DNA from: an uncultured Desulfobacter sp.
Lineage (GTDB): Bacteria > Desulfobacterota > Desulfobacteria > Desulfobacterales > Desulfobacteraceae
DNA: 64,000 bases
Assembly: GCA_963665095.1 (NCBI GenBank)
Contig: OY762069.1
Coordinates: forward strand, 1,344,001 to 1,408,000
Direction: 5' to 3'
Shown here: one piece after another, positions 1 to 64,000 of the stretch
Layout: every line of letters begins with the position of its first letter
Numbering within the stretch: the first letter of the stretch is position 1
The notes under the pieces: generated by a model
What the model saw: the letters and a program-made list of their open reading frames with translations, nothing else
Databases searched by the model: none
What the model was told of the DNA's origin: nothing
Program-made: the position numbers and the translations under genes

Positions 1-433
1 CGGCATCCCCATGTATGTGTGTGCAACCGCCTCCACCCCCATTGCCGCCGCCCTGATCATAAAAGGTCTCAATCCGGGCGCAGCCCTGGTATTTCTGCTG
101 GCAGGCCCTGCCACCAATGCCGCCACCATGGGGGTCGTCAAGAAGGTCTTCGGTACCCGGGCACTTGCCATCTATCTTGGCATGATATCCATCTGTTCCC
201 TGGCTTTGGGCACGCTTCTGGACTGGCTCTACACAGTTTTGGACATTCAGCCCTCTGTGGTCATGGGCAAGGCTTCTGAGGTGCTGCCCTATGGGATTGA
301 ACTGGCAGCGGCCCTGATCCTGGCAGCGCTCCTTGCAAGAAGCGTGTTTAAACGCCAGGAGTGCCACTGCCACGACCATTCGGACAGTTGTTGTCACGAT
401 CACCCCCCTAAGGAACCCATGGCACAAATATAG
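1..433 (+). CDS. Permease (ArsP/SO_0444-like metal efflux family), C-terminal part; 5' end lies outside the window
   Basis: GIPMYVCATASTP...ALVFLLAGPATN motif, hydrophobic helices and a His/Cys-rich tail (CHCHDHSDSCCHDH). Confidence 0.8.
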   Translation, partial: GIPMYVCATASTPIAAALIIKGLNPGAALVFLLAGPATNAATMGVVKKVFGTRALAIYLGMISICSLALGTLLDWLYTVLDIQPSVVMGKASEVLPYGIELAAALILAALLARSVFKRQECHCHDHSDSCCHDHPPKEPMAQI

Positions 434-638
434 ATTTGTTTTCTATTATTATATTTTTACAGAGGACTTTTACCATATCCGGCCGGAGCGGAAATCCGGG
501 CAAGGGCCTGGGCGTATCCACAAAACTTTGACCATGTATCAGGCACTGGGATAATAATTTTATAAGAAGCAGATCCTGAATCGATTGACATACCACAACA
601 GCAGAAAAATTTCGGGAAGCCATGTAAACAATAATACC

Positions 639-738
639 GGCATGTAGCTTTCGGCAACAAGTTCCCAAATGGCCTGTCCACGGCCTGCACAGGCATGTGT
701 TTTTAAAAATCACCGGCGGGCATGTAGCATTAAGCTAC
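639..738. promoter_or_regulatory. Two candidate enhancer (UAS) sites, GGCATGTAGC-N5-GC(A/T)AC, 80 bp apart
   Basis: GGCATGTAGCtttcgGCAAC at 639-658 and GGCATGTAGCattaaGCTAC at 719-738, 100-200 bp upstream of a sigma54 promoter with an AT-rich tract between. Confidence 0.5.
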
Positions 739-838
739 GATTCCCCGAAGGGCCCCCATCTTTGCTTTTTATATCTATAAATATATAATATATTGATTTT
801 AAAGCTAAAATCAAAATAACCAACCCTTTTCTTTCCTC

Positions 839-854
839 TGGTATCTGGATTGCA
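839..854 (+). promoter_or_regulatory. Sigma54 (-24/-12) promoter
   Basis: TGGTAT-CTGGA-TTGCA with canonical GG-N10-GC spacing, ~50 nt before ATG 904. Confidence 0.75.
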
Positions 855-903
855 ATATCACGGAAGTAACTTTTTTGGCTCCCGAAAGGGGAAGGAGGGC
901 AAT

Positions 904-1827
904 ATGACATCCAAAAATCATAAAAACAGGATCAAGGGGTTCCAGGTGGTTGAGGACGAATGTATCTGGATGAAAGCGGGGATTGTTAACTTTAAAATGT
1001 GCGACAATGTATATGACTGCCGCACCTGTCCCTTTGATAAAGCCATGCAGAAGGCTGTCAAGGCGGGCCGTTATACCGGGGTTGCAGGGGATGGTTCCGG
1101 ATGGGCCCAAAACCTGAATGCCATGTACACCTGGACGGAGAATCCCTGCCGGCATGTGCTCACCGGCCGTATCAAATCCCCTAAAACCTGTGTCATGAAC
1201 TATGAGTGTTACCATTGTGAATTTGACCAGCAACTGGATGAGGAAGAGATAACCATGACCGGCCTCAAGCCGCCATGCTTAAAGGCATCCGGCTATCAAC
1301 TGGCTGACGGCTACTACTATCACATGGGCCATACCTGGGCCCGGTTTGAACACGGAGGCCGGGTCAGGATCGGGTTTGATGATTTCCTGGTCAAGCTGTT
1401 CGGTACCTTTTCTGAAATTGTATTCCCTCCTTTAGGGGCTGTTCTGAAAAAAGACCAGGCCGGGCTGATGTTTTACCGAGATGACAGGAAAGCTGCGGCC
1501 TTTTCACCCATTACCGGATCGGTACTGGCCGTTAACAACAAAGCCCTGGAGAACCCTGAGATTGTTCACGAAGATCCCTACCATGAAGGCTGGCTGTGCA
1601 TCATTGAACCGGACCGGCCAAAGCGGAATATCAAAGGACTTTTTTACGGAAAAGAGAGCCTTGAGTGGACAGATCGTGAAAGCCAGACACTGCTGCGCCT
1701 GATTGAGCCGGAATACCAGGAACTGGCCGCCACAGGCGGTGAGCCCGTGGACGATATTTACGGCAGGTTTCCCCAGATCGGGTGGGAATCCCTAGCCCAG
1801 ACATTTTTACGGATAGAAAAACGATAG
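904..1827 (+). CDS. GcvH-like (glycine cleavage H fold) protein with two N-terminal 4-Cys repeats; canonical lipoyl-Lys absent
   Basis: SD GGAGGG precedes ATG 904; H-protein motifs HTWAR, RIGFDDF, FSPITGSVLAVN and DPYHEGW; two CX12-13CX5CX2CXFD repeats. Confidence 0.85.
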   Translation: MTSKNHKNRIKGFQVVEDECIWMKAGIVNFKMCDNVYDCRTCPFDKAMQKAVKAGRYTGVAGDGSGWAQNLNAMYTWTENPCRHVLTGRIKSPKTCVMNYECYHCEFDQQLDEEEITMTGLKPPCLKASGYQLADGYYYHMGHTWARFEHGGRVRIGFDDFLVKLFGTFSEIVFPPLGAVLKKDQAGLMFYRDDRKAAAFSPITGSVLAVNNKALENPEIVHEDPYHEGWLCIIEPDRPKRNIKGLFYGKESLEWTDRESQTLLRLIEPEYQELAATGGEPVDDIYGRFPQIGWESLAQTFLRIEKR

Positions 1828-1840
1828 AAGGGCAAATCCG

Positions 1841-2368
1841 TCACGGTATCAGCCGTCGTTCGCAGCCCCGGCACAGGTAAAAAGGAATGTTGTCCAGATC
1901 ATCCACCCCGCCTGTAAAATGCATCACACATCTGCCCTCATTGCAATGGAACAGGTTGAACAGATGCCCTAGTTCATGAAGCGCGACCTTGGCAGCCCGT
2001 TCGTAAAACATGGACGACTCAGGTATTGAGCCGTCCGGGTTCCTGCCCAGCCGGAACAGCGAGACCAGGGCAAACCGCCCCCCCTGGACCGCCTGGCCGT
2101 AAACATAGTTGAAAATGGGGATAAACATATCCGCGGACATCACAGCCACTATTTTTGGATAATCCTCCAGTGGCAGTGTATCCATCCGGTTGATGATGAT
2201 GCCGGCATCATATTGGTGCCGGGTTTCATTAAAGGCGGCACCGGGCACGGGATGTCCGGGCAGGATATCTACTGTCCGCCGGTAATAGGCCGTAATATTG
2301 GCGGCAATCACCTTGACGGCCAGGGCCGGGACATCTCCTAAAGGCACCACACCGATCTGTTGTTTCAT
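1841..2368 (-). CDS. Archaemetzincin-family (M54) zinc metalloprotease
   Basis: RHQYDA, FNYVYG, HELGHLFNLFHC-X4-CVM and C-terminal LCRGC motifs. Confidence 0.85.
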   Translation of the reverse strand: MKQQIGVVPLGDVPALAVKVIAANITAYYRRTVDILPGHPVPGAAFNETRHQYDAGIIINRMDTLPLEDYPKIVAVMSADMFIPIFNYVYGQAVQGGRFALVSLFRLGRNPDGSIPESSMFYERAAKVALHELGHLFNLFHCNEGRCVMHFTGGVDDLDNIPFYLCRGCERRLIP

Positions 2369-3723
2369 GTGCTGCGTTTTTTCAAGTTATCCCGTTTAAT
2401 GATTTTATGAAGCGTGACCCGGTTGATGCCCAGAATTTCCGCAGACCGGGTAATCTGCCACGCCTGTTCATCAAGTATCTTCCGGATATGCGCTGTCTGC
2501 ACCTCTTTCAAAGTCCTTGCCGTGACCGATGAACCGCCTTCCCCTGACGATGCCACAAGATATGAAAAATCCCCGGCCGAAAGGGTACGGGAGCGACTGA
2601 GCACCACAGCGCGTTCAATGGCATTTTCCAGCTCCCTGACATTGCCGGGCCAGTCATGGGATTTGAGCAGGGCAAGGGCATCCGGCCTGATCCGGTCCAC
2701 ATGCTTGGTGGTTTCATGGCTGTACTTTTCCATGAAATGGGCCGCTAAAATGGGGATATCGTCCTTCCGGTCCCGCAGGGGGGCCAGGTGTATCCGGATC
2801 ACATTGATACGGTAGTAAAAATCCTGCCTGAAGACCCCTTCCCGGATGCGGTCCTCAAGGTTCTGCCGGGTGGCGGAAATCAGGCGGAAATTCACATCCA
2901 CGGGCGTGTTGCTGCCCACACTGAAAATCTTTTTATCCTCAAGTGTCCTGAGCAGGTCCACCTGCATCTTTGCGCTGGTATCGCCGATTTCATCCAGAAA
3001 CAGGGTGCCGCCGGATACCACCTCCAGAAATCCTTTTCTGGCATGGGCCGCCCCGGTGAACGCCCCCTTTTTATGCCCGAACAGCTCACTTTCCATCAGG
3101 GTGTCTGGCAGGGCCCCGCAATTGATGGCAATAAACGGCAGCGGGGCCCGCGGGCTCTTGGCGTGGATGGCCTTTGCCACCAGCTCCTTTCCCGTACCGG
3201 TCTCCCCTGTGATCAAAACCGAGGAGTCACTGATCGCCACTTCCGGGATCAGGGAGTAGAGCGCCTTCATGGGTGCGGACTGGCCAATGATGTTGTCAAA
3301 CCGGGAGATCTGCTCCAGGTGCCCTTTGAGATACTGGTAGTCTGACGTGATCTTCTGCTGGTGAAGGATTCGCTCCATGACCAGGGAGAGCTGCTCCGGC
3401 TTAAAGGGTTTGAGCAGGTAATCACTTGCCCCGGTGCGCATGGCTTTGACAGCGTTTTCAATGCAGCCGTAAGCGGTAATGATCACCACCATGGTGTCGG
3501 GATAGTCCTGCTTAACCCTTTCCAGCAGCTCCAGGCCATCCATGCCAGGCATTTTTACATCCACGAACAACAATTGAAACGGCCTTTGTTCAAGCTTTTC
3601 CAATGCCTGAAGGCCAGATGCGGCCGTATCCACGTCATGGCCGTATTTTTCAAACCAGTTGAGCAAAGATTCCCGGACGATCAACTCATCATCCACGATC
3701 ATAAGCCTCATTTTACTGTCCAT
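2365..3723 (-). CDS. Sigma54-dependent response regulator (NtrC/AtoC family: REC-AAA+-Fis HTH)
   Basis: IVDDE, DVKMPG, GETGTGKE, GAFTGA, WPGNVRELEN and HTH LGINRVTL. Confidence 0.95.
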   Translation of the reverse strand: MDSKMRLMIVDDELIVRESLLNWFEKYGHDVDTAASGLQALEKLEQRPFQLLFVDVKMPGMDGLELLERVKQDYPDTMVVIITAYGCIENAVKAMRTGASDYLLKPFKPEQLSLVMERILHQQKITSDYQYLKGHLEQISRFDNIIGQSAPMKALYSLIPEVAISDSSVLITGETGTGKELVAKAIHAKSPRAPLPFIAINCGALPDTLMESELFGHKKGAFTGAAHARKGFLEVVSGGTLFLDEIGDTSAKMQVDLLRTLEDKKIFSVGSNTPVDVNFRLISATRQNLEDRIREGVFRQDFYYRINVIRIHLAPLRDRKDDIPILAAHFMEKYSHETTKHVDRIRPDALALLKSHDWPGNVRELENAIERAVVLSRSRTLSAGDFSYLVASSGEGGSSVTARTLKEVQTAHIRKILDEQAWQITRSAEILGINRVTLHKIIKRDNLKKRST

Positions 3724-5299
3724 CCTGCGCCTCCGTTGGGGATTGATCCTGGGCCGGGGAAGAGATCACAGGAAAGTTCACGGTAAATACCGCGCCTTCA
3801 TTCTCCCGGCTGTCAATCCTTATTTCGCCCTTATGGTTCTTGACCACCCCATATACAATGGACAGTCCAAGCCCCGTGCCTTTTCCAGGCTCCTTGGTGG
3901 TAAAGAAGGGATCAAACAGCTTATCCCGCACCTGTTCGGCAATACCGTACCCTGTGTCCCGGATTTCAACACAGGTATGGCCCGATGCTTTATCCACCCG
4001 GGATGTCACCACAAGTTCCCCGCCCTGGGGCATGGCTTCAATGGCATTGAAAACCAGGTTTAAAAAACATTGCTGAAGCTGATTGATATCACCTTCAAGG
4101 AGCACAGGTCCCGGATAGAGTTCAGTGGTAAGCCCGATATTTCCAAGCTCCAGCTTGTGACGGGTCAGGGAGAGAACGGAATGTAAAACCTCATTTAAAT
4201 CCACCTGTTTGTAGGCCACACCTGATTCCCGGGCAAAGGAGAGAAGCCCTGAAACAATATTGCCGCAGCGCTCCAGTTCCGTTGACATAAGCGACAGATG
4301 GCTCTCAAATTTCTTAAGCTGGTCATCCCCGGGCCGTCCGGCACTTAAAATCTCCAGCATATAATCGCAGAATGTCAGAAGCCCCTGGATGGGGTTGTTG
4401 ATTTCATGGGCACAGCTTGCAGCCAGCTTGCCCAAAGAGATCATCCGGTCCTCCTGCACCATCTTCTGGATATTGGATTTCAGTTTTTTCTCCCGTTTGT
4501 GCCACCGGTCTGAGATCGCGGCGGTAATATCCCGCCACAACTCAATCACCCTGACCACATCGCCATTTTCATTCCTCACCGGATAGGTGGACAGGTTGCA
4601 GAATACCCGCTGGCCGTCAGAGCCGGGATGGTCATGGATCACATGGACGTTTTTTCCGGTACGCAGGGTCTCCAGCATGGGGCATTTCACCTCGGGAAAC
4701 GCGCTGGAACACGGCATGTTGATCCCGTGGGAAATTTCATAGCAATGGGCCCCGACCACCTTTTCCTTGGGCTTTTTCACGGTGTTGAGATAGGCGTCAT
4801 TGGCATCGGTGATAATAAAATCCGTATTAATAATCACAATGGCGGCCGTACTCTGCTGGATCAGAAGATTGGAGAATGCCTTTTCCGCAATAAGCCGCTG
4901 CTCAGTGGATTCCAGACGCCGGCTGGTATCCAGAAGGTTGCGAAGAATCCGGCTGATATTGTACTCAAGGACCCCTACCCCCTTGGGTTTCAACCGGATA
5001 ATTTCAAGCAGGACCTTGCGCCGGCCTGTCAGCTCCAGGACACTGTCAAGGTGCTCAATTTTTAGCAGGTCATGAAGACTGTCCGTGGTGCATATCCCCA
5101 TCTCCCGGGCCAGAAGGACACCTTCAGCCTGCGCGTTTTTATCGCATACACCTAGAATCTTGATATTGAAAAAAGGAAAGGGATCGTTGCGGACCATCTC
5201 AAGAAACACCCGGCAGGTCCTGCCGCCGCCCACAATGGCGATGTTCACCGGAATTGTCTTATTCACATAGTCTTTCAGGGCATTGTTGTTCGTCTCCAT
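3713..5299 (-). CDS. Cytoplasmic PAS sensor histidine kinase with an N-terminal Rossmann-like domain
   Basis: GGAGG before ATG 5299; IAIVGGG...LGVCD N-terminus, PAS domain, H-box AHEINNP, NLVFNAIEA, DTGYG, FFTTK, GTGLGL; no TM segment seen. Confidence 0.9.
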   Translation of the reverse strand: METNNNALKDYVNKTIPVNIAIVGGGRTCRVFLEMVRNDPFPFFNIKILGVCDKNAQAEGVLLAREMGICTTDSLHDLLKIEHLDSVLELTGRRKVLLEIIRLKPKGVGVLEYNISRILRNLLDTSRRLESTEQRLIAEKAFSNLLIQQSTAAIVIINTDFIITDANDAYLNTVKKPKEKVVGAHCYEISHGINMPCSSAFPEVKCPMLETLRTGKNVHVIHDHPGSDGQRVFCNLSTYPVRNENGDVVRVIELWRDITAAISDRWHKREKKLKSNIQKMVQEDRMISLGKLAASCAHEINNPIQGLLTFCDYMLEILSAGRPGDDQLKKFESHLSLMSTELERCGNIVSGLLSFARESGVAYKQVDLNEVLHSVLSLTRHKLELGNIGLTTELYPGPVLLEGDINQLQQCFLNLVFNAIEAMPQGGELVVTSRVDKASGHTCVEIRDTGYGIAEQVRDKLFDPFFTTKEPGKGTGLGLSIVYGVVKNHKGEIRIDSRENEGAVFTVNFPVISSPAQDQSPTEAQDGQ

Positions 5300-5676
5300 C
5301 CGGCAATCCTCCAGCTTGAATGACATTGCCTGGTTATTGCATACACCCGGCCTGTATTTCACTTAACTTTTGTACCACAGAGCAGAAAGTGTATCAGAAA
5401 ACAGGTTTTGAATTCTGCCTTGGCAGTTAAACTTGAGGAAGAGCATGTGATGGCCGTTATCAGCTAAAAACAGCCTATCACTAAAGGACTTAAGAGTAAA
5501 GAACGGTTTCCTGTCAGAAACAGTCTGATTCACAGAATACCGGGCGCTGATTTGAGGTCAGGCGGCCTAGGACAGGTCGCCATAGAAAAATTATATATCT
5601 ATCTGTTGATACATCACGAATAACAATTGGATTTTCGCTTTCCCCCATGACATGTAGGCCCATAATTCCAGTAAAA

Positions 5677-5737
5677 ACGGGGGTGAGCATTTCCCTGTGC
5701 GTCCTCAGACTGAAGGCAGCCTTGGGCGGTTTTTTTT
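5677..5737 (+). terminator. Two stem-loops followed by T8 upstream of the ABC binding-protein gene (possible attenuator or sRNA 3' end)
   Basis: ACGGGGG/TCCCTGT stem, then an imperfect CGTCC..CTG-aagg-CAG..GGGCG stem and TTTTTTTT at 5730-5737. Confidence 0.35.
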
Positions 5738-5780
5738 GTTACGATTATTGACTTCTAATTTTTCTTAAAAAGGAGTGAAC

Positions 5781-6677
5781 ATGAAAAGAATGATGTGGTC
5801 CGGCATTTCAGCAGTTTGGATTTTGGTTATGGGGCTTATCAGCATCCCCGGCTATGCAGTTGCCGGAGATGAAAATCTGCTGGATACCATTGAGAAATCC
5901 GGCGAAGTTCACATGGGCTTTCGGGAAGGGTCCGTACCCTTTGGATTTATTGACAAGGATGGCTCCTGGGTAGGGTTTGGCATTGACCTTGGTGCTGAAG
6001 TGGCCAAAGACCTTGAAAAAAAATTTAACAAGCCCATTAAACTGGTCAAGCATCCCATGAATCCCAAAACCCGAATCACCATGGTGGCCAACGGCATGGT
6101 GGCCATGGGCATCGGTTCCACCACCATAACCCTTGCCAGAGAGCAGGTGGTGGACTTCAGCCTGCCCTATTTTCTAACAGGAACAAGGCTTCTGGTGCCC
6201 AAGGACAGCGCCATTGAAGGATTTTCCGATATCGGAGGAAAACGGGTGGGCATGGGTTCCGGATCCACCGCAAATATAAAAGGGATGGACCGGGCCATTG
6301 CCCGGGGCGTGGTTGCACCTGCCTGCCAGAAGGTCTTGTTTGAGGAGCACAATAAGGGATTTCTGGCCCTTCAGCAGGGCAAAATTGACGCCTATTTCAC
6401 CGATGCCAGCCAGCTGGCCGGGATGCGAGCCAAAGCAGCCAATCCTGACGACTGGAAAATCGTTGGCAAATACCTGACCTATGAACCCTATGGCATGATT
6501 CTGCCGGAAAACCAGGGGGAATGGCGGGATTTTGTTAATGAATCCCTGATCCATATGATCAAAGACGGAAGGTTTGAGGCCCTTTACACCAAATGGTTTG
6601 GTCCCGATGGGGTGGTTCCTCTGCCCATGACCGATGAGTACAAGGTACTGCTTAAATCCTTAAGCTATCCGGAATAG
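5781..6677 (+). CDS. Polar amino acid ABC transporter substrate-binding protein (GltI-like, family 3)
   Basis: Signal peptide; GFREGSVPFGF, STTITLARE, VDFSLPYF and EPYG motifs; SD AAGGAG. Confidence 0.9.
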   Translation: MKRMMWSGISAVWILVMGLISIPGYAVAGDENLLDTIEKSGEVHMGFREGSVPFGFIDKDGSWVGFGIDLGAEVAKDLEKKFNKPIKLVKHPMNPKTRITMVANGMVAMGIGSTTITLAREQVVDFSLPYFLTGTRLLVPKDSAIEGFSDIGGKRVGMGSGSTANIKGMDRAIARGVVAPACQKVLFEEHNKGFLALQQGKIDAYFTDASQLAGMRAKAANPDDWKIVGKYLTYEPYGMILPENQGEWRDFVNESLIHMIKDGRFEALYTKWFGPDGVVPLPMTDEYKVLLKSLSYPE

Positions 6678-6688
6678 CCGGAACCAAA

Positions 6689-6724
6689 ACCGGGGACGCT
6701 GGACCGTAAGGGATCGTCCCCGGT
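6689..6724 (+). other. Intercistronic stem-loop between the binding-protein and permease genes
   Basis: 10-bp inverted repeat ACCGGGGACG...CGTCCCCGGT. Confidence 0.6.
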
Positions 6725-7460
6725 GAACAGGAGCGTTTTGCTGAACTATACCTTTGACTGGTCCGTCCTCTGGCGCCAGCCTTACGGGGCCATGATGCTC
6801 AAAGGGATCTGGACGACCCTGACCATCTCTCTTTCGGCCTGGTGTATGGCCGTGATTCTGGGCATTGCCGTGGCAGCCTGCCGCGTGTATCCCAACAGGG
6901 CTTGCCGGACCCTGGGCTTTTGCTATGTCCTGATTTTCAGAAATATTCCGTTCCTGGTCCAACTGTTTTTCTGGTATTTTTCAGCGCCGTTACTTTTACC
7001 CAAGCCTGCCCAGGCCTGGCTCTATGACACGATTCCTGATTATGCCTTCTGGTGTGGTTGTGTGGGGCTTGGCATGTATACCGCCTCAAGAGTGGCCGAG
7101 CAGTTCCGGGCCGGTTTGCTTGCCATTCCCCAAGACCAGTACCGGGCTGCCTATGCCACAGGCCTGAGGCCGGTACAGGTATATAGCTATGTGATCCTGC
7201 CCTATGCGTTCAGAATTATTATCCCGGCATTTACCACAGAATTTCTCACCTGCTTTAAAAATTCAGCCCTGGCCATGACCATCGGGGTCATGGAAATTAC
7301 CCACACCGCTTATGTGATTGACTCTTTTACCTGGCACGGCCTGGAAACCACCACCGCCGCAAGCCTTTGCTACCTTGCCATTGCCCAGATGGTGGCCCTT
7401 TTCATGTGGCGGGTCGAAAAACGATGGGCCGTTGCGGGCCTGATCCGGCGGGGGGCATAA
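6723..7460 (+). CDS. Amino acid ABC transporter permease (His/Glu/Gln/Arg family); start may be TTG 6738
   Basis: FRNIPFLVQLFFWYF, EAA-like loop AEQFRAG, and KNSALA. Confidence 0.9.
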   Translation: MNRSVLLNYTFDWSVLWRQPYGAMMLKGIWTTLTISLSAWCMAVILGIAVAACRVYPNRACRTLGFCYVLIFRNIPFLVQLFFWYFSAPLLLPKPAQAWLYDTIPDYAFWCGCVGLGMYTASRVAEQFRAGLLAIPQDQYRAAYATGLRPVQVYSYVILPYAFRIIIPAFTTEFLTCFKNSALAMTIGVMEITHTAYVIDSFTWHGLETTTAASLCYLAIAQMVALFMWRVEKRWAVAGLIRRGA

Positions 7461-7471
7461 GGCGGATTTCT

Positions 7472-8131
7472 ATGGATTTTGCCGTTATTTCAGATAACCT
7501 GGGGTATATGGCCGGCGGGCTGTGGCTGACCTTTCAAATTGCGGCCATGGCCGTATCCGGCGGCCTGGCCTGGGGAATTATCCTGGGGCTTGGCCGGCTT
7601 TCTCCCATCCGGCTGATCTATTATCCAGCCAGCTTTTATATTCATTTTTTCAGAGGAATTCCTCTGATCCTGGTCATTTTCTGGATCTATTTTTTGATGC
7701 CGGTGCTTTTGGACCGGTCCATGGGTCAGCTGCCTGCGGTGGTACTCTCCTTTATTCTTTACGAGGCCGCCTATTTTGCGGAAATTGTCCGGTCCGGCAT
7801 CCAGGCCGTGCCTTTAGGCCAGAAAAGGGCCGGTCTTGCCACAGGACTTCGGCCCTGGCAGCTGGCAGGCCATGTGATTCTGCCCCAGGCCTTAAAAAAG
7901 ATGGTACCGGCTTTGGTAACCCATTGCGTGGTGGTTTTCCAGGACACCTCCCTTGCCTATGTGATCGGCCTTCGGGAATTCTTGCGCCGGGTGAATCTGG
8001 TGGATGCCCGGGAAGCCCGTTCTGTGGAGCTTTATCTATTTGCAGCCGGTGTTTATTTTATTTTATGCACCCTGGGAACCTTCCTTGGCAAATACCTGGA
8101 AGACAGGCCCCAAAAAAAGGATATTTCGTGA
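7472..8131 (+). CDS. Amino acid ABC transporter permease
   Basis: FRGIPLILVIFW, EAAYFAEIVRSGI and QDTSLA. Confidence 0.9.
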   Translation: MDFAVISDNLGYMAGGLWLTFQIAAMAVSGGLAWGIILGLGRLSPIRLIYYPASFYIHFFRGIPLILVIFWIYFLMPVLLDRSMGQLPAVVLSFILYEAAYFAEIVRSGIQAVPLGQKRAGLATGLRPWQLAGHVILPQALKKMVPALVTHCVVVFQDTSLAYVIGLREFLRRVNLVDAREARSVELYLFAAGVYFILCTLGTFLGKYLEDRPQKKDIS

Positions 8132-8868
8132 TTGAAATCAGACACCTGGAACTTTCCTATGGCAGCCATCAGGCCCTGGCCGATGTGTCAATCAATATTG
8201 AAAAAGGACAGACACTGGTGGTATGCGGCCCTTCAGGGTCGGGTAAATCCACCCTGCTTCGGTGTATCAACGGCCTGGAACGATTCCAAGGCGGCGAAAT
8301 TTATGTGGACAAGGTCTCTGTCCAGGCCAGGGATACGGATATCTATGCCTTACGGTCCCGGATCGGCATGGTATTTCAGCATTTTGAGCTTTATCCCCAT
8401 AAAACCGTACTGGACAACCTGACCCTGGCTCCGGTAAAAGTAAACAAAGTACCCCGGGCCAAAGCCCGGGAAAAGGGCCTGGCCCTGCTGGATCAGGTGG
8501 GGATCGCAGATCAGGCCCACAAGTATCCGGCCACACTTTCCGGCGGACAGCAGCAGCGGGCCGCCATTGCCCGGGCACTGGCCATGGAGCCTGCCGTCAT
8601 GCTCTTTGATGAACCCACATCTGCACTTGACCCGGAAATGATCAAAGAGGTACTTGAGGTTATGGCAGGACTTTCCCGCTCGGGCATGACCATGGTGGTG
8701 GTCACCCATGAAATGGGATTTGCCCGCAGGGCCGCAGATGAGATCGTGTTTATGGACAAAGGCCGAATCGTGGAAAAAAATACTGCCCGGGAATTCTTTC
8801 TGCGGCCGGCTCATGAACGGACCCGGCAATTTTTGGGCAGGGTAATGGACGAGCCTTTTAATGAATAA
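8128..8868 (+). CDS. Amino acid ABC transporter ATP-binding protein (GlnQ/GltL-like)
   Basis: GTG 8128 overlaps the upstream stop; GPSGSGKS, LSGGQQQR, FDEPTSALD and VTHE. Confidence 0.93.
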   Translation: MIEIRHLELSYGSHQALADVSINIEKGQTLVVCGPSGSGKSTLLRCINGLERFQGGEIYVDKVSVQARDTDIYALRSRIGMVFQHFELYPHKTVLDNLTLAPVKVNKVPRAKAREKGLALLDQVGIADQAHKYPATLSGGQQQRAAIARALAMEPAVMLFDEPTSALDPEMIKEVLEVMAGLSRSGMTMVVVTHEMGFARRAADEIVFMDKGRIVEKNTAREFFLRPAHERTRQFLGRVMDEPFNE

Positions 8869-8886
8869 AATTAAGGGTAAAAAAAG

Positions 8887-9711
8887 ATGACTGCAAAATT
8901 TGAGATCAGTTTATTGTGTGAGGACCAGGTGGTAATGGGGTTCAAAGACCGGATTTTCAAAGGGGTACATGGCCTATCCCTGTTTATCCGGGCTGAACAG
9001 AACATTTTGTTTGATGCCGGTCCTTCGGATGTGTTTCTTGATAATGCCGGTTTGATGGACTTAAACCTTAACGATCTGGACTGGATCGCTTTAAGCCACG
9101 GCCACTGGGACCATGCCGACGGCCTTGCTTTTTTGGCCAGTCGCCTCAAAAAAACAAAACTGATTGCCCACCCTGCCGTATTTTCGGACCGGCATAAACC
9201 CACCGGAGAATTCAACGGCATGTCTCTGTCACGAGAAGACCTTGAGGCCTCTTTTGACCTGGAACTGTCCCAAGGCCCTAAACAGTTGACGCCCAGCGTC
9301 TGGTTTCTGGGTCAGATCCCCCGGGCCAATGATTTTGAGTCTGTTTCCACACCGTTTTATAAAATAGAACAGGGGGAAAAATTACCGGAATTTCTTGAAG
9401 ACGATACGGCCTTAGCCATCACAACCGGCCAGGGAATCGTGGTCATTGCAGGATGCGCCCATGCCGGAATTTGCAATATCTGCGACCATGCCAAATCCGT
9501 CACTGGCCAGGACCGGATCCATATGGTCATGGGTGGATTTCATCTGCTTTCAGCCGGGGAGCAACTGGACCGGACCGTTGAATATTTCAAGGCCCATCCC
9601 GTGGACCGCCTGCTGCCCATGCACTGTACAGGCTTTGAGGCCCTGTGCCGGTTTCACCGTGAGCTGAACGCTGAAAAAGCAGCCACAGGCCAGACCATAT
9701 GTGTTGGATAG
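8887..9711 (+). CDS. MBL-fold metallo-hydrolase
   Basis: HGLS, LFDAG, SHGHWDH, GCAHAG, GGFHL and PMHCTG. Confidence 0.88.
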   Translation: MTAKFEISLLCEDQVVMGFKDRIFKGVHGLSLFIRAEQNILFDAGPSDVFLDNAGLMDLNLNDLDWIALSHGHWDHADGLAFLASRLKKTKLIAHPAVFSDRHKPTGEFNGMSLSREDLEASFDLELSQGPKQLTPSVWFLGQIPRANDFESVSTPFYKIEQGEKLPEFLEDDTALAITTGQGIVVIAGCAHAGICNICDHAKSVTGQDRIHMVMGGFHLLSAGEQLDRTVEYFKAHPVDRLLPMHCTGFEALCRFHRELNAEKAATGQTICVG

Positions 9712-10129
9712 ACAAACAGCGGCACAAAAATCCTGGCTGGTGGGGATACCCCGGATAGTTTCGTGATGGGGGAGATGATGGATGGGATATTGGAACGCGT
9801 TAAGCCGGATTTGAATGCCGCTTTCTTATGAAATGAAGCAATAAAACATGTAATAGAATACCCGACACTGTGATGAGATTGTTATGCGTCGATAGAATAT
9901 TATACATTTATAAATTTCATGTTTTATTTTAGTCAGTTATATAACCACATGTCGCTTAATGAATAAATTCTTATTCAATATTTTCTATTTTTTCATCCCT
10001 CCTTTTTACAAAACCCTGCATTAACAGACCTGAAATGGGTCATGTATAAACGCTTGACTTATTTTAACCACTTAAATTTACAACTTATCTTAACTTCATA
10101 AAAAGGATTCCCCCCTCTTTCCGCTCTTT

Positions 10130-10145
10130 TGGCAAGCTATTTGCT
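10130..10145 (+). promoter_or_regulatory. Sigma54 (-24/-12) promoter of the beta-oxidation/TRAP operon
   Basis: TGGCAA-GCTAT-TTGCT with exact GG-N10-GC spacing, ~85 nt before ATG 10231, after a long AT-rich intergenic region. Confidence 0.8.
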
Positions 10146-10230
10146 CAATTGTCTTTTCAATGAATTTTTAAAAAATTTAACAGCGCGCATTGGTTAGTCA
10201 ACCCGATGTTGAAAAGGATAATGCAAAGAT

Positions 10231-12018
10231 ATGAGCCATTTTAAAGTAAATCAGAAAGATATTTTTTTTATTCTCAAGGAGCAGTTGAATTACGCCACGC
10301 TGTGTGACCTGGAAAAGTACAGTGACCTCAATGAAAAAACGTTGGATTTAATGGTGACAGAGGCATTGAGTTTTGCCAAAGGCGTTCTCTCCCCCTTGAA
10401 TGAGATCGGTGAAGCGTGGGGTGTGGGATTTGAAAACGGCATAGTGACCAATCCCCCGGAATTTAAGAAGGCATTCAAACAATACGGTGAAGACGGATGG
10501 ACCGCTGCAGCCAGAAGTCCGGAATTCGGAGGGCAGGGTTTTCCCTCAATGATGCGGATTATCGTCAATGACCTGATGTACGGTGCCTGCCAGTCCTTTA
10601 ACATGGCCCCAAGCCTGACCCACGGGGCTGCCCATCTCATTGAAACCTTTGGCACGGATGAATTAAAAAAACGTTTTGTTCCCAACATGTACAACGGGAC
10701 CTGGGCCGGCACCATGTGTCTGACAGAGGCTGATGCCGGTTCAAACCTGGCCGCTCTGACCACCACAGCGGTCAAGGAGGGGGATCATTATAAAATCAGC
10801 GGCACCAAAATATTTATCTCCTGGGGGGACCATGATCTCACCGAAAATATTGTCCATCTGGTTTTAGCCAGAATTCAGGGCGCCCCTGAAGGGGTCAAAG
10901 GCATCTCCCTTTTTGTGGTGCCGAAATTCCGCGTGAACGAGGATGGTTCCATAGGCCAGGCCAATGATGTCCGTTGCGGGAACGTGGAAAAAAAGCTCGG
11001 GCTCCATGCCTCTCCCACGGCTGTACTTAATTTTGGTTCTGATAATGAATGTATCGGGTATCTTTGCGGAAAAGAAAACTTTGGTCTTGCCCACATGTTC
11101 CAGATGATGAACCAGGCAAGGATCAATACCGGGGTATCCGGCATGACCTTGGCATCCACGGCCTATCAAAATGCTTTGGAATATACCAAATCAAGGGTCC
11201 AGGGCCGGGACCTTGCCCGCCGCACTGAAGGCGATACCACCATCATTGAGCATCCGGATATCCGGCGCAATCTGCTCTGGATGAAGGCGGCTGTGGACGG
11301 TATGCGCTCCATGATCTATACTGCGGCATTCCGGGCAGACCTTGCATCCCAGTTGCCCCGGGGCGATGAAAAAGACCACCACTCTTATCTTGTTGATTTT
11401 CTGACGCCCATTATCAAAGCCCATTGCTCGGATCTTGGATTCAGGGTCTGTGAAACAGCTATGCAGTGTCTTGGCGGCTATGGATTCTGCAAGGATTTCC
11501 CCCTGGAGCAGTACCTCAGGGATGCTAAAATTATGTCTTTATACGAGGGGACCAACGGCATCCAGGCCATGGATCTGCTTGGCCGCAAAATGCAGATCGA
11601 GGATGGGGCGCCCTTTAAGGCATTCCAGAATGAGATTGACACCTTTTGCACCATACATCAGGACCACCCGGGCCTCAAGAGCCAGGTTTCGACGTTAAAG
11701 GCCGCAGCTGACAAGCTGTGGGAAACCGCTGAGATGCTCAAACAAAGAAGGGAGGAAGATCCCCTGCACTGGGCATCCTACACCTACCCTGCCCTCACCG
11801 CCTTTGCCGATATTGCCATGATCTGGTCTCTTTTGACCATGGCCACAGTGGCCTGGCCCGCTGCTGAAAAGAAAGGCAAGAAAAACGATTTTTACAGGGC
11901 CAAGGTTCTCCAGGCCACCTATTATACAGATATTACGCTGCCCCACACGCTGGCTACCTTAAATACCTGTTTCCGCCAGGGCAGGGAAATTCTGGATATG
12001 CCGAATCATTCATTCTGA
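10231..12018 (+). CDS. Acyl-CoA dehydrogenase, long (~600 aa) type
   Basis: MCLTEADAGS, GTKIFIS, QCLGGYG and catalytic YEGTNGIQ. Confidence 0.93.
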   Translation: MSHFKVNQKDIFFILKEQLNYATLCDLEKYSDLNEKTLDLMVTEALSFAKGVLSPLNEIGEAWGVGFENGIVTNPPEFKKAFKQYGEDGWTAAARSPEFGGQGFPSMMRIIVNDLMYGACQSFNMAPSLTHGAAHLIETFGTDELKKRFVPNMYNGTWAGTMCLTEADAGSNLAALTTTAVKEGDHYKISGTKIFISWGDHDLTENIVHLVLARIQGAPEGVKGISLFVVPKFRVNEDGSIGQANDVRCGNVEKKLGLHASPTAVLNFGSDNECIGYLCGKENFGLAHMFQMMNQARINTGVSGMTLASTAYQNALEYTKSRVQGRDLARRTEGDTTIIEHPDIRRNLLWMKAAVDGMRSMIYTAAFRADLASQLPRGDEKDHHSYLVDFLTPIIKAHCSDLGFRVCETAMQCLGGYGFCKDFPLEQYLRDAKIMSLYEGTNGIQAMDLLGRKMQIEDGAPFKAFQNEIDTFCTIHQDHPGLKSQVSTLKAAADKLWETAEMLKQRREEDPLHWASYTYPALTAFADIAMIWSLLTMATVAWPAAEKKGKKNDFYRAKVLQATYYTDITLPHTLATLNTCFRQGREILDMPNHSF

Positions 12019-12105
12019 TTCAGTGCCGTATCTTTAATAAGGCGGCAACCGGATATCAGCAAGTGTGGCAGTTAAACCAATGAGACAGCATGGAGAAGAT
12101 ACACC

Positions 12106-13293
12106 ATGGAATTCAAAGATAACGATGTATTGGTAATGGATGCCGTTCGAACGGCTTTTGGCCGGGCCGGTGAAAAAGGAATTTTCTGGAAAACACGGGC
12201 GGAAGATCTCAGCGTCGCGGTATTAAAAGGGCTCATGGAGAGAAACCCCTCACTTTCTCCTGCCCAGGTGGAGGATGTGATCTGGGGGGCCACCAATCAG
12301 ATCGCCGAACAGGGCGGCACCATTGGCCGGATGATATCCATGCTGGCTGACTGGGGCTGGGAGGTGCCGGGCTGCTCCATAGACCGGATGTGTGCAGGGG
12401 GCCTGACGGCAGTTGGGTTTGGTGTCTCCTACATTGCCAGCGGCATGGCCGATTGCCTGGTGGCCGGCGGCGTGGAGCACATGGGCCATCTGCCCATGGG
12501 GTATATGCGTGACTCCCATCCCAGGGCCGAAGCGGTCATGGGAGATGCCTCCGCATTTAACATGGGCATGACCGCCGAAAATATCCACGATCTTTGTCCG
12601 GAACTGACCAAAGAGATGACGGACGCCTATGCAGTGACCTGCCAGGAAAAAGCACATCAGGCCATGGCATCAGGGAAAATGACTGACATGATCATCCCTT
12701 TGGACGTGGAACTTAACGACGGCACAAAAATCACGGCTGACACAGACCAGCACCCAAGACCCGGGACCTCTCTGGAGAGCCTTGCAGCCTTAAAAACCCC
12801 GTTCAGGGAAAACGGCCGTGTCACTGCGGGCAATGCATCCGGCCTCAATGACGGGGCAGCTGCCGTGCTTCTCATGAACAGCAAAAAGGCAAAAGAGCTT
12901 GACATGGCCCCGGCCATGCGCTGGGTATCCACGGCCGTGGCCGGGGTGGATCCCAAAATTATGGGAACCGCGCCTGTTCCGGCCGTTCTCAAGGCCCTGG
13001 ACAAGGCCGGCCTCACCATGGACGACATGGACATTATTGAACTCAACGAAGCATTTGCTGTCCAGGCTATGCACAATCTGACCCGCTTAGGCCTTGAACC
13101 GGACGACGCAAGGGTCAATATCTGGGGCGGTGCCATTGCATTCGGCCATCCGCTGGCCTCTTCCGGACCAAGGCTCATTGCCTTTATGAGAGGCCTGTTC
13201 AGGGAAAACCCCGATGCCAGGTACGGACTGACCGCCATGTGCGTGGGCCGGGGACAGGGGTATGCCATGATCTGGGAAAACTTAAGGCAATAG
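12106..13293 (+). CDS. Thiolase (acetyl-CoA C-acyltransferase)
   Basis: RMCAGG, TAGNASGLNDGA, NEAFA, GHPL and MCVGRG. Confidence 0.95.
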   Translation: MEFKDNDVLVMDAVRTAFGRAGEKGIFWKTRAEDLSVAVLKGLMERNPSLSPAQVEDVIWGATNQIAEQGGTIGRMISMLADWGWEVPGCSIDRMCAGGLTAVGFGVSYIASGMADCLVAGGVEHMGHLPMGYMRDSHPRAEAVMGDASAFNMGMTAENIHDLCPELTKEMTDAYAVTCQEKAHQAMASGKMTDMIIPLDVELNDGTKITADTDQHPRPGTSLESLAALKTPFRENGRVTAGNASGLNDGAAAVLLMNSKKAKELDMAPAMRWVSTAVAGVDPKIMGTAPVPAVLKALDKAGLTMDDMDIIELNEAFAVQAMHNLTRLGLEPDDARVNIWGGAIAFGHPLASSGPRLIAFMRGLFRENPDARYGLTAMCVGRGQGYAMIWENLRQ

Positions 13294-13311
13294 TTAATAA
13301 AGGGAATTCAC

Positions 13312-14460
13312 ATGTCTCATACGCAAGCGTTTGAAACCTTTCGGTCCAAAATCCGCGACTTTGTGGAAAACGAGCTGGAACCGTGCTCCCTGGACATTGA
13401 ACTTAACGAAAAAATTCCGGACGAGCTGGTTGAGCGCATGCGCAGCCTTGGCCTGTTCGGGCTATCCATCCCCAAAGAATACGAAGGCTTAGGGCTGACC
13501 ACCCTTGAAGAGGTTATTATCTACGAAGAGATGACAAGAACCAATGCCTGCCATCGCTCCCGCATCGGCACCAGCAACGGGATCGGCTCCATGGGCATTC
13601 TCTATGACGGCACACCGGAACAGAAAACCACCTATCTGCCCGGCATTGCAAAGGGCAAATGGACCACAGCCTTCGCCCTTACCGAGGCAGATGCCGGATC
13701 AGATGCCGCCAATATCAGCACCAGTGCCGTACTGGAAGGGGACCATTTTGTTCTCAACGGGGCAAAACTGTTTATCACCAACGCGGGAGACGCGGATCTG
13801 TTTACGGTGCTCGCGGTTACCGATGCTGAAAAAAAGGCCAGGGGCGGGGTTACCGCCTTTATTGTGGAAAAGGAGCGGCAAGGGCTTCATATAGGGCCGG
13901 CTGACGTAAAAATGGGGCTTAAAGGTTCCCATACCCACGAAGTAGTTTTCAAAGAGTGCCGGGTACCTGTCGACAATGTCATTGGCGGCATGGAGATGGT
14001 GGGCCAGGGGTTTAAAACCGCCATGCGGGTCCTGGACAAAGGCAGACTTTCCATGGGGGCCTGTGCCCTGGGTGCCTCCCAGAAACTTCTGGAAATCTGC
14101 CTTACCCATTTTCAGCAGGACGGGGTCAAGGCCCCTGACCAGGCAATTCAGTTTGACCTGGCAGACATCGCCATCCGGGTGTATGCGGCAAGACAGATGC
14201 TTTATAAAGCCGCATCCACCCGGGATGAGGGCGGCAGCGTCACCACCCAGGCATCAATGGTCAAGGTCTTTTGTACTGAAACGGCAAGTTTTGCGGCAGA
14301 ACGGGCCATGGAGATGTTTGCCCTGGCCGGCGGCATGACAGACCAGCGCCTGGAGATGTTTTTCCGGGATGTCAGGTTGTACCGGATCTATGAAGGCACC
14401 AGCGAAATTCAGAGAAAAATCATTGCCAGAAATCTTATGAAACAGGGATTTCCCTGTTAG
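13312..14460 (+). CDS. Acyl-CoA dehydrogenase (putative catalytic subunit of a heteromeric pair)
   Basis: ALTEADAGSD, GAKLFIT and IYEGTSEIQ present; RxQFG and QxxGGxG absent. Confidence 0.9.
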   Translation: MSHTQAFETFRSKIRDFVENELEPCSLDIELNEKIPDELVERMRSLGLFGLSIPKEYEGLGLTTLEEVIIYEEMTRTNACHRSRIGTSNGIGSMGILYDGTPEQKTTYLPGIAKGKWTTAFALTEADAGSDAANISTSAVLEGDHFVLNGAKLFITNAGDADLFTVLAVTDAEKKARGGVTAFIVEKERQGLHIGPADVKMGLKGSHTHEVVFKECRVPVDNVIGGMEMVGQGFKTAMRVLDKGRLSMGACALGASQKLLEICLTHFQQDGVKAPDQAIQFDLADIAIRVYAARQMLYKAASTRDEGGSVTTQASMVKVFCTETASFAAERAMEMFALAGGMTDQRLEMFFRDVRLYRIYEGTSEIQRKIIARNLMKQGFPC

Positions 14461-14495
14461 CAATAAGGGATGTGTTTTGCCTTGGGAGAAAAATT

Positions 14496-15623
14496 GTGAC
14501 ATTTGAACTGACAAAAGAACAGAAACAGATTCAGAAGGCAGCCCGGGATTTTGTTAAAGGGGAATTTAAAAAAGAGGCGATTGACGCCCTTTTGGACAGC
14601 CACGAATTTCCCGGAAAAATTTTGTTAAAAGCCGCCGACCTCGGATTCCTGGGGATTCATATCCCCGAAGCCTTTGACGGGGAAGGATTAGGTTACCAGG
14701 AAAAAATCGTCATCGCCGAAGAGCTGGCAAAAGGGCATTCCACCCTTGGCTGCTGCCTTTCCCTTTCCGGATACAGGGCGGACATCCTGCTTCTATACGG
14801 CAGTGATGCCCAGAAAAAAAACTGGCTGCCCAACCTTGCAGGCGGTGAAATTCTTTGTGCGTCGGGTCTGGAAGACCGGGAAACCCTTTTAACCGCATGC
14901 AAAGATAAAAAGGGATGGGTGATCACCGGCACCATCCCCCTTGCTGTCAACGGTGGTAATCCCGCTGGGTTCTATATTATTCCCTGCCAGACATCCGATA
15001 CCGCATCACCCGCCATAGAAGAGCAGGCATGGAGCCTTTTTCTGGTAAATGCGAACCTGCCCGGTATCATAGTTCAAGAATCTGGAAAACGTCTGGGGCA
15101 GTCCATGCTTCCTTTGGTCCGGATTGAATTCAAAAATGTCCTTGTCCCGGATGACAGCCTTCTTGGCGGGGAGAGCAAGGGCGAAGCCCTGCTCAGGGCG
15201 GCCGGGGCCGCAGACTCCCTGACCCTGGCTGCCCTGGCTGTAGGAGTTGCCCAGGGGGCCTTTGACCGGGCATTGGACCATGCCAGGCAGCGGCAGCAGT
15301 TTGGAAAAAAACTGATCCAGTTCCAGATCACCCGGCACAAGCTGGCACTCATGGCCACCCGGATTGAGATGGCACGGCTTATGACCCGCAAGGCAGCCGC
15401 AGCCCTTGATAAAGGCAGGGAACAGATCCGCACCTGTGCCATGGCAAAGCTTTCTGCCTGCCGGACCGCGGTTGAGGTATGTGACGAGGCACTCCAGCTG
15501 TTTGGCGGCTACGGGTATATCCAGGAGTATGAGATTGAGGCCTATTACCGGGACGCCAAAATGCTGGAACTCTTTTCAGGTGGCCCCCATGCCCTGAAAG
15601 ACACCATTGCAGACAACCTGTGA
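14496..15623 (+). CDS. Acyl-CoA dehydrogenase-like protein lacking the C-terminal catalytic Glu (putative partner subunit)
   Basis: GTG 14496 after GGAG; retains RQQFGKKL and [12 protein letters not shown] replaces YEGT. Confidence 0.85.
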
Positions 15624-15649
15624 AGTACTTTTTAAGAAAGGGATTCCCC

Positions 15650-16420
15650 ATGACTCACGAAAATATTGACTATCAGGTCAAGGACTACATCGGCACCATT
15701 ACCATCAACCACCCGCCTGCCAATACGTGGAATCTTGCGACTATGACGGAGTTTGAAGAAGTTCTCGGCAAGGCGGAAGCAGACCCGGATATCCGGGTGC
15801 TTGTCATCACCGGAACCGGAGACAAATGCTTTTCAGCCGGATTTGACGTCAGTGATGCCGCCAATGCCGACATTACCAGCCCCAAAGGCAGAGAGACCTG
15901 GCGCAGGTTGGACAGAATGGCAAAACCCACCATTGCCGCCATCAACGGTCATGCCCTGGGCGGCGGCCTGGAGCTTGCCCTGTGCTGCCATTTCAGAATC
16001 GCTGTGGACAATCCCAAGATCAAACTGGGACTTACGGAACTCAACCTGGGCATTATCCCGGGATGGGGCGGCACCCAGCGTCTCTCCCGCCTGGTGGGAC
16101 GGGCAACAGCCCTGGACATGATTCTGTTCAGCAGGGTTATGGATCCCAAATCAGCACTAAGCCTAAACCTCGTAGACCGGCTGGCACCGGTGGGCGGCCT
16201 GATGGAGACAGTAGATGAATTTGCTCAGAAACTTGCCAGCCGTCCCCCCATTGCAGTTGGCTGTGTTCTGGAGGCCTTCAGCACAGGCCTTTATGAGGGA
16301 CTGGATCCCGGGCTTGAAAAAGAAAGTCAGGGCAGCGCCACTGTCCGGGTATCTGAGGACAGAAGCGAGGGATTCAAGGCGTTTCTGGAAAAACGCCCAC
16401 CTGTTTTCAAGGGAAAGTAA
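15650..16420 (+). CDS. Enoyl-CoA hydratase/isomerase (crotonase family)
   Basis: [16 protein letters not shown] and [17 protein letters not shown]; both catalytic Glu present. Confidence 0.93.
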
Positions 16421-16462
16421 ACCACATCCGGACAGATCTTTTTGCAAAAGGAGCCGATCAAC

Positions 16463-17851
16463 ATGGGCAACTCGTTCATGCAGGACTATGAATCAAAATT
16501 TATTTCCGCAAAACAGGCCGCCGGAATGGTTCAGTCCGGGCAGACCATCCACCTTGGCGGATCTGCCAACGGGGCCGTTATCATTGGAAAATATCTGGCC
16601 CAGCGGGTGAATGAACTGACAGATGTATCCGTGAAAACCTTTCTTGATACCGCGAGTCACGACTTCTGCAAAGTTGACCCGGAGGGAAAAACATTTAACT
16701 GGTCATCGGGATTTCTGCTCGGTCATGTCAGGCCTTTCTCCAAAGAAAGAGGGGTGGGCGTTTATATTCCTGAAAGCTGGCACATGGCCCCTCAGGTTTA
16801 CCGCACCACGCTTCATTTTGATTATTTCTTTGTTGTGACAGCCCCCATGGACAGCAAGGGTTTTTTTAACTTCGGGCTGACCTCAGGTCATCATCGTTCC
16901 ATTGCTGATGTGGCTGACAAGGTGGTGGTAATCGAACGTGATGACATGCCGGTGATCTACGGCGGGTATGAAGAGGGGCTGTTTCTGGATGAAGTGGATT
17001 ATGTAACAAAAGACGATGAGTTTGACACCTTTTGTCTGCCCCCTATTCAGTCCAGGCCCGAAGATAAGATGATTGCCGAAAACATCATTGAGGCTGGCCT
17101 GATAAAAGAGGGATCCACCCTGCAGATCGGCATCGGCGGTCTGCCCAATGCAGTCCTGGACTCCATTGCCCAGTCCGGGATTAAGGAGTGCGGGCTGCAT
17201 ACGGAGATGCTCACTTCCAAGATGGTGGATCTCATTGAAAACGGGGTGGTGACCAACAGCCGGAAACATCTGGACCGGTTAAAAACGGTTTTTACCTTCT
17301 GTCTTGGAGACCGGGCCCTTTACGACTATGCCGACCGCCACCCTGGCTTTGCCATGTATCCCGTGAATTACACCAACGATCCCATGATCATCGCCCAACA
17401 GCCAGACATGTTTTCCTTAAACAGCACCATCAGTGTGGACCTGACCGGACAGGCTGCTTCAGAGCAGGTGGCGTGGGAAGGCCGGGCCAGACAGATCAGC
17501 GGGACCGGCGGGCAGCTTGATTTTGTTATGGGGACCTTGATGGCCAGAGACAGGAAGGGGATTTCCGTGCTCTCTTTGTATTCCAGATATAAAGATGTCT
17601 CAAGGATTGTTCCCCTGCTGGACCAGGGAGCTACAGTCACAGTACCGAGATCAATCACCCATTATATTGCCACAGAATGGGGGGTGGTCAATGTCCGGGG
17701 CCTGACCAACAGCGAGCGTGCCAGTGCCCTGATTTCCATTGCCCATCCCGATTTCCGGGAAGATCTGACCCGGCAGGCCTTTGATATGGGGCTGATTTCC
17801 TACGCCCAGACGGTCAAAAAGAAACAAGGCGTTATATTTACCAGGCAATAA
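16463..17851 (+). CDS. Acetyl-CoA hydrolase/transferase family CoA-transferase (4-hydroxybutyrate/butyryl-CoA type)
   Basis: TLQIGIGGLPNA, HTEM, SGTGGQLDF and IAHPDFRE. Confidence 0.9.
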   Translation: MGNSFMQDYESKFISAKQAAGMVQSGQTIHLGGSANGAVIIGKYLAQRVNELTDVSVKTFLDTASHDFCKVDPEGKTFNWSSGFLLGHVRPFSKERGVGVYIPESWHMAPQVYRTTLHFDYFFVVTAPMDSKGFFNFGLTSGHHRSIADVADKVVVIERDDMPVIYGGYEEGLFLDEVDYVTKDDEFDTFCLPPIQSRPEDKMIAENIIEAGLIKEGSTLQIGIGGLPNAVLDSIAQSGIKECGLHTEMLTSKMVDLIENGVVTNSRKHLDRLKTVFTFCLGDRALYDYADRHPGFAMYPVNYTNDPMIIAQQPDMFSLNSTISVDLTGQAASEQVAWEGRARQISGTGGQLDFVMGTLMARDRKGISVLSLYSRYKDVSRIVPLLDQGATVTVPRSITHYIATEWGVVNVRGLTNSERASALISIAHPDFREDLTRQAFDMGLISYAQTVKKKQGVIFTRQ

Positions 17852-17902
17852 CGAAAAGTTAGTGCCCATTGAGGAATATTTATCAACCAACGGAGGTATC
17901 GC

Positions 17903-18904
17903 ATGACTAAACGGACAGTACGGCTCATCGGCATTCTTGTTTCTCTAATTTTCCTTCTCCCCCAGGCAGGCCTGGCCAAAAGCAAAAAGATCACGATTCA
18001 GTGTGCCTATCCTGCCAACGCCTACGTAGGGCAGACAACGGAATTTTTCGCAGACCGGGTAAAGGAGCTGACCAGCGGTGAGGTCTCGGTCAAGGTATTC
18101 TGGCCAGGCCAGCTGGTTAAAACAAAAGAGGCCTTTGAATCTGTCAAGACCGGCATGATTGACGGATACTCCGGCAGCATGCTCTATTTCACCGGATTCG
18201 TACCCGAGGTCAACTGCGAATGGCTTCCCTTTGGGTGGGCATCCCCTGCGGAAGCGGCGGATGTGTATAAGGATCACGGATGGCTTGAGCTGATGCGGGA
18301 AGCCACGGCAAAACACGGGATTCGCTACGTGGCACCGGTTGCTGTGGCCTCCATGGGTCTGATCACCAAATTCCCCATTCACAAGGCAGATGATCTTAAA
18401 GGCAAAAAAATCCGGGCCATGGGCATGGAGGCAAAGATCATTGCGGCCTTAGGCGGCGCCACTGTGGCCGTTCCGGGTGCAGAGCAGTACATGGCCCTGA
18501 AACAGGGCATTGTAGATGGCACAGATTATCCCTGGTACACCATTGGAAAATACAAACTCTTTGAGGTGTGTGATTATATTTCAAGACCGGCCCTGCATAC
18601 CCCCGGTATTGTTGAAATCCTGATCAACAACGACACCTACCAGTCACTGACACCTGCCCAGCAGAAAGCCATTGACCAGGCCGGATGGGAAGCGTTCATG
18701 AGAACGGTTGAGATGAGTGACAAATGGGATGAGGACGCCTATGTCACCTGCAAAGAAAAAAATGTCCAGATTATAGACCTCACCCCTGAAGCCATTGCCG
18801 AGTTCAGAGAAAAGGTACAGCCGCTCTGGGACGAGATGGCGGCAAAAAGCGATATCTGCAGACGGCTGATTGAAAACTTAAGAGCGTACATGGCTAACAA
18901 ATAA
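17903..18904 (+). CDS. dctP: TRAP transporter substrate-binding protein DctP
   Basis: Signal peptide; DLKGKKIR and YMALKQGIVDG; followed by Q and M subunit genes. Confidence 0.9.
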   Translation: MTKRTVRLIGILVSLIFLLPQAGLAKSKKITIQCAYPANAYVGQTTEFFADRVKELTSGEVSVKVFWPGQLVKTKEAFESVKTGMIDGYSGSMLYFTGFVPEVNCEWLPFGWASPAEAADVYKDHGWLELMREATAKHGIRYVAPVAVASMGLITKFPIHKADDLKGKKIRAMGMEAKIIAALGGATVAVPGAEQYMALKQGIVDGTDYPWYTIGKYKLFEVCDYISRPALHTPGIVEILINNDTYQSLTPAQQKAIDQAGWEAFMRTVEMSDKWDEDAYVTCKEKNVQIIDLTPEAIAEFREKVQPLWDEMAAKSDICRRLIENLRAYMANK

Positions 18905-18907
18905 AAC

Positions 18908-19435
18908 ATGACAGGGGGAAGCAGCTTGAAACGCCTATGTGATTTCATTGACGGACTCAACACCTGGATTGGTAAGATTGCCAGTTTTCTGATCCTGATT
19001 CTTGTAGCCATTATCATGTTTGAGGTGGTCAGCCGCTATCTGTTCAACGCGCCCACCCAGTGGTCCAACGAACTGAGCGCCTACCTTCTGACCGCGCTTG
19101 TTATGCTGGGTGGCGCCTATTGTCTTGCGGATGAAGAGCATGTCCGGGTGGATATCGTGCACCGCAATTTCGGCCCGCGCGCCCAGGACCTTCTGGAGAT
19201 CTTCACCTGCCTTCTGGTGCTGACATTTGTCAGCGCCATTGTCTGGAAAGGTGGAGAGACCAGTTATGATGCACTGGTACATGACAGGCGGTCCATGACC
19301 ATCCTGGAGATGCCGCTTTTCCCCTCCATGGTGATGGTTCCCATCGGGGCGGCCCTTCTTGGCCTTCAGAGTATTTCCGGTGCCTTGAGAGCCTTCCTTC
19401 GCCTGACCGGTAATGACCAGAAAGGAGTGCATTGA
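18908..19435 (+). CDS. dctQ: TRAP transporter small permease DctQ
   Basis: EVVSRYLFNAPTQWSNEL, HVRVD and four TM segments. Confidence 0.9.
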   Translation: MTGGSSLKRLCDFIDGLNTWIGKIASFLILILVAIIMFEVVSRYLFNAPTQWSNELSAYLLTALVMLGGAYCLADEEHVRVDIVHRNFGPRAQDLLEIFTCLLVLTFVSAIVWKGGETSYDALVHDRRSMTILEMPLFPSMVMVPIGAALLGLQSISGALRAFLRLTGNDQKGVH

Positions 19436-19439
19436 TTCC

Positions 19440-20750
19440 ATGGAAACCTGGCTTCTCACCCTCATTGTTTTCAGCTGTCTGATTTTTCTGCTCTGCCTTG
19501 GGGTCCCGATCTCGTTCACCCTGTGCAGTATTTCCACCATCGGAATTATCCTGACCTGGGGCCCCAAAGGGCTGCTTCTCCTGTTTAACTCTGCCTATGC
19601 CGAATCCAGCTCTTTTATTCTTCTGGCCATTCCGTTGTTTATTTTCATGGCCAACCAGCTCAAGTTCAGCGGCATCGGCGATGACCTGTATGAGATGGTC
19701 TACCGGTGGATCGGCCGGGTACGGGGCGGGCTTGCCATCGGCACCATAGTGATCTGTGCCATTTTTGCCGCCATGGCAGGCATCTCGTCTGTGGCCACCA
19801 TCAGCATGGGGCTGATTGCCCTGCCCTCCATGTTCTCCAGGGGGTACCACAAAGATCTGGCCGTGGGCAGCATTGCAGCCGGCGGGGCTCTGGGCATACT
19901 GATACCGCCCTCAATCATCATGATCCTTTACGGGGCCATGTCAGAAGTATCGGTGGGTAAAATGTTCATCGGCGGTGTGATGCCGGGGCTTGTCATGTGC
20001 CTGATTTTCATTGGCTACATCTGGATCCGCTCTATGATCAACAAAGATCTCGCCCCGGCCGTCGAGGAAACCTTTACACTGAAGGAAAAACTGACAGTTC
20101 TCAAAGGGGTATTTCTTCCCATCCTTTTGATCTTCATGGTTCTGGGTGTCATTTATTTTGGCATCTGCACACCCACCGAGGCATCGGCTGTGGGTGCTTT
20201 CGGTGCCATGTTATGTGCGGCGTTATATAAAAAGTTCACCTGGCAGAATCTTAAAGATTCGCTGTGGGCCACCATAAAGGTCAATGCCATGGTGTTCTGG
20301 CTGATCATCGGGGCCCTGGCATTTACCAATTTTCTTGCCTATTCGGAGATACAGGACCTGATAAAGGACAGCGTCCTGGCACTGGAATATTCAAGATGGG
20401 TCATTCTCATCGCCATGCAGTTCATCTTTTTCATCCTGGGCATGTTCCTGGATCCGGCAGGGATCATCATGCTGACCACACCGATTTTTGTCCCGATTAT
20501 TGTGGAACTCGGGTTTGATCCCCTGTGGTTCGGCATCCTGTTTGTCATCAACATGGAGATGGCTTATATCACCCCGCCCTTTGGGTTCAACCTATTTATT
20601 ATGAAAGGGATTGTTCCCCCCGGAGTCAGCATGGCAGATATCTACCGGTCCATTATTCCCTTTGTCCTGTTACAGGCCCTCTGTCTGGTCCTGGTCATGA
20701 TTTTTCCCGAACTGGCCACATGGCTGCCGGAGCTTATGGTTACAAAATAA
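19440..20750 (+). CDS. dctM: TRAP transporter large permease DctM
   Basis: AIPLFIF, LGILIPPSI, TPTEAS and ITPPFGFNLF. Confidence 0.93.
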   Translation: METWLLTLIVFSCLIFLLCLGVPISFTLCSISTIGIILTWGPKGLLLLFNSAYAESSSFILLAIPLFIFMANQLKFSGIGDDLYEMVYRWIGRVRGGLAIGTIVICAIFAAMAGISSVATISMGLIALPSMFSRGYHKDLAVGSIAAGGALGILIPPSIIMILYGAMSEVSVGKMFIGGVMPGLVMCLIFIGYIWIRSMINKDLAPAVEETFTLKEKLTVLKGVFLPILLIFMVLGVIYFGICTPTEASAVGAFGAMLCAALYKKFTWQNLKDSLWATIKVNAMVFWLIIGALAFTNFLAYSEIQDLIKDSVLALEYSRWVILIAMQFIFFILGMFLDPAGIIMLTTPIFVPIIVELGFDPLWFGILFVINMEMAYITPPFGFNLFIMKGIVPPGVSMADIYRSIIPFVLLQALCLVLVMIFPELATWLPELMVTK

Positions 20751-20785
20751 TTGAATTCAGGCACCACCCGGCAGGTCATGCGGCC

Positions 20786-20843
20786 AAAAAGAATAGAGTA
20801 CTGTCCCGCATCATTCGGTTGCGGGCAGCACTCTATTCTTTTT
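20786..20843. terminator. Long inverted repeat; probable bidirectional intrinsic terminator
   Basis: AAAAAGAATAGAGTACTGTCCCGCA...TGCGGGCAGCACTCTATTCTTTTT between convergent transcription units, with A/T tails on both sides. Confidence 0.8.
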
Positions 20844-20849
20844 ATGACG

Positions 20850-21137
20850 TTATGAGACGAAAAATTCGACCCATCACAAGCAGACGCTTGGCTGGACGAA
20901 GGGTATCAGCAATTGAACTTACCTGTCCTCTTTATCTTTTTTAAATCCTGGTAAACGGTTTCGCCGGCTATCATTTTCATCTGTTTTTCTACTTTGCCGC
21001 CAACGTCCTCCATCACATGAAGCACAATGACTTCAGACTCAAGAAAAGCGGAATAAGACGCAGCATATTCAAAAATTTGTTTCAAATTTTTCCGAAAGAT
21101 CTGACGCAAATAAAATTCGTTTGGGTTTATCAATCAT
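20850..21137 (-). pseudogene. Universal stress protein (UspA family) pseudogene
   Basis: GGAGG then MIDKPKRILFASDLSE; frameshift in an A-run into NLKQIFEYAA...VIVLHVMED; an LLVMG remnant in another frame. Confidence 0.75.
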
Positions 21138-21214
21138 TAATTAAGCCTCCAATGCAATTTTACATCGTATATTTTCTTTTCGACCTGCGTCTAAAAGGGT
21201 CTCTTAGCCCTGCC

Positions 21215-22477
21215 TTACCGCTGCCTTTCCCTGGCATTCCCTGCCATAAAAATTGAAAAAACAGCTGCGGCATAGATCCCAAGAAACAACAGCATGGCAA
21301 AATGGTAACTGCCAAAATAATCATACAGCACGCCAGCACTGAATGCACCGAACGACGCACCTAATTGCTGGCCTAAAGAAATAAGACCGAGTACAATGCC
21401 AAAGGACTTCAGGCCATAATACCCGCTAACGGCCAAAGGCTGCAATACCAGAACCCCTCCCATGCCAAAGCCAAAAATGGCAGCATAGCCCCATACCATA
21501 TATTCTGAACTTAGATAAAATAAAAAAAGAACGCCGACTGCCTGTATAACATAACAGATAGTCACCACCCATTTCAGGGGCATGGATTCTGTCATCCGGC
21601 CAAAGCAGAATTTCCCTACCCCGCCCATTCCTGAGGTAATGCCCAGGGCATTTGATGCGGCAATATAGGAGATCCCTTTTTCACACATGATAGCCACCTG
21701 GTGCTGAAGAATTGCCAGCATGGCCATGCCGCCAAGAAAAAAAGTAATGGCAAGCCATCTGAAAGAGACGGTTGAAACTATCTCTTTTAATGAATTATCG
21801 GTTTCTTTGGATAATTCATCTGCGGCAAACTCCGACTTATGGCAAACGGAGCGTGGCGCAATGTCCCGGGGTTTTATGATCACCAGTTCTGTGCTGCTGT
21901 CACCAGGACGTTCCTTTATGACCAGAAAGGCAATGGGAACAGCAATAACCAAAACAAACAGCCCCAGGAAAATAAAGGCCTGACGCCATCCAAACAGCAG
22001 GCTTATCCTGCCGATCAACGGGGCAAATATCATACCTCCGGCAGAAATACCCATATAGACCAATCCGGTGGCGGTTCCTCTCCGGGTATCAAACCAGCAG
22101 GCAATAAGCGTGCTGATAGGTATGTAGCCGATCCCGATGATGGTTAGAGCCAGCAGGGCATACAGCAGGTAAAAGGTTAAAAGATTTTTGGATAAACTGA
22201 TCAGAAAAAAACAAAGGCTTGATCCAAAGGCCCCCATACAGATCACTTTTTTGGGTCCCATGGTTTGAACCAGACGGCCCACAATGGGCGAGGCCATGCC
22301 GCTGACCAGCAGATAGATGGATATGGTCAGCGCAATTTCTGTTCTGCTCCAGCCGAACTCCGCCTCAAGAGGTTCAATAAACACGCCGAAAGAATAAAAC
22401 CCTGAACCTGCAAAACACATCAGCAGAACAAATCCTGCTGCAACAATGAACCAGCCGTAAAATACTTTTGTCTGCAT
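21215..22477 (-). CDS. MFS transporter (monocarboxylate/OFA-like)
   Basis: FYGWFIV, FGVFIEPLEAEFGWSR, WFDTRRGTATG and ~12 TM segments. Confidence 0.9.
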   Translation of the reverse strand: MQTKVFYGWFIVAAGFVLLMCFAGSGFYSFGVFIEPLEAEFGWSRTEIALTISIYLLVSGMASPIVGRLVQTMGPKKVICMGAFGSSLCFFLISLSKNLLTFYLLYALLALTIIGIGYIPISTLIACWFDTRRGTATGLVYMGISAGGMIFAPLIGRISLLFGWRQAFIFLGLFVLVIAVPIAFLVIKERPGDSSTELVIIKPRDIAPRSVCHKSEFAADELSKETDNSLKEIVSTVSFRWLAITFFLGGMAMLAILQHQVAIMCEKGISYIAASNALGITSGMGGVGKFCFGRMTESMPLKWVVTICYVIQAVGVLFLFYLSSEYMVWGYAAIFGFGMGGVLVLQPLAVSGYYGLKSFGIVLGLISLGQQLGASFGAFSAGVLYDYFGSYHFAMLLFLGIYAAAVFSIFMAGNARERQR

Positions 22478-22572
22478 GTGATTGATACCTGTTTTTACAG
22501 TTCGTTGTTCTGCTTTGAGCGTCGTTACCCTGAGATCGAACCAATAACAAAGTGCTTTGATACAAAAAGCCT

Positions 22573-24801
22573 TTAAAAATTAAGCGTCATCAAGTTTGAA
22601 GCGGTATCTGCCGGTGGTTCCAGTACCACATTCTTTTCCTGACCCATGATATTTTTTCCGGCAATGGATCGGATCATTTGCATGGACTTTTCCATGTGTG
22701 CAATAAACTCTTTGGATGGCATGAGTTGTGATATAATTTTGGTTGATGAGTCGATGTAAACATTTTCTTTGGCAGCTTTATCTGCAAACAAAACCGCTTT
22801 TTCCAGCATCTCCAGACTCCGTTTTGCAATGGCCACTGTCCGATATAGGGAAAAGTCCCATAATGCGACAGCGTGCGTAAAACAGGCATTTGCCCGGGCC
22901 GGATTCAGTGCCACAGATTCATCATATATTTTAAACCGGCTGGCCAGAAAATCTTTGATAAAATCAAGATTACACTCTTTTTTCAGATCTGCCCTGCCCA
23001 TGGTGAGCAGCCACAGCCGTTCTTCCGAAATTTTGCGGACAATATCAAACGGTGCGTCTATCCCTTTTTCCGGATTGACTAAAATTTCCTCGTCATTTTC
23101 AAGCGTCGCCCGCAGAATTTTTAAGACATTAAGAGAATAGGAAGCCCGGATTGCAAAGGGTGACACCGTCATCGCCTTCTCATAAAAAAAGTTGGCTTTC
23201 TGCATGCTGTCAAACAGGGCTGCTTTCAAACGTTTCAATTCCTGGGTATTTATTTCAGCCGGTTTCCGGCTGCGAAGATGTTTCAGAAGCATGACGGCTT
23301 TTGTTGTATACGTGGTGGCATATTCACAATAGAAATAATCAGACACCCCGTCACAGCTTTCAATAATAAAAGCCGCTTCATGTTCCACCCGGTTAAAAAA
23401 AATATCAGCAATGGAAACAGAAGGTGCAGAAAGCGCAAGCTCCCTGAAAATAGCGATATGCAGTGTTCTTGCAGTGATCTCATTGGGGTCGATACTCAGA
23501 ACAATACGAATTATTTCCTCTGCTTCCTGAAATCGCTTACGATAATATAAGGTCTTTGCAATCTCAATTCCCACAGGAATATTGTGCGGATACCTTAAAA
23601 ATGTGGTGACCGCGTTTGTTGCATTGTTTTTGTGCGTGTCAGTGACAAAATTTTTGGCAGGTGCCAGAAGATCAAAAACGGTCTCTTCGGGCTTAGGTCG
23701 AAGCTGCAGCATCTTATCCTGGAGTATGTCCGGAATAAAATCAAAGAAAAAAGAGTTCCAGAAGGCAGTGATCCACCAGATTCTGAAGGCTTCGCCATTG
23801 ATTAATGTCGCCTCAATGGGCTCGGTGCTGCAGATGACACGGACGTCGCTGATGAGCAGGCACTGGCGGACATAGTCTGACAGACGGATGGGCGCATCCC
23901 CGGGCAGCTTTATATTCAACGCGGCAAGCAGATAGTTGTCCAGCGTATCAAACTGACCGGCGGCAATGGCAACAGAAAAGAAGCGCTTGGTGGAGTAATA
24001 CCTGGAAAGCACCCAGCGGATGGTAACCAGGTGAGCCAGTGACACAGCATTTTTAATGCAGGAGCGATAGGAAGCCGGATCACTTGAGTCTGATTCTTTG
24101 GGGATATCGATAAAAAAAGTGGTAAAGTCATGGGAACGGATTTTACTCCACCGGTCTGACTGGACGTATTCAGAACTCTGTTCAATATATTCATAAATTG
24201 ACTTTTTCAGCCAGTTCATGACGGCATTATCAATCATATCCCCCCGGCTGTATAACGCAAAACCGATCCGTACCCCCTCCTTATACTGCTGGGTTGCATC
24301 GTCTCTGGGGCAGATTTTCATCAGGGATTCATAATTCCAGGCAGGGCTCAGGTCGCAGCGTTCGTACCCGATCCAGAATGCCAGACTCCGTAACACATTT
24401 TTTTTATGGAGCGTATCTGCCGGCTGCACTTTCAGCCGTGTCAGCATTGAATTGCTGACATTGGGCAGTTTAATACCATGATTTTTCAGCAAAGGATTGA
24501 TTCGGTCAATCAATGAACGCACCGACAGGCTGAAATTCAACCAGACATCTCTTTTTTCCAGCAGTTCGGAAAACTGCAGATTTTCCGGAGGCCTGCACGC
24601 GTCTTCCGATCTGGCTTCCCGGGCGATATATGCTTCAAGGTGTTGAAAACTATTTTCTGAGATCAGGTGGTTATCTGCTGCAAAATCAATAAAAGAGTTC
24701 ACCGCTGCCGAGGTGTCGTCATTATCTGCAAACGATGAAAAAGATTCGCTGGTGGGAAAAACCGCGAGAAGTGCAGATGCCGCCCGATTATGTTGTTTCA
24801 T
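22573..24801 (-). CDS. Hypothetical 742-aa protein; putative XRE-like HTH + degenerate class III cyclase-like domain + TPR region
   Basis: Long intact ORF; TPR-like IAKTLYYRKRFQEAEEIIRIVLSIDP; other domain calls are by-eye pattern matches only. Confidence 0.7.
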   Translation of the reverse strand: MKQHNRAASALLAVFPTSESFSSFADNDDTSAAVNSFIDFAADNHLISENSFQHLEAYIAREARSEDACRPPENLQFSELLEKRDVWLNFSLSVRSLIDRINPLLKNHGIKLPNVSNSMLTRLKVQPADTLHKKNVLRSLAFWIGYERCDLSPAWNYESLMKICPRDDATQQYKEGVRIGFALYSRGDMIDNAVMNWLKKSIYEYIEQSSEYVQSDRWSKIRSHDFTTFFIDIPKESDSSDPASYRSCIKNAVSLAHLVTIRWVLSRYYSTKRFFSVAIAAGQFDTLDNYLLAALNIKLPGDAPIRLSDYVRQCLLISDVRVICSTEPIEATLINGEAFRIWWITAFWNSFFFDFIPDILQDKMLQLRPKPEETVFDLLAPAKNFVTDTHKNNATNAVTTFLRYPHNIPVGIEIAKTLYYRKRFQEAEEIIRIVLSIDPNEITARTLHIAIFRELALSAPSVSIADIFFNRVEHEAAFIIESCDGVSDYFYCEYATTYTTKAVMLLKHLRSRKPAEINTQELKRLKAALFDSMQKANFFYEKAMTVSPFAIRASYSLNVLKILRATLENDEEILVNPEKGIDAPFDIVRKISEERLWLLTMGRADLKKECNLDFIKDFLASRFKIYDESVALNPARANACFTHAVALWDFSLYRTVAIAKRSLEMLEKAVLFADKAAKENVYIDSSTKIISQLMPSKEFIAHMEKSMQMIRSIAGKNIMGQEKNVVLEPPADTASNLMTLNF

Positions 24802-24868
24802 GTTGTTTCCCTTAATTTAACATACCTTCCGTATTGACATCCCCCATGTCGGGACACTGATGATGATC

Positions 24869-24907
24869 TTGTTTCAATTGAAACAACAATTAGTTCACAT
24901 GAAACGA
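24869..24907. promoter_or_regulatory. Perfect 18-bp palindrome plus a degenerate copy (candidate operators)
   Basis: TTGTTTCAATTGAAACAA at 24869-24886; TTAGTTCACATGAAACGA at 24890-24907 matches 13 of 18 positions. Confidence 0.7.
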
Positions 24908-25050
24908 CAAATCCCCTGAAACCCAAAATATATTTGATTCATGTTTCAAAAGAGTATATCTAATTTTCTGAAATATATTTCTGCATAACCTGTTTTGTCA
25001 AGAAATTTGTATACCTGTCTGAACCTTTGACAAGGGGGCGTTATCCCATC

Positions 25051-26808
25051 ATGTACGAGAAAAAACCATGGCTGAAATCTTATAACGGTATTCCTGAAAC
25101 AATCAACTACCCAAGGGTAACCATGTACGAAGCTGTGATGCAGACAGTGGAACGGTATCCGGACTATGTTGCCTATGACTGCATGGACTATACAGCGACA
25201 TATCAACAGTTTTCAGAACAGATCGATCAGCTGGCAAATGCCCTTTTCGGCATCGGGGTCCGGCAGGGAGATGTTTTCACCATTGCCATGCCAACCTGCC
25301 CCCAGGCAGTGATATGCTTTTATGCCGCCAATAAATTAGGGGTTGTGGTCAGCATGATTCACCCGCTGTCAACAGCAAAGGAGATCGCTTACTACCTGGG
25401 AATTACCAGCAGCCGGTTTGCTTTGACCATGACGGAACATTATAAAAAATTTAAACAGGTTCAGAGTGAGACCCGTCTGGAAACGCTGATTCTTACAGAA
25501 CTTACCGATTTTTTAAATCTTCCGACTACCACGGGACAGCAAACACATCCCGATCCCATGGTATTTTCCTGGACTGATCTCATGACAGCATCCCATCCTG
25601 AGGCACCCAGAGGAAATATGGACACCGGCGAGATGGCCGCCATTCTATACAGCGGTGGCACAACAGGATTTCCCAAGGGAATCATGCTCTCCAACGCTAA
25701 TTTTATCAGCCAGGGAATGATGACGGCGTCTTTGCGCGGCATTCCGCCTGAAGCGTATGCCATACTGGTAATTCTTCCGGTCTTTCACGGATATGGTTTA
25801 GGTGTCTGCTGTAATGCCACCTTTATGTTAGGCGGCAAAGCCATCCTGGTTCCTAATTTTAAACCCGAAACCTTTGCCCGGTTAATCCAGACGAAACGAC
25901 CATCGGTCATTACCGGTGTTCCGACACTTTACGACGCACTCAGCAGGAATGCTCAGTTTCTAAAGGCCGATCTGGGCTGCCTTAGATCGGCCGGTTGCGG
26001 CGCTGACACGCTTCCCCGGACAGTCAAGGAGCGGTTTGAAAAAATTGTTCAGCCCTTTGGCAACAATGTACGGCTGTTAGAAGGATACGGGCTGACAGAA
26101 GCCGTCACCGGGATTATGGGAACCCCGGCCGACGGATACCGGGAGAACAGCGTTGGCATTCCCTATCCGGACATGATGGCTAAGGTCGTAAAAATCGGCA
26201 CCACAGAAGAGGCCCCGGTGGGTGAAGAGGGGGAACTTTGTGTCAGCGGTCCTGCGGTCATGCTCGGATATCTCGGACAGCCCGAAGAGACAGCTGCCAC
26301 GCTTAAAATGCATCCGGATGGACGCACATGGCTTCACACCGGAGATATCTTCACCATGGATGAAGATGGATATTTTTATTACAAACTGCGACTCAAACGC
26401 ATGATCAAATCATCCGGCATGAATGTCTATCCCATGCAGGTTGAAGAGGTGCTGCGCCAGCATCCTGCTGTTCAAAGTGCCTGTGTGATCGGCATTCCGG
26501 ATGAGGCACAGGTTGAACGGGTCAAGGCGTTTGTGGTCCTTAAAGATCCGTCCGTTTCAGACCCGTCCGCCAAGGAGCAATCTGCAGCCCACCAGGCTGC
26601 AACACACCGGGACATCGCAGATCCGGATATGGCCGACGCTTTGATTACTCACTGCCGTGAGCATCTCATCAAATGGTCCTGCCCCAGAGAAATTGCTTTT
26701 CGGGATTCTCTGCCACTGACCCGGGTCGGTAAAATTGCCTGCGCAGAACTGGAAAAAGAAGAACTGGCCCGACTAAAAGCAGAAGGGAAATATACTGGAG
26801 GGAAATAG
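25051..26808 (+). CDS. AMP-forming acyl-CoA synthetase (FadD/LcfA-like)
   Basis: YSGGTTGFPKG, EGYGLTE, WLHTGD and LPLTRVGK. Confidence 0.93.
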   Translation: MYEKKPWLKSYNGIPETINYPRVTMYEAVMQTVERYPDYVAYDCMDYTATYQQFSEQIDQLANALFGIGVRQGDVFTIAMPTCPQAVICFYAANKLGVVVSMIHPLSTAKEIAYYLGITSSRFALTMTEHYKKFKQVQSETRLETLILTELTDFLNLPTTTGQQTHPDPMVFSWTDLMTASHPEAPRGNMDTGEMAAILYSGGTTGFPKGIMLSNANFISQGMMTASLRGIPPEAYAILVILPVFHGYGLGVCCNATFMLGGKAILVPNFKPETFARLIQTKRPSVITGVPTLYDALSRNAQFLKADLGCLRSAGCGADTLPRTVKERFEKIVQPFGNNVRLLEGYGLTEAVTGIMGTPADGYRENSVGIPYPDMMAKVVKIGTTEEAPVGEEGELCVSGPAVMLGYLGQPEETAATLKMHPDGRTWLHTGDIFTMDEDGYFYYKLRLKRMIKSSGMNVYPMQVEEVLRQHPAVQSACVIGIPDEAQVERVKAFVVLKDPSVSDPSAKEQSAAHQAATHRDIADPDMADALITHCREHLIKWSCPREIAFRDSLPLTRVGKIACAELEKEELARLKAEGKYTGGK

Positions 26809-26869
26809 AAGTTTAAACTCCTTCTTTGAAGCAGAAACAAAAAAAGATAATACCAGGGAGGACGTCATC

Positions 26870-28009
26870 ATGACAGCTGGTGAAACACTTGAAATGTTAT
26901 ACAACGAACGGGGGCAGCGTGCCCGTAAGCTGCATGAATCAGGGAAAAAGGTAGTGGGACATCTCTGCAGCTTTGTTCCAGATGAAATTTTTACAGCCCT
27001 GGATATGATTCCCTTTCGTATCCAGGGAAGCCAGAGCGAACCCATTGACCAGGCAGATGCCTATATTGAACCCATGGCCTGCCCTTTTGCACGCAGCTGT
27101 TTCAACCTCGCACTGAAAGGCCAGTACGATTTTCTGGATGGTTTTGTCGCGCCACACAGCTGTGACACCATTGAGCGGATGTTTCATATCTGGCATCATC
27201 AAAAACCCTGTTCATACAATCATCTCTTAAATGTTCCCCATATGCTGGGTCCTGGATCCACTGCCTTTTTCAAGGACCAGCTGGCATATTTCATCAAAAC
27301 GCTGGAAGCATGGTCGGGCCGGAAACTTGAACAGGAAAAACTTCGCGAGGCAGTAACGCTTTATAACAGGCGCAGAGCCCTTCTCAGAGAGCTTTATACG
27401 TTGCGTAAAACCAGCCCGCCCCAGGTGTCAGGAGAAGAGGTCACAAAAGCCGTGGTTGCCGGAATGGGAATACCGGCCCGGGAGCATGTTGATCTGATTG
27501 AACAGTATATTGCTGAAATAAAAGCCCGGCCGGCACCGGAGGAGAAAGGGTTTGCCCGTGTTTTTCTCTGGGGGTGTGAATTGGATGATACCGCATTTAT
27601 CAGTCTGGTGGAAGAGAGCGGTGCCAGTGTCGTCATGGATGATTTGTGTACGGGGAGCCGTTTCTTCTGGGACGACTGCCCGGAAACACCGGACCCTCTG
27701 GATGGCATCGCTGACAGATACCTGAAAATCAAGTGTCCGAGGACCAACATTCCCCAACAGGCAACCCGGGAGGCTGAGTTGGAGAATCGTTACGGGCATA
27801 TCAGGCAGTTCATAGAGGCGTGGGAAGCAGACGCTGCGATTTTCTACATCATCCGCTACTGTGACACCAGCGAGCTCGAAGGCCCAGATCTCAGAGAGTA
27901 CCTGAACAGTATGAACATTCCCGTCCTGATGATTGAGGACGATTACTCGATTTCCACAATCGGGCAGTTACGGACCCGTGTCCAGGCCTTTCTGGAAATG
28001 CTTGACTAA
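26870..28009 (+). CDS. 2-hydroxyacyl-CoA dehydratase / benzoyl-CoA reductase family subunit (BzdN/BcrC-like)
   Basis: CSFVPDE, CPFARS, HSCD, DDLCTGSR, CPR, YCD and GQLRTRVQAFLEM. Confidence 0.88.
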   Translation: MTAGETLEMLYNERGQRARKLHESGKKVVGHLCSFVPDEIFTALDMIPFRIQGSQSEPIDQADAYIEPMACPFARSCFNLALKGQYDFLDGFVAPHSCDTIERMFHIWHHQKPCSYNHLLNVPHMLGPGSTAFFKDQLAYFIKTLEAWSGRKLEQEKLREAVTLYNRRRALLRELYTLRKTSPPQVSGEEVTKAVVAGMGIPAREHVDLIEQYIAEIKARPAPEEKGFARVFLWGCELDDTAFISLVEESGASVVMDDLCTGSRFFWDDCPETPDPLDGIADRYLKIKCPRTNIPQQATREAELENRYGHIRQFIEAWEADAAIFYIIRYCDTSELEGPDLREYLNSMNIPVLMIEDDYSISTIGQLRTRVQAFLEMLD

Positions 28010-28020
28010 GGAGGAGGCAC

Positions 28021-29322
28021 ATGGAACCACAAGAGAAAAAAAGAACCACGGCAGTCAAGGGAACCAATGCCGCCCGGAAAATCAGGGGGCTGGTAAAAAA
28101 TATTTATACCTCGGCCCATGAGGCAAAGCAGCAGGGGAAGAAACTGGCCTATATTATGGTCACATCTCAGTATGATGAAATTGTTCGAGCCATGGACATT
28201 GTCCCGATGCCCACTGAAAACTATGCAGGCCTTTGTGCGGCCAAACGGGAGATGGACCGGTTTCTATTAAAAGCGGAAGAAGACGGCTATTCACAGGTAT
28301 TGTGCAGCTATGCCCGCATCGGGCTGGGCTTTGACAGCCTGCGTAAAGAAGCGGGAACCATACCGGAGGGTTCTCCGGACGGCGGCATGCCCATGCCGGA
28401 CATGATGCTGGGCAGCAGCGCGGTCTGTGATCCCCGTTTTAAGTGGTACCAGGCAGCCGGGCGATTTTTACATGTCCCCACCTACAGCATCGACTGTGTT
28501 GCCCCGCCACCCCAAGCAGATCTCAGTGAAGTGCGAGACAGTTACATAAAATATCAAAAAGAGCAGTTTCTGGGCCTGATTGCATTTCTGGAAACACAGA
28601 CCGGGAAAAAAATGGATATGGAACGTCTCTGGGAAACGATCCGGCTCGGGGATAAAGCGTGGCAGCTCTGGTACGAGGTTGACCGGCTCCGGGTGGCAGT
28701 TCCGAGCCCCATGCCGGCCCAGGACCATTTCAGTATCATGGTGCCGGGCTATTACTATGCCGGTACCCAGGCGGCTGTAGATTTTTACCAGGAACTGTAT
28801 GATGAGGTGAAACAACGGGTTGACAGTAAAACCGGGGTCATTCCGGATGAGACCTATCGTCTGCTCTACGGCGGCGGGCTGCCGCCCTGGCATACCTTGT
28901 GGATCTTCAATTATTTTGAGAGCTTTGGCGCGGTCTTTGTGGCTGAGAATGTATACCGCAACTACGACCCGGTGGAGGTGCCGAGCCATATCAAGGATCC
29001 GGTGGACTATCTTGCCTGGCGGACCTTTCTTCGATACACCCAGCGGTATGACGAGGCCAGGGCAAACAGCGGCAACCCCAGGATTGAACGCCTGCTGCAG
29101 ATGATTGAGGACTACCAGACCTGCGGTGTGGTTTTCCATGCCTGCCGGTCCTGCCGTGCCACCACCATCGGTCAGATACATCTGAAAAATGTGCTGGCAG
29201 AGTACACAGACATCCCGATGATGCAGCTGGTGTCTGATATGGTGGACTTAAGAGACTATTCCGAAGCCCAGTGGAAGGCACAGATCGGCGCCTTTATGGA
29301 TGCCCTGGCCGCAAGGAGGTAA
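28021..29322 (+). CDS. 2-hydroxyacyl-CoA dehydratase / benzoyl-CoA reductase family subunit (BzdO/BcrB-like)
   Basis: PTENY, LCSYAR, CDPRFKWYQ, SCRA and SDMVD. Confidence 0.88.
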   Translation: MEPQEKKRTTAVKGTNAARKIRGLVKNIYTSAHEAKQQGKKLAYIMVTSQYDEIVRAMDIVPMPTENYAGLCAAKREMDRFLLKAEEDGYSQVLCSYARIGLGFDSLRKEAGTIPEGSPDGGMPMPDMMLGSSAVCDPRFKWYQAAGRFLHVPTYSIDCVAPPPQADLSEVRDSYIKYQKEQFLGLIAFLETQTGKKMDMERLWETIRLGDKAWQLWYEVDRLRVAVPSPMPAQDHFSIMVPGYYYAGTQAAVDFYQELYDEVKQRVDSKTGVIPDETYRLLYGGGLPPWHTLWIFNYFESFGAVFVAENVYRNYDPVEVPSHIKDPVDYLAWRTFLRYTQRYDEARANSGNPRIERLLQMIEDYQTCGVVFHACRSCRATTIGQIHLKNVLAEYTDIPMMQLVSDMVDLRDYSEAQWKAQIGAFMDALAARR

Positions 29323-29334
29323 GAAAAAGCAACC

Positions 29335-30165
29335 ATGTATTTCGCCGGCATTGACATCGGTTCGACCATGACAAAGGTGGTGGTAATCGATGAAAAAATG
29401 AGCGTGCTTTCGTCCGTGATCGGCCCCACAGGGGTTGAGCACCGCCATCTTGCGTTTGCCGTGATGGAGGACGCCCTGGAGAAAATCGGGGTGGGTATTG
29501 ATCAGGTGGATTTCATTGTGGCCACCGGGTACGGCCGGATCAATGTGCCCTTTGCAGACCGGCAGGTGACGGAGATTACCTGTCATGCCAGGGGAATTCA
29601 TTGGCTTTTCCCGTCAGCCAGGGTGATCATTGATATCGGCGGACAGGATTCCAAGGGCATCAAACTGGATGACCAGGGAAAAGTCATTAATTTTGCCATG
29701 AATGACAAATGTGCTGCCGGGACGGGGCGTTTTCTTGAAGTGATCGCAGAAACCCTTGGCCTCTCCCTTGAACAGATGGGCGAGGTATCCCTCAAGGCAG
29801 ACAAGCCGGTTCCTATTTCCAATATGTGCACTGTATTTGCAGAGCATGAGGTCACCTCTCACCTGGCAGAAGGCGCAGGGGTGCCGGAAATTGTTGCCGG
29901 CCTCCATGCGGCCATCGCTGCCAGGGTCGTCAATATGGTAAGACACCTTGGCATACGTGAGGATGTGGTTTTTACCGGAGGCGGGGCCAAAAATATCGGA
30001 CTGATCAAAGCGCTGGAAGAAAAGATCGGCCAAAACGTGTTTACTGCGCCAGAACCCCTGATCACCGGAGCGCTTGGCGCAGCCCTCTCTGGAAAAATTT
30101 TTACTGACAAGGGGGTCAGGCGCACAAGCGTAAGGAAACAAAAGGGGGTCACTTTTTTCTCATGA
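29335..30165 (+). CDS. ATP-dependent electron activase (HgdC/BzdQ-like, ASKHA fold)
   Basis: GIDIGSTMTK, ATGYGR, TEITCHARG, DIGGQDSK, NDKCAAGTGRF and CTVFAE. Confidence 0.92.
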   Translation: MYFAGIDIGSTMTKVVVIDEKMSVLSSVIGPTGVEHRHLAFAVMEDALEKIGVGIDQVDFIVATGYGRINVPFADRQVTEITCHARGIHWLFPSARVIIDIGGQDSKGIKLDDQGKVINFAMNDKCAAGTGRFLEVIAETLGLSLEQMGEVSLKADKPVPISNMCTVFAEHEVTSHLAEGAGVPEIVAGLHAAIAARVVNMVRHLGIREDVVFTGGGAKNIGLIKALEEKIGQNVFTAPEPLITGALGAALSGKIFTDKGVRRTSVRKQKGVTFFS

Positions 30166-30947
30166 AAACAGACCAGACATTTTTAGGACTGGATATCGGC
30201 TCTGTGTCGATCAAGGCAGCTGTTGTCCGCCGGCAGACCCTGATCGCATCTCAAATTCTGCCCTCCGGCGGCACCTATCGGGAAACGGCCCGTAAAGTCA
30301 TGGAGGCTGTTCTTAAAGACAGCGGCATGGATGAAAATCAGATCACCGGCACCCTTGTCACAGGAATGGGGGCGGAACGCGTTCCCTTTGATGCCCCTGT
30401 GGTCTCAGACATTTCATGCCAGGCTGCCGGGTGTCACGGTCTTTTCCCCTCGGCAAGGACTCTGATCGACATCGGCGGCCAGTTTACGAAAGTTGCCCGG
30501 ATCACACCCAAAGGACAAATCGCAGATTTTCTGATCAGTGAAAAATGTGCCACTGGTTCGGGGCGGTTTCTGCAGGTCATCAGCCGCATTCTGCAGGTCC
30601 GGTTCGAGGAGATCGGCCCGTTGTCATTAACCGCACTAAACCCTGTAAAATTTTCAACAAACTGCGCTGTTTTTGCAGAATCTGAAACGGTTTCCCGGAT
30701 TGCAGAAGGGGCAAAACCTGCGGATATCCTTGCAGGTGTCCACCGTGCCATGGCATCAAAGGTGGCCATGCTGGTCAAGCGTGTAAAAATGGAACCGGAT
30801 GTGGTTGTGACCGGAGGCGGCGGCGTGGATGAGGGACTTGCCGATGCCATCGGCCAGTCTTTGGGAATAGAGGTCGTTGTTCCGGCAACCCCCAGGATAA
30901 CGGCTGCATTTGGTGCTGCCTGCCTGGCAGAGAAAAGATCAATTTAA
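30162..30947 (+). CDS. Second ATP-dependent activase subunit (BzdP/BcrD-like)
   Basis: GLDIGS, DIGGQ, EKCATGSGRF and CAVFAESE; 4-nt overlap with the previous gene. Confidence 0.9.
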   Translation: MKTDQTFLGLDIGSVSIKAAVVRRQTLIASQILPSGGTYRETARKVMEAVLKDSGMDENQITGTLVTGMGAERVPFDAPVVSDISCQAAGCHGLFPSARTLIDIGGQFTKVARITPKGQIADFLISEKCATGSGRFLQVISRILQVRFEEIGPLSLTALNPVKFSTNCAVFAESETVSRIAEGAKPADILAGVHRAMASKVAMLVKRVKMEPDVVVTGGGGVDEGLADAIGQSLGIEVVVPATPRITAAFGAACLAEKRSI

Positions 30948-31052
30948 GAAAAATACATTTTCACTATGAAAATGGCCTGTATCACCCTGCCCTTTGGGTT
31001 CAACCTGTTTATGATGATGGGTAAATACAGACACAGCTTTCAGATCCATGGA

Positions 31053-31082
31053 TTGACACCCGACAGTGAGCAGGGGTATAAC
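31053..31082 (+). promoter_or_regulatory. Sigma70-type promoter for recJ
   Basis: TTGACA-N18-TATAAC ending 11 nt before ATG 31094. Confidence 0.5.
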
Positions 31083-31093
31083 CCACCCATTCC

Positions 31094-32797
31094 ATGGATA
31101 TTAAACTGACATATGCGGCCCCTGACCATGCAATTTCCAGCAGACTTGCAAAGGCCCTGAACTGCCATCCCATCATTGCCGGCCTTCTGGCTGACAGAGG
31201 TATAACAACACCTGAGGATGCCCGCTTTTTCCTGCAGCCGGATTACTCACATCTCACCAGTCCCTTTGAGCTGAAGGATATGGACCGGGCTGTTCAACGC
31301 ATCTGTACAGCTGTGGAAAATAAAGAAAAAATTCTGATTTTCGGTGATTTTGATGCCGACGGTGTCACTGCCACCGCCATGCTCTACCAGTTTTTATCCA
31401 TTGTGGAGGCGAATCTGACCTGGTATGTGCCCCACCGGACCAAAGAGGGGTACAGCCTGCACCCCCCCCATATTGAGATGGCCGCAGCCATGAACGTCGA
31501 TCTGATTATCACCGTGGACTGCGGAATCGGTTCACAACAGGCGGTATTAGCCGCTGCCCGTGAAGATATTGACGTAATCATCACCGACCACCATGAACCG
31601 GATGACATGATTCCCGACGCCTTTGCCATTATCAACCCCAAGCAGGCAAACTGCGGTTCACGGCTTGATTACCTGGCAGGTGTGGGTGTGGCCTTTTACC
31701 TGGTCATGGCATTGCGCAAGACATTCAGGGATCAGGGACTTTGGGAGGTGTATCCGGAACCACAGCTCTTTGAGTATCTGGATTTGTTCGCCATTGGCAC
31801 CATTGGGGACATGGTGCCCCTGATCGGCGACAACAGGGTGCTGTGCGTGGCCGGCATGAGGCGGATCCGGCAGGGCCTGCGCCCGGCCGTGGCATCCATG
31901 GCACGCTCCCTGCGACTTGACATCAGTAAAATAGACTCAGATGATATTTCATTTAAAATTGTACCGCGGCTGAATGCCGCCGGCCGGATCTCTCATGCCA
32001 GGATATGCGTGTCCCATCTGACCTGCCCGACCCCTGCACAGACAGATACCATGGCCATGGTTCTGGACGAACTGAACTCAAAGCGCCGGATCATTGAAAA
32101 AGAGATTGTCCAGGATATTGAACAGCGCATTGCCCTGGATCCCTCCATCCTTGACCACAAGCTCATTGTCCTGTGGGACTCCGGGTGGGAGTCTTCCGTG
32201 CTGGGCATTGCCGCCTCCAGACTGGCCCGTAAGTATGTCTGTCCTGTGGTGCTGCTCAGCCTGTCCGATGATCTTGCCAAAGGGTCCTGCCGCAGCATCA
32301 ACCAGATCAATATCCATGATGCCCTCTCCCAGGTGCGCCATCTTCTGGAGACCTTTGGCGGGCACACCATGGCAGCCGGTCTTTCCGTTAAAAAGGAGAA
32401 CCTTGCCAAAGTGAAGCCGGCACTGGCCCGGATACTGGCATCAACCTGCACGGATCAGGATTTCATGCCGGTCCGGATGATTGACGCGGTGGTTGACATT
32501 TCAGACATTACACCGGAACTTGTCCGGCAGATAGACATGCTTCGGCCCTTTGGTACCGGTAATCCCGAACCGGTATTCCTGCTGCGGAACATGTGGGTGG
32601 CATCTTCCCATATCATCGGCGGCTGCCACCGGAAAATGGTCCTGCGGGACGAAAACAGCGAACACAAGGTGGAAGCCCTTCACTTTAATCTGGCCGATAC
32701 CACCAGCCTTCCAGGTTTTTTCCCGAAGCTTCCGATCAAACTTAAATCCGACCGGTTTCATCAAGACAGTATTCAGGTGATTGTGCAGGATCTGTAA
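31094..32797 (+). CDS. recJ: Single-stranded-DNA-specific exonuclease RecJ
   Basis: GDFDADG, TVDCG, TDHH, PRLNAAGR and GGHTMAAG. Confidence 0.96.
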   Translation: MDIKLTYAAPDHAISSRLAKALNCHPIIAGLLADRGITTPEDARFFLQPDYSHLTSPFELKDMDRAVQRICTAVENKEKILIFGDFDADGVTATAMLYQFLSIVEANLTWYVPHRTKEGYSLHPPHIEMAAAMNVDLIITVDCGIGSQQAVLAAAREDIDVIITDHHEPDDMIPDAFAIINPKQANCGSRLDYLAGVGVAFYLVMALRKTFRDQGLWEVYPEPQLFEYLDLFAIGTIGDMVPLIGDNRVLCVAGMRRIRQGLRPAVASMARSLRLDISKIDSDDISFKIVPRLNAAGRISHARICVSHLTCPTPAQTDTMAMVLDELNSKRRIIEKEIVQDIEQRIALDPSILDHKLIVLWDSGWESSVLGIAASRLARKYVCPVVLLSLSDDLAKGSCRSINQINIHDALSQVRHLLETFGGHTMAAGLSVKKENLAKVKPALARILASTCTDQDFMPVRMIDAVVDISDITPELVRQIDMLRPFGTGNPEPVFLLRNMWVASSHIIGGCHRKMVLRDENSEHKVEALHFNLADTTSLPGFFPKLPIKLKSDRFHQDSIQVIVQDL

Positions 32798-32968
32798 ACG
32801 GTTTTTGCCCATGTTAATCGGGTTGCCGGATCTGAAATCAACGTCTGTGAACCCTACCTTAAATTTAAAGTTGCATTTTCAGTCAGGTGGTGATTAGCTG
32901 AAGCGGTTAACAGCCTTTTTTATAAAGCGTACTATTCAAATCAAATTTTATTATGGATCATCAACGTT

Positions 32969-35632
32969 ATGTTTGGGATTTCCCGGACAAATTATCTGAT
33001 TTTATTTTTATTGGCACTGGGCTTCATGTCCATGACAACAGTGCCCTGTCCTGCTTTGGGTCAGCCTGAAGCAATTCAGCTCTCTTCTGAAGAACAGGCA
33101 TTTCTTAAACAACATCCCCGCATTGTTATTGGCATTGAACAAGAGTGGGAACCTGCTGCCATCGTCCGGAAAGACGGTGCTGTGGTCGGATATGATGTGG
33201 ATATTCTGGCGCGGATCAACCAGAATACCGGAGCAAATTTCACCCTGCAGTTAGGCCACTGGAAGGACCTTCTGGAAAAAGCAAAAAACCGAGAAATTGA
33301 TGGTCTTGGCGGTACGTCAGTATCAGAACAAAGGAAAACGTATTTTAATTTCTCCGACCGGTATTGTCGTCTTGTCAGAATGGTCATGGTTCTGAAGGGG
33401 AATCCGCTCAATATTAAACGCTTTGGCGATCTCAGGGATAAAAGAATTTCAATTCAGAAGGGAAATCAGTTTGATGAAGAAACCGTTAAAAGACTGCCAT
33501 CAGCAACTATTATCCGTACTGATACCGCAGCCGAGCTGATATCTGCACTGATCCATGGAAAAGCTGATGCAGCCTTCGGTCATGGCGTTTACATGTATCT
33601 GGCCGGAAAACTGGGGATCAGCACCCTGCAGTTCGCCTTTGCCATGGACCAGGAACTTGACATACACTTTTCCCTGCGCAATGACTGGCCTCTGGCTTTG
33701 AGCATTATGAACAAGGGATTACGTGGGATTCCTGAGGATGAGTATAACCGGATTTATGTTAAATGGCTTGGGGCGGCACCTGAAAAACCGTTTGATTCCC
33801 TTCTTTTTATTAAAATTGCCCTGCCTCTGGCCCTGGCCGGTGCACTGTTTCTGGTTTTCTATTTCAGAAAAATTAATCAGCAGCTTTTATTTGCCCAGAA
33901 GGAGCTGAAAAAAGACATATATGACCGCAAAAAAGCCCAGGCCGAACTTGACTGGGAATCCCGGGTCAACAAGGCTCAGGCCGACCTGGGCAACGCGCTG
34001 ATATCCCTGGACCAGGGTATTGAGGATATTGCCGGCAAAGTGCTTTCCAGTGCCCAGGCCCTTACTAGAAGCGAATACGGGTTTGTGGCTGAAATAGACA
34101 GAAAAAACCATGACTGCAGGGTCTATACCCAGACCAGCATGTTTGAAGATGCGGGGAAGTCAAGCCAGATTGTTATTTTTCCCAGGGGAAAGGACGGGCT
34201 GTATCACGGATTATGGGGACATGCTTTGAATACAGGCCAAGCCTTTTACACCAACACCCCTGCCAGCCATCCCCAATCCCAAGGCCTGCCCCAGGGTCAT
34301 GTCCCACTGAACCGTTTTCTATCCGTGCCAGTTAAATACGGAGGTGCTGTTACAGGGCTGATTGCGCTTGCCAACCCGCCCCAGGACTTTATTGACAGCC
34401 ATATCGGTGCGGTTCAGCAACTGGCGGACCTCTACGCCCTTGCCATCCAGCGAAACCGCGATCAGGAGGACGGTCAGCTTATTGAAACCCAGCTTCGCCA
34501 GGCCCAGAAAATGGAATCTCTGGGTACCCTTGCCGGGGGCATTGCCCACGATTTCAACAACATCTTATCTGCCATCATCGGGTATTCCGAACTGGCCCTG
34601 TGGGAAGTGGAGGCGGATAAAAACAATGCCCCATCCATCAGGCAGATTATTAAGGCAGGCAGCCGCGCCAGTGACCTGGTGGAACAAATCATGGCTTTCA
34701 GCCGGAAAATGGATCCGGTACTAAGACCCCTTGACCTGAACCAGGTTATCCGAGATACAAAAAAAATGCTGGAACGGACCTTTCCTGGAATGATCAGCAT
34801 TGAACTGCTGCTGTCAGATGATTTGTGGCAGATTAATGCAGACCCGGGCAATATGACCCAGGTACTGATCAATCTATGTGCCAATGCCAAGGATGCCATG
34901 CCGGATGGCGGCAGGATCGTTATTGAAACCGGCAACCTGATACTGGATGGTCTGACAGCAGCCCGGCACGCCCAGGCAGCCCCCGGCAGATATGTCCGGC
35001 TCGCGGTCCTGGACACAGGGTGCGGCATGGACCAGGAAACCGTTGAATGTATTTTTGATCCTTTCTTTACCAGCAAGGAGGTGGGCAAGGGTACCGGGCT
35101 TGGATTATCTACTGTTTACGGCATCATCACAAGCCATGGCGGGCATATCGAGTGTTCCAGTACACCTGGCACGGGAACGACTTTTAATATCTATCTGCCG
35201 TCCATGCAATCTGAAAACAGTTCTGGAAAGTTGGAAAAACAAAAAGGTGGTAATATTCAGGGCCATGCGGAAACCATTCTTCTGGTGGATGATGAAGTGC
35301 AAATTCGTAAAATCTGGAACAAACAGCTGACGCACTGGGGGTATCAGGTTATTACGGCTGGTTCCGGCGAAGAAGCCCTGAACATTTATCAGAAAAATAT
35401 AGATACCATTGATCTTGTTATTTTGGATATCAGTATGCCTGGGATGGGCGGGCACAAAGCCATGGAAAAGCTGCTGGACCTGGGAACAGGCATTAAAATC
35501 ATTATTTCAAGCGGATATTCGCTTACCGGCAGTTTAAAAGATGTTGAGACTAAGGGGGCTGCCGGCTTTATATCCAAACCGTTCAGCGCCACGGAAATGC
35601 TTGAAAAGATCAGAGAAGTACTGGATTCTTAA
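32969..35632 (+). CDS. Hybrid sensor kinase: periplasmic SBP-3 domain, TM, GAF, HisKA, HATPase, REC
   Basis: LSSEEQAFL/PBP domain, TM helix, GHVPLNRFLSVP, AHDFNN, GTGLGL, LVDDE and DISMPG. Confidence 0.92.
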   Translation: MFGISRTNYLILFLLALGFMSMTTVPCPALGQPEAIQLSSEEQAFLKQHPRIVIGIEQEWEPAAIVRKDGAVVGYDVDILARINQNTGANFTLQLGHWKDLLEKAKNREIDGLGGTSVSEQRKTYFNFSDRYCRLVRMVMVLKGNPLNIKRFGDLRDKRISIQKGNQFDEETVKRLPSATIIRTDTAAELISALIHGKADAAFGHGVYMYLAGKLGISTLQFAFAMDQELDIHFSLRNDWPLALSIMNKGLRGIPEDEYNRIYVKWLGAAPEKPFDSLLFIKIALPLALAGALFLVFYFRKINQQLLFAQKELKKDIYDRKKAQAELDWESRVNKAQADLGNALISLDQGIEDIAGKVLSSAQALTRSEYGFVAEIDRKNHDCRVYTQTSMFEDAGKSSQIVIFPRGKDGLYHGLWGHALNTGQAFYTNTPASHPQSQGLPQGHVPLNRFLSVPVKYGGAVTGLIALANPPQDFIDSHIGAVQQLADLYALAIQRNRDQEDGQLIETQLRQAQKMESLGTLAGGIAHDFNNILSAIIGYSELALWEVEADKNNAPSIRQIIKAGSRASDLVEQIMAFSRKMDPVLRPLDLNQVIRDTKKMLERTFPGMISIELLLSDDLWQINADPGNMTQVLINLCANAKDAMPDGGRIVIETGNLILDGLTAARHAQAAPGRYVRLAVLDTGCGMDQETVECIFDPFFTSKEVGKGTGLGLSTVYGIITSHGGHIECSSTPGTGTTFNIYLPSMQSENSSGKLEKQKGGNIQGHAETILLVDDEVQIRKIWNKQLTHWGYQVITAGSGEEALNIYQKNIDTIDLVILDISMPGMGGHKAMEKLLDLGTGIKIIISSGYSLTGSLKDVETKGAAGFISKPFSATEMLEKIREVLDS

Positions 35633-35670
35633 GAACGTGTGTACTCTGCATTTTCTTTGTTTTTCACCAG

Positions 35671-36648
35671 TTACAGCTGTTTTACAACTAAAAAAACAAG
35701 CCATGCAGTGTAACTTAGATATACGGTTAAAAGCCCTGCCCCCTCAAACCGGTTAATGCGTCCAGGTCTGCCTTTGAATCCGTAACCAATAATAAAAAGC
35801 GACACGGTCAGGCTCCCCATGACAACCATATCCCGGTACAAGGTCTCAGGCGCCACGGCCAGGGGGTGAATGGAGCAAGAGATACCGGCCACGGCCAGGG
35901 TATTAAACAGATTGGAACCCAGCACGTTTCCAAGGGCTAGGTCGTGCTCTCCCTTGCGGGCCGCAAGAATCGCGGAGGCCAGTTCCGGAAGAGAGGTCCC
36001 CACCGCAGCAACAGTCAGCCCGATGATCATATCGCTCACGCCAAAAATTCTGGCAATCTCCACAGCCCCCCATAGGAAAATTCGGGACCCGGCAACCAGC
36101 AGCACCATCCCTGCCACAAGCCAGAAAACAGCGTTTTTCAGCGGCATGATTTTCTCGGCACCAGCCTTTTCCATCTCCCTGGCCAGAGGGTCTGATGCTT
36201 GTTTCATTCCCTGCAGGATTGTCCATCCCATGAGGGTAAAAAATACCAGCAGCAGGATAATACCGTCAATTCTTGACAGATAGAGGTCAAACAAAAGTAC
36301 AATGGCAAGGGTGGTAACACCGGTAAGAATGGGCAATTCATTGCGCAAAATTTTAGAGCGTACCATCAGCGGATTTACCAGGGCTGTCACACCCAGTATC
36401 AGGGCAATATTTGCAATATTAGAGCCATACGCATTCCCCAGTCCGATGCCTGAGTTCCCGTTAATAGCGGCCAGCGCGGAAACAACCATTTCAGGGGCAG
36501 AGGTCCCGAATCCCACAATGACCATGCCAATAACCAGTGAGGGCATGTTGAGATGGCGTGCCGTGGACGCCGCGCCCTCCACAAACCGGTCAGCACTCCA
36601 CACAAGCAGTGCAAGACCTGCAATCACAGCCAGAACAGCCATTGTCAT
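35671..36648 (-). CDS. Calcium/sodium antiporter (YrbG-like, CaCA family)
   Basis: Alpha repeats GTSAPE...GNAYGSN and GTSLPE...GNVLGSN. Confidence 0.93.
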   Translation of the reverse strand: MTMAVLAVIAGLALLVWSADRFVEGAASTARHLNMPSLVIGMVIVGFGTSAPEMVVSALAAINGNSGIGLGNAYGSNIANIALILGVTALVNPLMVRSKILRNELPILTGVTTLAIVLLFDLYLSRIDGIILLLVFFTLMGWTILQGMKQASDPLAREMEKAGAEKIMPLKNAVFWLVAGMVLLVAGSRIFLWGAVEIARIFGVSDMIIGLTVAAVGTSLPELASAILAARKGEHDLALGNVLGSNLFNTLAVAGISCSIHPLAVAPETLYRDMVVMGSLTVSLFIIGYGFKGRPGRINRFEGAGLLTVYLSYTAWLVFLVVKQL

Positions 36649-36727
36649 TCAGTCACTCTCCCATCTTCTGAAACGCTGTTTTACCAGGTTCTTCATAGTC
36701 CAGTGCAGCCCTAAATAAACAGGCAGA

Positions 36728-38119
36728 TCAGGATTTTCTCACAAGTAGAGCCACAGACTCAATGTGATAGGTGTGCGGAAACATATCCACCGGCGTCACC
36801 TCCAGTACTGCATACCGGGGAAAGAGCATTTCAAGATCCCTTGCCAGGGTGGCAGGATTGCAGGAGACATAAACAATTTTATCCGGTGAATGCGCCAGAA
36901 CATGCCCCACCACATCTTTATGCATGCCGACCCGCGGGGGGTCAATGATGATGACATCCGGCTTTACCGGCACCTGTCCGAATACATCCTTAATGTCACC
37001 TTCCAGAAAGGTGCAGTTGTCAATGCCGTTAAGACGCACATTTTCATTGGCATCCACCACAGCAAAATGGACGATTTCAATGCCGTAAATCTGTTTTGCC
37101 TGTCTGCTGAGCCATATGGGTATGGTGCCGGTGCCGGAGTAGAGATCCAGAACTGTCTGGGACCCGTCAAGATCGGCATACTCGCTGACTTTTGCATAGA
37201 GTTTTTCACAGGCCCGGGTATTGGTTTGAAAAAAGGAGTTGGCAGAGATCTTGAACTGGAACTCTGAAAGCTTTTCGATAAGATGATCCCTGCCGAAAAT
37301 CAGGTGTTCCTCTTTACCGGTGGAGACCCCGGAGCAGGCATCTGTGATATTATTTACAATGGAGGTGATTTCAGAAAATTTTTCAGTCAGCTGTCCGGCC
37401 AGGGCCTTAATGACATCCGGCCGGTTCTCACGTGTAACAAGGTTCACCATCCACTGATCGCCGGCCACAGAGTGGCGCAGCATCACAAACCGCCAAAAAC
37501 CCTCATGGCTGCGCAGGTGATAGGCGGCAAGGCCGGAACCGGCAACAAACTGCCTGACAGTTTCAAGGATATCGTTACCCAGTGCCGGCATGATGTGACA
37601 GGCACGGATATCAATAACTTTATCAAAAGTCCCGGGCACATGGAGGCCTATACCCATGCCCTTTTTAACAGATTCATCCGCCAGTTCATCCGGCATGAGC
37701 CAGCGCTGGGAAGTGCAGGAAAATTCCATTTTGTTGCGGTATTCAAATATGGGATCCGACGGCACAACATCCGTGACCCGGACATCCTTCAACCGCCCGA
37801 TGTGTGCCAGCGACTCCGTAACATGTCGTTTTTTATATTCAAGCTGGCGTTCATAGGGCAGTTGCTGCCATTTGCACCCGCCGCAGAACCGGCTGTAATC
37901 GCATATAGCTTCCTGGCGTAAAGGGGAAGGCGTAAGGATCTGAATCAGCCGGCCTTCGGCCCAGGACTTCTTTTTTTTAAAAATTTTAACAAAAACCCGG
38001 TCACCGGGAATGCAACGGTCCACAAATACGGGAAAACCGTCAGGTTTGGCCAGACCCTTCCCTCCAAAGGCAAGGTCAATGATGTCAAGTTCGTAGGTTT
38101 TGCTTTTTTTAACGGGCAT
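36728..38119 (-). CDS. rlmD: 23S rRNA (uracil-1939-C5)-methyltransferase
   Basis: TRAM domain, CGGC, SFFQTN, IIDPPR, YVSCNP and DMFPHT. Confidence 0.92.
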   Translation of the reverse strand: MPVKKSKTYELDIIDLAFGGKGLAKPDGFPVFVDRCIPGDRVFVKIFKKKKSWAEGRLIQILTPSPLRQEAICDYSRFCGGCKWQQLPYERQLEYKKRHVTESLAHIGRLKDVRVTDVVPSDPIFEYRNKMEFSCTSQRWLMPDELADESVKKGMGIGLHVPGTFDKVIDIRACHIMPALGNDILETVRQFVAGSGLAAYHLRSHEGFWRFVMLRHSVAGDQWMVNLVTRENRPDVIKALAGQLTEKFSEITSIVNNITDACSGVSTGKEEHLIFGRDHLIEKLSEFQFKISANSFFQTNTRACEKLYAKVSEYADLDGSQTVLDLYSGTGTIPIWLSRQAKQIYGIEIVHFAVVDANENVRLNGIDNCTFLEGDIKDVFGQVPVKPDVIIIDPPRVGMHKDVVGHVLAHSPDKIVYVSCNPATLARDLEMLFPRYAVLEVTPVDMFPHTYHIESVALLVRKS

Positions 38120-38198
38120 TGTATACTATGTGTGTATTGTGATTATTGAAAGATTATAAAAGACGGTAAATATACAAAGTTAAAGACACAAAGACAAG

Positions 38199-38939
38199 AT
38201 GAAAATAATAGAAACCAGATTCAGCTCTGACGAAGTTACCCTTAAGGGGACCCTGCACCTTCCTGAGATCCCTGATCCCCCGCTTGTTGTGGGCTCCCAT
38301 GGTCTTGAAGGCACCAGAAATTCCGCCAAACAGCTTCTGCTGTCAAAGGTACTGCCTGAAAACAATATGGCGTTTTTCCGGTTCGATCACCGGGGCTGCG
38401 GTGACAGCCAGGGTAATTTTATTGATGATACATCCCTTGCCATCCGTACCCGAGATTTTTGTACAGCGGTGACTCATGCATTAAATATGAAGGTCACCTC
38501 AGACCGTGTGGCCCTGTTTGGATCCAGCATGGGCGGAGCCACCTGCATCAGTGCCTGGAAAAGACTTGAACAAGAAGGCCATGCACCCCAGGGGGCTGTA
38601 CTATGTGCCGCCCCCGTGGTCAGCAGCACCATCAAAAATATCCCCCTTGAGGGTAATGACAGCCGCCCTGACCTGCCCTTGAGCTTTTTTACGGAAAATC
38701 TGCTCTTTGACCTGTCAGACCAGACCCAAGCCCTGCACCATGTTATGATCTTTCACGGGGATGCCGATGAGATAGTTCCGGTGGGGAACGCGCACACCCT
38801 CTATGCTGCCATGCAAGCGCCCAAGGAGATTATCATTCACCCCGGCGGCGACCACCAGATGACAAACCGTGATCACCAGCTTGATTTTGAACAGAAAATG
38901 GTTGAATGGTATAAGGCCCTGTTGATTACCACTATTTGA
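38199..38939 (+). CDS. Alpha/beta-fold hydrolase
   Basis: FDHRGCGDS, GSSMGG, HGDADEIVP and GGDH. Confidence 0.88.
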   Translation: MKIIETRFSSDEVTLKGTLHLPEIPDPPLVVGSHGLEGTRNSAKQLLLSKVLPENNMAFFRFDHRGCGDSQGNFIDDTSLAIRTRDFCTAVTHALNMKVTSDRVALFGSSMGGATCISAWKRLEQEGHAPQGAVLCAAPVVSSTIKNIPLEGNDSRPDLPLSFFTENLLFDLSDQTQALHHVMIFHGDADEIVPVGNAHTLYAAMQAPKEIIIHPGGDHQMTNRDHQLDFEQKMVEWYKALLITTI

Positions 38940-40200
38940 CGTTCGACACCAGTTCCCTTCTCAGCATCTCCAGTGCCATGGCGGCAAACAACTGTTTGTT
39001 GCGCTCCCGCATGCCGGTGTCCAGGACAAATCTTTTTGCAGATACGCCGGCCGGACCTGCCACACCAATGCACACAGTGCCCACAGGTTTGGCTTCCGTA
39101 CCGCCGGTGGGGCCGGCAATTCCGGTTGTGGAGACGGCCCAGTCTGACCGGCCGGTTGCTTTGACCCCGGCTGCCATTTCAGCGGCTGTGGTTTCGTGCA
39201 CCGCCCCATTATCTTCCAGGGTCTGGCGGGACACCTTTAGAACATTTTCTTTAGCAGAGTTGGCATAGGTGGTGGCGGAAAAAAGGAAATAGTCTGATGC
39301 CCCTGCCACATCCGTGATCAGGTTGGCTATCAGGCCGCCTGTGCAGGACTCTGCAACACTTAAGGTCTGGCCGCGTTCCGAGAGTAGCCGTCCCACCTCC
39401 TGTGCAAGGGTGAGACCCTGGTCTGATATCACTTTTCTTCCCAGCCGCTTTGCCACCCATTTTTTTGCCTGCCCCATATCACACTTATGATCTTTGGCAC
39501 TTTTTTCTTTAGTATCTTTCCCGGGAATCTGGCTCAATTTCACCTCAATCATGGGGAATCTGGCCCTGAACCCCAGATGGATCCCTTGAAATTGATCTGT
39601 AAAATCGCTTAGCACCTCGCCCACTTTGGATTCGTGCATGCCAAAAACCATAAGACGGATCACTTCAATCTCACCTGCGTGGCCTGTCATTTCAAACAAC
39701 TGCGGTTTTACAGCCTGATCAAACATCTTCTCCATCTCCCTTGGCACTCCGGGCATAAAGAAAAAGCGACACTGTTTAATGGTCATGGCAAAACCAGGCG
39801 CGGTGCCGCAAAAATTTTCAAGCACATCCGCCCCTTTGGGCAGCATGGCCTGTTTTTCATTGGCAGGTGTCAGTTCAAACCCGCGCCTGGCAAAATAGGT
39901 CTCCATGGAGGCCAGGGCAGAGGCATTAAGTTCGATATCCACGTTGGCAGCCCTGGCACAGGCCTCGGCTGTCAGATCGTCCGATGTGGGGCCAAGACCG
40001 CCGGTGACGGCACAGACATCTGCAGTTTCGGCAATAGTCTCAAACTCTTTGACAAGGGCATCGAGATCGTCGGGCACTGCACTTGTTTTTGCAACGGTGA
40101 TGCCTGAATTTTTAAGCCGGCGGCATAAAAAGGCTGCATTGGTGTCAATAATATCTCCGAGCAGGACTTCGTTGCCGGTGGAAAGAACATGGGCAATCAT
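38932..40200 (-). CDS. cinA: CinA family protein (MoCF-like domain fused to NMN deamidase PncC domain)
   Basis: GNEVLLG..DTN, GGLGPTSDD, PGVPREM, AESCTGG and TGIAGP. Confidence 0.93.
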   Translation of the reverse strand: MIAHVLSTGNEVLLGDIIDTNAAFLCRRLKNSGITVAKTSAVPDDLDALVKEFETIAETADVCAVTGGLGPTSDDLTAEACARAANVDIELNASALASMETYFARRGFELTPANEKQAMLPKGADVLENFCGTAPGFAMTIKQCRFFFMPGVPREMEKMFDQAVKPQLFEMTGHAGEIEVIRLMVFGMHESKVGEVLSDFTDQFQGIHLGFRARFPMIEVKLSQIPGKDTKEKSAKDHKCDMGQAKKWVAKRLGRKVISDQGLTLAQEVGRLLSERGQTLSVAESCTGGLIANLITDVAGASDYFLFSATTYANSAKENVLKVSRQTLEDNGAVHETTAAEMAAGVKATGRSDWAVSTTGIAGPTGGTEAKPVGTVCIGVAGPAGVSAKRFVLDTGMRERNKQLFAAMALEMLRRELVSNVK

Positions 40201-40275
40201 GGTTTATCCTTTACTTTATCGTGCCTGTCAGCAGCAGCCAAACCGGCTTGATATGGCCAGTGACAGACAGACACC

Positions 40276-41799
40276 TTATTCTTCATGGTTAAAAAACATG
40301 GCATGGTTGGAGGAAAAAAAGGCTGGATTTTTCCTGAACCTGGATCCCACACCCAATACTTTTTTAAACTCCTTATCAATAAACCCCTTGACCTTACGCC
40401 GGGTCCAGCCATGGGGGTGATCAAAATTCAGATACAGGGACAGATCCCCGTGATAGAACTCATGGGTCACCAGACCTTTGGCGTCATCACTGAACTTGGG
40501 CAGATTAAATACTGCCAGGTTCAGATAGTCAATATTATCCTTGTGGGCATTGATATAATCCAGGGTGCGGCGGGCGGCTGCCTCATTTTCATAATGGGTG
40601 CCGAACAACAGATAAACAAAGGTTAATATCCCTGCCTGCCTGAGATTTTCAAGGGTCCTTGAGGCAAGTGTCAGGTCTGTACCTTTGCTCATATCATCCA
40701 GTACGGCCTGGTCCCCTGATTCCAGGCCGAGTTTGAGCATTTCACACCCGCTGCGCTTCAGTGCCCGGCAGAAATCCGGATCGGCAAAATCCCGTTCAAA
40801 CCGGACAAATCCATACCATTTAAAAGAACAGCGCTGTCGGGACAACGCCTTAAGAAAGGCCGGCGTGACCGCATTATCTATGAAATGCACCACCTGTGGA
40901 TGATGACTTTTAGCCATGGTATTCAGATCATCTAAGACCCGGTCAGCCCGCTGGGTGGAATAGGGCCTGGTTTCCGCCTTTTCCGGACAAAAATTGCATT
41001 TGCTCCAGTAGCATCCAATGGAAGCCCTGAACGGCAGGATCTTTGCCGGGGCAATATAGTCGTAATTTTCTGCAAACCCATAATCCGGCACATAATGTTT
41101 CTTTTCAATGCCGGATTTGCCCAACAACGCCAGCAGCGGAATCTCACCCTCTCCTTTTACCATATGATCAAAAAGCTGTGAAAAAGGATTGTTAAAATCA
41201 GGCCGGCTCATCCAGGAGGAAACAAGGCCGCCGCCCGCCAAAAGTTTTCTGTCCGGGAAATTATCCCGGATCCACCCGGCCAGGGCAAAGCTGACCAGGG
41301 CCTGGTTCAAATAGCACAGTGAAATACCCACAAAGGGGTGATGCCAGGACTCCACCACAGGACGAAGCTTTTCTTCAAAATAGGGGTAGAACGGATTTTC
41401 CCGGTAACATCTTGCACTGTCAAGCAGTGCTGTTGAATCAACCGAAGACAGCTGGTTATCTGAATAATCACTTAAACTCACCTTGAACCGGGTCTGATCC
41501 ACAGCCACGCTGACCAGGCGGTTCAGGTCGTACACCCGCTGATGGTAGCGATCACAATTTTTGTAAATGTCAGGATTTTTCAGGTCTGTTAAAAGTCGTG
41601 CACGGTTCTTAATTGCGCGCCGGGTCCAGGAGTCGCCTGCCTGGTCTTTACCCACTGACGCGATCAGCCACAAAAGCCCGTCCACATTGGCATCAACACA
41701 TTTGCACGGGATATGGTTCTCTTTAAGGGCAGCAGACAAAAGCGCTATGCCCGCAGGCGGTTCACACGGTTTGGCCACAGGTGGAAAAATTAAAAGCAT
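40276..41799 (-). CDS. B12-binding-domain radical SAM protein
   Basis: PPAGIALL N-terminus, AGGG..S, GEGE, CYWSKCNFC and GLESG. Confidence 0.85.
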   Translation of the reverse strand: MLLIFPPVAKPCEPPAGIALLSAALKENHIPCKCVDANVDGLLWLIASVGKDQAGDSWTRRAIKNRARLLTDLKNPDIYKNCDRYHQRVYDLNRLVSVAVDQTRFKVSLSDYSDNQLSSVDSTALLDSARCYRENPFYPYFEEKLRPVVESWHHPFVGISLCYLNQALVSFALAGWIRDNFPDRKLLAGGGLVSSWMSRPDFNNPFSQLFDHMVKGEGEIPLLALLGKSGIEKKHYVPDYGFAENYDYIAPAKILPFRASIGCYWSKCNFCPEKAETRPYSTQRADRVLDDLNTMAKSHHPQVVHFIDNAVTPAFLKALSRQRCSFKWYGFVRFERDFADPDFCRALKRSGCEMLKLGLESGDQAVLDDMSKGTDLTLASRTLENLRQAGILTFVYLLFGTHYENEAAARRTLDYINAHKDNIDYLNLAVFNLPKFSDDAKGLVTHEFYHGDLSLYLNFDHPHGWTRRKVKGFIDKEFKKVLGVGSRFRKNPAFFSSNHAMFFNHEE

Positions 41800-41987
41800 T
41801 CAAAGGTTCCATGTCTCTCATTAAAAAATCAGGGGATCATATCACTTTTGCAGACAGTTGTTTACCCTTGAAAACACAAGCAACTATTTTTTGTTTCTAC
41901 TCACAGAAACATTTTTATTGACTTGCATCTAAAAACCCTTTAATTTGGCTTGTAAATAAACTAAAGGATTTTTCTTAAAGACCTATT

Positions 41988-42086
41988 ATGACATCTGCAT
42001 CACCCCATACAAACAAAAAAATCTGGTGCTGGCGCTGCCGGCCAATATGGCAACGGCTGCTGCAAAGGTGTTCATTTATGCGTTAA
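41988..42086 (+). CDS. trpL: trp operon leader peptide MTSASPHTNKKIWCWRCRPIWQRLLQRCSFMR
   Basis: 32-codon ORF with three Trp codons, upstream of the terminator that precedes trpE. Confidence 0.75.
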   Translation: MTSASPHTNKKIWCWRCRPIWQRLLQRCSFMR

Positions 42087-42145
42087 TCCCGATGACATAC
42101 CGCTGCAGCAGCTTTTCCCCATTTGCAGTTGCTGCAGCCCCATTC

Positions 42146-42176
42146 AAGGCTGACAGCACCACGTCAGCCTTTTTTT
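42146..42176 (+). terminator. trp attenuator terminator
   Basis: AAGGCTGAC-N8-GTCAGCCTT plus T-run, ending 26 nt before the trpE ATG. Confidence 0.85.
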
Positions 42177-42202
42177 ATACAAGACGATACAAGGAATAAA
42201 TA

Positions 42203-43693
42203 ATGATTTTAGATCACCTGCCGGATAAAGACCGGTTCATGGAACTTGCCCGGACAGCCAATGTAATACCTGTGGGCACAAGAGTACTGGCCGATACCGA
42301 CACCCCGGTATCCATCCTTCAGAAGTGCTATGATAAGGACAAGGAAAGTTTTCTGCTGGAAAGTGTGGAGGGTGGTGAGCGCTGGGGAAGGTTCAGCTTT
42401 CTGGGGGTATCGGCTTTCGGTCGCATAAAAATCTTTAAAACCCATGTGCTGGTAGAAACACAGCATGAGACCTTAAGAATCGCCCATGAAAATGATCCGC
42501 TAAAGGTGATGCGTGACATTATCAAACGCTATACTCCGGCGGATTTTCCGGATCTGCCCCGGTTCTGGAGCGGTATTACCGGTTATTTTGCCTATGAAAT
42601 GGTCGCGTTTTTCGAAAATATTGATGTCGCCCTGCCCGACGGCACCCCCTATGGTCATTTTATTATCCCGGAGCAGATGGTTATCTTTGATAATATCAAG
42701 CAGACCATGACCTGCCTGAATATCTGCTACCTGACCCAAAATGATGATCCGGCAAAGGTATATGATAAAGCCAGAGCCAGTCTTGATGAACTGGTCAGTC
42801 AGATCAGCCGGCCTTTTGCACCCACGCCTTGCACAAATGTTTCAAAAACAGCCTTAGAGCCCCTGACACCGGCTCAGGAATATATGGACGGGGTCAACAC
42901 CATCAAACATCACATTGTAGAGGGTGATATTTTCCAGGCTGTTTATTCCCAGCCCTTTTCATGCAAAACCGATGTGGACCCGGTGCTTATCTACCGTGCC
43001 CAGCGATACATCAACCCATCCCCGTATATGTTCTTCATGAACTTCAGGGACCGGGTGGTGGCAGGCTCTTCACCCGAAACCATGGTGCGCCTGGAAAACC
43101 GGGTGGCAACCCTTCGTCCCATTGCCGGCACAAGGCCCAGGGGGGCCACCGAACAACAAGACCGCTCCCTGGCCGACGACCTGCTCAATGATGAAAAGGA
43201 AAAGGCCGAGCATGTCATGCTCATTGATCTGGGCCGCAACGATCTTGGCCGGGTGGCCAAAGCCTGCACGGTGCAGGTCACGGACACCATGGTCATTGAA
43301 CGCTATTCCCATGTCATGCACCTGGTCTCCAACATCACCTGTGATGTCAAGGATGACTGCGACGCCTTTGACCTTTTCAAGGCCACCTTTCCCGCAGGCA
43401 CCCTGTCCGGTGCCCCGAAAATCAGGGCCATGGAGATCATTGCAGCACTTGAAAACCGGCCCCGGGGTATATACGGCGGCGCAGCCGGGTATATCTCCTT
43501 TACAGGCAATATGGATTTTGCCATCACCATCCGTACCGCTGTCATGGAAAACAACACCCTGACAGTCCAGGCCGGTGCCGGCATTGTGTACGACTCTGAT
43601 CCTGAAACCGAATTAAAAGAGTGCATAAACAAGGCCAAAAGTGTTGAAACCGCCTTTAAGCTGGCCCTGTCACAAAGCAAAGGGGAAAATTAA
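42203..43693 (+). CDS. trpE: Anthranilate synthase component I
   Basis: LLES, NPSPYM, PIAGTRPRG, EHVMLIDLGRND and GTLSGAPK. Confidence 0.95.
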   Translation: MILDHLPDKDRFMELARTANVIPVGTRVLADTDTPVSILQKCYDKDKESFLLESVEGGERWGRFSFLGVSAFGRIKIFKTHVLVETQHETLRIAHENDPLKVMRDIIKRYTPADFPDLPRFWSGITGYFAYEMVAFFENIDVALPDGTPYGHFIIPEQMVIFDNIKQTMTCLNICYLTQNDDPAKVYDKARASLDELVSQISRPFAPTPCTNVSKTALEPLTPAQEYMDGVNTIKHHIVEGDIFQAVYSQPFSCKTDVDPVLIYRAQRYINPSPYMFFMNFRDRVVAGSSPETMVRLENRVATLRPIAGTRPRGATEQQDRSLADDLLNDEKEKAEHVMLIDLGRNDLGRVAKACTVQVTDTMVIERYSHVMHLVSNITCDVKDDCDAFDLFKATFPAGTLSGAPKIRAMEIIAALENRPRGIYGGAAGYISFTGNMDFAITIRTAVMENNTLTVQAGAGIVYDSDPETELKECINKAKSVETAFKLALSQSKGEN

Positions 43694-43695
43694 AT

Positions 43696-44265
43696 ATGAA
43701 AGCGGCAATTATTGACAATTACGACTCCTTTACCTTTAATCTGATGCACTATGTACTGCATACAGGGGTCCAGGTTGAGGTTTTCAGAAATGATAAAATC
43801 AGCGTGACAGAACTGGACAGTTTGGGGTTTAATGCCATTATCCTTTCTCCGGGCCCAGGACGGCCGGAAGATGCCGGTATCTGCCTGGAGGTGGTACAAA
43901 AGCTCTCCGGGAAGGTGCCGATCCTAGGTGTGTGCCTTGGCCACCAGACCATCGCCCAGAGTTTTGGCGGCACCATAATTCATGCCAAGTCCATCATGCA
44001 CGGTAAAACCTCCGTGGTTGAAACCGATGGCAAACAAATATTTAACGGCATCACAAAGCCCTTTAATGCCATGCGGTACCACTCTCTGGCCGTACAGGAA
44101 TCTGACCTGCCGGACTGCCTGGAGGTGACTGCCAGAACAAAGGACGGAGAGATCATGGGAATCAGACATAAAACACACCCCACCCAGGGGGTCCAGTTTC
44201 ATCCGGAATCATTCATGACCACTGTGGGCAAACGACTGATCAGAAATTTTATCAAAGGAGCATAG
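43696..44265 (+). CDS. trpG: Anthranilate synthase component II (glutamine amidotransferase)
   Basis: IDNYDSFT, SPGPG, GVCLGHQ and QFHPES. Confidence 0.95.
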   Translation: MKAAIIDNYDSFTFNLMHYVLHTGVQVEVFRNDKISVTELDSLGFNAIILSPGPGRPEDAGICLEVVQKLSGKVPILGVCLGHQTIAQSFGGTIIHAKSIMHGKTSVVETDGKQIFNGITKPFNAMRYHSLAVQESDLPDCLEVTARTKDGEIMGIRHKTHPTQGVQFHPESFMTTVGKRLIRNFIKGA

Positions 44266-44270
44266 GCGCT

Positions 44271-45293
44271 ATGAGCGATTTTACCACCCATCTGAACACC
44301 ATTATTAAAGGGGAAAATCTCGGCCAGGACCAGATGGCCGGAATGCTGGAGGCAATTTTTTCAGGAGAAACCACTGAATCCCAGATCGGCGCGTTCATGG
44401 CGGCCCTGGCCACCAAGGGCGAAACCTTTGAAGAGCTGGCAGGTGCGGCGCGTGCCATGCGCACCAAGGCAGTAAGGGTCCAGACCCTTGCTAAAAAGGT
44501 GATTGACACCTGCGGCACCGGCGGGGATAAATCCGGCTCATTCAACATCTCCACCACCACCGCCTTTGTCATTGCCGGGGCCGGCATTACCGTGGCCAAA
44601 CACGGCAACCGCTCCATCACCAGCAAATGCGGATCTGCAGACGTACTTGAAGCCCTTGGGGTCAATTTAACCGTGGACCCGGAAATTGTGGAAGAGGCCA
44701 TCAATGAAATCGGCATTGGCTTTATGTTTGCCCCGCTCTACCATGGTTCCATGAAATACGCCATGAAGGCGCGCACTGAATGCAAAATCAGAAGTATTTT
44801 TAATATGCTGGGACCCCTGACAAATCCCGCGGCCGCCTCCTGCCAGATACTGGGTGTCTATGCTCCGGAACTGACTGAAATGTTTGGAAAGGCATTGAAT
44901 CTGCTGGGTGTGGAAAAGGCCTTTGTGGTCCATGGCCATGACGGTATGGATGAGATGACCACCACGGACCTGACACGGGTGACGGAATTAGACAAGGGCC
45001 TGATTAAAACCTATGATGTGGATCCGCTGACCTATTTTGATGAATATGCTGACGCCAAAGACCTGATGGGGGGCGATGCCCAGCACAATGCCGGCATTAC
45101 CCGGGCTATTCTTAATGGGGAACAGGGTCCTAAAGCCAACATTGTCCTGCTCAATGCCGGAGCCGGTTTAGTGGCCGCTAATGCCGCCCCTACCATTGAA
45201 AAGGGGATTGAACTGGCCAAAGAGTCCATCAAATCAGGAGCGGCCATGGAAAAACTGACAGCACTTGCCGCCTATACCCGGGAAAACGGATAG
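44271..45293 (+). CDS. trpD: Anthranilate phosphoribosyltransferase
   Basis: DTCGTGGD, NIST, KHGNRS and GPLTNP. Confidence 0.96.
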   Translation: MSDFTTHLNTIIKGENLGQDQMAGMLEAIFSGETTESQIGAFMAALATKGETFEELAGAARAMRTKAVRVQTLAKKVIDTCGTGGDKSGSFNISTTTAFVIAGAGITVAKHGNRSITSKCGSADVLEALGVNLTVDPEIVEEAINEIGIGFMFAPLYHGSMKYAMKARTECKIRSIFNMLGPLTNPAAASCQILGVYAPELTEMFGKALNLLGVEKAFVVHGHDGMDEMTTTDLTRVTELDKGLIKTYDVDPLTYFDEYADAKDLMGGDAQHNAGITRAILNGEQGPKANIVLLNAGAGLVAANAAPTIEKGIELAKESIKSGAAMEKLTALAAYTRENG

Positions 45294-45303
45294 GAAGTTA
45301 AAA

Positions 45304-46113
45304 ATGAAAATGACCGGATTTTTAAAAACGATAGTTGATGTCAAAATCGAAGAGATCAACCATGCCAGGGTAGAAATTCCTTTGGCTGCCATCCGCCATG
45401 ATGCCGAGCATACCCCGGCACCGGTATCATTTATAGAAGCAATGGCTGCCTCAACATGTGAAGCACCAGGGATCATTGCCGAGGTGAAAAAGGCATCCCC
45501 GTCCAAAGGGGATATCCGCCCGGACATTGATGCTGCCGCCTATGCCAGGGCCTATACCAAAGGATGTGCCAGGGCCATATCTGTGCTGACGGAATCAAAA
45601 TATTTTAAAGGCACACTGTCCGACCTCGAACTGGTATGCCAAAACACAAATCTGCCGGTACTGCGAAAGGATTTTATTTTTAACGAATATCAGATTTATG
45701 AAGCAAAAAAAGCAGGGGCTTCAGCCGTACTCTTAATCACCACCCTGCTGGACCCAATCCTTCAGGCTGAACTGACCAGCATGGCCAGAGAGCTTGATAT
45801 GGAACCTTTGGTGGAGATCAATTCGGAATCTGAGTTTGAACAGGCATATAAAGCATCCGCCCGGGTGGTGGGCATCAACAACCGGAATCTTACCACCCTT
45901 GAAGTGGACACCACTGTGGCCCGGCGGGTGGCAAAAATCTTCCCCAGCGAAATTATCCCGGTGGAAGCCTCGGGGATTTCAAATCGTTCAGGCATTGAGG
46001 CAGGCCTTGAAAATGGCATTTTCAATTTTCTTGTGGGGGAAAGCATTGTAAGGGCAAAAGATCCGGCACAGTTCATCCGGGCGCTTCTCGGAAAAAAAGA
46101 GAAGGATAATTAG
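45304..46113 (+). CDS. trpC: Indole-3-glycerol phosphate synthase
   Basis: IAEVKKASPSKG, ISVLTE, LRKDF and GINNRNL. Confidence 0.95.
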   Translation: MKMTGFLKTIVDVKIEEINHARVEIPLAAIRHDAEHTPAPVSFIEAMAASTCEAPGIIAEVKKASPSKGDIRPDIDAAAYARAYTKGCARAISVLTESKYFKGTLSDLELVCQNTNLPVLRKDFIFNEYQIYEAKKAGASAVLLITTLLDPILQAELTSMARELDMEPLVEINSESEFEQAYKASARVVGINNRNLTTLEVDTTVARRVAKIFPSEIIPVEASGISNRSGIEAGLENGIFNFLVGESIVRAKDPAQFIRALLGKKEKDN

Positions 46114-46116
46114 ACC

Positions 46117-46800
46117 ATGGAACAAATTTTCAGGCCGGCATGGCAGATTCCAGAATCACGGTCATCAGTCCTTGTGAAAATCTGCGGTCTGACCCGCGTG
46201 GACAATGCGCTTGAATGTGTTAACGCCGGTGCTGATATTATCGGCCTGGTGTTTTATGAAAAAAGTCCCCGGCATGTGGAAAGACAGACAGCCCTCCGGA
46301 TAGCCCGGGCTCTTCCATCCCATGTGCCGGCATGCGGGGTATTTGTTAATGAATCCTTTGCAACCATCATGGAAACAGCTCAAACGTGCGGTCTTGGCCT
46401 TGTCCAGCTCCATGGCAATGAATCACCCCAGATGGTCCAGCGTCTGTCCGATCACGGTCTTGTAGTGGTTAAAGCCTTTTTCGCAGCAGCGCAACCCACG
46501 CTCAGCCAGGCAGCCCGGTATTTGTATGCGGACTTCTGTCTGGCCGAGTACGGCAAAGGGATTCTGCCGGGCGGCAATGCTGAAACCTGGGATTACGGTC
46601 AGGCAAAGGAAATGGGAAAAAAAATTCGTCTGATGCTGGCCGGAGGTCTTGATCCTGAAAATGTAAAGGATGCTGTGGAAAAGGTTTACCCCTGTGCCGT
46701 GGATGTCTCTTCAGGCGTGGAAAAAGAAAAGGGTGTTAAAAATATTTCAAAGGTCCGGGCATTCATTGACGCAGCCAAGTCCGTCTCGTTACCCACATAA
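46117..46800 (+). CDS. trpF: Phosphoribosylanthranilate isomerase
   Basis: VKICGLT, QLHGNE, LAGGL and VDVSSGVE. Confidence 0.93.
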   Translation: MEQIFRPAWQIPESRSSVLVKICGLTRVDNALECVNAGADIIGLVFYEKSPRHVERQTALRIARALPSHVPACGVFVNESFATIMETAQTCGLGLVQLHGNESPQMVQRLSDHGLVVVKAFFAAAQPTLSQAARYLYADFCLAEYGKGILPGGNAETWDYGQAKEMGKKIRLMLAGGLDPENVKDAVEKVYPCAVDVSSGVEKEKGVKNISKVRAFIDAAKSVSLPT

Positions 46801-46849
46801 CCATTAAAATTTATTCCAGGCATTCATCGGTTTTCTGATATGCGTTTGT

Positions 46850-47596
46850 TCAGCGGACCAGCAGATTATTGCCCGGATAAATTTTGTCATCCAATGTCAG
46901 ATTATTGAGCTTGCGCAAAGCCCCCACGCTGATTTTATATTTTCTGGAAATGGAATACAGGGTTTCGCCCTTCTGAACTGTGTGGAACTGACTGGGTTTC
47001 TTCTTGGGCGTAGTCACCTTCTTTGGTTTGACCGTTTTCACAGCCACTTTTTCAGGAACGGGTGCAGCAGGTTTGGCTTCGGCTTTTGGTTTAACTGCAG
47101 GGGTAACCTTTGCGGCTGAAATCTGGGCAACGGCTTTCTGCCTGTTTAAACGTGCCTCAAGTTTTCCCATCCGTTCAATCAGTGTATCCAGCTTTAAATT
47201 CACGGCCGTCTCCAGACGCGTCACCCGATCATCAAGATCCATAACTGCTTTGGATGAGATCAGGGAAGCATCCTGACCGGAAGAAGACATCAACTTTGCC
47301 AAAGAGACCTCAAGGGCTGAAATACGGCTCTCAAAACCTGGGGCATCTACCTGGGCAGCCTTGTCTTCGGAAAAGGCCTGACTGTCCGGATCTTTTTTGC
47401 CGGACGGCCCTTTAAAAAACCAGAAAAAGGCCAGGATCGTGATCACCAGCGCGGCCCCGAGAATCATGGCAAACTCATTTCTTTTCAGCAAAGAGTTGCC
47501 GGAATCCATATCAGATTCAGAGGCTATCTGTTTTTTTCGGTTTGAATTTTTTCCTGTGGTGGGTATCTTGGATTCAGACGCAGGCTTTTTGCTCAT
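46850..47596 (-). CDS. Membrane-anchored coiled-coil protein with a C-terminal LysM domain
   Basis: AGGAG before ATG 47596; one TM helix, coiled coil, K/P/A-rich linker, HTVQKGETLYSISRKY. Confidence 0.88.
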   Translation of the reverse strand: MSKKPASESKIPTTGKNSNRKKQIASESDMDSGNSLLKRNEFAMILGAALVITILAFFWFFKGPSGKKDPDSQAFSEDKAAQVDAPGFESRISALEVSLAKLMSSSGQDASLISSKAVMDLDDRVTRLETAVNLKLDTLIERMGKLEARLNRQKAVAQISAAKVTPAVKPKAEAKPAAPVPEKVAVKTVKPKKVTTPKKKPSQFHTVQKGETLYSISRKYKISVGALRKLNNLTLDDKIYPGNNLLVR

Positions 47597-47910
47597 CTTA
47601 CAACTCCTAAGAAAAATTCCTTTTTGTGCATTCATACCATTTCAGCCCGTTATTTCAAGCCTAAACAAAAAATAACCTGAACCCGTGGAAAGGTTATAAC
47701 CCTTTCCAATGATAATTTGCCCTGATTATTCATATTATCACTTTGACAAGGCAGATCACTTTACCTATCTATTTCTGTAATTTAAATTAACTAGGAAAAC
47801 CTGTAATTATCCATTTTTCAGCTTTACATGAGGGAGTTTGTACTTTCCTGCCTCCTAAGATTTGCTAAAAAAATTTGACCCCTAACGTAACTCTTTTAAA
47901 GGAGATTGTT

Positions 47911-49215
47911 ATGACTGAGGTAATAAAACTTGAAAGAGAAAAAAAGGCTGCCTTTAAAGAAAAATTAATGAGCAAGCTGCCCGATGGTGCCAACCTTAAT
48001 TTGTGCCTGACCTGCGGCGCATGTGCTTCCGGTTGTCCCGCAACAGGGCTTGAAAATATGGATCCACGCAAATTTGTCAGAATGGTGGCTTTGGGTATGG
48101 ACGATGAACTGACCAAGCATCCGTGGGTATGGATGTGCTCCCAGTGCCAGCGTTGTGTTTTTGTCTGCCCCATGAATATTGACATCGCAGCACTGGTGTA
48201 TGAGGCCCGGCAGTTATGGCCCAGGGACGAGAGACCCAAAGGCATTGTCGGATCCTGTGACATGGCACTTAGAAACACCAGCGGCAGTGCCATGGGAATT
48301 TCTGAAGAGGATTTTGAATGGGTGGTTGGTGACATTTTAGATGAAGTTCATGAAGACCAGCCAGGCTGGGAAGAGCTTGATGCACCGGTGAATAAAGAGG
48401 GTGCCCATTTTTTTGTGAGCCAGAATTCCCGTGAACCGGGTGTTGAACCGGAGGAGATGGTTCCCTTATGGAAAATTCTGAACATTGTCGGGGCAGACTG
48501 GACATACAGCACAAGGGGTTGGGGTGGTGAAAATTACTGTATGTTCCTCGCAGATGACGAGAACTGGGAAAAAGTCACCAGAAATACCATTGAATCCGCC
48601 ATGGAACTGGGTTGTAAAGTGTATTTAAATACTGAATGCGGCCACTCTACATTCTCAGTCTGGAAGGGCCAGCAGCGTTTCGGTATTAAAACAGACCTCG
48701 AAATCGCACCAATGGTTCAATATTATGCCAAATGGATACGGGAAGGTAAGTTAAAACCAAGCTCTGACTGGAATAAGGACCTGAAAGTCACATTTACAGT
48801 TCAGGACCCCTGTCAACAGGTTCGGAAAAGCTTTGGTGATCCGCTGGCAGATGATTTACGTTTTGTTGTCAAAGCCTGCATCGGTGAAGAAAATTTTATC
48901 GATATGGTTCCCAACCATTCCAATAACTTCTGCTGTGGCGGCGGCGGTGGCTACCTTCAGTCAGGCTTTAATGAAGCCCGTCTGAAATACGGTGAGATTA
49001 AAAAAGATCAGATTCTGGCCACCGGTGCAGACTACTGCGTCACCCCCTGTCATAACTGCCATGACCAGATTCATAAACTTGCTGACCACTATGAGTGCAA
49101 GTACCACACGATCCATTTATGGACCCTGCTGGCTCTGGCCTTAGGCGTGCTTGGCGAAAATGAACGGATTTATCTTGGACCGGATCTGAAGGAAGTCAAT
49201 CTTCCCGAAGAATAA
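47911..49215 (+). CDS. HdrD/GlpC-like Fe-S oxidoreductase (2x[4Fe-4S] plus CCG domain)
   Basis: CLTCGACASGCP, CSQCQRCVFVCP, ECGH, QDPC, CCGGGG and PCHNC. Confidence 0.9.
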   Translation: MTEVIKLEREKKAAFKEKLMSKLPDGANLNLCLTCGACASGCPATGLENMDPRKFVRMVALGMDDELTKHPWVWMCSQCQRCVFVCPMNIDIAALVYEARQLWPRDERPKGIVGSCDMALRNTSGSAMGISEEDFEWVVGDILDEVHEDQPGWEELDAPVNKEGAHFFVSQNSREPGVEPEEMVPLWKILNIVGADWTYSTRGWGGENYCMFLADDENWEKVTRNTIESAMELGCKVYLNTECGHSTFSVWKGQQRFGIKTDLEIAPMVQYYAKWIREGKLKPSSDWNKDLKVTFTVQDPCQQVRKSFGDPLADDLRFVVKACIGEENFIDMVPNHSNNFCCGGGGGYLQSGFNEARLKYGEIKKDQILATGADYCVTPCHNCHDQIHKLADHYECKYHTIHLWTLLALALGVLGENERIYLGPDLKEVNLPEE

Positions 49216-49290
49216 CCGCGACACCATAGCAACGAAAAATTGTGGTATCCGGAGCCAAAGCGCAGTCATAACAGTGATAAACACCATATA

Positions 49291-49324
49291 AGTGCAGGCC
49301 GATGATCAGGTGTCGGCCTGCACT
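49291..49324. terminator. Stem-loop between convergent genes
   Basis: 12-bp stem AGTGCAGGCCGA...TCGGCCTGCACT. Confidence 0.65.
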
Positions 49325-49342
49325 GTACCCTGCCTTTTTTCA

Positions 49343-49657
49343 TCAATTTCCCAGTGTATCGGCAACTGCCTCTTCTTTCATATGGATGTCCCAGCGATCA
49401 CCCCACATGTCTGGAGTGGTCTCTTCAACCTGCGTGATGGAATCCCAGCTGATACCGATTTCCGTGAAAATATCCTTGAGCGCCTCTTCGTCAGGGGCCA
49501 TCCACAGGCAAAAGCGAACACCCTTAACATCATTGTAGTAGGTCCGAATCCATGTGGCAGACTCGACGTTGGCAAGTTTTCTCCAGTTTGCCTGCACCTC
49601 TTCGCAGTCAATACCGGGGTTGCTGTGTACCATCATGTATATATTCTGTCTGGTCAT
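49343..49657 (-). CDS. Small DUF4242-like protein
   Basis: WIRTYY...FCLWMAPDEEAL pattern; SD AAGGAG. Confidence 0.7.
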   Translation of the reverse strand: MTRQNIYMMVHSNPGIDCEEVQANWRKLANVESATWIRTYYNDVKGVRFCLWMAPDEEALKDIFTEIGISWDSITQVEETTPDMWGDRWDIHMKEEAVADTLGN

Positions 49658-49735
49658 GATATTTCTCCTTTTTTAAACGGTTTATGCTGCTGATGAAACC
49701 GAATGCGCATCGGGTTGAACTTATCCTGATACCAG

Positions 49736-49751
49736 TACATAAACCGTGCCA
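49736..49751 (-). promoter_or_regulatory. Probable sigma54 promoter (variant -12) for the DUF4242-like gene
   Basis: Minus strand TGGCAC-GGTTT-ATGTA: perfect -24 element, GT instead of GC at -12; sigma54 activator gene is divergent. Confidence 0.55.
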
Positions 49752-49941
49752 GATATTCTTCACAATAACCTAATTTATCCTAAAAGAAATATCCTATTTT
49801 ATTTCAATAGGTTAAATATTGTAGAACCCTCCATTTTTAAAAAAGATTGACGGGGTGGTACCTAAGACATAGGATGACACTCAAGTGATGGTGGCGCCAC
49901 GCGGCGCCACTGTGTTCCTCCCCCCAAAAAGGAGAGCGACC

Positions 49942-51354
49942 ATGCCAGACCTGTCCTGCGATATAAATAACAGTCCGGTTTTGGAAATGATTCTGGAAGC
50001 CATTGGAGACGGCGTATTCATCCTGGATTTGGACGGCCGCATCATTTCCTGGAATCGGGCCATGGAAAAAATCTGTGGCTATGGTTCAGCCGAGGTCCTT
50101 GGAAAATCCTGTACACTCCTTCAGTTTAACCAGTGTTTCAACAAACAATGCCCCACGGAGTTCAATGAATGCGGGGTGTTGAAATCCGGAAAAGTGTTAC
50201 CGGTGGAGTGCTTTATGATCCACAAAGCCGGCCATTCGGTGCCGGTGATTAAAAATGCCCGGGTCATTAAGAATCCAGACGGGCAAATTATAGGGGTGAT
50301 TGAGGCGGTCACCGACATGACCGAACTTAAAAACGCCCGCATCAAAATGGCGGAGGTCAGCCGTCGTTTAGGAGAACTTAACCGATTAGGCGGCATCATT
50401 GCCAAAAGCCAGGTTATGCAGAACGTATTCACCTTTATCAAAGCGTCTGCTGCCACGGATGCCACCATTCTGATTCAGGGTGAAAGCGGCACGGGCAAGG
50501 AACTTGTGGCCGGGGCCATTCATTCCATTGGCGAGCGAAAAGACAAGCCGATGATTACGGTCAACTGCAGTGCACTTTCCGAAACCCTTCTGGAAAGCGA
50601 ATTGTTCGGCCATGTCAAAGGGGCGTTCACCGGGGCCAACCGGGACAGAATCGGGCGGTTTGAGGAAGCCCATTCAGGGACTATTTTTCTGGATGAGATT
50701 GGTGAGATCTCTCCCTATATTCAGATTAAACTTTTGCGGGTGCTTCAGGAAAAGGAGATTGAACGGGTGGGTGAATCCCGGAAGCGCAGGATCAACATCC
50801 GGATCATCACCGCCACCAATAAGGATCTCAAATCCCTTGTGGACGAGGGAAGATTCAGAGAAGATCTCTATTACCGGCTCAAGGTTTTTCCTATTTTTCT
50901 GCCCCCCCTGCGCAGGCGAAAGGAAGACATTCCGCTTCTGGTGACGCATTTTATCCGCATTAACAATAAAGCCGGGGGCAAAGTGAAAAGTATTGAACCC
51001 GGTGCCCTTAAGGCCCTGATGGATTATCACTGGCCGGGTAACATCCGGGAACTTGCCAATGCCATTGAACATGCCTTTGTGCTGTGCCGGGACCGGGATA
51101 TCAGTTTGGCAGACCTGCCAATTGAAATCCGGCACTTCAAAGCGGAATATAATGACAAGGATTCCGGGACAGTTGAGATTTCCCGCATCAAAAAAGCAGC
51201 CCCCCTGACACGGGAAACACTTTTAACCATTCTTAACAACAGTAACTGGAACAAAGCCGAGGCAGCGCGCCAGACAGGAATGAGCCGGGCATCCATCTGG
51301 AAATATATGAAAAAATGGAATATTCCCCTTCAGCCTGAATCTGAGAGTACCTGA
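49942..51354 (+). CDS. PAS-domain sigma54 enhancer-binding protein (Fis family)
   Basis: Cys-rich PAS domain; [22 protein letters not shown] and HTH. Confidence 0.93.
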
Positions 51355-51415
51355 AAGGTATCAATCAAACCGTCCGACAGGCCACCTCATTATGAAATGC
51401 CCATGGTAATCCCTT

Positions 51416-51958
51416 TCAGGGAAAAGAAGTGCTGTTGGATACTGTATTGACAGCGGCAAGAATAAGATCGGCAGCTTTATCTTGTGTATATTTTTCCGTA
51501 TCAACAGATATCTGGGCAAGGCTCTGATATAAAGGGGTTCTGGTTTGAAGCATCTTTTCAGTTTCAAGGGCGGGATCGTAATTCGTTAGGTCCGGCCGTT
51601 GCAGGGCAGAAGTCGCATCTTTTGACATCCTGTCTGTCAGGACTTCGGCCGAGGCATACAGTAAAACGATGATACCGGCTTTTTTTAGAAACTGCCTGTT
51701 TTCAGGTGCCAGCACGATACCACCACCGGTGGCGACAACAGGCATATTTTCTAAATTTAAATTCATTAGAATTTCAGTCTCTTTTGCCCTGAAATAGTCC
51801 CAGCCATGCTCCACCACCATCTCGGTGATGGTGGTGGAGCATGTTGACTGCAGAAGCTGGTCCGTGTCAAGAAACGGCCGGTCCAGCAGGCCGGCCAGAA
51901 TCTTTCCGGTGGAGGTTTTTCCGGTACACCGGTATCCGATAATAAAGATGGGTTGCAT
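51416..51958 (-). CDS. aroK: Shikimate kinase
   Basis: GYRCTGKTS, DTD, FRAKE and ATGGG; last gene of the aro operon. Confidence 0.9.
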   Translation of the reverse strand: MQPIFIIGYRCTGKTSTGKILAGLLDRPFLDTDQLLQSTCSTTITEMVVEHGWDYFRAKETEILMNLNLENMPVVATGGGIVLAPENRQFLKKAGIIVLLYASAEVLTDRMSKDATSALQRPDLTNYDPALETEKMLQTRTPLYQSLAQISVDTEKYTQDKAADLILAAVNTVSNSTSFP

Positions 51959-51970
51959 GGACAAACCTCC

Positions 51971-53227
51971 CTAAAGGATGTCAAACAGCTGCCAGAACGA
52001 GGGAAACGATTTTTCCACGCAGGCAGGATTTTCAATTTCAAGACCATCAACCTTCAGGCCTGCCACGGCAAACGCCATGGCTATGCGGTGATCATTAAAG
52101 GTTTCGATGATGGCGCCATGGGGGGTGCCGCCGGTTATTTCCATGTAGTCATCCCCCTGGACGGCATGGATACCCATGCGGGTCAGCTGTGAGCAGACAG
52201 CGTCAATGCGGTCGCATTCCTTAACCCTGAGGTGTCCGATGTTTGTTATCCGGGTCGTTCCTTTGGCAAAGGCTGCTGTTACGGCAATGGCGGGCACAGC
52301 ATCCGGGGTGTCGGCCATGTCCACATCCACCGCATGGAGCGGCCCACCTTTAACTTTCAGCACACGGCCGTCATGGGTAATGGTGCAGCCCATTTTTTCA
52401 AAAATATGGACCTGTTTTAAATCCCCCTGCAAGGAATCGGTTCCAATATTGGCTACCCCGATGTCTGATCCGGTCACCGCGCCTGCTGCCCAGAAATAAC
52501 CGGCATTGGACAGATCGGGTTCCACACGCCTCTCCCCGGGACTGTAGGTCTGGGCCCCGGGAACGTCATAACAGGTCTGTGTTACCTGGCATGCATTGAC
52601 CCCGAACTGTTTCATCACATCCAGGGTCAGATCAATATAGGGCTGGGATACCGCAGGTGTCGGCAGGTCAATTTTGAGGCCCTGATCAAAAAAGGCGCCT
52701 GCCATGAGAAGTGCAGACAGATACTGACTGGACCGGGAGCAGTCAAGCAGGGTGTGTCCCCCTGCCCTGTCTCCCCCATGGATCACCACCGGCGGGGTTC
52801 CCTCTCCATTTACGGAACGGGCACTGATCCGGATACGGATTAAAGCATCCAGAAGTTCTCCCATGGGGCGCTGGCACATTCTGTCGTCCCCAGTCAGGGT
52901 ATAGGGGGTGTTGCCAAGGGCTGCAATGCCTGCTAACAGACGCATGGACGTGCCGGAATTGCCAAGATGAATGGGATCAGGCCAGGGTTGGGGCCGGCCT
53001 GAGAACCCTTTAACAGACAAGGTGCCATCCTGTTTATCTTCAATTTTCGCTCCCATGCACTCAAGGGTTTTACGTGTGAGCGAAATATCCTGGCTGTCCA
53101 GGATATTGTGAATTTGAGAGGTCCCGTCAGCCAGTGCCGCACAAATCAGCATTCTGTGTGAAATACTTTTGGAGCCCGGAATTGTGACGACCTGATCCTT
53201 GATGGACCTGGGGATTACCTGCTTCAT
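51971..53227 (-). CDS. aroA: 3-phosphoshikimate 1-carboxyvinyltransferase
   Basis: PGSKSISHR, GNSGT, SSQY, RVKECDR and DHRIAM. Confidence 0.96.
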   Translation of the reverse strand: MKQVIPRSIKDQVVTIPGSKSISHRMLICAALADGTSQIHNILDSQDISLTRKTLECMGAKIEDKQDGTLSVKGFSGRPQPWPDPIHLGNSGTSMRLLAGIAALGNTPYTLTGDDRMCQRPMGELLDALIRIRISARSVNGEGTPPVVIHGGDRAGGHTLLDCSRSSQYLSALLMAGAFFDQGLKIDLPTPAVSQPYIDLTLDVMKQFGVNACQVTQTCYDVPGAQTYSPGERRVEPDLSNAGYFWAAGAVTGSDIGVANIGTDSLQGDLKQVHIFEKMGCTITHDGRVLKVKGGPLHAVDVDMADTPDAVPAIAVTAAFAKGTTRITNIGHLRVKECDRIDAVCSQLTRMGIHAVQGDDYMEITGGTPHGAIIETFNDHRIAMAFAVAGLKVDGLEIENPACVEKSFPSFWQLFDIL

Positions 53228-53253
53228 TATATTGTCTCCTTCTATGATATGCA

Positions 53254-54063
53254 CTATTTTCGAACGGGGGCCTGGGCACACTGGCGCATCAGGTGTATAT
53301 CCGGCTCAGTATCCGTCCAAAGACGAAACTGGGCTGCGGCCTGGGCTATAAACATGGAAAGCCCGTCAATAGTAATGCACCCTTTCTCTTCGGCCACTTC
53401 AAGCAGTTTTGTTTTCAACGGCGTGTACACCACATCCATAACCACAGTGTCTGGTGTCAGGCTCCTGGCCGGAAAGCTTAATTCATTCTCTTTCGGGATC
53501 ATACCGATACTGGTGGTGTTTATTATCACGTCCGCTCTGATGCTTTCCATGTTTGACGCCGGTACAAATCTGCCGTTGACAAGTTCAGCCAGGGCCTCTC
53601 CTTTATCGGCAGTCCGGTTGGTAATAATCACATCCGCCCCCTGTTCAGCAGCCCCATGGGCAACAGCCCGGGCCGCACCGCCGGCACCTGCGATACAAAC
53701 GGTTTTGCCTGAAATCCCATAGGGCAGCAACGGGTCAATGGCAGCCTGGCAGTCGGTATTATACCCTTTAATTACACCACCTTCATTAACCAGGGTGTTT
53801 ACAGCGCCGATGGTCCTGGCCGATGCATCAATCCAGTCTAGATGGTCCATGATTGATTCTTTGAACGGAATTGTTATGGAAGCCCCTTTTATGTCCAGGG
53901 TTCGCACAGCCTGTACGGCCTTTTGCGCATCACCTACCTCAAAGGCCAGATACACGGCATTAATCCCGTTGTCCCTGAAAGCGGCATTATGAATGGCCGG
54001 GCTCTTAGAATGTCTGACCGGACGCCCGAAAACACAGTAAAGCTGGGTGAATGCATCAATCAT
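53254..54063 (-). CDS. aroE: Shikimate dehydrogenase
   Basis: HSKSP, TIPFK, GAVNT, NTD, GAGGAAR and NRT. Confidence 0.95.
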   Translation of the reverse strand: MIDAFTQLYCVFGRPVRHSKSPAIHNAAFRDNGINAVYLAFEVGDAQKAVQAVRTLDIKGASITIPFKESIMDHLDWIDASARTIGAVNTLVNEGGVIKGYNTDCQAAIDPLLPYGISGKTVCIAGAGGAARAVAHGAAEQGADVIITNRTADKGEALAELVNGRFVPASNMESIRADVIINTTSIGMIPKENELSFPARSLTPDTVVMDVVYTPLKTKLLEVAEEKGCITIDGLSMFIAQAAAQFRLWTDTEPDIHLMRQCAQAPVRK

Positions 54064-55199
54064 TGGAGGATCTCCTGTTTCTCAAACACCGGATATGAAC
54101 CCAGAACCTTCAAAAAAAGTGCATTTTTACGGATCTCTTCAATGGTCCGGGACACAAGTTCATCATCAATATGCCCTTCAATATCCATGAAAAAGTAATA
54201 GCTCCAGTTCTGGTGGCGGGTGGGCCTGGATTCCAGTTTGACCATGTTCAGGCCGGCCCTGTTCACAGGGGAAAGCGCGCTGAAAAGTGCTCCCGGCGTA
54301 TGGGCTGTGGCAAACATGATGGAAGTTTTGTCATGGCCTGTTCTTTCCGGCCTGGGCCCGCCAATAACAATAAACCGCGTTATATTGCCGGAACGATCCT
54401 GAATCCTGGTTGCCACAGGCAGCAATGTGTAAATATGGGCAGCCTTTTCCGATGCAATTGCCGCAATGCGGTCATCTTTAGACGCAAGCAGCGCGGCTTT
54501 GGAGGTGGAGGCGGTTTCCATTATCGCAGCGTTAGGCAGGTGCTTTTTCAGCCATCCCTTGCACTGGGCAATGGCCTGGGGATGGGAATAGACGGTTTCA
54601 ATATCTTGAAGCTCTCCTGAAATGGAAAGAAGATCATGGGACACCGGTTCATAATGTTCCGCAGTGATGTGAAGATCAAATTCAGTGAACAGATCCAGGG
54701 TATAGTTAACCGCCCCTTCAATGGAATTTTCCACAGGCACCACCCCGACATGCAGATCCTTTCGTTCAACATTGTTGAAAATATCAAAAAAACTGGGCTG
54801 TTCAATAAAATTGCCGCAATGTCTGAAATGATGCAGGGCTGCAATATGGGAGTGGCTGGCCTCGGGTCCCAAAAATCCAATCATTGCCGGCTTCTGGATT
54901 TCCCTTGTGGCGGTAATAATTACATTGAAGATGTACTGGATCAAGTCATTGTTGGCAGGGCCTGGATTCAACCGGGAGAGCCGTTCAATGACCATGCGTT
55001 CCCTGGTCCGGTCCAGGATCTGACTGCCTTTCTGTTGTTTTATGGCACCAACCTTTTTGCCGATGTTGAGACGCTGGTTGATCAATTCCAGAATACGATC
55101 GTCAATACGGTCAATCTCGTCTCGCAGGGGGACCAGTGATCCGGTGTCGCTTTTCGTTTTTCCGGTCACAGGTGTTTTTTCATCAGATTCCTTACTCAT
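54060..55199 (-). CDS. pheA: Chorismate mutase / prephenate dehydratase (P-protein)
   Basis: LRDEIDRID (AroQ domain), PVENSIEG, SHPQA, NITRF and ESRP (ACT domain). Confidence 0.96.
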   Translation of the reverse strand: MSKESDEKTPVTGKTKSDTGSLVPLRDEIDRIDDRILELINQRLNIGKKVGAIKQQKGSQILDRTRERMVIERLSRLNPGPANNDLIQYIFNVIITATREIQKPAMIGFLGPEASHSHIAALHHFRHCGNFIEQPSFFDIFNNVERKDLHVGVVPVENSIEGAVNYTLDLFTEFDLHITAEHYEPVSHDLLSISGELQDIETVYSHPQAIAQCKGWLKKHLPNAAIMETASTSKAALLASKDDRIAAIASEKAAHIYTLLPVATRIQDRSGNITRFIVIGGPRPERTGHDKTSIMFATAHTPGALFSALSPVNRAGLNMVKLESRPTRHQNWSYYFFMDIEGHIDDELVSRTIEEIRKNALFLKVLGSYPVFEKQEILQ

Positions 55200-55226
55200 T
55201 TTTTAATCCTTATTTTTCCATAAACT

Positions 55227-55260
55227 AAAAAACCGCATCAGGCTCTGCCTGCTGCGGTTT
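55227..55260 (-). terminator. pheA attenuator terminator
   Basis: Minus strand AAACCGCAGCAGGC-AGA-GCCTGATGCGGTTTTTT, ending 27 nt before the pheA ATG. Confidence 0.85.
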
Positions 55261-55291
55261 GTTTAACTTTCTTTCAAAGGGTATAAAAAGA

Positions 55292-55369
55292 TTAGTTCTC
55301 CACAGGCAGGCGGCTCCCGTTATAAAATCGAATAAAAAAATAAAAATATGTTTTAAAGCAGAAGTTCAT
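55292..55369 (-). CDS. pheL: Phe/Tyr-rich leader peptide MNFCFKTYFYFFIRFYNGSRLPVEN
   Basis: 25-codon ORF with 6 Phe and 3 Tyr in the first 16 codons, just upstream of the terminator. Confidence 0.8.
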   Translation of the reverse strand: MNFCFKTYFYFFIRFYNGSRLPVEN

Positions 55370-55428
55370 CGGTTTTCCATGCGCTGTGTTTAATTTTTTT
55401 AAGAGCTTATACATATGCCCTGATTCTG

Positions 55429-56676
55429 TCAAGAGTCTTCGGCCGGTTTCATTATAAAGGACTGAATCCGGTTTCCGTCCATATCTTTGACAGTCATCAC
55501 CCAGTTGTTCATGCGGATAGATTCCCCGGGGTTAGGGATACGTTCCACAAGTTCCAAAAAGAAACCTGATACGGTATCATAATTGGCAGACTCTGGAATG
55601 CCAATATCAAGTTCCTTGTTCAGATGGTAAATATCCACCTTGCCGGAAACAAGCCATTTGTTTCCTTTGAGCTGGACAAATTCCGGAGTATTTATGTCTG
55701 ACTCGTCTGCGATCTCCCCGAAAATCTCTTCAACCACATCCTCCAGGGTCACGATACCGGATACGCCGCCATACTCATCCACCACCACAGCCATGTGACT
55801 TTTTTTGGCTTTAAAGGCCTGCAACAGTGTATCCAGTTTCTTTGACTCCGGTATGAAATAGGGCTTTTTCATAATGGCTTTAATATCAAGGGTGTCTGGG
55901 TTGTCACCTGAACCAACCTGCTCCTGATACTTTGCAAACAGGTCCTTGACATGCAGTATCCCCACCACATTATCAATGGTATCTTCAATAACGGGAATCC
56001 TGGAAAATCCCGTTTTTAACAATGTCTGGATGTCTAACTCTTCGGCGGCATCTACCACAAACATATCTGCCCTGGGAGTCATGATCTCGCAGCAGGAAGT
56101 ATCGTCAAATTCAAAAATATTGGTAATGTACTCTTTTTCCTCTTCCTTAATTTCTCCTTCCCCTTCCACAACTTCCACCATGGTCATGAGTTCGTCCTCT
56201 GTGACGGTTTCCTGGGAATTATCAATGGTACCGTGAAGTTTAGGAATGAAATTCAGGATAAAGATCAAAGGCCACAAAATTTTGGACAGCCAGTATAGGG
56301 GATAGATCACCGCCCTGGAAACCAGGACATTATTATGGTTGGCAAATGATTTGGGGAAAATTTCACCAAATATAAGCACCAGAAGTGTCATTCCCCCGGT
56401 GGCAATACCCACAGCATTGGATTCAAGGTGGGTGATGGCAAGGGCGGTAGCCAACGCCGAGGCCCCGATATTCACAAGATTATTACCGATGAGAATCGTG
56501 GTCAAAAGGGTGTGGGAGTCCTCTTTCATCTCCATGATTAAAAGGCCGGTTTTAGAACCGTCCTTTGAAATATGAAGGGCTTTAACTTTTGAAATTGAAA
56601 AAAGTGCCGTTTCTGACATAGAAAAAAAACCTGACAGAAAAAGACAGACAATTAACAGCGTCAGTTCGATGCTCAT
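55429..56676 (-). CDS. HlyC/CorC family protein (CNNM, 2xCBS, CorC_HlyC)
   Basis: FFSMSETA, LIGNNLVN, FGEIFPK, MTPR, FSRIPV and VVDEYGG. Confidence 0.93.
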   Translation of the reverse strand: MSIELTLLIVCLFLSGFFSMSETALFSISKVKALHISKDGSKTGLLIMEMKEDSHTLLTTILIGNNLVNIGASALATALAITHLESNAVGIATGGMTLLVLIFGEIFPKSFANHNNVLVSRAVIYPLYWLSKILWPLIFILNFIPKLHGTIDNSQETVTEDELMTMVEVVEGEGEIKEEEKEYITNIFEFDDTSCCEIMTPRADMFVVDAAEELDIQTLLKTGFSRIPVIEDTIDNVVGILHVKDLFAKYQEQVGSGDNPDTLDIKAIMKKPYFIPESKKLDTLLQAFKAKKSHMAVVVDEYGGVSGIVTLEDVVEEIFGEIADESDINTPEFVQLKGNKWLVSGKVDIYHLNKELDIGIPESANYDTVSGFFLELVERIPNPGESIRMNNWVMTVKDMDGNRIQSFIMKPAEDS

Positions 56677-56781
56677 GGGACAGCAATATTTCCTAATAAT
56701 TTAATATTTTATAAAAATAACTCTAATTGTTTTTACACTTATTTGTCAAACATCTATTGGGAATTTAAGCAGATTATAAAT

Positions 56782-57936
56782 CTATTCCTGCTGATTTTTA
56801 TAAATCATGTTCAAAATAATGGCAGCCGTACGTTTCGGTGCACCCGGTCTGCCCAAGCGCTGCCGCACCTGGTACAGTCCCTTACGAAATCCATCAAGAT
56901 TTTCAAGTATTGATAACGCATTTTTGCAGATATCAGCGGCGTTGGCATCATCCTGGATAAGTTCCGGCATCACCTGCCGGCCGGCAATCAGATTGGCAAG
57001 CCCTATGAATGGGGCTTTTACCAGCAAGCGGGCCAGACGAAATGTCACTGCAGACATTTTGTATATGACAATTGTGGGTACCAGGCAAAGGGCTGCCTCA
57101 AGGGTGACGGTACCGGAGGCGGCAATGAGCATATCCGCACAATCAAAGATCTGTGTGGGACGGCCGTATACAATCCGGCAGGACATGCCAGAATCCGCTT
57201 TGGAAACAATCTCTTCAATGCGGTTTTTATGGCGTTCAATTCCGGCTGATACCAGAAACCGGGCATCAGGATTTTTGTTTGCAATTTGCGCTGCTGCATC
57301 CAGCATAACCGGAAGCAGCTTGTCAATTTCTGCAGACCTGGACCCTGGTAAAAGTCCGATAAGCGGGCCCTTATTCACGTTTCTGCCTACAGGGTTTCCT
57401 GTTTCAGGCAGACAATGTGGATATTCATCCATTAAGGGATTTCCCACATAAGTCGCGGGAATTTTTCTTGCCCTGTAGAGGGGAATTTCAAAGGGGAAAA
57501 TAAGGGCTACATGGTCAGTATATTCACCGATTGACGACAGGCGCCTTGTGTTCCAGGCCCACACTTTAGGCGCAATATAGTAACAGATGGGAATCGTGTA
57601 ATGCTGTTTAATGTAAGCGGCCATTTTAAGATTAAACCCGGGATAATCAATGAGCACCACTGCATCCGGAGGGTCTGTTTTCAATTGATGCCGGACCAGG
57701 TAAAAGGCCTGCTTTATGGATCCAATCTGTTTGACCACCTGTATAAGGCCCATGGCCGACAACCTGTCAATGGGAAAGAAAAGCTGGGCCCCCTGTGCAG
57801 CCATGGCCGGCCCGCCGATCCCTGTGATACGTATGTCAGACACCATCTGCTTCAGTGCCCGCACAAGCGAAGCACCGTGAAAGTCACCTGACGGCTCTCC
57901 AGTCAGGATCATAATATGCAAAGGCTTTCTGTTCAC
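56782..57936 (-). CDS. lpxB: Lipid-A-disaccharide synthase
   Basis: GEPSGD, IDYPGFN, VWAW, LLPGSR and SGTVTLE. Confidence 0.96.
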   Translation of the reverse strand: MNRKPLHIMILTGEPSGDFHGASLVRALKQMVSDIRITGIGGPAMAAQGAQLFFPIDRLSAMGLIQVVKQIGSIKQAFYLVRHQLKTDPPDAVVLIDYPGFNLKMAAYIKQHYTIPICYYIAPKVWAWNTRRLSSIGEYTDHVALIFPFEIPLYRARKIPATYVGNPLMDEYPHCLPETGNPVGRNVNKGPLIGLLPGSRSAEIDKLLPVMLDAAAQIANKNPDARFLVSAGIERHKNRIEEIVSKADSGMSCRIVYGRPTQIFDCADMLIAASGTVTLEAALCLVPTIVIYKMSAVTFRLARLLVKAPFIGLANLIAGRQVMPELIQDDANAADICKNALSILENLDGFRKGLYQVRQRLGRPGAPKRTAAIILNMIYKNQQE

Positions 57937-58793
57937 TTGAAACGCTCCTCGGTCATGGCCATGATGCAGATTTTATAGCGGTCAGCCAGGGCAATCATCT
58001 CTTCCCGATCAAAGGAGAGCGACCGGCCAGCCTCCAGCACCAGAACCGTGGCACCTGACTGGTGCATGGTCTCAATGGTGGTACACCCGGAGGAGGGCAA
58101 ATCAAACCGTAAGTCCTGATGGGGTTTTGACAGTTTCACTACCACGGCACCATTGCCTTTGCTTAAACGCCCTCCCCTTTCAATGGTTGCATCGGTGCCG
58201 TCAATGGCCTCCACTGCCAGCACTGTTCCGTTGGAAACCACCAGGCACTGCCCGATATCTAGCTTTCCTACAGCCTTGGTCAGTTCCCAGCCCAGGTGAA
58301 TATCCTTTTTCTCTGCCTTGTCAGGTTTGCGTTTTGTCCAGCACCCCTCAGGACTTATCAATTCCGGCATCAGAAAGGTGGAAGGCACGAGGGTGATACC
58401 TTCTTTGGCCAGCAGGTCAGCAAAAGAGGAGAGCACATTATCGTCATGGGTACCGGCTGTTTTGGCAATGAATGCCAGCGCTTTAAAATCAGGGCGTATA
58501 TCTTTAAATATATTGGCCTTGCTTATGGAGCCCATCATGACAGCTTGTGAAATACCATGGGACTTAAAAAAACGAATCAGCTTGTTAACCTGGCCTAAAT
58601 ATAGCCATTCAAACTGGTCGCAAAGATCAGCGAGGACTGGATCTGTTTCAGAGTGAAACCCTGCAGCAATGAGATGATACCCGCTGACACGGGCTTTTTG
58701 GGCAAAAAGGAGCGGGAACTGACCGCCGCCGGCGATCAGGCCGATATTATGGTTTTTATTGAAACGGGGACTGTTGCCCTCCGGGTCATTCAT
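57933..58793 (-). CDS. lpxI: UDP-2,3-diacylglucosamine diphosphatase LpxI
   Basis: GLIAGGGQFP, DIGQ, AVEAIDGTD and QDLRFDLP. Confidence 0.92.
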   Translation of the reverse strand: MNDPEGNSPRFNKNHNIGLIAGGGQFPLLFAQKARVSGYHLIAAGFHSETDPVLADLCDQFEWLYLGQVNKLIRFFKSHGISQAVMMGSISKANIFKDIRPDFKALAFIAKTAGTHDDNVLSSFADLLAKEGITLVPSTFLMPELISPEGCWTKRKPDKAEKKDIHLGWELTKAVGKLDIGQCLVVSNGTVLAVEAIDGTDATIERGGRLSKGNGAVVVKLSKPHQDLRFDLPSSGCTTIETMHQSGATVLVLEAGRSLSFDREEMIALADRYKICIMAMTEERFK

Positions 58794-58798
58794 GACAT

Positions 58799-59569
58799 TT
58801 ATCGCGTTACGCCTCGGTTGGAGTTCTTAATGAATTCTGAAAATAGGAGAACCTCAGGCGTTTGTTCAACTTGGGCCTTGGTTCGCTCCACTGCCTGGGG
58901 AACTGTCAGACCGATCCTGAAAAAGATGCGGTATGCTTTTTTCAACTGCCTTATGACAGCATTATCAAAATTGTGGCGCTTAAGGCCCACGTTGTTCAGG
59001 CCATGCAGCGTAGCCCTGTCCCCGGCTGCAATCACATAGGGAGGGATATCTTTGACCACGGCAGATTTGCCGCCGATATAGGCATAATCACCGATTCTGA
59101 CAAACTGGTGGATGGCCACAAGACCGCCTACCGTGGCGTGGTTTCCGATTTCAATATGGCCGCCCAGGGTCGAATTATTGGCAAGAATGACCCCGTTGCC
59201 GGTTTTACAGTCATGGGCAATGTGGGTATAAGCCATGAGATAATTTTCTTCGCCAACTTCTGTGATCCCCCCGCCGAATCCTGTACCTCTGTTAATGGTG
59301 ACAAACTCACGAATAATGGTACCCCTGCCAATGGTCAGATAGGTGGTTTCTCCGTGGAATTTTAAGTCCTGCGGGGCCCCTCCTATGGAGGCATATTGAA
59401 AAATCTGACAGTCAGGGCCAATGGTGACATGATCTTCAATGGTGCAGTAAGGGCCGATGGTTGTACCGGATCCTATGGTGACATCTCCTTTGACAATGGA
59501 GTAGGCGCCAATGGTGACGTTATCATCAATCCTGGCTGAGGAATCAATAATTGCGCTTGGATGAATCAT
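58799..59569 (-). CDS. lpxA: UDP-N-acetylglucosamine O-acyltransferase
   Basis: IHPSAII hexapeptide repeats, PQDLK, REFVTINRGT and HIAHDC. Confidence 0.96.
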   Translation of the reverse strand: MIHPSAIIDSSARIDDNVTIGAYSIVKGDVTIGSGTTIGPYCTIEDHVTIGPDCQIFQYASIGGAPQDLKFHGETTYLTIGRGTIIREFVTINRGTGFGGGITEVGEENYLMAYTHIAHDCKTGNGVILANNSTLGGHIEIGNHATVGGLVAIHQFVRIGDYAYIGGKSAVVKDIPPYVIAAGDRATLHGLNNVGLKRHNFDNAVIRQLKKAYRIFFRIGLTVPQAVERTKAQVEQTPEVLLFSEFIKNSNRGVTR

Positions 59570-60609
59570 GGTTGCTCCGTGTGGATGCCTTCAAGTTTTT
59601 TAAGCCGTCTTTCCATGGAAAGCAGTTTGGTTCTCAATCCCGGCAGTCGGGATATAATTTGGGATACCTTAAGCCACGTTTTGTGCGGCATATGGGGAAG
59701 CCCGGAAACTATCTGTCCTGCCGGCACATTACCGGCAACGCCGGCAGCAGGACCGATAATGACGCCGTCGGCAATTTTAAGGTGCCCGGAAACGCCTGCT
59801 TTGCCAGCGATAATGACGTTTTTCCCGATATGGGTGCTGCCGGCAATGCCTACCTGGGCCACCAACAGGGTATTATCACCAATTTTAACATTATGGGCAA
59901 TATGCACCTGATTGTCTGTTTTTACGCCGTTGCCGATGCGTGTGATGCCAAGGGTGCCCCGGTCAATGGTGTTGCATGCACCGATTTCACAATTATCGCC
60001 AATAGACACAAATCCCGTATGTATTAATTTGGTATGACTGGCCCCGTCCTGAACAAACCCGAACCCGTCAGAACCGATTACCGAATTTGGATGGATCAGG
60101 ACATGATTTCCCAGCTGGGTCTTATCCGCCAGGGTCACATTGGGGCTGATCCGGCAGTGATCTCCTGTTTTACAGCATTTTCCCAGGACTGCATTGGCCA
60201 TAATGTGAACATGACTGCCGATAACAGAGCCCTTTCCAATGCTGACGTTGGCTTCTATGCGCGTACCAGATCCAATAGTGCAGTCATCTCCAATGACAGC
60301 AAAGGGATGGATAAATTCTTCAAGGGGCTCTTCCGGAAACAGATACTCAACCACTTTGAAAAAAGATAATTTGGGATTATCACTGAACAAAATAGTCCTA
60401 TCATCGGCAAATGACAGGTTCTCATCCTCCGGCACCAGAACAATGCCAGCCCGGGTCTGGTCCAGCCGGGATAAAAACGTATGATCCACAGCAAATGTCA
60501 AATCACCGGGGTCTGCATCATCAAAGGACGATACCCCGGAAACAGCTGCATCCGGATTACCCTGCACCCGGGCGTTCACCATCCTGGCTATTTGTTGGGC
60601 AGTAAGCAT
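59566..60609 (-). CDS. lpxD: UDP-3-O-acylglucosamine N-acyltransferase
   Basis: IGSDGFG, EIGACNTIDRG, DNQVHIAHN and AQVGIAGS. Confidence 0.96.
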   Translation of the reverse strand: MLTAQQIARMVNARVQGNPDAAVSGVSSFDDADPGDLTFAVDHTFLSRLDQTRAGIVLVPEDENLSFADDRTILFSDNPKLSFFKVVEYLFPEEPLEEFIHPFAVIGDDCTIGSGTRIEANVSIGKGSVIGSHVHIMANAVLGKCCKTGDHCRISPNVTLADKTQLGNHVLIHPNSVIGSDGFGFVQDGASHTKLIHTGFVSIGDNCEIGACNTIDRGTLGITRIGNGVKTDNQVHIAHNVKIGDNTLLVAQVGIAGSTHIGKNVIIAGKAGVSGHLKIADGVIIGPAAGVAGNVPAGQIVSGLPHMPHKTWLKVSQIISRLPGLRTKLLSMERRLKKLEGIHTEQP

Positions 60610-60612
60610 ATA

Positions 60613-61146
60613 TTATTGATTCTTGGCAAACTCTGCATTGTATTCATTAATGATCAGCTCAGTAATATCAACCGTATCCTGTGCATAGATGACCCCGGCA
60701 GTTTTCTTCTCAACAATCAGAGTGAAGCCGTTGGCCTTTCCAAAGGCGTTGGTAATCTCAAAAACTTTTTTCTCCATCTCTTTGAACCGTTTATTCTGCA
60801 TAATCTGCATCTCTTCAGTGAAATCTGAATTCATCTTCTTCAAATCAGAAACCCTGTCCCGCAACTCACGCTGGCGGTCGCGTTTCTTCTCTGCACTGAG
60901 CACCAGAGATTCACGCTCAAGGGCCGCATTCATCTCCTCCACTTTTTGCTTTTCAGCCTCAAGCTTTCCCTGGAGTTCTTCAAATTTGGCTTTCAGTTCT
61001 TTCTGGGTCATTTTACCGGCACTGGACTCTTTGATGATCGTCTCAAAATTAACCACACCAATTTTAACTGCATCTGCAGCAAACGCACTGCCGGTGATAA
61101 GGATTGCACTGATCAGAACCGCAACTGCAGTAATTGTTTTTTTCAT
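60613..61146 (-). CDS. skp: Periplasmic chaperone Skp/OmpH
   Basis: Signal peptide, KIGVVN, coiled coil and VDIT; located between bamA and lpxD. Confidence 0.92.
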   Translation of the reverse strand: MKKTITAVAVLISAILITGSAFAADAVKIGVVNFETIIKESSAGKMTQKELKAKFEELQGKLEAEKQKVEEMNAALERESLVLSAEKKRDRQRELRDRVSDLKKMNSDFTEEMQIMQNKRFKEMEKKVFEITNAFGKANGFTLIVEKKTAGVIYAQDTVDITELIINEYNAEFAKNQ

Positions 61147-61177
61147 GTATGCCTCCAAATTTTAATGGTTATACTAT

Positions 61178-63814
61178 TTAGAAAAATGCACCAATGGAAA
61201 AGTCAAACTGACTGTCTCCAGGATCTTTAACATCTTTGCCATCTATGACAAATCCATAGGCCAGGCGAATGGGGCCCATGGGAGAGTTCCATCGCAGCTC
61301 AAACCCGGCACTTGAATACATATCACCGAGGTCAACGTCATCTCCATCCACATAGACATCGCCCCTGTCATAGAAAAATACCCCGTAAACCCCCTGCTCC
61401 TTGGCTATGGGAAATATCAGCTCAACATTGAACTGCAGGTATTTATCGCCGCCCACCTCTAAACTTGACCCGTCCCGGGTACCGTTAATATCTGTGTCAT
61501 CAAACCCGCGGATGGATTTGATACCCCCAAGATAAAAGCGCTCCCAGTCTATATCCGGATCACCTCCGGTTCTGTCATCAAGATACCCGCCCTTGCCGTA
61601 AATGCCGCCTGAAAAGTTCCAGAAAAGAGGAAAGAAAAAGGCGGATTCCATAAGGTATTTGGTGAAATCAATTTCTCCGCCCAGGAACTCTCCGGCATAT
61701 TCAACAGAGAGTTTATGTGACATACCGCTGGTGGGCAGAAAGCTGTGGTTCCTTGAGTCATAGCTGATATATGGCGTAATACTTGAAGTCAGATAGTCGC
61801 CTGCCGTCACCGAAGTATAATCCTCTTCAACATCTTTGATCTCAAATTTTTCTATGTTATAGATAATTCCAATGGCTGTATAGTCAAAAAATTTGCGGTA
61901 GGCCCCTTTCAGGGTCAGGCCGATAGCATCTTTTTCATAGTAATCATACTCATTTTCAAACTTATAAATATCAAAGCCGGCTGAGATGGGTTTGTCAAAA
62001 AGCCAGGGCTCGGTGAAGCCAATATTGTAAAGGGCATTGGACCCGGACATGCGGATGGTGAACTTGCCTGTCTGCCCCCTGCCAAACAGGTTTTTCTCCT
62101 CAACAGACACCTGTCCGAATACACCGTCATCACTGGAAAAACCGCCGCCAAGGGAAAAATTGCCTGTGGATTTCTCCTCCACGGTCACCAGAACATCACG
62201 TTTGTCAGGGTCTTTTGTTTCCACAGGTTTAATATCAACGTTCTGGAAATAATCCTTAAAACCCAAGTTTCTGTAGGAGCGTTGAATTTTTTTCATGGAG
62301 TACAGCCCCTGCTCTTCAATGGCGAGCTCCCTTCTGATCACTTTATCCCTGGTCTTTGAGTTGCCTCTGATAAGAATCCGGTTAAAATAGACAATGCTGC
62401 CTTTTTCAATATCAAAATTAATATTTACGATTTTTTTGTCCGCATCCTTGTCAATCTTAGGAGTTACCTTGACATTGGCATATCCCTGGTTGGCATAAAA
62501 ATCATTTAGGCCAATCATATCCTGCCTGACAAGCTCCCTGTTATACAACTCTGATTTCTGGGAAACCAGTTTGGCCAGCAGGTCTTCTCTTGTGGTTAGA
62601 ATATCGCCTGTTATACTGACAATACCGTTGGTGTACTGGTCTCCCTCATCGATTTTAAAGCTGACGGTGATTTTATCTTTGCCGAGGTTGACGTCAGGGT
62701 CTGACACCTTGACATTGATAAACCCGTTATTTTTATATAAAGCCTCGATGCGAAGCACATCATTGTTCAGTTCGGTTTCATCCAGGTCACCGGAAGAGGT
62801 AATAAAAGACCAAAACCCTTTTTCCCGGGTCTGCATTTCATCTTTGATATCCTCATCATCAAAATAGTGATTTCCTTCAAAAGTAATGGAGGTGATTTTA
62901 ACTTTATCTCCCTCCTCAATGGTAAATACAATATCTGCCTGACGGTTTTTCAGCGCTTTGATTTTATATGAAATCTGGCAGTTATGGTAATTTTTTTCAT
63001 AGTAAAGACGTTTCAGCTTTTCTATATCATTGTTGAGTTTGTATATATTTAAAATAGATCCGGTACTGGTTTCCACTACTTCAAACAACTCGTCCGTATC
63101 ATATACATTGTTGTTTTCGAAACGGATATTTCGAACACTGGGCTTTTCCTCTATTTCAAAAATGATTTCAACCCCTTTGTCCAGATTTTTCTTTTTCACC
63201 ACAACATCGTCAAAGTATCCCATTTTATAGATGCTGTTCAAATCATTGCTCAGTGTACCGGGATTAAGAATATCTCCGGTTTTAGACGAAATAACCTTTA
63301 AAATAGCCTCTCCATCCACACGCATATTACCTTTGACGGTGATGGATGAAATAATTTTTTGTTCGAACAGTTCTCCGATAATATCTTTTTCCAGAGAGGC
63401 AACCGCCACATACATTTCTGCCATACTGGAAGACTGTGCAAAAAAGGTCAAAGGCGGCTTATTTTCATACACGTTGTGCATCTGGGTATCAATGCTTACC
63501 CCCTGCCCTGCGATAAACAGCTGTCCTGTAATAATCCAGTCAACCCCTAAACGGATACCTTCCTGACGAAACTGACCGTATCCCCAGTGCGTCGTGTCAA
63601 CAAAGGTTTTGGTCTGCACCACTTTGGCACCGTCTTTTTCAAGTTTTTCTTTGAGCCTTATGGCCAGTGCAGAGACAATTTTATCATTGGGCTGTTCTGC
63701 CTGAACATGGAAAGGAAACAGCGCCACTGTGGGCTGTTCATCTGCAAATAATAGATGGGTCCCGAAAAGACAATAAACCATTGCCACTAATAAACAGCAT
63801 TTAATTTTCTTCAT
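61178..63814 (-). CDS. bamA: Outer membrane protein assembly factor BamA with an extra N-terminal domain
   Basis: POTRA repeats, GNSKTRDKVIRRE, IRGF, SPMGPIRL and terminal Phe. Confidence 0.96.
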   Translation of the reverse strand: MKKIKCCLLVAMVYCLFGTHLLFADEQPTVALFPFHVQAEQPNDKIVSALAIRLKEKLEKDGAKVVQTKTFVDTTHWGYGQFRQEGIRLGVDWIITGQLFIAGQGVSIDTQMHNVYENKPPLTFFAQSSSMAEMYVAVASLEKDIIGELFEQKIISSITVKGNMRVDGEAILKVISSKTGDILNPGTLSNDLNSIYKMGYFDDVVVKKKNLDKGVEIIFEIEEKPSVRNIRFENNNVYDTDELFEVVETSTGSILNIYKLNNDIEKLKRLYYEKNYHNCQISYKIKALKNRQADIVFTIEEGDKVKITSITFEGNHYFDDEDIKDEMQTREKGFWSFITSSGDLDETELNNDVLRIEALYKNNGFINVKVSDPDVNLGKDKITVSFKIDEGDQYTNGIVSITGDILTTREDLLAKLVSQKSELYNRELVRQDMIGLNDFYANQGYANVKVTPKIDKDADKKIVNINFDIEKGSIVYFNRILIRGNSKTRDKVIRRELAIEEQGLYSMKKIQRSYRNLGFKDYFQNVDIKPVETKDPDKRDVLVTVEEKSTGNFSLGGGFSSDDGVFGQVSVEEKNLFGRGQTGKFTIRMSGSNALYNIGFTEPWLFDKPISAGFDIYKFENEYDYYEKDAIGLTLKGAYRKFFDYTAIGIIYNIEKFEIKDVEEDYTSVTAGDYLTSSITPYISYDSRNHSFLPTSGMSHKLSVEYAGEFLGGEIDFTKYLMESAFFFPLFWNFSGGIYGKGGYLDDRTGGDPDIDWERFYLGGIKSIRGFDDTDINGTRDGSSLEVGGDKYLQFNVELIFPIAKEQGVYGVFFYDRGDVYVDGDDVDLGDMYSSAGFELRWNSPMGPIRLAYGFVIDGKDVKDPGDSQFDFSIGAFF

Positions 63815-63849
63815 AACTCGTTAAAAGCAATCACTTTATTAAAAATGGT

Positions 63850-64000
63850 TTAAATTTCTTGTACCGGTATGATTTTACCGTCCTTCAGACTTAGCTTCTT
63901 TTCCATCTGGTCTGCCAGATCAGAATTGTGCGTGACCACCATGATGGTCATCCCCATTTCACGGTTCAACTCTTTTAAAAGCCTGTGGACTGCCTGACTG
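63850..64000 (-). CDS. lolD: ABC ATP-binding protein, C-terminal part (LolD-like); 5' end lies outside the window
   Basis: ...LLKELNREMGMTIMVVTHNSDLA...LKDG (H-loop); immediately upstream of bamA. Confidence 0.75.
   Translation of the reverse strand, partial: SQAVHRLLKELNREMGMTIMVVTHNSDLADQMEKKLSLKDGKIIPVQEI

Follow-up and report, generated by a model that had tools for sequence, protein, structure and literature searches.

A conserved Desulfobacterota protein family with a predicted cyclase-like fold as candidate regulators of divergent catabolic operons

What is the function of a 742-residue protein of no assignable family encoded beside an operon of CoA-ester metabolism? In the window, a 64,000-nucleotide stretch of DNA from an uncultured Desulfobacter sp., such a protein is encoded by the candidate regulator gene P0001 (22573..24801, minus strand). 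An earlier note had read it as a DNA-binding regulator made of an XRE/Cro-type helix bundle, a class III nucleotidyl cyclase fold and TPR-like helices. The ATG-started reading frame is intact, its translation is free of internal stops, and searches of Pfam, NCBIfam and PADLOC with the whole protein gave 0 families each, in line with the description of an intact frame lacking an enzyme motif. The peptides quoted in that note lie where it had placed them (LSVRSLIDRIN from residue 92, VSNSMLTRLK at 115-124, and NVLRSLAFW at 135-143), and the α/β part it quoted is located at residues 175-346. The genomic setting was also as described. On the opposite strand, an acyl/aryl-CoA ligase gene (25027..26808, plus strand; Pfam AMP-binding, 1.9e-77; alternative ATG at 25052) is the first gene of the likely target operon, together with four genes (26870..30947, plus strand) for a benzoyl-CoA-reductase / 2-hydroxyacyl-CoA-dehydratase-type ATP-dependent enzyme with two HGD-D subunits and two BcrAD/BadFG ATPases, all of whose equivalog scores are under the cut-offs (e.g., bzdN, 197 bits vs 453.8). 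Downstream of P0001 lies an MFS transporter gene (21215..22477, minus strand; Pfam MFS_1, 7.5e-44) whose product resembles lactate and oxalate/formate MFS carriers, with scores below threshold.

The 742-residue protein is a member of a conserved Desulfobacterota family. We found 244 homologues at E≤1e-3; the 120 homologues listed share 42-53% identity with it, and their lengths are nearly all 729-785 residues. At 50% identity the family has 196 cluster representatives, with full-length members of about 740 residues, and the mean column identity in an alignment of 48 family sequences is 62%. The carriers are sulfate-reducing and syntrophic bacteria: Smithella, Desulfatibacillum, Desulfatitalea and their relatives, among them the cultivated Desulfatibacillum alkenivorans DSM 16219 (locus L076). 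We found no account of the family in the full-text literature that we searched; most subscription journals lie outside that literature, so an account may have been published there. Sequence and profile searches of the PDB returned best E values of 0.1 for the whole protein, 0.22 for the head and 0.77 for the middle domain, which are at the level of noise. In the ESM Atlas, the nearest clusters were of the HTH_3/TPR and HTH_3/HTH_26 kinds. They score 0.84-0.88 (HTH_3 and HTH_26 clusters, 0.84-0.85), which falls short of the 0.9 mark, and we treat them as leads.

We modelled the full-length protein and residues 5-402 with AF2. The family architecture in these models starts with a helical head, continues with a nucleotide-cyclase-like fold and ends in a repeat tail. 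The middle part, predicted to resemble the class III nucleotidyl cyclase (CHD) fold, spans residues 169-348 (23758..24297, minus strand) and is backed by fold matches, so that the cyclase fold proposed at about residues 175-345 is borne out at the level of the models. Sequence profiles do not recognize it: PF00211 does not match the middle domain in a Pfam search, and a PF00211 scan of the protein's own genome lists 12 genes, with the 742-residue gene absent. An hhalign comparison with own-genome cyclases gave a probability of 0.4%, and no usable result came from forcing a global alignment to a cleaned set of cyclases. The local pairing of HDITTLYVDFPKE with cyclase strand 1 serves as a lead. 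By eye, strand 1 seems to end in FALYS where cyclases show F-x-D, D225 may lie at the β2-β3 turn, and GDxPIRxxDxxR appears to occupy the place of the cyclase GDxVNxAxR. The family alignment shows invariant charged residues in this domain (R178, R186, H224, R273, D288, D302, R306, and R312).

The tail (residues 397-714; 22660..23613, minus strand) consists of helix pairs in the AF2 model, as would be expected from the TPR-like helices earlier proposed from about residue 410. Pfam TPR models do not score on the 742-residue protein, and one source calls the homologues TPR proteins. Foldseek matched the tail to SPINDLY, OGT and a designed 8-repeat TPR at E values of 1.3e-3 to 6e-3 with TM of 0.1-0.4. 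Helical repeats match one another easily.

The head (residues 1-165; 24307..24801, minus strand) is modelled as helices only, with pLDDT mostly 83-94, and is likely DNA-binding. As for the XRE/Cro bundle suggested at about residues 85-150, the head is helical in both AF2 models, and HTH_3-type profiles give no match. A scan of the own genome with PF01381 (HTH_3) found 27 places, none of them at the 742-residue gene. When 36 head segments were scanned singly against Pfam at E≤10, no HTH_3, HTH_31 or HTH_26 was hit and no consistent family emerged; HTH_24 and Mnt were touched by one of the 36 segments each (E 0.06-0.14). An hhalign comparison of the head with a rough own-genome HTH_3 alignment gave a probability of 0.8%; across the HTH_3 and cyclase references used with hhalign, three rows were mis-oriented and had stops in them. 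NVSNSMLTRLK paired locally with the XRE recognition-helix motif, which is a lead. A search of a viral structure library with the model found cyclase and GGDEF-type matches and no repressor fold; matches to the cyclase domain filled the fold lists. Within the head, residues 94-147 (24361..24522, minus strand) form a candidate DNA-reading segment that holds N117 and N135 and is picked out by covariation with the heptamers described below. In the model it comprises a helix (94-107), a loop, a second helix (117-125), another loop and a third helix (131-147); the loop joining the first two helices has 9 residues and exceeds a classical turn.

We compared the surroundings of the gene across loci. 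Neighbour genes were simple longest-ORF calls of at least 90 residues, which makes the counts approximate, and 3 of 79 loci (L014, L028, and L056) were dropped from the neighbour counts because they had no callable full gene. The gene is divergent from its upstream neighbour in 66 of the 72 loci for which an upstream gene was called, but the expectation of consistent divergence from CoA-metabolism operons had to be widened, as the partner is most often an AdhE-type aldehyde/alcohol dehydrogenase, not a CoA enzyme. At least one gene for an AdhE-like protein, Fe-ADH, aldehyde:ferredoxin oxidoreductase, CoA ligase, SCP2 or solute-binding protein lies upstream and divergent in 57 of the 72. The regulator gene and its upstream DNA are constant across loci while the partner operon varies. 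In the orthologous locus L004, a ligase 64% identical to that of the window occupies the same position, and an MFS gene follows the regulator in three other loci (cluster 24).

In the constant upstream DNA, TGTTTYA heptamers are arrayed with fixed geometry about a TTGACA-17-TATAnA promoter directed towards the divergent gene. Of 65 divergent intergenic regions, 50 contain TGTTTTA, with 113 copies there vs 26 in 389 control intergenic regions comprising 5 times more DNA (a 22-fold enrichment), and TGTTTCA occurs in 33 of the 65 (12-fold over controls). The heptamers recur at fixed spacings, of which 27 bp was counted 32 times, 25 bp was counted 25 times, and 17 bp and 10 bp were counted 9 times each. 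We derived an 87-bp matrix from 39 arrays, and it recovers their layout, at an unchanged offset, in most remaining loci and in the window. Across 61 arrays, the -35 box always starts with TTG (61/61) and reads TTGAC in 56 and TTGACA in 39; a TATAnA-like hexamer lies 17 bp from the box, directed at the divergent gene, with one heptamer inside the spacer.

In the window, the array includes a perfect 16-bp palindrome, TGTTTCA-AT-TGAAACA, with two heptamer half-sites (24870..24885; TGTTTCAATTGAAACA). The heptamers TGAAACG (24900..24906, array position s3) and TGAAACC (24917..24923, s2) were located by sequence, the array matrix and a geometry scan. A -35-like TTGATT (24934..24939, plus strand) stands at the place of the family-wide TTGACA box and faces the CoA ligase operon; the -10-like TATCTA (24957..24962, plus strand) lies 17 bp beyond it, and TGTTTCA at position s1 (24942..24948) falls within the spacer, as at the same position in the 61 arrays. 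The window array is a weak copy: it scores 12.6 with the 87-bp matrix against a training median of 76, and control regions have a median of -50.5 and a 95th percentile of -33.1. The GTTTCA-N2-TGAAAC palindrome proposed to flank the homologues is present here as the local form of the family array; the L004 ortholog carries TGTTTCA-TAT-TGAAACA. In the 6.9-Mb own genome, TGTTTYA-N2-3-TRAAACA occurs at only 3 places (a control pattern occurs once per strand), and two of them are directly upstream of the genome's two family copies. The remaining copy of the 16-mer (G000:C1:5757706) falls within the coding frame of a response regulator and was taken as chance. Rfam gives no match on the intergenic region, which speaks against any known RNA element as the cause. 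A TTGACA-18-TATATT candidate for the regulator's own promoter (minus strand, 25001-24972) was rejected, since 1 was found vs 1.1 expected in shuffles.

If the protein reads this array, changes in the heptamer word may be mirrored in the head, and two sublineages in which all heptamers are altered together offer this comparison: in one the word is TGTCTTA and N117 is Lys, and in the other it is TGGTTTA and N117 is His. Among the 742 positions, N117 alone has become fixed for a different residue in each of the two altered groups. The six D116-K117 proteins all have TGTCTTA in their repeats (6/6), and for locus L067 we predicted the word from the protein before finding it in the DNA. At conserved positions, the only fixed changes of this group are N30H, N117K and N135D, two of which fall within residues 115-138; the segment that contains N117 also contains N135D, T121I/M and Q134I/M. 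TAAACCA is found in all 7 of the T116-H117 loci scanned, with TGGTTTA-type words at other array positions, and the eight T116-H117 proteins, 4 of which were in the tree, group in a single starred clade. Asn usually contacts an A:T pair, and Lys or His a G:C pair; because of these preferences, the exchanges at residue 117 fit the usual base contacts. The operator adjoining the gene thus covaries with residues of the encoded protein, which is the mark of a one-component regulator that would itself bind there.

The weight of this covariation has bounds. There are only two independent changes of the heptamer word. The operator lies only about 90-180 bp from the head codons, so linked lineage changes are partly expected from shared descent. 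In the main group 256 of the 742 positions are at least 85% conserved, and we roughly estimate a chance of about 0.16 that one conserved position would be changed in both groups. A further pairing, of S116/T116 with C/T at heptamer position 6, seemed associated in the raw counts (22, 5, 7, 15) but was set aside, as the tree allows only 2 independent contrasts. Judged by record names, a main-type copy is present in the same assembly for 5 of the 8 T-H copies and for 2 of the 6 D-K copies; the loci L021 and L035 share a contig. The presence in one assembly of paralogues that differ in heptamer word fits insulation between paralogous regulators.

Comparison of the loci suggests that the head likely binds DNA at the heptamers. 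We consider it probable that the head binds the array over the divergent promoter and represses it until a ligand is sensed by the cyclase-fold domain, the TPR domain or both. The head would contact TGTTTYA heptamers, N117 would read base pairs 3-4, and a dimer may bind the TGTTTYA-N3-TRAAACA dyad. A two-copy structure prediction of residues 5-402 scored 0.00 vs a mark of 0.42 and speaks neither for nor against dimerization. The bound protein would keep the divergent operon off, with the cyclase-like and TPR parts acting as a sensor through which a small-molecule ligand may release repression. The operon so controlled in the window would be that of the CoA ligase and the four-subunit reductase/dehydratase-type enzyme (25027-30947), and the inducer may be the acid on which the operon acts, the CoA ester of this acid or a metabolite related to them. 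Less certain is the sign of control; repression is suggested because a heptamer lies between the two boxes of a promoter close to consensus.

The same protein on the same array might instead be a ligand-dependent activator that contacts RNA polymerase from sites near -49 and -71, which we regard as unlikely. The geometry would allow it, as the predicted start lies about 71 bp downstream of the centre of the s3/s4 dyad and about 49 bp downstream of that of s2, and positions near -71 are also used by activators. MalT and PlcR are large HTH-plus-repeat regulators that act as activators, and activators are common among such proteins, AfsR being an example from the literature. However, a -35 box so near consensus (TTGACA or TTGAC in most arrays) with a 17-bp spacer should make an activator needless, and protein bound to a heptamer inside the spacer usually blocks polymerase. 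More distant from the repressor reading is a non-DNA-binding signalling enzyme or scaffold with a TPR-controlled cyclase-type domain, in which an unlinked factor would read the array and control both divergent genes. A head with no detected DNA-binding family or fold and a true cyclase fold with many invariant charged residues, as in a working pocket, are what such an enzyme would show, but the array accompanies the gene whatever the partner operon, own-genome dyads occur only at the two family copies and one coding-region place, and an unlinked factor leaves unexplained why the heptamer word shifts with residue 117 and its neighbours. As the PF00211 profile also fails to recognize the middle domain, we give this explanation little credence. 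Least probable is a cyclase-plus-repeat system that serves anti-phage defence or the stress response, with incidental catabolic neighbours: PADLOC finds 0 families, and the genes conserved beside it serve the catabolism of alcohols, aldehydes and acids, with no conserved effector-like gene among them.

The repressor reading agrees with the regulator proposed in the earlier note, for which the array and the covariation give strong comparative support, although the head has no detected HTH family and its binding would follow from comparison. We also put forward, as a tentative and somewhat doubtful extension, that the family is a new class of transcription factor in which a cyclase fold, in place of a classical sensor, gates DNA binding and an unclassified head reads a heptamer code set by residue 117. 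By this code Asn would specify TGTTTYA, Lys TGTCTTA and His TGGTTTA, and the gate might bind an acyl-CoA (via its 3'-phospho-ADP part) or a nucleotide, or even make a cyclic nucleotide. Anaerobic degraders of alcohols, aldehydes and aromatic acids would in this way possess insulated, re-targetable switches.

In the RNPP plan, an HTH_3 head is joined directly to a TPR sensor, and a cognate signalling-peptide gene accompanies the regulator. The RNPP/RRNPP regulators of Bacillota (PlcR, PrgX, NprR, Rgg, and ComR; phage AimR) share with our protein an N-terminal head, here putatively DNA-binding, and a C-terminal TPR-type sensor, here predicted, in one cytoplasmic protein, as well as dyad operators adjoining the controlled genes (RNPP regulators are treated in an excerpt of PMC3601965). 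Language-model neighbours include HTH_3+TPR clusters at 0.86, which is below the 0.9 mark and only a lead for this likeness. Unlike RNPP proteins, ours has a cyclase-fold domain of about 180 residues between head and repeats, no HTH_3 match and an origin in another phylum, and its conserved partners are catabolic operons, not peptide genes, among neighbours called at 90 residues or more. CHD+LuxR and, separately, TPR+LuxR are recorded as architectures in Actinobacteria in the excerpted text of PMC3466318. The mycobacterial CHD+LuxR proteins likewise join a cyclase homology domain and an HTH (unmatched by profiles in our head) in one chain, but their HTH is C-terminal and of the LuxR/GerE type and their CHD is profile-positive, whereas the covarying residues here are N-terminal and neither GerE nor PF00211 matches.

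The BzdR/BoxR proteins of Azoarcus combine an HTH with a shikimate-kinase-like domain that senses benzoyl-CoA (PMC3602430 and PMC6678401, in excerpt). As far as these excerpts go, the likeness is that an enzyme-derived nucleotide-binding fold serves, or in our protein would serve, as the sensor of a repressor beside an anaerobic aryl-CoA operon. In contrast, our protein has a cyclase-like fold in place of shikimate kinase, matches no SKI family and has an extra TPR tail; the operator word differs and no sequence relation was found. Class III cyclases and their non-catalytic relatives, such as PDB 6yii ('Class III adenylyl cyclase-like ATP-binding protein'), are about 10% identical to the middle domain, which differs from them in being fused to a DNA-linked head.

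How syntrophs and sulfate reducers regulate the anaerobic breakdown of alcohols, aldehydes, fatty acids and aromatic acids is largely unmapped. If our reading is true, dozens of such operons would gain a switch of their own, together with an operator that can be read and a predicted promoter, and a cyclase fold acting as the sensor of a DNA-binding protein would widen the known uses of this fold. The covariation of residue 117 (N, K or H) is a testable recognition rule of one residue and one base pair. Should it hold, a small set of orthogonal regulator-operator pairs would become available for anaerobe genetics and biosensors.

Pieces of the locus appear to have moved between lineages. A tree built without the head columns splits the six D-K rows and rejects their union (p-AU 0.0015; a quick LG+G4 analysis, with the group defined once a first tree had been inspected). 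We considered a convergent origin of the D-K/TGTCTTA state and rejected it in favour of recombination that carried the operator and the head together. The protein of L019 is a mosaic of this kind, its N-terminal 150 residues being 75-92% identical to those of L021 and its residues 401-742 being 89% identical to those of L017.

The 742-aa regulator candidate is probably a DNA-binding regulator, as the earlier note had inferred, and its gene belongs to an undescribed family of regulator type. The 742-codon ORF on the minus strand (22573-24801) is intact in the ORF listing and translation of the window. The protein matched no Pfam, NCBIfam or PADLOC model, in agreement with the earlier description of an intact ORF without enzyme motif. 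The divergent CoA ligase operon and the following MFS gene were likewise found as described. The CoA ligase gene (25027-26808) is followed by two HGD-D family subunits (26870-28009 and 28021-29322) and two BcrAD/BadFG-type ATPases (29335-30165 and 30162-30947), and the MFS transporter gene (21215-22477) lies downstream of the candidate on the same strand. Such a set of HGD-D and BcrAD/BadFG genes is typical for ATP-dependent benzoyl-CoA reductases and 2-hydroxyacyl-CoA dehydratases. The four subunits all scored far under the NCBIfam equivalog cut-offs (bzdN 197 vs 453.8; HadB 161 vs 750). On the plus strand at 16442-20750, an acetyl-CoA hydrolase/transferase family gene precedes a complete TRAP transporter (DctP, DctQ, DctM) ending about 460 bp from the MFS gene, and these genes may add another unit for carboxylate uptake and CoA transfer to this region.

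A word-indexed search found 244 homologues of the regulator protein. Among the 120 listed, identities were 42-53% and lengths 729-785 aa, and the few that were named belong to Deltaproteobacteria, Thermodesulfobacteriota, Syntrophales, Smithellaceae and Desulfobacteraceae. With an exhaustive HMMER search we recovered 196 cluster representatives, of which 101 had E<=1e-30; the full-length representatives measure about 700-790 aa, and none of them has a known domain fused to it. In an alignment of 48 members, the mean column identity was 62% and the invariant residues were spread over the full length. The family was present in 18 of 401 genomes and 8 of 255 genera of a phylum sample. No description of it was found in a full-text collection that covers few subscription journals.

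We surveyed 79 related loci from species-representative genomes by calling ORFs with a simple caller and clustering the neighbours; three loci without a callable full gene were left out. The upstream gene was on the opposite strand in 66 of the 72 loci with a called upstream gene. In 26 loci this immediate divergent gene encodes an AdhE-type fused aldehyde/alcohol dehydrogenase; 8 others have a CoA ligase there, 6 an SCP2 protein, 4 a solute-binding protein and 3 an Fe-ADH. If all four upstream genes are counted, AdhE, Fe-ADH, aldehyde:ferredoxin oxidoreductase, CoA ligase, SCP2 or a binding protein is represented at least once in 57 of the 72 loci. The proposal that homologues lie divergent from CoA-metabolism operons therefore holds for the divergence; a CoA-specific theme is not established, the AdhE type being the commonest partner. 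The partner operon varies but is nearly always alcohol, aldehyde or acid catabolic. The window's operon type was retained only in locus L004, from a Smithella assembly, where the order of 25027-30947 (CoA ligase plus four-subunit reductase/dehydratase-type enzyme) recurs and the CoA ligase is 64% identical. Downstream genes were not conserved across loci. Since divergence is kept while the partners vary and the downstream genes are not conserved, the constant unit is the regulator gene with the DNA in front of it.

In that DNA, we compared 65 divergent intergenic regions (20.8 kb) with 389 control intergenic regions from elsewhere in these loci (109 kb). The heptamer TGTTTTA occurred 113 times in 50 of the 65 divergent regions versus 26 times in the 389 controls (22-fold enriched), and TGTTTCA 56 times in 33 of the 65 (12-fold enriched). 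Orientation and spacing of the copies are fixed: a distance of 27 bp was counted 32 times, one of 25 bp 25 times, and those of 17 and 10 bp 9 times each. Aligned on the regulator strand, 39 arrays read as a TATA-like hexamer, TRAAACA, two bases, TGTCAA, about ten bases, TGTTTYA, an A-rich stretch, CGTTTTA, three bases, TRAAACA, six bases and TGTTTT. On the opposite strand TGTCAA becomes TTGACA, which is exact in 39 of 61 arrays and starts with TTG in all 61, and a TATAnA-like hexamer lies 17 bp beyond this box. TTGACA-17-TATAnA is a predicted near-consensus sigma-70-type promoter facing the divergent gene. In our reading, the perfect dyad TGTTTYA-N3-TRAAACA would be centred near -71 of this promoter. 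A matrix built from the 39 arrays found this layout again, at an unchanged offset, in most remaining loci. The comparative evidence for a cognate operator of the family is strong.

The window's own array scored 12.6 with this matrix; control regions had a median score of -50.5, and their 95th percentile was -33.1. Read towards the CoA ligase, it consists of the 16-bp palindrome TGTTTCAATTGAAACA (24870-24885; TGTTTCA-AT-TGAAACA), the heptamers TGAAACG (24900-24906) and TGAAACC (24917-24923), TTGATT at the TTGACA-box position (24934-24939), the heptamer TGTTTCA (24942-24948) and TATCTA at the TATAnA position (24957-24962). The palindrome, which the earlier note had proposed to look for beside homologues, proves to be a local variant of a family-wide element. 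An Rfam search of the intergenic region found no RNA family.

Two sublineages keep the array layout with a changed heptamer word. Six loci (L019, L020, L021, L052, L063 and L067) have TGTCTTA repeats; at the site where main-group proteins carry V-[ST]-N-S-M-L, all of theirs carry V-D-K-S-M-L, together with N135D (D-K group). The second group comprises eight loci (L060, L061, L065, L068-L070, L072 and L073); all 7 scanned loci of this group have TAAACCA, with words of the TGGTTTA type at the remaining array positions, and the proteins read V-T-H-S-M-L with T121I/M and Q134I/M (T-H group). The operator type of L067, a locus absent from the first operator survey, was predicted from its protein and then found. 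Among 57 main-group proteins, 256 of 742 positions are at least 85% conserved, and among these N117 alone has become fixed for another residue in both sublineages; in the D-K group, changes of this type number only three (N30H, N117K and N135D). In both structural models, N117 opens the helix 117-125 and N135 is near the start of the helix 131-147. Asn commonly contacts an A:T pair, and Lys or His a G:C pair. The exchanges at residue 117 fit these preferences, with Asn for A:T at heptamer position 4, Lys for the G:C pair replacing it, and His for G:C at position 3.

Co-variation of this kind has limits. No more than about 90-180 bp separate the operator from the head codons, so that the two change together by descent, and the heptamer word has changed independently just twice. 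If 3 and 14 changed positions fall at random among 256, we roughly put the probability that they share one at about 0.16; the fact that changes cluster in residues 115-138 contributes perhaps another factor of ten. In a quick tree without the head columns, the D-K rows fell in two separate places and their union was rejected (p-AU 0.0015), this group having been named after the first tree had been seen. A third independent word change was considered and rejected in favour of recombination. L019 combines an operator and first ~150 residues of the TGTCTTA type with residues 401-742 that are 89% identical to those of L017, a TGTTTTA-type locus. The first ~150 residues of the mosaic genes (L019, also L020, L052 and L063) are 75-92% identical to L021. 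The L019 mosaic therefore points to recombination that moved operator and head as one piece. These identities indicate a likely exchange of head plus operator against the tail between paralogues, which does show that the two are separable modules. By record names, 5 of 8 T-H copies and 2 of 6 D-K copies are in assemblies with paralogues of differing words, and L021 and L035 share one contig (CAYULE010000005.1). Such co-occurrence would be expected if divergent operators keep paralogous regulators insulated from each other.

The full-length AlphaFold model (mean pLDDT 83.7, pTM 0.73) has a helical segment (residues 3-163), a beta-alpha-beta-beta-alpha-beta-alpha-beta-alpha-beta-beta unit (175-346) and paired helices (397-714); a second model of residues 5-402 had a pLDDT of 78.6. 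Structural matches of the middle domain share only ~10% sequence identity, and the PF00211 cyclase profile missed this gene while matching 12 others in the genome. The fold is therefore cyclase-like, but the sequence does not place the protein in the enzyme family. The models support the cyclase fold of the earlier note, but its label "dead cyclase" is not established. Within this domain, R178, R186, H224, R273, D288, D302, R306 and R312 are invariant in the 48-member alignment, and D225 and D232 nearly so. With so many charged residues invariant, "dead" is possibly the wrong word; the conservation speaks for a functional pocket and against a simple spacer, and the domain may bind a ligand or even catalyze a reaction. 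The XRE/Cro label of the head is also not established. HTH profiles did not match the head in the Pfam search, the own-genome HTH scan or the head-segment scan, and the profile-profile comparison with HTH scored at noise level. Fold searches returned lists filled by the cyclase domain, and the sole pointer to Cro/C1-type HTH proteins is sub-threshold language-model neighbours. After a variable linker, the protein ends in a nearly invariant LMTLNF tail (residues 736-742, window 22576-22596), in which L737, T739, L740 and N741 are at least 90% conserved in the family.

We propose that the heptamers are bound by the head, probably in dimeric form, which would sit on the dyad and touch the neighbouring half-sites as well; the comparative support for this step is good. 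One heptamer lies within the promoter spacer and the others upstream; once bound, the spacer heptamer and the upstream sites would shut an otherwise strong promoter. A pathway metabolite, bound by the cyclase-like pocket or the TPR-like tail, would release the protein. The sign of control is the weakest point of this mechanism, and we consider it unlikely, though conceivable, that the protein activates the divergent promoter instead of repressing it. Promoter placement, word changes and co-variation of residue 117 are what the comparison adds to the HTH/pseudo-cyclase/TPR reading. The proposed repressor with its predicted cyclase-fold sensor resembles known regulators in outline. RNPP regulators combine a head with a TPR sensor, the HTH_3 head being joined to the TPR directly, an arrangement that the candidate lacks. 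BzdR, according to its published descriptions (PMC3602430, PMC6678401), controls an aryl-CoA operon through a head and an enzyme-derived nucleotide-fold sensor; the candidate has no shikimate-kinase fold. Mycobacterial CHD+LuxR proteins are a known regulator kind (PMC3466318), whereas the candidate has neither a C-terminal LuxR HTH nor a profile-positive CHD. It thus lacks a defining feature of each.

Copies of the family lie a few kilobases apart in some genomes, as in L007 (381-2609 and 8001-10226), and one 4.77-Mb source contig holds three different members (P0017, P0075 and P0089), indicating paralogue expansion. A second family copy in the window's genome (G000:C1:5263433-5264928; loci L002, L003 and L123) carries an internal deletion: what is left of it matches residues 3-244 and 532-741, and the middle part is gone. 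The dyad TGTTTTAAGCTGAAACA lies ~46 bp upstream of this decayed copy, and beside it on the opposite strand is apparently the C-terminal part alone of an aldehyde dehydrogenase. Together these remnants resemble a regulator-plus-dehydrogenase cassette in decay. The 6.9-Mb genome has three matches to the dyad pattern, two of them directly before the two family copies. The third (G000:C1:5757706-5757721; L124:1501-1516) is the sole other exact copy of the 16-bp palindrome in the 6.9 Mb; it lies within the coding frame of a response-regulator receiver domain and is probably due to chance.
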